Assembly: GCF_000341895.1 (NCBI RefSeq)
Contig: NC_020409.1
Location: forward strand, 540,001 to 572,000
Reading direction: 5' to 3'
DNA: 32,000 bases
Source of the DNA: Pseudodesulfovibrio piezophilus C1TLV30
Lineage (GTDB): Bacteria; Desulfobacterota; Desulfovibrionia; Desulfovibrionales; Desulfovibrionaceae
Each line of letters starts with the position of its first letter. Position 1 is the first letter of the stretch. Position numbers and translations under genes: made by a program. Of the stretch, positions 1 to 32,000 are shown piece by piece. The notes under the pieces are model-generated. The model searched no databases and was not told the origin of the DNA. It saw only the letters and a list, made by a program, of their open reading frames with translations.

Positions 1-1
1 G

Positions 2-1054
2 CCTGAGGATTATAAGGGGATGCAGGAAGATACTGCTGGAAAATTTTCCGGTATTGGTATCGAGATCAGTCTTGATCAAGGCCGTATAATTGTCGTCACA
101 CCCATTGAAGATACTCCCGCTGATAAAGCCGGTCTTCTTGCAGGTGATATTATCCTTGAAATAGAAGGAGAGTCGACACAAGACATGACATTGCTTGATG
201 CAGTCAAGAGAATCCGTGGAGACAAGGGAACAATCGTTCATCTGCTGATCTTACATAAGGATTCAAATCACCCTGAAGATGTTGCCATTGTTCGAGGCAC
301 CATTCCTATTATCAGCGTAAAAACTCAATCCCTTGAAGACGGCTATCTCTATTTACGCCTCACTGGATTCAAAGAGTCCACAACAAAAAATATGCGTCAA
401 GAAATTGTTGAGTATCAAAAAAAACATACCCTGAAAGGGATTGTCCTCGATTTACGGAATAACCCTGGAGGGTTACTTGGACAAGCCGTTTCCGTTGCCG
501 ATACTTTTATCGATGAAGGCACGATCGTATATATTCAGGGAAAAGATGCAAAGAATCGAAAAGATTTCTTTGCTGCACGAAATTCGGATGATGTGCGCGT
601 CCCTCTGGTGACGATCATTAATGCAGGTTCGGCCTCAGCTTCGGAAATCGTAGCAGGAGCCTTGCAGGATCATAAACGTGGGCTGATTGTTGGTGAACGA
701 TCTTTTGGTAAAGGGTCGGTACAAACAATCATTCCAATGGCTGACGGCACAGGAATCAAATTGACCACGGCACTTTATTACACTCCTGCTGGACGTTCTA
801 TTCAGGCTCGTGGAATTGACCCCGATTTGAGAATACCATTTATTGCCCCAGTTAAAGATGACGAGAAAGCGATGCGGGACCGTCTGACGATCAGAGAAAA
901 AGATTTGAATAGACACCTCGAAAATGGCAATAAAACCAAACCTCATTCTGACAAAGATGCTGAACAGGCCCACGACAGACTCGCAAGGGATAACCAATTA
1001 AGAATGGCGTTGGAACTTGTAAAAAGTCTTCCTAAATTCAAAGCGTTAAAATAA
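2..1054 (+). CDS. ctpA: C-terminal processing (S41, tail-specific) peptidase. It is 5'-truncated by the window edge, and the frame stays open back to nt 2.
   Basis: PDZ-like GIGIEI...GDIILEIEG, S41 catalytic-serine motif GSASASEI, and a lysine region SFGKGSVQT. The frame is open upstream of the first Met (PEDYKG-MQEDTAGKFSGIGIE). Confidence 0.85.
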   Translation, partial: PEDYKGMQEDTAGKFSGIGIEISLDQGRIIVVTPIEDTPADKAGLLAGDIILEIEGESTQDMTLLDAVKRIRGDKGTIVHLLILHKDSNHPEDVAIVRGTIPIISVKTQSLEDGYLYLRLTGFKESTTKNMRQEIVEYQKKHTLKGIVLDLRNNPGGLLGQAVSVADTFIDEGTIVYIQGKDAKNRKDFFAARNSDDVRVPLVTIINAGSASASEIVAGALQDHKRGLIVGERSFGKGSVQTIIPMADGTGIKLTTALYYTPAGRSIQARGIDPDLRIPFIAPVKDDEKAMRDRLTIREKDLNRHLENGNKTKPHSDKDAEQAHDRLARDNQLRMALELVKSLPKFKALK

Positions 1055-1070
1055 GGGATCCCCTTCTCCC

Positions 1071-2291
1071 ATGGAAGAACACTCCCAGGAAGAGACAAAA
1101 AATGAACAGACCGGGCTGAAGAAGCTTTTGAGGAAGCTCTATCAGCCCGGTCCTCTCATATTGCTGTTTATTGCTGCATTTGGCGCATTAGTAATGCTCG
1201 CTGTTCATATTTTGACCCAAACTCCGCCTCCTCCACCGGTGGTTATGACGCCACAACCGTACACTCAACGGGTGTATGAAGAGGAGAGTTCTTTCACGTT
1301 GGAAGATCAGGTCAAAGTTGTAGATTTAGGCATCATCAAGACAATGCAATCCATGAAAATTGCGATGTCTCAGTTGGATCTTCTCAGTGTTGAGATACAC
1401 AAGCGTGAGGGGGAAAATTTCCATTACCAAGTGTTACAACTTCCTTCTCCCCCAGAATACTCTCTCTTTCTCAAGACATTGAGAGGTTACCTGCAACAGC
1501 AAGCCCCAAATGCAAATATAACTCTTACCAATGATCAAGAGTTGGTGATTACCATTGAAGGGCTTCCTACTCATAAACTTTTATTTGAAAAAAAACCTGT
1601 CCCTCTTTCTCGCCAATCGGAAAGCCTTGGCCCTAAAATGGTTATCGTTATTGATGATATAGGTGAGAACATGAAAGTTTTACATGGGTTGGTGGCTCTC
1701 GATTTCCCGATCACCTTGGCAGTTTGGCCGCATGCATCGTTCACACGTCAAGCAGTGAAACTCATTCGTGAAACCCAACATGATCTCATTATTCATTTTC
1801 CGATGGAACCCATGGGGTATCCCAAGTACAACCCTGGCGAAGATGCCCTTTTTGTTACGATGAGTGCCAGTGAAATTCGCGCTCAAATAGCCCTTAATCT
1901 TTCTCAAATCCCAGAAGCTATCGGTGTCAATAACCACATGGGGTCGCGCTTCACTTCTGACAAAAAAGGCATGAAAATAGCGTTATCCGAATTTAAACAA
2001 AAAGGTCTTTTTTTTCTCGATAGCCTGACGACGTCTCAAAGTGTCGCAAAATCAATTGCTTCTGAAGTTGGTATACCTTTCTATGAGCGCGATGTTTTTA
2101 TTGATAACATTAAAAATATTGATGCGATTATCCATCAGCTTAAAAAAGCTGAAAAAGTGACACTTAAGCAGGGGCACTCCATTGTGATTGGGCATCCGTA
2201 TCCGCAAACTCTTGCCGCACTCCAAAAATGGAGCAAGGGCAGAAATAAAATGATTCAACTTATATCGTTGTCACAACTACCACCACAATAA
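1071..2291 (+). CDS. Divergent polysaccharide deacetylase family protein (YibQ-like), N-terminally membrane-anchored
   Basis: An N-terminal TM segment (PLILLFIAAFGALVMLAV) is followed by VIVIDDIG and IIHFPMEP motifs typical of the YibQ/DUF610 family. Its position directly after ctpA is a common arrangement. Confidence 0.75.
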   Translation: MEEHSQEETKNEQTGLKKLLRKLYQPGPLILLFIAAFGALVMLAVHILTQTPPPPPVVMTPQPYTQRVYEEESSFTLEDQVKVVDLGIIKTMQSMKIAMSQLDLLSVEIHKREGENFHYQVLQLPSPPEYSLFLKTLRGYLQQQAPNANITLTNDQELVITIEGLPTHKLLFEKKPVPLSRQSESLGPKMVIVIDDIGENMKVLHGLVALDFPITLAVWPHASFTRQAVKLIRETQHDLIIHFPMEPMGYPKYNPGEDALFVTMSASEIRAQIALNLSQIPEAIGVNNHMGSRFTSDKKGMKIALSEFKQKGLFFLDSLTTSQSVAKSIASEVGIPFYERDVFIDNIKNIDAIIHQLKKAEKVTLKQGHSIVIGHPYPQTLAALQKWSKGRNKMIQLISLSQLPPQ

Positions 2292-2479
2292 AAAATATAC
2301 GTTATTTTTTGTTTTTAAGACTCAAAAGGAAATAGCAAGTTGCTCATTTTCTTGATTTTGATTGTCATATTAAAATGTTATATAAAAGATAAGAAAAACT
2401 TGAGATTTTATTAAGATGAAAACGGCTCAGTTGGATAAGCAAATGTTGCCATATTGGCAGAGCGCGTGTAACAAATAGT

Positions 2480-2506
2480 TAAGTGAATTCAATTTTATGC
2501 CGAAGA
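2480..2506 (+). promoter_or_regulatory. Candidate sigma-28 (FliA)-type promoter upstream of fliM
   Basis: TAAG-N15-GCCGAAGA compared with the consensus TAAA-N15-GCCGATAA. It lies about 105 nt upstream of the fliM ATG in a 320-bp AT-rich spacer. Confidence 0.3.
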
Positions 2507-2611
2507 GATTAATATATACGGACTACTTTTTGCTAGTTGTTTCACTGAGTTCAAAATTTCGACATATGTCCTCCCCTTCTTAGGGGATTAAATGAATGAG
2601 GCGATTCCTAG

Positions 2612-3589
2612 ATGAGCAAAATCCTCGAACAAGATGAAGTTGATGCCCTGCTCCGAGGACTTTCAGGCGGGGATGTCGAGACAGAGACTGAAATACCAGA
2701 AGATGATTCTGGTGTGGTTGCTTTTGACCTTGCAAATCAGGACAGGATTATACGAGGTCGTATGCCTGTCTTGGAGATCGTTAATGACCGTTTTGCACGG
2801 CTCTGCACAAATGCCCTCGCAAATACCATGCGCAAACGTGTCGATATCAATCCAATTTCTATTGATATGTCAAAGTTTGGCGACTTTATGCGCTCACTTC
2901 CGGTACCAACATCTATATCCATTTTTAAAATGGACCCCTTACGCGGAAATGCTCTACTGGTAGTGGATTCGCGTTTGGTCTTTGCTCTTGTTGAAAACTT
3001 TTTCGGCGGTGCAGGGAGCCAACCGAAGGTAGAAGGACGAGATTTTACTCCCATTGAGCAAGCTATTGTTGAACGTGTCGTTAAAATCGCTTTGTCCAAT
3101 ATGGAAGAATCGTGGAAACCTGTTCACGAAGTGCATGTCGAGTTAGTTCGTACGGAAGTAAATCCACAATTTGCAGCGATAGTCCCTCCGTCGGATGTTG
3201 TTATTGTAGTTACCTTCGAAGTGGAACTTGAAAATGCCATCGGCTCGCTTATTGTTTGCCTCCCCTATGCAACAATGGAACCTATCAGATCAAAATTGCA
3301 TGCCTCATTCCAGTCTGAGCGCTTGGAAGTTGATCATGTTTGGATAAATCGTTTTAAAGAACGGCTTATGGAAACCCCTGTAGAGATGGTTGTACGCATG
3401 GGAAGGACTACTATTAGCGGACGCCAACTTCTTTACTTGCAGGAAGGGGATATTATTCTTCTTGATACTGACGAAGATGAATTACTTGAGGCAGAAGTCG
3501 AAGGAGTTCGTAAATTTCATGGACTGCCGGGTAGAGTTAAAGGCAACAAATCCTTTCAAGTTATCAAGGAAGAAGAAATCCGTTTTTAG
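2612..3589 (+). CDS. fliM: Flagellar motor switch protein FliM
   Basis: N-terminal CheY-P binding motif LEQDEVDALL, FliM middle domain and a C-terminal SpoA-like region. 325 aa. SD GAGG lies upstream of the ATG. Confidence 0.9.
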   Translation: MSKILEQDEVDALLRGLSGGDVETETEIPEDDSGVVAFDLANQDRIIRGRMPVLEIVNDRFARLCTNALANTMRKRVDINPISIDMSKFGDFMRSLPVPTSISIFKMDPLRGNALLVVDSRLVFALVENFFGGAGSQPKVEGRDFTPIEQAIVERVVKIALSNMEESWKPVHEVHVELVRTEVNPQFAAIVPPSDVVIVVTFEVELENAIGSLIVCLPYATMEPIRSKLHASFQSERLEVDHVWINRFKERLMETPVEMVVRMGRTTISGRQLLYLQEGDIILLDTDEDELLEAEVEGVRKFHGLPGRVKGNKSFQVIKEEEIRF

Positions 3590-3613
3590 GAGTTCCGAGT
3601 TTACCTTTTCTGA

Positions 3614-3646
3614 GGGAGGCCGTATCATTCGGCCTCCCTTGCTTTT
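3614..3646 (+). terminator. Rho-independent terminator after fliM
   Basis: Stem GGGAGGCCG / CGGCCTCCC (9 bp, 7-nt loop) followed by TTGCTTTT. Confidence 0.7.
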
Positions 3647-3717
3647 AAAGTTAAGTATTCTTGAGTGATAAATTTTCTATGTATTTTTTGGACTTTATAT
3701 AATTAGGAGTGTTTTTC

Positions 3718-4668
3718 ATGAGAAAAATCATTTTGATCACGTTGGCTATACTTATGTTTGCTTCAAGTGCATTCGCAGGTAAAAATTATACCATATCCAT
3801 TACTCAAATTGTTGAGCACCCGTCCCTGGATGCCATGCGCAATGGTTTTCTTGACCGCCTCAAAGAAAAGGGAGTGGATGTAACAGCTAACGTCCATATT
3901 GCTCAAGGAAACGCTGCCACCAATGTTCAGATAGTCAGTCAAATGCGAGGTGAAAATCCAGATCTTATTCTTGCAATTGCCACGCCTGGCGCCCAAGCGG
4001 CAGCCCAAAAAATAAAAGACTGCCCTATTCTCTTTACTGGAGTGACTGACCCCGTTTCTGCTGGCCTTGTCCATGATTTGAAGAATACACATGGCCGAAA
4101 TATAACAGGTATGTCCGATTTCAGCCCTATGGATAAACATGTTGCTTTAATCAAAGAGGTTGTTCCAAGTGCTCAATCTGTTGGAGTTATCTACAATGCT
4201 GGAGAACCCAATTCTGTCGCATTAGTACAAAAACTGCGTGAAGAAATATTGAAATCACATTTGAAACTCGAAGAGGCGACCATAGCTAATTCAAGTGGCG
4301 TTTACCAAGCAGCAAAAAGCCTTGTTGGAAAAACAGATGTTATCTATATTCCAACCGATAACACCGCAATCTCCGCCTTGGAATCTGCTATCAAAGTTTG
4401 TAGGCAAAACAAATTACCGCTTATTGTAGGAGATGTAGACTCCGTGGAACGTGGCGCGATTGCCGCTGTTGCAGTCGATTACTACAAAATGGGTTTGCAA
4501 ACAGGAGATATGGCATATAAAATCCTAGTCGAAGGCATTCAACCAGCTGATATGCCAATTGAATTTCTCAATGATCTTAATTTGCATATTAACAAAACAG
4601 CTGCTGCTTCCATGGGGATAACTTTGCCTGATGATCTTATCAAACGAGCATCCAAAGTTATTCAATAA
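3718..4668 (+). CDS. ABC transporter substrate-binding protein (ABC_sub_bind / COG2984 family), secreted
   Basis: Signal peptide MRKIILITLAILMFASSAFA. Family-typical ITQIVEHPSLD start of the mature protein. AGGAG at 3705-3709 supports ATG 3718 rather than the track's GTG 3709. Confidence 0.85.
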   Translation: MRKIILITLAILMFASSAFAGKNYTISITQIVEHPSLDAMRNGFLDRLKEKGVDVTANVHIAQGNAATNVQIVSQMRGENPDLILAIATPGAQAAAQKIKDCPILFTGVTDPVSAGLVHDLKNTHGRNITGMSDFSPMDKHVALIKEVVPSAQSVGVIYNAGEPNSVALVQKLREEILKSHLKLEEATIANSSGVYQAAKSLVGKTDVIYIPTDNTAISALESAIKVCRQNKLPLIVGDVDSVERGAIAAVAVDYYKMGLQTGDMAYKILVEGIQPADMPIEFLNDLNLHINKTAAASMGITLPDDLIKRASKVIQ

Positions 4669-4708
4669 AACACACTTGATTTGCGTATTTATGGGATTCA
4701 TTATAAAA

Positions 4709-4739
4709 GGCGCGTTGCTGCAAACGCGCCTTTTTCTTT
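4709..4739 (+). terminator. Intra-operon hairpin/terminator between the SBP gene and the permease gene
   Basis: GGCGCGTT-gctgca-AACGCGCC followed by TTTTTCTTT. Confidence 0.7.
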
Positions 4740-4789
4740 GATATCGGTTCGTTGTATATATTGACAGTTAATAAAAATCAGGAACATCA

Positions 4790-5683
4790 ATGACAAGTTA
4801 TGCACTGTTCGGGGCTATTGAACAGGGTTTTGCCTACGGACTTATGGTTATTGGAGTTTATCTCACCTTCAGAGTCCTCGACTTTCCAGATTTGACGGTT
4901 GATGGAAGTTTGCCTCTCGGGGCGGCTGTATCTGCTGTAGCCATCACATCAGGTTATTCTCCCGTACTGGCCATTCTGCTGGCTGCTTGTGCCGGCTTTA
5001 TTGCAGGATCAATCACAGGAATATTGAATACAAAATTCAAAATACTTCATCTTCTTTCGTCCATCCTGACCATGATAGCACTCTACTCTATCAATCTTCG
5101 CATCATGGGGCGTCCTAATATGACCTTGCTTGGGCAAGATACTATCGTGGATTGGTTTATCGAAACCACAGGGTTGCTTCCGCATCTATCGACACCGGCA
5201 TTATTTTTTATCATCTGTGCCTGTGCTGTGACTCTTTTAATATGGTTCCTTCACACAGAACAGGGATTAATTTTTCTTGCTACAGGCGACAACAAGCAAA
5301 TGATTACAAGTCAAGGTGTCAACACTGACAACGTCATTATTTTTGGTGTTGGCCTTTCAAATGCTCTTGTCGCAATATCGGGTGCTCTTGTCGCACAAAA
5401 TCAAGGAGCGGCTGACGTCAATATGGGGGTGGGGACAATCATTGCAGGACTCGCTTCCGTTATAATCGGTGAGACCATTTTTGGAGATAAGACAATATCA
5501 CGAGCCCTTATCGCAGCTCTTCTGGGATCAGTACTCTACAGGATAGCTATCGCACTTGCTTTGGGACTAAAACTTGGAGACTTTGCAATTACACCAAGTG
5601 ATTTGAATCTTATTACAGCATTGCTCGTAATTATTGCACTCGTCATGCCCAGAGTGAAGCAAAAGTTCATGGCCAGGAGCTAG
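4790..5683 (+). CDS. ABC transporter permease (COG4120 / branched-chain-type BPD_transp_2 fold)
   Basis: Polytopic hydrophobic protein of 297 aa. It sits between the cognate SBP and ATPase genes. Confidence 0.85.
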   Translation: MTSYALFGAIEQGFAYGLMVIGVYLTFRVLDFPDLTVDGSLPLGAAVSAVAITSGYSPVLAILLAACAGFIAGSITGILNTKFKILHLLSSILTMIALYSINLRIMGRPNMTLLGQDTIVDWFIETTGLLPHLSTPALFFIICACAVTLLIWFLHTEQGLIFLATGDNKQMITSQGVNTDNVIIFGVGLSNALVAISGALVAQNQGAADVNMGVGTIIAGLASVIIGETIFGDKTISRALIAALLGSVLYRIAIALALGLKLGDFAITPSDLNLITALLVIIALVMPRVKQKFMARS

Positions 5684-5685
5684 AA

Positions 5686-6480
5686 ATGATCAATATTTCA
5701 AAAATAAATAAAGCCTTCCACCGAGGCGATGTTAATGAAGTGACTGCATTGAATGAAGTCAGCCTTAAGGTCAATAAAGGGGACTTTGTTACCATTATTG
5801 GTTCAAACGGAGCAGGTAAATCTACGTTTCTCAACGCGATTGCTGGCTCTTTTACACTTGACACTGGGACTATAACACTGGCGGAACATGATATAACAAA
5901 ATGGGCAGAGCATAAACGGGCATCGCTCATAGGACGAGTATTTCAGGACCCTCTTCTTGGAACTTGTGCCGGAGCAACGATAGAACAAAATTTAGCCATG
6001 GCCCTCAAGCGAGGGCAACGCCGAGGGTTGCGTTTTGGCGTCAAAAAAAAGGACCGTGAGTTCTTTCAGGAAAAACTCTCTGTTCTCAAGTTGGGGCTTG
6101 AAGAGAGACTCAAAACGCAAACAGGTCTTCTGTCTGGAGGGCAAAGACAAGCGTTAACAATGCTTATGGCTACCCTTGTCCGCCCACACCTTTTATTACT
6201 CGATGAACATACGGCAGCCCTAGACCCAAAAACGGGTGGCATGATTCTCGATTTAACAGAAGAAATAGTTTCATCTCTCAACCTGACAGCCTTAATGGTC
6301 ACTCATAATATGAACCAGGCCATCACAATGGGAAATAGACTAATTATGTTTCATCGCGGTGAAATTGTTCTTGATATTTCCGGTGATGAGAAAAAAAATC
6401 TCAAGGTCGAAGATCTTCTGCTGCGGTTTTCACAGCTGCGTGGTGAAGCAGAAATTTCCGACCGCATGTTATTGTGCTAG
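5686..6480 (+). CDS. ABC transporter ATP-binding protein (COG1101 type)
   Basis: Walker A GSNGAGKST, signature LSGGQRQ, Walker B LLLLDEHTAALD. AGGAG lies 6 nt upstream of the ATG. There is a 2-nt gap from the permease gene. Confidence 0.9.
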   Translation: MINISKINKAFHRGDVNEVTALNEVSLKVNKGDFVTIIGSNGAGKSTFLNAIAGSFTLDTGTITLAEHDITKWAEHKRASLIGRVFQDPLLGTCAGATIEQNLAMALKRGQRRGLRFGVKKKDREFFQEKLSVLKLGLEERLKTQTGLLSGGQRQALTMLMATLVRPHLLLLDEHTAALDPKTGGMILDLTEEIVSSLNLTALMVTHNMNQAITMGNRLIMFHRGEIVLDISGDEKKNLKVEDLLLRFSQLRGEAEISDRMLLC

Positions 6481-6558
6481 GGTTATTTTTCCGGATAGCC
6501 CACCTTGTTCACTGGCGATTACACGCCATTAGATTAAAAAGACATAATGGAGGCTTCA

Positions 6559-6981
6559 ATGGCAATCGAAAAAACTTTTTCCATCATTAAACCAGATGCA
6601 GTTGAGCGTGGACTTATCGCTGAGATTCTTAAGATGATCACTGATACCGGACTGAAGGTCAAAGCTATGAAATTGATTCACATGGATCGCCCGCAAGCTG
6701 AAGGATTTTATGCAGTTCACAAGGAACGCCCTTTCTTCAATGAATTGGTTGAATATATGATCTCTGGCCCAGTTGTTGTGAGCTGCCTTGAAGGTGAAAA
6801 TGCTATTGAAAAGTATCGTACCTTAATGGGATCGACTAATCCAGCTGATGCGGCTGAAGGAACTATTCGAGCGGCTTACGGCATAGATATTCAAAACAAT
6901 TCATGCCATGGCTCAGATGGTCCGGATACGGCTAAAATAGAGGTAGCCTATTTCTTTAACGATGATGAATTGGTGGGATAA
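6559..6981 (+). CDS. ndk: Nucleoside-diphosphate kinase
   Basis: [15 protein letters not shown] start and active-site [12 protein letters not shown] at 6549-6553 favours ATG 6559 over the track's 6547. Confidence 0.95.
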
Positions 6982-7781
6982 TGACTAAACGAATCGGGTT
7001 CATTGGTGTCGGGAATATGGGAACAGCCATTATCCGGGGTTTGGGCACTCGCAATGATTTAGAATTGCATGGTGTGGACCACAATGAAACCAGACTCGGA
7101 GAATTGGGAAAAGAGTTTGGGCTGAGCTCTCAAGCGTCTGCACAAGAATTAGCCCAAGTATGCGATATAATCGTCATTTCGGTAAAACCTCAGCACGCAG
7201 AGTCTGTGGTAAAAAGAATTACTCCAGAACTGAATAGTTCCAAATGTCTTATTTCCATCTGTGCAGGTATCGCTCAAGCACAGTTAAAAAAATGGTCCGA
7301 CTCTTTGTGCCCGATCGTTCGTGTCATGCCAAACACTCCCGCTCTTGTTAATAAAGGAGTTTCAGCAGTTTGCCTGGAAGATTCAGACCTGACTGAAGAA
7401 ATGAAAAAGCTCATACCTTCTGTGTTTGAGGGGATAGGTCAAGTCCACATCCTCCCAGAAAAACAGTTTGATGCTTTCACCGGTGTTATTGGTTCTGGTC
7501 CGGCATATGTTTTCTATTTTATGGAAGCAATGGTCGAAGCCGGAGTGGCGCTTGGCCTAACCAGAATACAGGCAACAGAAATGGTAAAAGGCCTCTTTAC
7601 AGGCTCTGCCACTCTAGCCAATGAAAGCTCCTTCTCTGTGACTCAACTTCGCGAGATGGTAACCTCACCAGCAGGAACAACTATCAGGGCTCTAATGCAT
7701 TTTGATAGACAATCTGTTCGTGGTGATATTATGGATGGAATTTTTGAGTCATATAAACGAAGTAAAGAATTGGGAAAATAA
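6981..7781 (+). CDS. proC: Pyrroline-5-carboxylate reductase
   Basis: Rossmann motif IGFIGVGNMG plus MPNTPALV and SPAGTT motifs. The start overlaps the ndk stop (TAATG). Confidence 0.9.
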   Translation: MTKRIGFIGVGNMGTAIIRGLGTRNDLELHGVDHNETRLGELGKEFGLSSQASAQELAQVCDIIVISVKPQHAESVVKRITPELNSSKCLISICAGIAQAQLKKWSDSLCPIVRVMPNTPALVNKGVSAVCLEDSDLTEEMKKLIPSVFEGIGQVHILPEKQFDAFTGVIGSGPAYVFYFMEAMVEAGVALGLTRIQATEMVKGLFTGSATLANESSFSVTQLREMVTSPAGTTIRALMHFDRQSVRGDIMDGIFESYKRSKELGK

Positions 7782-7782
7782 A

Positions 7783-7806
7783 TGAAAGGCTCTCCGGAGC
7801 CTTTCA
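7783..7806. terminator. Shared hairpin between convergent proC and cbiB (likely a bidirectional terminator)
   Basis: TGAAAGGCTC-tccg-GAGCCTTTCA (10-bp stem). There is a T-rich run on the minus-strand side (TTTATTTT) and a weaker one on the plus side. Confidence 0.55.
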
Positions 7807-8784
7807 TTATAAAAGGAATCGTAGCCAGGGTAGTATGACAATAAAAAGACAAGAGACGAGATAGCCCGTTGATTTACTGATAAGAAACAATTCGCTAATC
7901 ATTTCTTTTGTCCACTTCTGTCCTCTCGGCCCAAGGATAGGTTTTTCTTTTATCTCTCCAAAATAAACGGTTCTCCCCCCCATTTGACCACCTAATAACC
8001 AAGCCGTGGCTGCCATTGGCCACCCTGCATTGGGGCTTTCCATTTTTCTAGCATCTGAAGGAAAAGACTGCACAGCCTGAACAGACTGTAATTTCCTCAG
8101 TCTCCCTATCATTAACAAGCTATAAGCAGTTATCCGTGCAGGAAAGAAAGCAAGAATATCGTCTATTTTAGCTGCGGCGTATCCAAGGATCCTATATTTT
8201 TCAGTCTTGTACCCCCACATTGAATCCATGGTACTGACAACCTTGTATACCCAGAGTCCTTCAGGGCCAAGAAGGGTGAGATAAAATAAAGGAGCGACGA
8301 AACCATCATTCAGATTTTCACTCAAAGTCTCTGCAAGAGTCTGGCGAATTCCATCTTCATCGAGCGTAGTCGTATCGCGGCTTACCAACATCGACAGTTC
8401 TTTTCTTGCACCATTCAAGTCTCCAATCTCAAGTTGATGAACAACTTTTCGACTTTCTTGAACTAAACATCCCAATGCCAAGCCTGCATAACTCAGATAA
8501 ATAGATAACAAAAATCCAAGATACGGAAGTGCTGTAAGAAAAGCAACGAGGCTCCAAGCTCCAAGAGTGAGTAAAAGTAGTGTTACCCATCCCGCAATAT
8601 ACAAATCAAGCTCTACACGTCGTATTAGTTTTTCTAAAGAATTCAATATCTTGCCTATCAGTCGAACCGGGTGTGGAAAATTTTGAGGATCACCCAAAAC
8701 AGAATCAGCAAGAACTGCTAGAAGTGGAACCGAAAATGTTACTAAAATTGTTCCCAGAGTCACTGTCGAACTTCCCTTAGGCAA
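7807..8784 (-). CDS. cbiB: Adenosylcobinamide-phosphate synthase CbiB/CobD. The start is uncertain: TTG 8784, or GTG 8763 preceded by AAGGGA.
   Basis: LGDPQNFPHPVRLIGK and ESPNAGWPMAA motifs in a polytopic membrane protein. Confidence 0.85.
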   Translation of the reverse strand: MPKGSSTVTLGTILVTFSVPLLAVLADSVLGDPQNFPHPVRLIGKILNSLEKLIRRVELDLYIAGWVTLLLLTLGAWSLVAFLTALPYLGFLLSIYLSYAGLALGCLVQESRKVVHQLEIGDLNGARKELSMLVSRDTTTLDEDGIRQTLAETLSENLNDGFVAPLFYLTLLGPEGLWVYKVVSTMDSMWGYKTEKYRILGYAAAKIDDILAFFPARITAYSLLMIGRLRKLQSVQAVQSFPSDARKMESPNAGWPMAATAWLLGGQMGGRTVYFGEIKEKPILGPRGQKWTKEMISELFLISKSTGYLVSCLFIVILPWLRFLL

Positions 8785-8816
8785 AAAGAAAGGCCGGAAA
8801 GTTTTCTTTCCGGCCT
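8783..8816 (-). terminator. Rho-independent terminator after rpoD
   Basis: Read on the minus strand: AGGCCGGAAAG-aaaa-CTTTCCGGCCT followed by TTCTTTTT. Confidence 0.7.
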
Positions 8817-8832
8817 AGAAACAGGATATTTC

Positions 8833-10578
8833 CTAATTCTCAAAATAAGACCTGAGAAGAGCACTGCGGACAGGATGCCGCAATTTCCGCAATGCTTTCG
8901 CTTCAATCTGTCGTATACGCTCACGGGTTACATTAAAGAGCTTCCCGACTTCCTCAAGGGTGTGATCAGATTTCTCACCAATTCCAAAGCGTTTTCGCAG
9001 TACCTGCTCTTCTCTCGGTGTCAGATCAGAAAGAACCGATGCGATCTGTTCTCCCAGCTTGGTTGACACCACTTCTTCAGCCGGCGCAGTCGCTTTCTTA
9101 TCTTCTATGAAATCTCCCAAGCTCGAATCTTCTTCGTCGCCAATTGGAGTCTCAAGTGAGATTGGTTCTTTGGCAATCTTGAGAACTTTTTTGACTTTCT
9201 CAAGGGGGTAATCCATACGTTCCGCAATTTCCTCAGGAGAAGGATCTCGTCCAAGTTCCTGCACCAAATACCGAGAAGTTCTGATAAGTTTATTTATGGT
9301 TTCGATCATATGCACAGGAATACGAATCGTCCTCGCCTGATCAGCAATAGCACGCGTAATAGCCTGTCTTATCCACCATGTAGCATAGGTTGAGAACTTA
9401 TATCCTCGCTGGTACTCGAATTTGTCCACAGCCTTCATAAGCCCAATATTTCCTTCCTGAATAAGATCAAGAAATTGAAGCCCACGGTTTGTATATTTTT
9501 TGGCTATGGAAACAACCAGACGCAGGTTTGCACGAATCAATTCCTGCTTAGCGCGCATGGCTGACTGATTTCCTCGCTTGATGCGCCATAAAACTTCCTC
9601 AAGATCATGGACCGAGTGGCAGCATTTATCTTGAAGACGATTCATTATCTCCAGTTTTCCTGCGAGCATTTCTTTGAAAGAAAAGAACTCTTCAACTGTC
9701 ATGCCGAGAACATCCGCAGCGACAACAGGATTGGTTTCACGGTCATCCACTTTCTTAAATAATTCTTCTATTTCACTTTTGGTCTGCCCGACAGAAAGAA
9801 TATAAGCAGAAAGATCCCGCTGACAATTATGCATTTGCCGCACATAATCATTAACAGTCTCAATAATACGATCAATCAGAGTTTTTTCGAGCTTTATGTC
9901 ACGCAAACGTGTGACGACTTCATCTTTATAGCCAAGAATGTCTTTCTGGACACCGTAAACTCGTTTATCCAGATTGGCACAATAGTCTAGCTTATCGTAA
10001 AGTTTGCGTTTTTTCTTGTAGAGTTTCTTGACTTCAGCCAAAAGATGAATGACGCGCTGACGCTGGTTCATTTCATCTTCACTTGGATCGTCTTCTTCAA
10101 TGGTCTTAACGACATCTTTGAGTTTGACTCGCCCTTCTTCAAGGTCTTCGCCAACAGCAACTAACTCTTCAACGGCTACCGGAACTTCAATAAGGGAATA
10201 CAAAACATCCAATTCACCATTTTCAATCTTCTTGGCAATGACTACTTCCCCTTCTCGGTCAAGAAGAGGAACAGCTCCCATCTCACGAAGATACATACGA
10301 ACAGGATCAGTACTCCTTGATGCATAATCGGCTGAATCTTCATCCTTTTCCGTCAACTTAAGATCTTTGTCATCGGCTTCAAATTTCTTTTCGTTGCCAT
10401 CAGCGTCTACAAGAGCGATACCCATCTGCTCAAAAATAGCATGGATTTCTTCCAATTGTTCAGCCGAATTGTAGTCGGCCGGTAAAGCCTTGCTCAATTC
10501 ATCGTAGGTCAGGAATCCTTTTTTCTTACCTTCAGCGATAAGAGTCTTGATATGCTGGATTTCCTTAATGTTGCTCAT
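8833..10578 (-). CDS. rpoD: RNA polymerase primary sigma factor (sigma-70)
   Basis: Regions 1.1-4 are recognisable: [14 protein letters not shown] (2.x), [16 protein letters not shown], and the region 4 [23 protein letters not shown]. Confidence 0.95.
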
Positions 10579-12325
10579 CGTCCCTCCTGAGAGATTCTTC
10601 CAAAGCCCGAAAACATTCGTTTATTCGCTGCCGATCGCCGCTGAGTTGAGCCTGATGTAAGGCTTCCTTAAGCTGACGTCTAGTATGCTTATTTTGCCCA
10701 ATCGCAATTTTATTGCAGATATGTTCCCATTCGTCCAGTAATTCACGCCCAGAGAGTATAGATTCATGCACTTCTTCTCGACTTTTAATGTAAAAGCTCT
10801 TTTCTTGATTATTCAGCAGGCCCAATATGTGTCCGTGCTGCACATTGACAAGCTTTTCCCACAAAGCCTTCGCCCAATCAGTGCATAAAATACGCTCAAA
10901 ACCTTTTTCCACCAGCGCCGGAATATAATCCGGATACTGAATTGGAAATTTCAAAAAGTAACTATCATCTTTATCTTCCTTGCCCTGCTGAAAAAAAGGC
11001 TGTATCGGATCGCTTTGATGGTGTGAGGACTGTTCTGTACGTGGCAGAGTCCTCTTAGCAGGGCTGGAGATTCCTGTATCCCGTCTAAAATCGGCCTCTG
11101 CCAATCCCAATCCGTCTGCAATGCGAGGCAAGTAGTAGGCCTTAAGAGAATTGTCGGATAATTCGGCTAAAAAACTTTTGGCCCAAGCAATGATCTCCCG
11201 TGGTGCAAACTCGGTACGCAAAGTATTCATACAAAATTGCAACCCAGCCGGAGCGTCATTCATACATACTTCAAGCCCTTCCACGCCCTTCGTTTGCAGT
11301 AAACTGTCTACATCTTCTCCTTCGGGCATGAGAACGACTTTGCAGGCTACTCCTTGAAGCAATATCATTCGACTACTTTTCAATGCAGCCTTTCGTCCAG
11401 CTCCATCACCATCGAAAATAAGGTCAATTCGAGAACAGAATCCAGCAAGTTTTTTAACTTGTTCCGAAGTTAATGCCGTCCCAAGTACTCCACAGGAATC
11501 TGTATATCCAAACTGGTGAAGCGAAATGACATCCATATACCCCTCAGTCAAAATTGCACGCTTTGTTCTCGTCATGGTAGAGCGAGCTAAACTCAAACCA
11601 TAAAGGTGGTCACCTTTTTTATAGATCGGAGTATCAGAACTATTGAGATACTTCGGTTCTCCATCTGTAATTATTCTGCCACCAAAAGCAATGACCTTGC
11701 CTGATAAATCTTGAATGGGAAAAATCAGTCGTCCCCTAAAGCGGTCATATATCTTCCCTTTGTCATTTTTAGATAATAGCCCACCTTCAACACCCTGCTC
11801 AGATGTCCATCCTTTTGACTGTATGTAATTATCTAAGCCATGCCAATCAGCTGGACTAAATCCTAAACAAAACTTCTCTATAATCTCTTGAGTTAGGCCT
11901 CGATTGCGGAGATATCGCCTTGCTATATCTCCTGTCGAAATGCTCAAATTTCGCTGAAAATATTTTTTTGATTCCTCATGCATATCGTAAAGCCTTTTTT
12001 TTCGTGCCTTACGTTCTGCAACATGGGGGTCATGAGGAACATGAGATAGTTCAATCCCAGCTTCCCCTGCAAGTTGTTCAAGCGACTGTCGAAAATCAAG
12101 CCCATTGATTCGCGAGTAAAAATCTATGACATCGCCAGAGGCCTGACAGCCAAAACAATAAAAGAAGCCTTCCTCATCATTCACAGACATCGAGGGCTTC
12201 GTTTCCTGATGGAATGGACATGCTCCCATCCACCGGCCTGAAACAGGCTTCAGGTCAACATAACGGCGAACTATATCCGCAATGCTGAGTTTGGCCTTTA
12301 TAGCCTCCACAGCACTTCTATCCAT
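10565..12325 (-). CDS. dnaG: DNA primase
   Basis: Zn-ribbon [10 protein letters not shown]...CFGCQASGD and Toprim EGYMDV. GGAGG lies 6 nt upstream of ATG 12325, so the track's 12346 start is less likely. The 3' end overlaps the rpoD start by 14 nt. Confidence 0.9.
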
Positions 12326-12353
12326 AGCGCGCCTCCACGCCGACATGGGTCGG

Positions 12354-14726
12354 CTACTTGAGAATTACTTCGGTCATACCATCTCCGCCATGTTCTTCAT
12401 TGGCAAGAGAAAAGCTTGCAACTGATGGATAATATTTTAAAAAACCATGAACTTCTCGACGTAATGCCCCTGTCCCTCGTCCATGTATAATCTCAATTTT
12501 ACCAGCTCCTTTTTGAAGAGCATTATCCATGGCTCGTTCCAATTCAGCCAAAGCCATATCTGCCCTATTACCTCTCAAATCAACTTCAACGACGAGGTCC
12601 GATGAAATTTTTGAATTGTTTTTCAGAGGAGAACTGACTGATTTGTTTTTTCGAGCAGGTCCAAGGTGTTGGGCTTTGACCCACATCGCAACTCCACCAA
12701 TATCAACTTTTGCCTGCTTCTTTTTTGCATTGACCTCAAGAACTGTTCCTGATTTATCCCATGCCAAATAAGCGACCTCTAACCCCGGTACTAGATCTTC
12801 AAAGCTGAATATTGTTGGTGGCTTTTGAGAAAGCGGTGACAATTCTTCTGCTTTTTCACGAACTCGCGCCAGTTGCTTCCGAGCTTCTTTATGTCCTAAT
12901 TTATCTGCCTGCCACTTCTTGACAACATCTTGCGCCTGTCCTTGAATCTTATCAAGAAGTTGCCCGTGTTCTTTTTCAAATTGAGTTTGAAGTTGAGCCC
13001 GCTTTCGCTCCATCTTAGCTCGCTCTTTTTCAAGAGCAGTTAAAGCACCTTCTCTCTCCACGGCAATCTTATTCAGTTTATCCAGAACATGAGAAGTATC
13101 AGAGCCATCCAATAATAAATATTTTTCAGCTCGTTCCAAAATTGAAACAGGTAAACCATGCTCTCGAGCTACATCAAGAGCAATGGAAGCTCCCACCTGA
13201 TCATAGGCGAGTTTATACAACGGTCGCTTTGTACTAGGGTCAAATAACACACTGGCAGCACGGACTGAGTCCATTGCCATCGCATAAGCTTTCAATGCAG
13301 GAAAATGTGTGGCAATAAGCGTTATCGCCTTCCGTTCCACGAGAGAATCAATAACGGCTTGAGCAAGGGCTGCGCCCTGAGTAGGGTCCGTTCCAGCACC
13401 AAACTCATCAAGAATAAAAAGAGTTTGAGGACCGACCTTATCCCAAACACGCTTGAGGTACTGGATTTGCGCCGTAAATGTCGAAACATTTTCTTCAAGT
13501 GATTGCTCATCACCCATAACGACAAAAATATCGGTCCACATAGGCAAGCGACTTCCTTCCGCTACCGGTACAGGAAGACCTGTCAGGGCCATTAAAGTAA
13601 TAAGCCCCAAAGTTTTCAAGCAAACGGTCTTCCCCCCCGCATTTCCCCCGCTCACAATCAACGCGCTTTGGCCCTGGAGTAGTTCGATAGACAACGGTTG
13701 GACAGAATCATCTGCAAGCGCGATCAAAGGATGTCTTGCCTTGATCAACTTCGGCTCACCTTCTTCAGTCATTTCCAAAGTTCTTCCATCAATACGACTG
13801 GCAAGGGCGACTTTTGCCAGCAAAACATCAAGTTGCACAAGCCCTTTATAGGCTTCAAAAATATTATTTTTTTCTTGTCTGACAAGATCCGTAAGATATG
13901 CCAAAACACGGTACTCTTCTTCTCTCTCTTCTCTCTTGAGTTCCTGTAGCCGATTATTCGTTTCAACAAGAAAAACAGGCTCAAAATAACAAGTTTCACC
14001 TGTTTGTGAATAGTCGTGAATAATGCCCTGTGTTTTATTCTTGAAATTAACTTTCAAGGGAAGAACATATCTATCGGATGCAATGGTTATGAATTCATCC
14101 TGTAATGCCTGTCCCATATTCTCACGCAGGATAAACTCTTTCACCCTTTTGGTGCAGCGTTGGTGTATGGATCTGATTTCCTGCCTGACAGAAAGAAGGC
14201 CTGGAGAACTTTCATCCTTGATAGCCCCTTCCATATCCAGACATCGCCCTATTGCGGACATAGTCTTGACAGGCCATTCGTATCCAAAAAAAATACCCCA
14301 AAGGAATTCCCATCCTCTCTCTTCGTAAAAAGATAAAGATTCGCGAGAAGCTTTGACGAGATCAAGCGCTTGCTTCAAGGCAAAAAGTCCATCTTGATCC
14401 AAAACACCATTTTGTTTTTCAAGATAGTCAAAAAGCCCCTGAAGGTCAGGAAAGGGTTTTATGACAAAATCGGATTCGGCATTCCAGGCTGCGGCTTGCT
14501 CAAAAAGTGTGGTTGCCTGCCAAACCTGCTCTATTTCAGGATAAGGGCGCAGGTTAAGACAAGCCGACGCCCCTGCTTCAGAAACAGCAAAACTAGCCAG
14601 CGCTCCGAGAATTTTCGGAAACTCTAGGACCTGGTAGGTTCTGGACTCCATGTGAGTCATTGAGATTTTAGGAGTGTCAGGAAACAAGTTTGGACTTGAC
14701 CAAGTTGCTGGCTTTTTTGCCATCAA
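12354..14726 (-). CDS. mutS2: Endonuclease MutS2 (MutS-II ATPase plus C-terminal Smr domain). The start is uncertain (14726/14723, 14660 or 14651).
   Basis: Walker A GGNAGGKTV, MutS signature STF.AQI, and Smr domain VDLRGNRADMA...IIHGRGTGALR at the C-terminus. Confidence 0.85.
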   Translation of the reverse strand: MMAKKPATWSSPNLFPDTPKISMTHMESRTYQVLEFPKILGALASFAVSEAGASACLNLRPYPEIEQVWQATTLFEQAAAWNAESDFVIKPFPDLQGLFDYLEKQNGVLDQDGLFALKQALDLVKASRESLSFYEERGWEFLWGIFFGYEWPVKTMSAIGRCLDMEGAIKDESSPGLLSVRQEIRSIHQRCTKRVKEFILRENMGQALQDEFITIASDRYVLPLKVNFKNKTQGIIHDYSQTGETCYFEPVFLVETNNRLQELKREEREEEYRVLAYLTDLVRQEKNNIFEAYKGLVQLDVLLAKVALASRIDGRTLEMTEEGEPKLIKARHPLIALADDSVQPLSIELLQGQSALIVSGGNAGGKTVCLKTLGLITLMALTGLPVPVAEGSRLPMWTDIFVVMGDEQSLEENVSTFTAQIQYLKRVWDKVGPQTLFILDEFGAGTDPTQGAALAQAVIDSLVERKAITLIATHFPALKAYAMAMDSVRAASVLFDPSTKRPLYKLAYDQVGASIALDVAREHGLPVSILERAEKYLLLDGSDTSHVLDKLNKIAVEREGALTALEKERAKMERKRAQLQTQFEKEHGQLLDKIQGQAQDVVKKWQADKLGHKEARKQLARVREKAEELSPLSQKPPTIFSFEDLVPGLEVAYLAWDKSGTVLEVNAKKKQAKVDIGGVAMWVKAQHLGPARKNKSVSSPLKNNSKISSDLVVEVDLRGNRADMALAELERAMDNALQKGAGKIEIIHGRGTGALRREVHGFLKYYPSVASFSLANEEHGGDGMTEVILK

Positions 14727-15126
14727 CTTGCCCTTTGTAAGCTGCGAGAACAGCTCCCATCACCTTGCCCATATCCCGAGCGTCAACAGCTCCGACCTCA
14801 ACAATGAACTGATCAACTATCTCTGAGAGTTCATCATCTGAAAGCTGCCTCGGCATGTACTGCTCAAGAGCCGTCAACTCTTCGGCTTCAATTTTTGCAA
14901 GATCATCCCGGCCTGCGCTGGTATATTGCTCAAAAGAATCCTTACGTTGTTTTACCTGCTTAGTAATCAACTCAAGAACTTCATCATCGGACAAAGAATC
15001 ACATTGAGCATCAACCAAACGATTTTTGATGGCCGTCTTGAGATGCCTCAAGACGGCCACTTTGACCGTAGCTTTGGCTTTGTAAGCCTCAATGTAGTCT
15101 TTGTCTATTTTCTTTGATAGACTCAT
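14677..15126 (-). CDS. yqeY: GatB/YqeY domain-containing protein
   Basis: The sequence from MSLSKKIDKDYIEAYKAK onward is typical of the YqeY family. ATG 15126 lies 1 nt after the rpsU stop. The track's 26-aa upstream extension overlaps rpsU and is rejected. Confidence 0.8.
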   Translation of the reverse strand: MSLSKKIDKDYIEAYKAKATVKVAVLRHLKTAIKNRLVDAQCDSLSDDEVLELITKQVKQRKDSFEQYTSAGRDDLAKIEAEELTALEQYMPRQLSDDELSEIVDQFIVEVGAVDARDMGKVMGAVLAAYKGQVDGKKASNLVKSKLVS

Positions 15127-15127
15127 T

Positions 15128-15328
15128 CTACATTCCACGCATTTTGCGCATTTTTTTGGCAAGCCTTTTTTTGGCGGCAGCTTTCTTTTTCTTCTTCTGC
15201 ACACTTGGCTTTTCGTAATGTTGACGCTTCTTCAACTCGGAAAGAATTCCTGCTTTTTCAACCTGCTTCTTAAAACGTCGCAGAGAAATGTCGAAGTTAT
15301 CACTGTCATCTAAGTAAACGCCGGGCAA
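15128..15328 (-). CDS. rpsU: 30S ribosomal protein S21
   Basis: [42 protein letters not shown] followed by a Lys-rich tail. TTG start preceded by GGAGGTGA. Confidence 0.9.
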
Positions 15329-15389
15329 AGTAAATCACCTCCTCGGTGAACTGCCCACTCAAATGGTGGGCTAGCGAAATAGGAGAAGT

Positions 15390-15418
15390 TAGATAAACTG
15401 ACTGAAGAGAAAAAGCAA
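15390..15418 (-). promoter_or_regulatory. Candidate sigma-70 promoter for rpsU and the downstream cluster
   Basis: Read on the minus strand: TTGCTT-N17-TATCTA. The leader that follows has a CCCAC...GTGGG hairpin before the SD. Confidence 0.25.
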
Positions 15419-15473
15419 CTCAAAAAAAACTTTTTTTCAAAGATAATGAAAAACTCTCTCTCATTAAGAGACT

Positions 15474-15507
15474 AAAAGAGAGCCTGCTTCCCATGGAGAG
15501 CAGGCTA
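15474..15507 (-). terminator. Hairpin downstream of the hup/small-ORF unit
   Basis: AGCCTGCT-N11-AGCAGGCT (8-bp stem). On the minus strand it is followed by CTCTTTT and flanked by an A/T run. Confidence 0.4.
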
Positions 15508-15527
15508 AAAAAAAATAAAAGACACGC

Positions 15528-15698
15528 TTAATGTTGTGCTTTTTTCGAATCACACCAAGATTTAATTATGGTATAAGCTAAACCTGCTCCAAGAACTCCC
15601 AGAACAACATAAAGTACGCCAAAGAAAACAAAATGATCAGGCATCCACCATGGGAGATCCATAGGCAGGGAACTGTGTACTGTTTCACCGTGAATCAT
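15528..15698 (-). CDS. Small (56 aa) single-pass membrane protein, below the ORF-track size cutoff
   Basis: Hand translation gives MIHGETVHSSLPMDLPWWMPDHFVFFGVLYVVLGVLGAGLAYTIIKSWCDSKKAQH. AGGAG (15706-15710) lies 7 nt upstream of the ATG. It starts 14 nt after the hup stop, has one clear TM helix and a basic C-terminus. Confidence 0.45.
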   Translation of the reverse strand: MIHGETVHSSLPMDLPWWMPDHFVFFGVLYVVLGVLGAGLAYTIIKSWCDSKKAQH

Positions 15699-15712
15699 AT
15701 CTCAACTCCTGA

Positions 15713-15985
15713 TTACTTAACTGCATCCTTAAGGATTTTGCCAGGACGAAATTTAACAACCTTAGTAGCTTCGATCTTAATCTCAGCACCAGTCCGGGGG
15801 TTGCGGCCAACTCGAGCTTTCCGCTCGTCAACAATGAAAGTTCCAAACCCCGTCAATGTGAGTTTCCCCTCACTCACAAGTGTTCCCTCAACTGTCTCCA
15901 AAAAGGCATTCAATGCACGCTCGGCATGTGCTTTGGTCATATTGGCCTTCTCAGCAATTTTGTCTACCAACTCAGCCTTTGTCAT
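15713..15985 (-). CDS. hup: HU family DNA-binding protein
   Basis: MTKAELVDKIAEKA...GFGTF...RKARVGRNPRTGAEIKI...FRPGK. 90 aa. SD GAGGAGGA. Confidence 0.9.
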   Translation of the reverse strand: MTKAELVDKIAEKANMTKAHAERALNAFLETVEGTLVSEGKLTLTGFGTFIVDERKARVGRNPRTGAEIKIEATKVVKFRPGKILKDAVK

Positions 15986-16206
15986 CAGTCCATCCTCCTC
16001 AATAAGATTAACCTAAAGTATCGCGTGAAGTGCAAATAGATTCAAAGAAACATTCGTACACACTTCTTTTCCTAACAACTTTCCTCTTGGCCTTTAATTG
16101 AAGTTTCAATTTGTGTCTAGCCCGACGACCTAAAAAACAGAAAAAAACTACGCTATATGGACCTTTCGCGCTTATCTTTATTCCCAAAAGCCCTTGAAAC
16201 CGATCT

Positions 16207-17007
16207 CTACGATTTTTTGATACACACGCATTGCGATAGCCCCAAGAATTGTTGGGGAGTGAGAGTCTCAGGTCGCGCTTCCGGTTTGACCTTTTCATTT
16301 TCAAACCACAGGTCAACCTCTTCCGACCAATGTTTTTTGAGAATTGTCGATAATTGCTTTCGCCGCTTCTGAAAAAGCATTTTTATTAACAACGAAAGAT
16401 TCGTTGGATTTGCTGGCCACTGAGAACGTGGAAGTGGTGTAAAAGATACCACAGCAGAATCAACTTTTGGCCTTGGGCGGAAAACGGTTGGAGGAACCTT
16501 GAATAAATAGCGGGTGTTCGCAAAATTGTTCACCCATGCTGTAAGCCCTCCATATGCCTTATTCCCAGGAGTCGCAGTTAACCGAAGTGCGACTTCATGT
16601 TGAACCATAAAAACGGCGTGCTGAAGCGACGTGACTTGGCTCACTATATCCCAAATGAGCTTTGACCCGACATTGTATGGAAGATTACCAATTATTTTAC
16701 AGGGTCCTAGGTGAGCTAAAGATTCCCAAGAATACTTAAGAGCATCTGTACGGACAACTTCAATGTCAGGATATTTCGATTCAAGCCTAGAGGCTAATTC
16801 GTCATCTAATTCCAGCACCATAAATTTTGTAGGATTGTTTGACTTAATGAATGAAGTTAACGCCCCTTGTCCTGGCCCTATTTCAATTATGAAGTCGCTC
16901 TTCTGCGGAGCGATGGCCTCGACGATCCTCCGACAAATATTCTGGTCTTGCAAAAAATTCTGTCCGAGACTTTTTTTAGCTCGATGTACATTGTTCGATT
17001 CAGTCAT
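16207..17007 (-). CDS. rsmA: 16S rRNA (adenine1518/1519-N6)-dimethyltransferase RsmA/KsgA
   Basis: HRAKKSLGQNFL and the SAM motif EIGPGQGALT. GGAGA lies 7 nt upstream of ATG 17007. The track's 30-aa extension to 17097 would run through the apt promoter region. Confidence 0.85.
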   Translation of the reverse strand: MTESNNVHRAKKSLGQNFLQDQNICRRIVEAIAPQKSDFIIEIGPGQGALTSFIKSNNPTKFMVLELDDELASRLESKYPDIEVVRTDALKYSWESLAHLGPCKIIGNLPYNVGSKLIWDIVSQVTSLQHAVFMVQHEVALRLTATPGNKAYGGLTAWVNNFANTRYLFKVPPTVFRPRPKVDSAVVSFTPLPRSQWPANPTNLSLLIKMLFQKRRKQLSTILKKHWSEEVDLWFENEKVKPEARPETLTPQQFLGLSQCVCIKKS

Positions 17008-17063
17008 AAGATATTCTCCGTGAGGCAGACAACTAGCCGAAGACCATGCACTGTGCAACATCA

Positions 17064-17093
17064 TTGACACGATATCTGGATAAACCGTATGAG
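17064..17093 (+). promoter_or_regulatory. Candidate sigma-70 promoter for apt-mtnP-mtaD
   Basis: Perfect -35 TTGACA, an 18-nt spacer and TATGAG. It lies about 30 nt upstream of the apt SD (AGGAGG). Confidence 0.35.
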
Positions 17094-17123
17094 ACATCGG
17101 AATTCACCTACAGGAGGAATTAA

Positions 17124-17645
17124 ATGAATTTAAGAGACTATGTGCGGGATATTCCAGATTATCCCAAAGAAGGAATCGTTTTTTTTGATATTGCACCAAT
17201 TCTAAGCACTCCGGAAGCCTTTCGCTATGCAATCGACAGCCTTGCTGAGAAATTCAAGGACTCTGGAGCCACTAAAATAGTTGCAGCCGAAGCCCGAGGT
17301 TTTATCTTTGGTGCTCCACTTGCCTATAAAATGGGTATCGGCTTTGTCCCGGTCAGAAAACCCGGCAAGCTACCATATAAGAATAGATGTGTTACATACG
17401 ATCTTGAATACGGAACAGACACTCTCTGTATACATGAAGATGCCATTGAGCCTGGTGAAAAGATACTTGTGATAGATGATCTCCTCGCTACGGGCGGGAC
17501 TGCTGAGGGGATGCTCAAACTCGTAAAAGATGCCGGAGGTGATATCGTTGGATGCGGGTTCGTGATCCAACTTGGCTTTCTTGACGGAGACCGGATTCTC
17601 GAAGAGGCGGGACAGGAACACAGTTTCTTGATCGAAATTAATTAA
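17124..17645 (+). CDS. apt: Adenine phosphoribosyltransferase
   Basis: DYPKEGIVFFDI and the PRPP loop VIDDLLATGGTA. 173 aa. Confidence 0.95.
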   Translation: MNLRDYVRDIPDYPKEGIVFFDIAPILSTPEAFRYAIDSLAEKFKDSGATKIVAAEARGFIFGAPLAYKMGIGFVPVRKPGKLPYKNRCVTYDLEYGTDTLCIHEDAIEPGEKILVIDDLLATGGTAEGMLKLVKDAGGDIVGCGFVIQLGFLDGDRILEEAGQEHSFLIEIN

Positions 17646-17655
17646 AGGTAGTTGT

Positions 17656-18405
17656 ATGACCCAAATAGGTATAATCGGTGGCAGTGGTTTGGATAACCCT
17701 GATATCCTCTCAGACGCGCAAGACCTCGATGTAACAACGCAATATGGCACTCCCTCTTCAATGCTAAAAAGTGGCAAAATAGAAGGCAAAGAGGTCGTGA
17801 TTTTGGCAAGACACGGACGGGCACACACCGTACCTCCGACTTTTGTCAATTATCGTGCAAACATCAAAGCGCTTCAGGAAGTCGGCTGTGATATGATTCT
17901 AGCAACCACTGCGTGCGGTTCTTTGCGAGAAAAGATTGATCGAGGCCACCTTGTCATTCTCGATCAATTCATCGATTTTACACGCCGCAGGGATGTTTCT
18001 TTTTATGAGGAGTTCCCTTCCCATGGTGCCGTTCATACAGGAATGGCTGATCCTTTTGACGCCAAATTAAGGAAATTACTCACCCAAGGGTGCCAATCTC
18101 TTAATATTACACATCACACAAAAGGGACTGTTATCACAATTGAAGGGTCTCGATTTTCCACGCGTGCCGAATCCAAAATGTTTCGCCAATGGGGGGCAGA
18201 TGTCATTAATATGAGTGTCGCTCCAGAATGTCTCCTGGCGAATGAAGCTGGCATTCCGTATGCTGCGGTAGCCATGAGCACAGATTATGACTGTTGGAAG
18301 GAAGATGAAGCCCCGGTAACCTGGGATGAGATCCTCAAAGTCTTTCAAGGCAATGTGGAAAAAGTTGTCGCACTTTTGCGTGAAACTATCAAAAATATCG
18401 ACTAA
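17656..18405 (+). CDS. mtnP: S-methyl-5'-thioadenosine (or 5'-methylthioinosine) phosphorylase, PNP/MTAP family
   Basis: IGIIGGSGL, ARHGRAH and INMSVAPE motifs of the trimeric PNP/MTAP family. Confidence 0.85.
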   Translation: MTQIGIIGGSGLDNPDILSDAQDLDVTTQYGTPSSMLKSGKIEGKEVVILARHGRAHTVPPTFVNYRANIKALQEVGCDMILATTACGSLREKIDRGHLVILDQFIDFTRRRDVSFYEEFPSHGAVHTGMADPFDAKLRKLLTQGCQSLNITHHTKGTVITIEGSRFSTRAESKMFRQWGADVINMSVAPECLLANEAGIPYAAVAMSTDYDCWKEDEAPVTWDEILKVFQGNVEKVVALLRETIKNID

Positions 18406-18416
18406 ACTTTGATGTC

Positions 18417-19781
18417 ATGAGCCATTCCCATTCCTCTGAGATCGTACAATGCGACACCATTATTAAAGCCGATGAAATTGTTACACAGGATGAAACACGT
18501 CGTATTATTCAAGATGGTGGGATAGCTATCCTTAATGGCTACATCTGTGGTGTCGGTACTTTTGCAGAAATTGAAAGTTCCTTTTCTTCAACTCAGAAGC
18601 TTGATCTTTCCGGGAAAATAGTACTACCAGGCTTGATCAATGCTCACACGCACCTACCGATGACTCTCTTTAGAGGAATGGCTGATGACCTTCCTTTAAT
18701 GGAGTGGCTTGAAAAACATATTTGGCCCGTCGAAAGACAGTTAACGCAGGAACTCTTGAAAGTCGGAGCGCAAGTCGGCTGTGCCGAATTGATTCGCACT
18801 GGCTGTACTGCATTCCTCAATGGATATTTTCATGAACAAGTTACTGGTGATATAGCTGAAAGTTCTGGTATACGGGCCGTATTGGGAGAAGGTTTTTTCA
18901 GCTTTCCTTCTCCTATGTTTGCCACGGCGAATGATTGCTGGGAACAAAACAGAAAGCTCAAGGAGTACTTTAACAATAGCGATCTCGTGAGAACTGCGGT
19001 GACTCCACATGCAGTTTTTACTGTTAAGCCTGATGAATTACAAGGGAGTTTTGAACTCGCTGAACAGCTTCAAATTCCATGGCAAATTCATCTTGCAGAA
19101 TCTGCTGTCGAGACTAACCAATGTCTCAAAAGATACGGCTTACGACCTGTAAAATTGCTCGATACGTTGGGGCTTCTTTGTAAAAGAACAGTTCTTCATC
19201 ATTGTGTGGATATTACTGATGCTGAAATAGAACTTTTAGCGGAAAATGATGTCTGTGTTGTTCATAATCCAGTCTCAAATTTGAAACTCTGCTCCGGGAT
19301 TGCGCCGATACAAAAAATGCTTGATGTGGGAATAACCGTTGGATTGGGGACGGATGGAGCTTCCAGCAATAACCAGTTGAATCTTTTCCGCGAAATGGCT
19401 TTTGCCGCCCTTCTGGGAAAGATTAGACATAGAGATGCTTCTGCTATAGGAGCACAGACTGTATTGGACATGGCTACCCGTAACTCAGCAATCTGCCTTG
19501 GATGGCCAGAGCTTGGACAGATCGCAATAAACCATCCAGCAGATCTCGTCGCACTTGACATTTCAAGCCCCAATCTGTTGCCGATGTATAGTTCGGTTTC
19601 ACACCTTGCATATGCAGCCACAGGGATGGAAGTATCGATGACGATGGTGGCTGGGAAAATTTTATATCGCGATGGCAATTTCACGACTATTTCTATAAAA
19701 GATTTGAATAACGAGGTGTTAGAAGCAAAAAAATGGATTTTAAGGATGATTGACACACAAAAAAAGTCTAAAAAAACTTGA
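18417..19781 (+). CDS. mtaD: Amidohydrolase of the MTA/SAH deaminase (MtaD) type
   Basis: LPGLINAHTHLPMTLFRGMADDLPLMEWL (HxH metal site), HLAES, and GTDG near the C-terminus. Confidence 0.8.
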   Translation: MSHSHSSEIVQCDTIIKADEIVTQDETRRIIQDGGIAILNGYICGVGTFAEIESSFSSTQKLDLSGKIVLPGLINAHTHLPMTLFRGMADDLPLMEWLEKHIWPVERQLTQELLKVGAQVGCAELIRTGCTAFLNGYFHEQVTGDIAESSGIRAVLGEGFFSFPSPMFATANDCWEQNRKLKEYFNNSDLVRTAVTPHAVFTVKPDELQGSFELAEQLQIPWQIHLAESAVETNQCLKRYGLRPVKLLDTLGLLCKRTVLHHCVDITDAEIELLAENDVCVVHNPVSNLKLCSGIAPIQKMLDVGITVGLGTDGASSNNQLNLFREMAFAALLGKIRHRDASAIGAQTVLDMATRNSAICLGWPELGQIAINHPADLVALDISSPNLLPMYSSVSHLAYAATGMEVSMTMVAGKILYRDGNFTTISIKDLNNEVLEAKKWILRMIDTQKKSKKT

Positions 19782-19887
19782 CAACACCCATGCTGGGTGC
19801 ATATCGAATTCTGCTCTTGCACCAAAATAAGATTTCAATGCCTCCGGGCATTCATTAGCCGTATCATTTTTAGGAGGAAGGCATACT

Positions 19888-20172
19888 ATGGCCAAGACAA
19901 AAGTTATTTCCCTGGAAGGCGCAGTCAAGACCGACGCTGGTTTGACTTACAAAGGCGTTGTGATGGAACCTATCGTTGAGAAATGTGAGGGCTGTGAACG
20001 CGTCGCAGCTGTCGAAGGTGACAATTACTGTCCCACCTACGCACAACCTGAACGTAAATGGGCACATGGCGTCTGCAACTTTGCAACCCACGTCCGTGCT
20101 GAAGTGGATAAGACTGGTAAAGTTAAAGTTAACCCGCTGAAAGCATCCAAACGCGCCGCACGCGGACGTTAG
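19888..20172 (+). CDS. Small Cys-rich protein with a PxxKW motif (PERKW). I recall a PxxKW family of cysteine-rich proteins in sulfate reducers.
   Basis: 94 aa with a strong SD AGGAGGAAG. Four Cys residues (CEGC...C...C), the PERKW motif, a Lys/Arg-rich tail, and its own terminator. Confidence 0.7.
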   Translation: MAKTKVISLEGAVKTDAGLTYKGVVMEPIVEKCEGCERVAAVEGDNYCPTYAQPERKWAHGVCNFATHVRAEVDKTGKVKVNPLKASKRAARGR

Positions 20173-20190
20173 AAATCATTCTCTCAAATT

Positions 20191-20219
20191 AAAGGCGGGG
20201 CAAGTCCCCGCCTTTTTTT
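20191..20219 (+). terminator. Rho-independent terminator after the Cys-rich mini-gene
   Basis: GGCGGGG-caagt-CCCCGCC followed by TTTTTTT. Confidence 0.8.
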
Positions 20220-20277
20220 GTTTATATGAGGAATTTCATAAGGTACGCTGTACAGTACCAAACTTTGGGAGGAATCA

Positions 20278-21498
20278 ATGGATATAATTTTCAGTACTCT
20301 TGATCAACAAGCTGAAGAGGTGGTGACACTTCAATCATCTCTTACGGCTTTGCCAGCTCTCGGACCTATTAACGGTGGCGATGGGGAAAAAGATAAAGCC
20401 GATTTTCTACTGACAAAACTCAAATCCATTGGAGTTCCCGAAATTCGTGAACTGAATACTCCTGCAAAGGATGTCTCTTGTGGATATCGCCCCAATATTG
20501 CAGGTATTATTCCAGGAAAAAACACAGAAAAAACGCTCTGGGTGATTTCCCATATTGACGTTGTTCCTCCAGGAGATGAATCCCTGTGGAACTCGAATCC
20601 TTATGAGCTAGTTCGCGATGGGGATATGATTTACGGAAGAGGTGTTGAAGATAATCAACAAGGCATTGTCTCCTCTCTCTTGGCAGCCCAAGCTCTGCTT
20701 GATCATAATGTTACGCCAGAGATCAACTTTGGTCTCTTGTTTGTTGCAGATGAGGAAACAGGGTCAGTCTATGGCTTGGATTATTTGGTAGAGCATCATG
20801 CCGAGCTGTTTAAAACGACTGATCTTTTTTTAGTGCCAGACTTTGGGGAACCTCAATCTGAAATGGTCGAAGTTGCCGAGAAATCAATGTTTTGGCTTAA
20901 AGTCGTTATTGATGGCAAGCAATGTCACGCCTCGACTCCGGATGAAGGGATAAACACCCTGGTCCCTGCTGCAGCTTTTATTCTCAAAATAAAGAAATTG
21001 GAAGAGATATTCAACGCTGAAGATCCAATATACAACCCACCAAGGTCCACTTTCCAGCCAACCATGAAAGAAGCCAATGTTACCAATGTCAACACCATTC
21101 CTGGACGGGACATTTTCTACATTGATTGCAGAGTCATGCCGGAATATGATCTTGACGATGTCTTAAATAAAATCAAGGAATTCGGGCAGGAAGTAGCGCA
21201 GGAATATGGAGTTACCATCTCCTATGAAGTCCCTATGCGTGAACAGGCCGCTCCGGCCACTCCTGTAGAAAGTGAAATTGTTCAAAAAGTCATAACCAGT
21301 GTCAAAAGGATATATAAAAACAATCCCCGCCCTGTTGGCGTTGGTGGTGGCACTGTAGCAGCCTTTTTACGCCGGAAAGGATTTCAGGCTGTAGTCTGGG
21401 CAACTCTCAATCATAACGCTCACCAGCCTAATGAATCAGCATCCATAAAAAGTACACTCGGAGATGCGAAAGTCATCGCTGACATTCTCATTTCTTAA
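20278..21498 (+). CDS. M20 family metallopeptidase (ArgE/DapE/acetylornithine deacetylase-like)
   Basis: SHIDVVPPG, GRGVEDNQQG and VADEETGS motifs (metal ligands) plus a dimerisation lid region. 406 aa. Confidence 0.8.
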   Translation: MDIIFSTLDQQAEEVVTLQSSLTALPALGPINGGDGEKDKADFLLTKLKSIGVPEIRELNTPAKDVSCGYRPNIAGIIPGKNTEKTLWVISHIDVVPPGDESLWNSNPYELVRDGDMIYGRGVEDNQQGIVSSLLAAQALLDHNVTPEINFGLLFVADEETGSVYGLDYLVEHHAELFKTTDLFLVPDFGEPQSEMVEVAEKSMFWLKVVIDGKQCHASTPDEGINTLVPAAAFILKIKKLEEIFNAEDPIYNPPRSTFQPTMKEANVTNVNTIPGRDIFYIDCRVMPEYDLDDVLNKIKEFGQEVAQEYGVTISYEVPMREQAAPATPVESEIVQKVITSVKRIYKNNPRPVGVGGGTVAAFLRRKGFQAVVWATLNHNAHQPNESASIKSTLGDAKVIADILIS

Positions 21499-21524
21499 GC
21501 TTTCTATAGCGAGTCAGGATACGA

Positions 21525-23402
21525 ATGAAAGCCCCTTTTCCCAAGAAGTTTGATCTTATTGTTGTGGGTGCTGGGCACGCGGGCTGTGAAGCAGCTATGG
21601 CTGCTTCGCGACTTGGACTAGACACCCTCTTGCTAACAATTAATGCCGATCGGATTGGCCATCTTTCCTGCAATCCCGCCATAGGCGGGCTTGCAAAAGG
21701 TCATATGGTAAAGGAGATCGATGCGCTTGGTGGCATGATGGGCCTATGGGCCGATGCTGCGGGCATTCAGTTTCGTATCCTTAATACGCGAAAAGGTCCG
21801 GCAGTTCGCTCCAGTCGCGCTCAAATTGATCGTGCTGAGTATATGCGAGTCGTTCAACATTCTATTTTCAATCAAAAGAATCTATGGGTATTCCAAGATA
21901 CGGCCAGTACTTTAATGACCGCAAAGGGGGAAGTCACAGGGGTTGTCACACGGTTGGGAGAAGAAATACACGCCCGGAGTGTTTTGCTGACAACCGGTAC
22001 GTTTCTCAAAGGGCTGATCCATGTTGGTCTTGATAACTTTAGCGGTGGTCGCCTAGGAGATCCAGCTTCGCTGACTCTTTCCGATTCACTTCGAGATATT
22101 GGTTTACAATTGGGGCGACTCAAGACCGGTACAACCCCACGATTGCTTAAAGAGTCTATCGATTTCGACAAAATGGAGATTCAGCCCGGAGATACTCCGC
22201 CGACACCATTCAGCTTTCGTAATAAAACGGTCCCACTTCCACAGGTTCCCTGCTATTTGACCTATACCAATCCAGTCGCGCATGAAGTTATTCGCTCTGG
22301 CTTTGATCGCTCTCCAATGTTTACAGGTGTTATTGAAGGAATCGGAGCACGATACTGCCCCTCCATTGAAGATAAAGTCGCTCGCTTTCCGGAAAAAGAC
22401 AGACATCAAGTCTTCATTGAACCAGAAGGGTTAAATCATCCGGAAATGTATCCAAGTGGTATTCCTACCAGCCTTCCCTTCGATATTCAGAAAAAAATGA
22501 TATCGGCAATCGTGGGGCTGGAAAATGCGCAGATAGTTCGCCCCGGATATGCCATTGAATACGACTATGTTTATCCCACCCAACTCAAGCCAACTCTTGA
22601 GACAAAACACCTTTCAGGGTTGTATCTTGCCGGCCAGATTAATGGAACTTCTGGTTATGAAGAAGCAGCAGCACAAGGTTTATGGGCTTCTTTGAATATC
22701 GTAGCAAAACATCGCAGTGAGGCTCCCTTTTTACTCTCAAGAGATCAGGCTTACATGGCTGTCCTTGTTGACGACCTGGTCACAAAAGGCACCATGGAAC
22801 CCTACAGAATGTTTACCTCAAGAGCTGAACATAGACTTTTGCTCAGAGAGGGGAATGCAGATGAGCGCCTGACCCCCATAGGCCGGCAAAGAGGATTGGT
22901 AAACACCCCTCAGTGGGATCGATATTCTGCTAAGAAAAAACAGATGTCCACAGTTCTTGAAGGATTACAATCTATCCGTATTACGCCAAATCTCCCCACA
23001 CGAAAATTAATCGAAGAAATAGGCGCTGCTGTGCCGGGTAAAGCTGTGGAACTCGCAGCCCTCCTCCGTCAGCCCAATATGGCTATTGAAAAATTATATC
23101 CCTTTTTCCCTGAACTGGAGACAATCGAACAAGAGGTTCTGCAAGAAGCCGAGATTCAAACCCGATATGCCGGCTACCTTGTTAAACAGAAGGAACTCGT
23201 TGCCAAGTTTATAACTTTTGATAAAATTTCTCTTCCTGATAATATCGATTATTCCACAATTACAGGGTTAACAACTGAAGTTCGTGAAAAGTTGACACAC
23301 GTGCGCCCAATGACACTCGGACAAGCCAGTCGAATTTCCGGAGTGACTCCTGCTGCCATATCCTGCCTGGAAATTCATTTGAAAAAACTTGGTTTGCTGT
23401 AA
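21525..23402 (+). CDS. mnmG: tRNA uridine 5-carboxymethylaminomethyl modification enzyme MnmG (GidA)
   Basis: FAD motif VVGAGHAGCEAA, GPRYCPSIE-like GARYCPSIEDK, and the C-terminal LGQASRISGVTPAAI. Confidence 0.95.
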   Translation: MKAPFPKKFDLIVVGAGHAGCEAAMAASRLGLDTLLLTINADRIGHLSCNPAIGGLAKGHMVKEIDALGGMMGLWADAAGIQFRILNTRKGPAVRSSRAQIDRAEYMRVVQHSIFNQKNLWVFQDTASTLMTAKGEVTGVVTRLGEEIHARSVLLTTGTFLKGLIHVGLDNFSGGRLGDPASLTLSDSLRDIGLQLGRLKTGTTPRLLKESIDFDKMEIQPGDTPPTPFSFRNKTVPLPQVPCYLTYTNPVAHEVIRSGFDRSPMFTGVIEGIGARYCPSIEDKVARFPEKDRHQVFIEPEGLNHPEMYPSGIPTSLPFDIQKKMISAIVGLENAQIVRPGYAIEYDYVYPTQLKPTLETKHLSGLYLAGQINGTSGYEEAAAQGLWASLNIVAKHRSEAPFLLSRDQAYMAVLVDDLVTKGTMEPYRMFTSRAEHRLLLREGNADERLTPIGRQRGLVNTPQWDRYSAKKKQMSTVLEGLQSIRITPNLPTRKLIEEIGAAVPGKAVELAALLRQPNMAIEKLYPFFPELETIEQEVLQEAEIQTRYAGYLVKQKELVAKFITFDKISLPDNIDYSTITGLTTEVREKLTHVRPMTLGQASRISGVTPAAISCLEIHLKKLGLL

Positions 23403-23423
23403 CAAAACCGCCAGGTTTCTCTG

Positions 23424-23452
23424 TTGACACATGCTGTTCCACAGACTAAATA
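23424..23452 (+). promoter_or_regulatory. Candidate sigma-70 promoter for the corC-lnt-prfB string
   Basis: Perfect TTGACA, a 17-nt spacer and TAAATA, about 75 nt upstream of the corC TTG start. Confidence 0.3.
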
Positions 23453-23526
23453 TTTTTCATACAGTGTCTTTTGTATCGAATATACAGATGAAACGAATTG
23501 AGTAACATATATCAAGGAGTCTGGTC

Positions 23527-24348
23527 TTGGACGATGGGTCTGACAGTCGATTTACCAACATTTTTAAAAAATTATTTGGCTCGAACGGACAACAGTTGGA
23601 AGAACATATCCTGGAAGCCAAAGCTGAAGGAGAAATTGAAGGCGACGAAGTTTCAATGCTCCTCAATGTCTTGGGATTCGACGAAAAACAAGTTACAGAA
23701 ATCATGGTTCCAAGAACAGACATGGCCTGCGCTGAAAAGAATAGTACAGTTCAGGACATTGCTGACATCATAGTTACCCAAGGTGCTCACTCCAGAATTC
23801 CGATTTACAAGGACACCCGAGATCATATTGTCGGAATCGTCCATGCTAAAGACCTCCTCGTCCCACTCCTTGAAGGCAAACAAAATATGCCTGTTACAGA
23901 GTTGATGCGACAGGCTCTCTATATCCCTGAAGAAAGCAATCTCGATGAAGTTTTATCATCTTTCAAAAGGGAAAAGCTTCATATGGCAATTGTCCAGGAT
24001 GAATACGGTGGGACTTCTGGCATGGTGACAATGGAGGATGTTCTTGAGGAAATTGTCGGTGAAATAGCTGACGAATACGACCAGGAACGCCCTGAAGAAA
24101 TTGAAGAGATATCTAAGGGGACGTATATCGTCTCAGGCCGTGTTCCTCTGGATGAAGTCTGTGAGAAGTGTGAGTTACACCTCGAAAGTGAGGACGTGGA
24201 TTCTATAGGTGGCTTTCTTGCTGCAATGGCTGGAAGAATCCCGAATGAAGGTGAGTTCTTTACCATCGAAGGAAAACGTTTTACCGTTCTAGAAGCTGAC
24301 GACAGACAAGTCTGGTCAATACGAATTGCACCTCTGGAGGAAAGCTAG
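23527..24348 (+). CDS. corC: CBS-pair plus CorC_HlyC domain protein (CorC/YbeX-like)
   Basis: Typical ITEIMVPRTDM start of the CBS pair, DEYGGTSGMVTMEDVLEEIVGEI, and a C-terminal transporter-associated domain. TTG start with AAGGAG 7 nt upstream. Confidence 0.8.
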   Translation: MDDGSDSRFTNIFKKLFGSNGQQLEEHILEAKAEGEIEGDEVSMLLNVLGFDEKQVTEIMVPRTDMACAEKNSTVQDIADIIVTQGAHSRIPIYKDTRDHIVGIVHAKDLLVPLLEGKQNMPVTELMRQALYIPEESNLDEVLSSFKREKLHMAIVQDEYGGTSGMVTMEDVLEEIVGEIADEYDQERPEEIEEISKGTYIVSGRVPLDEVCEKCELHLESEDVDSIGGFLAAMAGRIPNEGEFFTIEGKRFTVLEADDRQVWSIRIAPLEES

Positions 24349-25866
24349 GTGTTTCTCCTAGTTTTCCTTTCAGCCTTAGGTGCTTGGATAGGATTTGACA
24401 ATCCACTCTTTCATTTTCCTTTAGCCATCTTGCTCTTTCCGCTTGGGCTTGCCGGTATCGGTTTACGCGCCACAAGTTGGAAAAGTGCGCTGAAATTTTC
24501 CTGGATGGCTGGCTTGTTGGCTTGCATTGGTTGTTTTTACTGGATGGTCATCCCTGTACAATCCTACGGTGGACTTCCATGGTATTTAGCTCTTCCGTGC
24601 CCAATATTGCTCGCAGCCTTTCTCGCACTCTATTACAGTCTCTTTTCTCTTCTTATCTATCACGCAAGTAGGCGGGCAGATGGGTTAACCGTATGTATCA
24701 CTGCCGGCCTGTCGTGGGCTTCCATGGAAATGCTTATGGGCAGCATGTTTTCAGGATTTCCCTGGATGAATATTGCTTCAGCTTTTGCATCATGGCCCAT
24801 AGCTATTCAAGGAGCGTCAATCCTCGGAGCGTATGGGCTCTCAGGACTCTTGGCAATACTCAGTGTTGCCATGCTATTCTCTCGGACCGATAGCAGCACA
24901 ATAATACTCGCCATAGGAATCTCAGCCATTATCCTCCTTTTCGGTTTTTTCAGACTGCAAACTTTCTCACAGGATGATCCTTCCTATACGCTATCCATAG
25001 TACAGGGAAATGTTGACCAGGGGCAGAAATGGGACCCTAAATTTCAAGCAGAAACTGTTCAAAAATACATAAAATTAAGTACAGATGTTGTTCAAAAACT
25101 TTCTCCTCAAATAGTAGTCTGGCCAGAAACTGCAATGCCTTTTTATTTGCAGGATGCTTCTCCGTATCAAACTGCTCTTGAAAAGCTTGCCCAAACGACC
25201 AAAACCAACTTTATAATAGGTTCCCCAGCCTATCGCGTCATTGATCTGAAGACGCGAAAATACGTTCTCCTCAACCGAGCCTGGCTTATGGATGATATGG
25301 GACTCATGATGCAATCATACGACAAGGAGCACCTTGTCCCCTTTGGGGAGTACATGCCCTTCGCTAATATTCTCCCCTTTGATCAACTTGTTCAGGCTGC
25401 AGGCAATTTTGTTCCCGGCACTCAAAATAAACCGATCATAGTTGATGGCGTTGCTCTTGGGATGCTCATTTGTTATGAAGCAATATTCACAGAGTTGGCA
25501 CAGCATCAAGTTGAACAAGGTGCGACAGTACTGCTCAATATAAGTAATGATGCATGGTTTGGAAACACGTCCGCTCCCAAGCAACACTTTGACCTCTCCA
25601 TCATGAGAGCGGTTGAACAAGGACGCTGGCTGGTGCGAAGTACCAATAATGGGATTTCAGCTTTTATTGATCCACTGGGACGAATATGCTCAAAAAGCAA
25701 ACAATTTCAAACCCAATCTTTGACTCAAACAGTCACCCCTTTGACGAAAAACACTGTCTATCATAACAATTTTTCACAAATTTCTTTTGGCATTTATACC
25801 TTGACGACACTAGTCTGTTTATGGCTCTTCATTGGAGTCAGAAAAAAAGATATTATCAGGAATTAA
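24349..25866 (+). CDS. lnt: Apolipoprotein N-acyltransferase
   Basis: N-terminal polytopic domain plus a CN-hydrolase domain with VVWPETA (Glu), KEHLVPFGE (Lys) and LICYE (Cys). GTG start directly after the corC stop, with GGAGGA upstream. Confidence 0.9.
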   Translation: MFLLVFLSALGAWIGFDNPLFHFPLAILLFPLGLAGIGLRATSWKSALKFSWMAGLLACIGCFYWMVIPVQSYGGLPWYLALPCPILLAAFLALYYSLFSLLIYHASRRADGLTVCITAGLSWASMEMLMGSMFSGFPWMNIASAFASWPIAIQGASILGAYGLSGLLAILSVAMLFSRTDSSTIILAIGISAIILLFGFFRLQTFSQDDPSYTLSIVQGNVDQGQKWDPKFQAETVQKYIKLSTDVVQKLSPQIVVWPETAMPFYLQDASPYQTALEKLAQTTKTNFIIGSPAYRVIDLKTRKYVLLNRAWLMDDMGLMMQSYDKEHLVPFGEYMPFANILPFDQLVQAAGNFVPGTQNKPIIVDGVALGMLICYEAIFTELAQHQVEQGATVLLNISNDAWFGNTSAPKQHFDLSIMRAVEQGRWLVRSTNNGISAFIDPLGRICSKSKQFQTQSLTQTVTPLTKNTVYHNNFSQISFGIYTLTTLVCLWLFIGVRKKDIIRN

Positions 25867-25873
25867 ATTTAGA

Positions 25874-26990
25874 ATGACCGAATACGCAGAACTCAAGGCC
25901 CTTTCAGCAGAACTCGTTAATAAATTTTCCTCCCTTTGGGGGCGACTTTGACTACGCTGAAACAGTGTCGCGACTCGATGAGATCGAGAAGGAACTCTCA
26001 AAACCTGGCGCTTGGGATAAGCCAGAGAATCTTACACCATTTCTAAAAGAGAAAAGCCAACTCTCTGCTAAACAAAACATGTATGATGATTTGGCAGAGG
26101 CAAAGGAAGATCTAGATGCTTGGCTGGAATTGGCGCATGAGGATCCGGACGAAGAAGCGTTAGATGCTTTGGAAGCTCAAGTCGATCTTTTTAAAACTCG
26201 ACTGGCGAGTACTGAAATGGCAACAATGTTCGCTTTTGAACATGACAAGACAAATGCCATCCTAGAGATTCATCCTGGCGCTGGTGGTGTCGAATCACAA
26301 GATTGGGCAGAGATGCTCCTGCGGATGTATACTCGCTATGCTGAACGCAAAGGATTCAAGACCACACAACTTGATTTTCAACCTGGCGATGAAGCTGGGA
26401 TCAAAAGTGTTACACTCCAAATTGAAGGCTTATATGCTTATGGTCTCTTGAAAGGAGAGGCAGGGGTACACCGCCTCATCAGAATCTCACCATTTGATTC
26501 TTCCGGCAGGAGACACACTTCTTTTGCATCGGTTGATGTTTATCCTGATATGGACGACGATATCGAGATTGAAGTCAAAGATGAGGATTTAAGGATTGAT
26601 ACCTTCAGATCAAGCGGACCTGGAGGACAAAGTGTTAATAAAACCAGCTCGGCTGTTCGCATAACTCACCTTCCGACAGGTATCGTTGCGCAATGCCAAA
26701 ATGAAAAATCGCAGCACAGAAATAAAGCAACAGCTTTACGCTTGGTCAAAGCTCGCCTCTACGAACTCGAATTAAAGAAAATCGAGGATAGTCGCAGGCA
26801 AGAATATGAGTCAAAGGAATCCATCGCTTGGGGAAGCCAGATACGAACCTATACATTACAGCCGTATCGACTGGTCAAAGACCATCGATCCAATAGTGAA
26901 ATAGGGAATGTTGATGCTTTTCTTGACGGAGATTTGGACGAAATGATCAGAAACCACCTACTCTATCTTCATGCACACGGAAAATCATAA
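25874..26990 (+). CDS. prfB: Peptide chain release factor 2, expressed via a +1 programmed ribosomal frameshift. Frame 0 covers 25874-25948 and frame +1 starts at 25950.
   Basis: Frame 0 reads MTEYAELKALSAELVNKFSSLWGRL-TGA. The +1 frame continues DYAETVSRLDEIEKEL.... SPF (ISPFDS) and GGQ (GPGGQS) motifs are present. The junction parallels E. coli ...LRGYL/DYDAKKERLEEV. Confidence 0.9.
25938..25952 (+). promoter_or_regulatory. prfB recoding site: internal SD-like GGGGG, a 3-nt spacer, then the slippery CTT TGA C
   Basis: TGGGGG CGA CTT TGA C has the same architecture and spacing as E. coli AGGGGG TAT CTT TGA C. Confidence 0.85.
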
Positions 26991-27825
26991 CCAATTCCCC
27001 GAGGATGAGCTTGCGACAGAACTCGCGGCGCTCCAAGATGAACTTGGCGAGAAACTTGTCCCCAACCTGTACGAAAAGCCTGCTGAAGCAATCTGGATAT
27101 TCAGATTATTTCAAGGAATTTCAACAGAAGAATGGCAAGAACTTGCTGTAAAACACGATTTTTCACAATGGCTTACATTGCCGATTAATGGCGATGCTTT
27201 TCCTTGTCTGAAACAATTTCAGACGACTTTGGAAAAGCTTGCCTATCAAACCGATCATGATGCATTAACAGGCCTCGCAAACAGACGAGCCTTTAATCGC
27301 ACTTTTGATATAGAGATGGAGCGTTCCAAGCGTTCTAAAACTCCCCTCTCGCTCGCTATTTTTGATTTGGATAATTTCAAATCCATTAATGATACATACG
27401 GGCATCCCAAGGGAGACGAAGTACTCGTGACTTTTTCCAAAATGCTTCAGGAAAGTACTCGCCGATATGATCTCGCTGCCCGTTATGGAGGCGAAGAATT
27501 TGCATTAATTATGGCTGGTTCAGGTATAGTTAAAGCACAGCGCTTATTGACACGGCTACTGCAAGAGTTCAAAAAAATCCAATTTACCCCTTCTGGAGGA
27601 GGTCCTCAATTTAATGTGACCTGCTCTGTAGGACTTACATGCTACAAAGGGGCTATGGATATTCTGCCGGAGGAAATTCTCAAGTTGGCAGATGAAGCCC
27701 TTTACTTTGCCAAAACATCCGGAAAAGACCAGGTCAAGGTATCGAAACTCGATTTCGTAGATAATGTCCCTAATGATACGCTTGTCCAAGCAAACGAAAA
27801 GCAATTCCTCTTTGGTGGAAAATAA
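26971..27825 (+). CDS. Diguanylate cyclase (GGDEF domain) with a short uncharacterised N-terminal region
   Basis: DALTGLANRRAF, active-site GGEEF, and an RxxD I-site (RRYD) five residues upstream of GGEEF. The start overlaps the prfB 3' end by 20 nt. Confidence 0.85.
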   Translation: MHTENHNQFPEDELATELAALQDELGEKLVPNLYEKPAEAIWIFRLFQGISTEEWQELAVKHDFSQWLTLPINGDAFPCLKQFQTTLEKLAYQTDHDALTGLANRRAFNRTFDIEMERSKRSKTPLSLAIFDLDNFKSINDTYGHPKGDEVLVTFSKMLQESTRRYDLAARYGGEEFALIMAGSGIVKAQRLLTRLLQEFKKIQFTPSGGGPQFNVTCSVGLTCYKGAMDILPEEILKLADEALYFAKTSGKDQVKVSKLDFVDNVPNDTLVQANEKQFLFGGK

Positions 27826-27837
27826 CGGAGACAGGAC

Positions 27838-28647
27838 ATGAATACAAATAATACTCTGAGTCTTGCCATAATGAGCGGAAAAGGCGGAGTTGGCAAAACT
27901 AATATTGTCCTTAACCTTGGATATGCACTCTACCAAGCGCACATGAAAGCACTCCTCATGGACTGTGACTTGGGCTTGGCTAACTTAGACGTTCTCCTTG
28001 GAATCTCCCCGGAACGCACGCTACATGACTTGTTACAAACAGGCGTGGATGCCAGAGATGTCATTGTTCCAATAGAAAATGGTTTTGACATGCTCCCTGC
28101 CACAAGCGGAGTACCCGAGTTAGTAGAAATGGATGAGGATATGCAGGACATTCTCTTTAAAAAACTAATTTCTCTAGCAAATACGTACGATTACCTCATG
28201 CTTGACCTTGGTGCTGGTATCAGTCATACGGTCCTCTCATTTGCAGCACTGACTCAACTTCGAATAGTCGTTGTGACGCCTGAACCAACATCATTGACAG
28301 ATAGCTATGCAATGATCAAAGTTCTAGTCACCCAACATCAAGTTAAAGATTTTCTTGTAATAGTTAACCAAGCTCTTTCTCAATCCGAAGCAAAAACAAC
28401 TTTTGAAAGGCTGGCTGCTGCATGCAAAAATTTCTTGAACATTGACTTGAGAAACCTCGGATTTATTCATCAAGACTCAGTTCTCGTGGAATCCGTACGC
28501 CATCAAACCCCACTGATGAAATATTCGCCTGAGGCAAAAGCAAGCAAGGATATCAGGGCCTTAGCTAAAAAAATAATGCATTATCGTGAAGATAACAAGC
28601 AACGAATAGCAGAGCGTCCCATATTAAAAGATTTCCCTTCCTTATGA
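27838..28647 (+). CDS. MinD/ParA (FlhG-like) family P-loop ATPase
   Basis: Deviant Walker A SGKGGVGKTN, DCDLGLANLD (switch I) and LMLDLGAG (Walker B-like). 269 aa. Confidence 0.8.
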   Translation: MNTNNTLSLAIMSGKGGVGKTNIVLNLGYALYQAHMKALLMDCDLGLANLDVLLGISPERTLHDLLQTGVDARDVIVPIENGFDMLPATSGVPELVEMDEDMQDILFKKLISLANTYDYLMLDLGAGISHTVLSFAALTQLRIVVVTPEPTSLTDSYAMIKVLVTQHQVKDFLVIVNQALSQSEAKTTFERLAAACKNFLNIDLRNLGFIHQDSVLVESVRHQTPLMKYSPEAKASKDIRALAKKIMHYREDNKQRIAERPILKDFPSL

Positions 28648-28663
28648 AATAGCAAATAAGGGG

Positions 28664-28693
28664 TTGACGAAAAGAGCCATTTTTCGGCATAGT
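28664..28693 (+). promoter_or_regulatory. Candidate sigma-70 promoter for the IHF-like gene
   Basis: TTGACG, an 18-nt spacer and CATAGT. It is followed by two TTAGTAAGA direct repeats. Confidence 0.25.
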
Positions 28694-28778
28694 TAGTAAG
28701 AATTTTAGTAAGATTCATTTTTATTTACCTAGGCTCCACACTAGAGCTTGTACCCACTCAATGATTCAGGGGGAAACC

Positions 28779-29054
28779 ATGAACAAGAGCGAATTGATCA
28801 AGGCTCTGTCCGAACAGAAAAAAATGCATGTAGACGAAGCGACTAAAATTGTAGGAGCTTTCGTTGATTCAGTGAAAGAAGCTTTACTTCGAGGAGATCG
28901 TGTCGAAATCCGAGGATTTGGAAGCTTCAAAATCAAAGAATATGAAGGCTATACCGGACGCAATCCAAAAACCGGAAGCGTTGTCCAGGTCCGTCCTAAA
29001 AAACTGCCCTTCTTCCGTCCGGGAAAAGAGTTGAAAGAATTTATCAACGACTAG
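28779..29054 (+). CDS. Integration host factor / HU family DNA-binding protein (IHF beta-like)
   Basis: MNKSELIKAL..., RVEIRGFGSF, GRNPKTGSVVQV, LPFFRPGKELKEFI. AGGGGGA precedes ATG 28779, so the track's 28761 start is rejected. Confidence 0.85.
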   Translation: MNKSELIKALSEQKKMHVDEATKIVGAFVDSVKEALLRGDRVEIRGFGSFKIKEYEGYTGRNPKTGSVVQVRPKKLPFFRPGKELKEFIND

Positions 29055-29055
29055 A

Positions 29056-29910
29056 ATGCGTTGGCTCTCATATTGGCTGCTCGTTGCGGCATTATTTGTT
29101 GTCTCTGGCCCTGCGCACGCGAAACAACCAGTTTTAACTATTCTCTACTCGGCAAATACGTATGGCACAACACGGCCATGCCCCTCTTGAGGAGGTAAAA
29201 CCCTTGGTGGTATAGCTCGGCGAGCTACGTATTTTTTGGATGTCAAGAAAGCGCAAACTTCATGTATTCTTGTCTCAGGTGGATGGGAATTTATGTCGCC
29301 AAGTGGGGAAAAGCCTCCTTTGCAACAACTTGCCATTCTTACCAAAGCATTCGATTTAATGAAGTACGATGTTGCTCTTCTCGCACAGCAAGAAGAGGAA
29401 TTATTTGATTCGACAGTTTTAGATACAACGCGAAAATCCGCTCTCAAGGCTCCTGTCTCAACTATGACCATGAGTAATGGTATGAGAATTGTCTTTTTGA
29501 GATTGCCTCCATTGCCCCCAGGACAAGATCAGCCTTCCCAAAAGATAATAGATAGCATTACAGGCCTTATAAAAACGGAACGCACTCAAGCAAAACTCAT
29601 TGTCGCCCTTTCTGACTGGGGATGGATCGGTGAACGAGAATACTTGGCCGCTAGCCCCGAATTAGTGCCGGATTTACTTATGGGAAGTGGTCTTGGTTCT
29701 GGTGTCAATGGACGTGTGGAGGCTGATGGACGATGCATATGGGTACGCCCCTACGACAAGGGACGAACGATCAATGAAATACAGATTTTTTCTTGGCCAC
29801 GTCAAAATGAACTGAATAAATGGACGCAAACAGAACATTTCAGATCAATATCAATAGGCCTGAATGATCAATATAAAGATAACCCCGCTGTAGATGAAGT
29901 CCTGCGATAA
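29056..29910 (+). CDS. Candidate secreted selenoprotein with TGA 29188-29190 read as Sec in a C-P-S-U motif, on a 5'-nucleotidase/metallophosphatase-like scaffold lacking metal ligands. Alternatively a pseudogene, or two separate ORFs.
   Basis: ATG 29056 lies 1 nt after the ihf stop and is in the same frame as the track ORF 29236-29910. The 44 sense codons upstream of the TGA encode a canonical signal peptide (MRWLSYWLLVAALFVVSGPAHA|KQ) and then LTILYSANTYGTTRPCPS-TGA-GGKTLGGIARRATYFLDVKKAQ. Only one stop interrupts the frame. The track start is a TTG with no SD. A hairpin lies 25-39 nt downstream of the TGA. Confidence 0.55.
29213..29227 (+). promoter_or_regulatory. Possible bacterial SECIS-like stem-loop downstream of TGA 29188
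   Basis: TAGCTC-ggc-GAGCTA (5-6 bp stem, G-rich apical loop). The apical loop lies about 31-33 nt after the U of the UGA, within the range usual for bacterial SECIS elements. Confidence 0.3.
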
Positions 29911-29966
29911 AAAGCAAGCTAGGGTTAAATTTTCAAACCGTATATACTTTTCAGGAGGGAACGACC

Positions 29967-30848
29967 ATGGAACTTCGAGGAGCTTTTACAGCCCTTTCGA
30001 CTCCCTTTAAAAATGGCGAGATTGATGAACCTGCGTATCGAGAATTCATAGAGTGGCAAATAGAACAAGGTATTGATGGCTTGGTTCCATGTGGGACGAC
30101 AGGAGAAGCCGCCACCATGACCCATGCTGAACAAGGTAAATTGATATCTATCTGTGTAGACCAAGTAAAAGGTCGTGTGCCGGTTATAGCAGGTGCCGGG
30201 TCAAACAGTACAAAAGAAGCAATTGAACTTACCCTCTTGGCAAAGGCTGCAGGAGCCGACGCGACACTTCAAATTACTCCTTACTATAACAAACCAACCC
30301 CTGAAGGGCTTGTGGAGCACTTCAAGGCAATTGCGTCTGCAGCTCCTTTTCCTATGGTCATCTACAATGTGCCTGGAAGAACGGGACTCAACCTGCTCCC
30401 TGCCACACTCAAAAAGATAATAGATCAAGTTCCTGAAGCCATAGCCGTAAAAGAGGCCACTGGTGATATGAACCAGGCCGCACAAGTTATTGAAAAATGT
30501 GGAAAAGAATTTCAGCTTTTATCCGGCGACGATTTTACGGTCTTACCATTATTGGCCGTTGGAGGCTGCGGAGTTATTTCCGTCATATCGAACATAATGC
30601 CTAAGATGATGAGTGATATGTGCCATGCTTTTTTTGCTAAAGATTTTGGTAAAGCATTGGAGTGCAGTTTGAAAATGGCTCCGGTAAATAGGGCTATGTT
30701 CATGGAAACGAACCCCATTCCAGTCAAGACATCTCTTAATATGATGGAACTTTTCCCAGCTGCTGAATTTCGATTGCCTATTTTACCACTGCAGGAAAAA
30801 AACAGACCTAAATTGGAACAAGTTCTTAAAAAAGCCAAAGTTATCTAG
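29967..30848 (+). CDS. dapA: 4-hydroxy-tetrahydrodipicolinate synthase
   Basis: VPCGTTGEAATM, ITPYYNKP, and the Schiff-base lysine context AVKEATGD. SD AGGAGGG. Confidence 0.95.
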   Translation: MELRGAFTALSTPFKNGEIDEPAYREFIEWQIEQGIDGLVPCGTTGEAATMTHAEQGKLISICVDQVKGRVPVIAGAGSNSTKEAIELTLLAKAAGADATLQITPYYNKPTPEGLVEHFKAIASAAPFPMVIYNVPGRTGLNLLPATLKKIIDQVPEAIAVKEATGDMNQAAQVIEKCGKEFQLLSGDDFTVLPLLAVGGCGVISVISNIMPKMMSDMCHAFFAKDFGKALECSLKMAPVNRAMFMETNPIPVKTSLNMMELFPAAEFRLPILPLQEKNRPKLEQVLKKAKVI

Positions 30849-30874
30849 TTTTCTCTACAGATTAAAGATCGTCC

Positions 30875-30911
30875 AAAACTCACTTCCGTTTAAACTGAAG
30901 TGAGTTTTTTG
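30875..30911 (+). terminator. Rho-independent terminator after dapA
   Basis: AAAACTCACTTC-N10-GAAGTGAGTTTT, running into a T tract. Confidence 0.8.
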
Positions 30912-30944
30912 CATTTAAATTCTTGATGTTAGATCCTCTCAATA

Positions 30945-30979
30945 CAAAAATGCCCGGCGTGGACTATCCACACCGGGCG
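30945..30979 (-). terminator. Rho-independent terminator after ppaC
   Basis: Read on the minus strand: GCCCGGTGTGG-atagt-CCACGCCGGGC followed by ATTTTTG. Confidence 0.7.
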
Positions 30980-31009
30980 TACTTTGCGCTTCAATCAGTA
31001 GGTCGTTTA

Positions 31010-31930
31010 CTAGGCTTCGAAAGCCTTGATGAAGTTAGGTGCAACCTGCTTCTTACGGCTCATCACCCCTTCAAGGTAAACAGAAGTCCCATTGGGGGCA
31101 ATGCCAAAAGCCTTCTCGACAACGGCAGCATCATCAGATGCAATAAGCATCTCAGAGCCTTCTTTCATAATGTCAGTCAACAGCAAGAAAACTGAATGAC
31201 GTCCATCAGCTTTCACCTTCTCAATCTCAGCCTGAAGGGCCTCTTTGTGTGCATCCAGCATGGACAGATCAACAACTTCCAACTGACCAATACCAACTTT
31301 ATTTCCGGACATATCAAAGTCTTTGTAATCACGGAAGACCAGCTCTTCAGGAGAAGCACCATCAACCGCTGATTTGACTTTAAACATTTCCATGCCCAAA
31401 GCCATAACATCATCAACACCAGCAATCTTTGCCAAAGCTTCAACTGCGGCTTTGTCCTGATCAGTGCAAGTCACAGATTTGAACATGACAGTGTCACTCA
31501 AGATTGCACACAGAAGAATCCCAGCAACATTAGCCGGAATTTCAATATTATAAAAATCATACATGGATTTGATGACAGTTCCAGTACAGCCGACAGGCCA
31601 AACCCACATCTCGAGAGGATTCGAAGTCGTGACATCACCCAGTTTGTGATGATCAACTACAGCAATCAGTTCAGCTTTATCAAGATTATCAATAGTTTGA
31701 GAAATATCAGTGTGATCAACCAGAATAATCTGCTGATCTGTCGCATCGGTTACGATTTCAGGTGCAGCAAGACCAAACTTTTCGAGCACAAAAGCTGTCT
31801 CAGGGGCGATTTCCCCTTGGGAGATAGCCTTGGCCTCCTGGCCACGCTTAGAGAAAAGATCGGCGACAGCAATCGCAGAAGCAATAGTATCGGTGTCCGG
31901 GTTCTTGTGTCCAACAACCAAAATAGCCAT
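31010..31930 (-). CDS. ppaC: Manganese-dependent (family II, DHH) inorganic pyrophosphatase
   Basis: MAILVVGHKNPDTDTIASAIA, VVDHHKLG (DHH motif), and a DHHA2 C-terminal domain ending SRKKQV.P. SD AGGAGGA. Confidence 0.9.
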   Translation of the reverse strand: MAILVVGHKNPDTDTIASAIAVADLFSKRGQEAKAISQGEIAPETAFVLEKFGLAAPEIVTDATDQQIILVDHTDISQTIDNLDKAELIAVVDHHKLGDVTTSNPLEMWVWPVGCTGTVIKSMYDFYNIEIPANVAGILLCAILSDTVMFKSVTCTDQDKAAVEALAKIAGVDDVMALGMEMFKVKSAVDGASPEELVFRDYKDFDMSGNKVGIGQLEVVDLSMLDAHKEALQAEIEKVKADGRHSVFLLLTDIMKEGSEMLIASDDAAVVEKAFGIAPNGTSVYLEGVMSRKKQVAPNFIKAFEA

Positions 31931-32000
31931 ATCTAAAATCCTCCTAATTAAATTAATCCTGTGATCAGGAATATTCGCCTTGAAATAGAATGTGCCAAAT

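Follow-up and report, generated by a model that had tools for sequence, protein, structure and literature searches.

Among the UshA-like selenoproteins, family 1, with the motif 'PCGU', is known from the GOS metagenome (PMC2398784), and family 2 is listed in a 2026 review (PMC13188914) with the motif CxxU, one selenocysteine (Sec) and the source 'GenBank annotated'. The same review counts the Thermodesulfobacteriota among the organisms richest in selenoprotein genes. Family 2 is represented in NCBIfam by the equivalog model NF049981, 'UshA-like (seleno)protein family 2'. In the literature that we searched there is no publication on the function, fold or SECIS of this family, PMC13188914 citing the GenBank annotation only, and BSepDB does not mention it.

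Here we describe a locus of Pseudodesulfovibrio piezophilus C1TLV30 (29056-29910) whose product is, judged from its sequence, with high probability a genuine Sec-containing member of NF049981. The protein scores 296.6 bits against a cutoff of 140, with residues 27-283 aligned to profile positions 1-261 of 262, and the profile was matched by all 40 Sec and Cys forms that we tested. The original prediction had recognised no described selenoprotein family to which such a protein could belong. This was wrong, as the protein is a full-length member of NF049981 and the CxxU motif of the family is listed in the review. Because NCBI already curates this selenoprotein family, our result is a correct call and not a new discovery. 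Pfam gave no match for the read-through protein or for 40 family members.

A reading frame across one in-frame TGA

The window, which is the whole 32-kb stretch of DNA that was analysed, contains on its forward strand a single frame that leads from ATG 29056 through TGA 29188 to the stop at 29908-29910. Its translation reads MRWLSYWLLVAALFVVSGPAHA|KQPVLTILYSANTYGTTRPCPS-TGA(29188-29190)-GGKTLGGIARRATYFLDVKK..., and within 29056-29910 the TGA is the sole internal stop. Taking translation, NF049981 and orthologues together, the complete selenoprotein coding sequence (29056..29910, forward strand) comprises 284 codons and a stop, UGA codon 45 being read as Sec, and the precursor is laid out as a signal peptide, the C42-P-S-U45 motif and a 239-residue C-terminal part. 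We could verify the coordinates from which the original prediction had started: ATG 29056 lies 1 nt past the TAG of the HU/IHF-like gene and in frame with TTG 29236 (both positions are 1 mod 3), and a single in-frame TGA joins a signal peptide to the ORF listed from 29236. It was also correct in describing this TTG start as lacking a Shine-Dalgarno sequence; we found none upstream of TTG 29236, ATG 29293 or ATG 29056.

The public annotation for P. piezophilus C1TLV30 is truncated at the selenoprotein gene, and the statement that the gene was missed by the ORF track extends to the deposited records, which hold truncated proteins only. The form found in ORF lists and in RefSeq (29236..29910, forward strand) begins with TTG and has 224 aa, under the label 'hypothetical protein' (WP_157871247.1). 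GenBank starts the gene at ATG 29293 (205 aa) and labels the product 'conserved protein of unknown function' (CCH47778.1). The same truncation is seen in 61 of 61 close homologues in a large protein collection. Around 124 of the best 150 representatives are without the N-terminus, as miscalled Sec forms are, and on this count Sec forms appear to outnumber Cys forms. In practice, the annotation of CCH47778.1 and WP_157871247.1 would be corrected to that of a 284-residue exported selenoprotein.

That public annotation covers the downstream part only, and that the orthologue L035 has a separately called 44-aa ORF, would be in keeping with a TGA that is a true stop. The locus would then consist of two genes, one for a secreted peptide of 44 residues and one for a cytoplasmic protein that begins at TTG 29236 or ATG 29293, or it would be a pseudogene or the result of a sequencing error. 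We regard this as extremely improbable. Twenty-one independent sequences have kept the TGA, the codons on either side of it are under purifying selection in one and the same frame, and the Cys forms run continuously across the site. Few parts of the protein are as conserved as the stretch from the TGA to TTG 29236 (GGKTLGGIARRATYF), which corresponds by homology to the GGxARRAT helix in 5'-nucleotidases. Strand beta-1 of the modelled fold would be encoded upstream of the TGA, and the missing Shine-Dalgarno sequence at both internal starts likewise argues against a separate downstream protein.

Read as one gene, the selenoprotein frame follows directly on a gene for a HU/IHF-family DNA-binding protein (28761..29054, forward strand; Pfam Bac_DNA_binding, 107 bits), which ends with TAG 29052-29054 and whose true start is likely ATG 28779, with GGGGGA upstream. 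The HU/IHF-family protein is identical to P. piezophilus WP_157871245.1 (97 aa), and CCH47777.1 (91 aa) is in the 90% cluster of that record. The HU stop and the selenoprotein ATG are -1 to +1 nt apart in 19 of 20 loci, and in the window the junction reads TAG-A-ATG. With such a junction and no Shine-Dalgarno sequence, translation at ATG 29056 would start by termination-reinitiation coupling to the HU gene. The HU/DapA gene context in Desulfovibrionaceae is uninformative on function.

The signal peptide M1-A22 (MRWLSYWLLVAALFVVSGPAHA; 29056..29121, forward strand) was read from the sequence and ends in an A-x-A signal peptidase I site before K23. A hydrophobic core and a small-x-A site directly before a conserved (Q/E)PVL block are present in every orthologue, in agreement with the proposed Sec-type signal peptide. 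Many orthologues begin with MRR, and a Tat signal was considered as well; we rejected it because the RR pair is not conserved (RW in the window, RC in L016 and VR in L005). The Sec translocon would export the precursor and signal peptidase I would cut after AHA22, giving a mature periplasmic protein of ~262 residues.

Codon 45 and the downstream hairpin

Comparison with orthologues suggests that the in-frame TGA (29188..29190, forward strand) almost certainly specifies selenocysteine in an exported protein. The Cys-x-x-TGA context of the original prediction was confirmed as C42-P-S-U45. This arrangement at 29056-29910 is more than chance, since 21 distinct orthologous sequences share it (L028, L034 and L035 in addition to a first set of 18). 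TGA is kept at the column in all 21, the close clade has no Cys codon there, and the motif P-C-P-S-U-G-G around codon 45 is conserved. The Cys42 codon TGC (29179..29181, forward strand), the Cys of CxxU, is kept in the examined Sec and Cys forms, with L035 (Leu) as the exception. Substitutions at codon positions 1/2/3 number 865/372/1808 upstream of the TGA and 648/315/1736 downstream, and the third-position bias is equal on either side. CxxC stands at the aligned columns in about 25 full-length homologues that also have a signal peptide; homologues with signal peptides and either Cys or an in-frame TGA at this column are what the original prediction had proposed to look for. One of the Cys forms, P0066, is a positional orthologue that shares the neighbourhood Lnt-RF2-GGDEF-ParA-HU-[gene]-DapA-DHH.

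The homologous TGA of L028 is translated as Trp in one source, which would suit a read-through of the UGA without Sec-tRNA, either by near-cognate insertion of Trp or Cys or under an alternative genetic code. This seems to us very improbable. TGA is the ordinary stop in 3 of the 27 window genes, so the standard code is in use, and prfB has the canonical CTT-TGA-C autoregulatory frameshift site, which means that TGA must be a stop. Furthermore, the aligned residue in homologues is always Cys and never Trp, and a SECIS-type hairpin accompanies the TGA and is lost with TGC or TGT. As to the decoding of the codon as selenocysteine, selA, selB, selC and selD were not found within the 32-kb window, nor was any tRNA or Rfam match there, and the literature searched gave nothing direct on Sec machinery or [NiFeSe] hydrogenase in P. 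piezophilus or strain C1TLV30. The central reading, namely one gene with a Sec-type signal peptide, a CxxU read-through and a SECIS-like hairpin downstream, held in every test that we ran.

The SECIS-type hairpin TAGCTC-GGC-GAGCTA (29213..29227, forward strand) has a 6 bp stem (29213-18/29222-27) and the loop GGC (29219-21), and its apical loop starts 28 nt after the UGA. The bSECIS consensus (PMC13188914 Fig. 2) describes a loop of 3-9 nt with G in the first two loop positions, an upper stem of 4-16 bp, a distance of 16-37 nt from the UGA and an MFE <= -7.5 kcal/mol. The window hairpin agrees with this consensus in loop, stem and spacing and is borderline in energy: against the limit of -7.5, the isolated hairpin has -6.0 kcal/mol and UGA+57 nt has -9.6. 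Of the 20 other Sec forms, 19 reach this limit with the hairpin alone; L028 (-6.2) needs flanking sequence to do so. A G[G/U]N loop, a stem of 4-9 bp and the 28 nt spacing are common to all 21 Sec forms. SelB and Sec-tRNA(Sec) would bind the hairpin at 29213-29227, inserting Sec at UGA 29188.

Taken on its own, the window hairpin is weak evidence, and weaker than it appears. In the MFE recoding test, 34% of the synonymous recodings fold as stably as the window hairpin, because the Ala-Arg-Arg-Ala codons GCN-CGN-CGN-GCN are palindromic by nature. This generic test did not single out the hairpin, and tests of its specific register and of covariation were used instead. For the hairpin, 96.3% of the cells are paired, against 26-56% in slid controls. 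Compensatory changes occur at three stem pairs, and the covariation score was reached by 2 of 500 shuffles. The hairpin register is broken in 6 Cys forms; against the SECIS reading, the Cys-form orthologue L025 also folds a hairpin, a different and shifted one. The predicted stem-loop at a SECIS-compatible distance stands in its coordinates, its likeness to the consensus and its covariation, but the single hairpin is less telling than it looks, as the ARRA peptide predisposes to it.

The triloop in which the TGA had been proposed to sit between CCTCT and GGAGG is not a conserved fold, as it forms in 1 of 18 orthologues, the window only. RNAfold gives a candidate UGA-proximal helix, GAGG.G/CCCUU (29189..29205, forward strand), with all five pairs present in 13 of 18 orthologues; it is without covariation support because its columns are nearly invariant. 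Rfam searches of the window at the gathering threshold and of 29120-29320 at E <= 10 returned chance-level matches only, and no curated bacterial SECIS model.

Fold and possible chemistry

As a structure model we used the AF2 model of the Cys-form orthologue P0066, which is 32% identical to the window protein and stands in for it. This model has a pLDDT of 92.6, with the lowest values (~69) in the CxxC loop, and it contains a calcineurin-like alpha/beta-sandwich N-terminal domain. The top Foldseek matches are 5'-nucleotidases, CD73, UshA and SoxB (3ivd, 6xug, 2z1a, 1ush and 2wdc), with E ~1e-12 and TMq 0.6-0.66. No thioredoxin-fold protein is among the 50 Foldseek matches listed, and there is no Trx-family HMM match. 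A single-sequence search against the PDB gave noise only (uPAR), and with a profile search against the PDB, homology extending through the GGxARRAT helix was recovered (E = 7e-5). On the basis of the model, the protein folds like the N-terminal alpha/beta-sandwich domain found in enzymes of the 5'-nucleotidase/UshA/SoxB type.

The HMMER alignments to 2z1a and 5h7w set HTNDTH against SANTYG, DAGD against SGGW and GNHE against AQQE. The dimetal motifs are replaced accordingly, DxH by N-x-Y, GD by GG and GNHE by AQQE. The C-terminal substrate-binding domain of 5'-nucleotidases is absent, the protein ending at ~262 mature residues with a target-normalised TM of ~0.38, and none of the members tested has a Pfam match to Metallophos or 5_nucleotid_C. 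Phosphoesterase activity is very improbable in a protein that has exchanged the metal ligands, retains just the N-terminal domain and lacks both of these matches. As the model stands, the mature protein would very probably not act as a phosphoesterase.

Our best guess is a periplasmic selenol/thiol redox role. A specific mechanism would make Sec45 the redox-active centre at the vestigial active-site loop and Cys42 its resolving partner via a selenenylsulfide; we put this forward tentatively, at slightly below an even chance. The Cys42-Sec45 selenenylsulfide is not universal, because L035 is a Sec form without Cys42. Cys227, which is invariant in the clade, was considered as a Sec-linked resolving cysteine and rejected, as it is Thr in the distant Sec forms L028, L034 and L035. 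The distant Cys-form locus L031 has genes for thioredoxin, Thioredoxin_3, DsbD/CcdA and rhodanese nearby, and it also carries an ArsR-type HTH, an ArsP_1 permease and a DGC domain.

These last genes, together with the rhodanese, raise the question whether the same selenoprotein might use Sec45, with or without Cys42, as a periplasmic site for binding or transferring metals, metalloids or chalcogens (such as As, Hg, Cu, Se(0)/selenide or persulfide sulfur) and not as a redox couple. The selenol would here replace the lost UshA/SoxB dimetal site. The closest folds include SoxB, an enzyme that acts on protein-bound thiosulfonate sulfur, one family member weakly matches the SoxB model, and the retention of Sec without Cys42 in L035 favours a lone nucleophile or ligand. 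However, L031 is a single locus at which thioredoxins and DsbD are also found, and no metal-site residues are evident beyond C and U. The CxxC/CxxU spacing is moreover kept in all members but L035; this is the classic redox spacing, although metal-binding CxxC sites also exist. We consider such a binding or transfer role possible but rather unlikely, and keep the redox role as our preferred reading.

Another idea is that of a 'dead' 5'-nucleotidase/SoxB-type domain in which the dimetal pocket has been rebuilt around Sec, and whose expression in Desulfovibrionaceae is slaved to the abundant HU. We think that this is distinctly unlikely. If it were true, the rebuilt pocket would be a periplasmic centre of a new kind that serves catalysis or ligand binding, for instance in sulfur, selenium or metalloid handling. 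Neither the rebuilt pocket nor the HU-slaved expression is described in the literature searched.

Comparison with known systems

The NF049981 family is already catalogued and the selenoprotein opens no new category, but our results can serve as a starting point for studies of a periplasmic selenol role in sulfate reducers. What the analysis adds is a single-domain protein of modelled UshA/SoxB fold whose metal ligands seem to be lost, with Sec placed by the model in the loop after the first metal-binding motif. It further adds a well-defined predicted SECIS, with its G[G/U]N triloop and 28 nt spacing, and a putative translational coupling to the HU gene.

With NF049981 we see no difference at the family level. 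The CxxU motif is shared, the 262 positions of the profile correspond to the 262 residues of the mature protein, and the genus is that of most named family members; the C1TLV30 records predate or miss the model. The match to family 1 (NF041198/COG0737) has 45.8 bits against a cutoff of 275 and covers profile positions 7-111 only, so the protein does not belong to that family. The two are weakly homologous over ~100 N-terminal residues, the Sec region among them, and family 1 is likewise a 5'-nucleotidase-related selenoprotein with Sec just past the first beta-strand. In contrast, family 1 proteins have ~519 residues, two domains and a CxU motif ('PCGU'), against 284 residues and CxxU here. UshA, CD73 and SoxB, the best structural matches, are exported as well, whereas the window protein would correspond to their N-terminal domain only, with the metal ligands replaced. 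The venom enzyme 5h7w has a Cys that aligns to the Sec/Cys column in the same loop. The thioredoxin-fold CxxU/UxxC selenoproteins (DsbA-, Trx-, Prx- and AhpD-like), for which thiol/selenol redox chemistry is presumed, also combine a CxxU motif with Cys homologues and are in some cases exported, but their fold is entirely unlike the one predicted for the window protein.

Reading frame, translation start and public annotation

The stop codon of a gene of the HU/IHF family (TAG, 29052-29054, + strand) is read directly from the sequence, and 1 nt past it an ATG (29056, +) opens the target frame, which encodes MRWLSYWLLVAALFVVSGPAHA|KQPVLTILYSANTYGTTRPCPS. The sole stop inside this frame is a TGA at 29188-29190 (+), past which the frame runs unbroken as GGKTLGGIARRATYFLDVKK... 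through the listed ORF starting at TTG 29236 to the stop at 29908-29910. The coordinates and frame given in the original prediction for the ATG, the TGA and the TTG ORF matched exactly on re-reading. As it had also reported, TTG 29236 lacks a Shine-Dalgarno sequence, and none was found before ATG 29293 or ATG 29056 either. Four proteins encoded in the window, RpoD, MnmG, DapA and HU, are identical to those of P. piezophilus C1TLV30. The two proteins deposited for the target in this strain, CCH47778.1 ("conserved protein of unknown function", 205 aa, from ATG 29293) and WP_157871247.1 ("hypothetical protein", 224 aa, from TTG 29236), are both truncated versions of the target. The full-length protein is absent from a collection of 15 billion proteins, and the 61 close homologues found there are 185-237 aa long, with at most 82% of the query covered in every one. 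Truncation of this family, NF049981, by gene callers is systematic, and a practical outcome of our analysis is that the P. piezophilus annotation should be corrected.

The target begins with a short, basic n-region, which is followed by a hydrophobic core about 14 residues long and then by an A-x-A site (AHA|K), and a small-x-A site directly precedes the conserved mature block in all orthologues. These features agree with the Sec-type signal peptide proposed earlier, from which export of the protein is predicted. A Tat signal was considered and rejected: an RR pair is common among the orthologues but not conserved, and its variation (RW, RC, VR) argues against Tat. The distance from the HU stop to the target ATG is -1 to +1 nt in 19 of 20 loci (TAG-A-ATG, TAATG; 29052-29058 in the window), without a Shine-Dalgarno sequence. 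The likeliest route of translation would be termination-reinitiation coupled to the HU gene, and the close junction would then imply that translation of a periplasmic selenoprotein is coupled, in a conserved manner, to that of a gene for a nucleoid protein. The HU gene itself has two candidate starts, ATG 28761 (97 aa; ORF list and WP_157871245.1) and ATG 28779 (91 aa; CCH47777.1). The sequence GGGGGA, 4 nt before 28779, favours the shorter form.

The TGA as a probable selenocysteine codon

That the target is a selenoprotein is a prediction which we find well supported and hold with high confidence. The TGA is present at the same column in 18 of 18 sequences, comprising six Pseudodesulfovibrio genome loci and twelve other distinct metagenome sequences, in the context (R/K/Q)PCP(S/T)-TGA-GG(K/R/H)TLGG. 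Upstream of it these sequences have a signal peptide and then a conserved (Q/E)PVL(T/S)I(L/F)Y(S/T)(A/S)NTYG block. Three more distant loci (L028, L034 and L035) also have TGA at this column, bringing the forms with TGA (Sec forms) to 21 distinct sequences. Coding constraint is equal, and in one frame, on both sides of the TGA: substitutions at codon positions 1/2/3 among the 18 sequences number 865/372/1808 over the 72 nt upstream and 648/315/1736 over the 72 nt downstream.

When 1.84 billion representatives were searched with a profile, 273 relatives came up, and about 25 full-length proteins (264-338 aa) were found among the best 150 of these, which were examined. They combine a signal peptide with Cys at the Sec column (PCPVCGG, PCPTCGN, PCAVCGA and others). 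The check set out earlier, whether homologues carry Cys or TGA at this position behind a signal peptide, came out positive in the 21 Sec forms and these Cys forms. One Cys form, P0066, has the same neighbourhood as the target (CorC, Lnt, RF2, GGDEF, ParA-like, HU, the gene itself, DapA and DHH) and is its positional orthologue with Cys in place of Sec. The HU-gene-(DapF)-DapA synteny is kept in Sec and Cys forms of Desulfovibrionaceae, and is uninformative on function.

TGA ends 3 of the 27 long ORFs in the window, which together with the CTT-TGA-C site of prfB indicates the standard genetic code. The prfB gene (release factor 2, 25874-26990, +) opens at ATG 25874 with MTEYAELKALSAELVNKFSSLWGRL, up to the programmed +1 frameshift site CTT-TGA-C (25946-25952), which is preceded by a Shine-Dalgarno-like GGGGG, and continues in the +1 frame as DYAETVSRLDEIEK... 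Because of this frameshift the ORF list shows only a 341 aa fragment from GTG 25965. This second case of TGA recoding in the window is canonical and well known. In L028 (GCA_905333185.1, CAJOTH010000715.1, gene 270-1151) the deposited protein P0094 reads Trp (PCPSWGS) where the DNA reads TGA; evidently the contig was translated by its source with a TGA=Trp code, masking a selenoprotein. A search within the 32-kb window for selA, selB, selC and selD gave none, and nothing on Sec machinery was found in the literature on P. piezophilus C1TLV30. A review counts Thermodesulfobacteriota among those organisms with the most selenoprotein genes (PMC13188914).

A candidate SECIS hairpin

The bacterial SECIS consensus has an apical loop of 3-9 nt, an upper stem of 4-16 bp, a G in the first two loop positions (mostly G[G|U]N), a UGA-to-loop distance of 16-37 nt and an MFE <= -7.5 kcal/mol (PMC13188914). 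The hairpin TAGCTC-GGC-GAGCTA (29213-29227, +) is found in one register in all 21 distinct Sec forms, with a UGA-to-loop distance of exactly 28 nt, contiguous stems of 4-9 bp and the loops GGC (15), GUC (5) and GGA (1). The window copy is the weakest (-6.0 kcal/mol alone, -9.6 kcal/mol for UGA+57 nt), an effect of the AT-richness of the genome (43.6% GC). In the 18-sequence alignment 96.3% of cells are paired, and sliding the partner lowers this to 26-56%. Three pairs are altered on both sides, for example U:A in the window against C:G, and A:U against G:C; these changes fall on synonymous third positions, and the covariation score was reached by 2 of 500 shuffles. Loop, stem, spacing and covariation uphold the SECIS-like stem-loop of the original prediction; the energy of the window hairpin alone falls short of -7.5 kcal/mol.

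A real caveat applies to this evidence: among synonymous recodings of the window peptide 34% fold as stably as the native hairpin, since Ala-Arg-Arg-Ala is encoded by the self-complementary GCN-CGN-CGN-GCN. A register-specific test does discriminate between Sec and Cys forms: the in-register stem is broken 0-4 pairs from the loop in six Cys forms and kept by every Sec form. The other fold proposed, with the TGA in the triloop of CCTCT/GGAGG, forms in just 1 of the 18 sequences and was rejected. An Rfam search gave no matching model. At the GC-rich locus of P0066 (L025, about 6133-6190) a hairpin over the GGLGRRAT codons, shifted by about 3 nt and with a GCCG loop, exceeds 95% of synonymous recodings in stability. 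This may be the fossil of a SECIS from before Sec was replaced by Cys, or may result from GC-rich codon bias.

Family, fold and possible function

For HMM searches we used the readthrough protein with the stop replaced by Cys. Pfam gave no match to it. The NCBIfam equivalog NF049981, "UshA-like (seleno)protein family 2", matched at 296.6 bits (cutoff 140), residues 27-283 aligning to profile positions 1-261 of 262, and it also matched 40 of 40 Sec and Cys forms tested. The family appears in a 2026 review of prokaryotic selenoproteomes, with a CxxU motif, one Sec and "GenBank annotated" as the sole source (PMC13188914). Because of this match and this listing, the statement that no described selenoprotein family fits was wrong. 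The CxxU selenoprotein call itself remains well supported, with its conserved TGA and Cys homologues, and the claim of novelty fails, as the family is already curated.

A confident AlphaFold2 model was made on P0066 (32% identical to the window protein; 44 sequences in the alignment), with pLDDT 92.6, pTM 0.89 and lowest confidence over the CxxC loop (about 69). The closest PDB folds found by Foldseek are 5'-nucleotidases (E. coli c4898, UshA, human CD73, T. thermophilus 2z1a, snake-venom enzymes) and the thiosulfohydrolase SoxB (E about 1e-12, TMq 0.6-0.66), followed by Mre11-type phosphoesterases (about 1e-6). TMt is only about 0.38, so that the protein corresponds to the N-terminal metallophosphatase domain alone. 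The family profile also finds 5'-nucleotidases by sequence (5h7w, E = 7e-5). In the profile alignment, motifs I, II and III of these enzymes, HTNDTH, DAGD and GNHE, are SANTYG, SGGW and AQQE in the window protein, and neither Metallophos nor 5_nucleotid_C of Pfam matched any NF049981 member tested. The family thus has an UshA fold, but given these replacements and missing matches it is very probably not a working phosphoesterase.

Our best inference is that the target is a periplasmic selenol/thiol redox centre, in which Sec45 would be the nucleophile and Cys42 the resolving partner. This is supported by the CxxU/CxxC spacing, strictly conserved except in L035 (Leu at Cys42), and by the distant Cys form L031, found among thioredoxin, Thioredoxin_3, DsbD/CcdA, rhodanese and MauE/DoxX genes. 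A rival role is the handling of a metal, metalloid or sulfur: ArsR and ArsP genes are present in the same cluster, SoxB is among the closest folds, and L035 retains Sec without Cys42, which also counts against a redox pair. The gene order in L031 (GCA_001483165.1, LNQE01000259.1, 1376-6936) is ArsR-type HTH, ArsP_1 permease, DGC domain, thioredoxin, the gene itself, Thioredoxin_3, DsbD_TM, rhodanese and MauE/DoxX, a neighbourhood of thiol-redox and metalloid type that differs from the context of the family in Desulfovibrionaceae. L035 (2845-2979, TGA 2977-2979) is a divergent Sec form, NPLRA-TGA-GGKTLGG, in which the hairpin is kept; it is the only Sec form seen with Leu at the CxxU Cys and bears on the need for Cys42. 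Cys227 (codon 227, about 29734-29736; DGRCIWVRPYDKG) does not vary within the close Pseudodesulfovibrio Sec clade. Every distant Sec form, and the Cys forms too, have Thr or Ser at this column, so that Cys227 does not track with Sec and was rejected as a Sec-linked resolving cysteine.

What this uncharacterised family gains is a first anatomy: a scaffold that is probably a dead phosphatase, a defined candidate SECIS and a likely coupling to HU. A relative of the family, with two domains and a CxU motif, is the "UshA-like" family COG0737 / NF041198, which dates from the GOS metagenome study (PMC2398784); its profile gives the target only a weak 45.8 bits (cutoff 275). In the target, CxxU occupies the loop that directly follows the first strand, the place at which motif I normally supplies metal ligands in 5'-nucleotidases.
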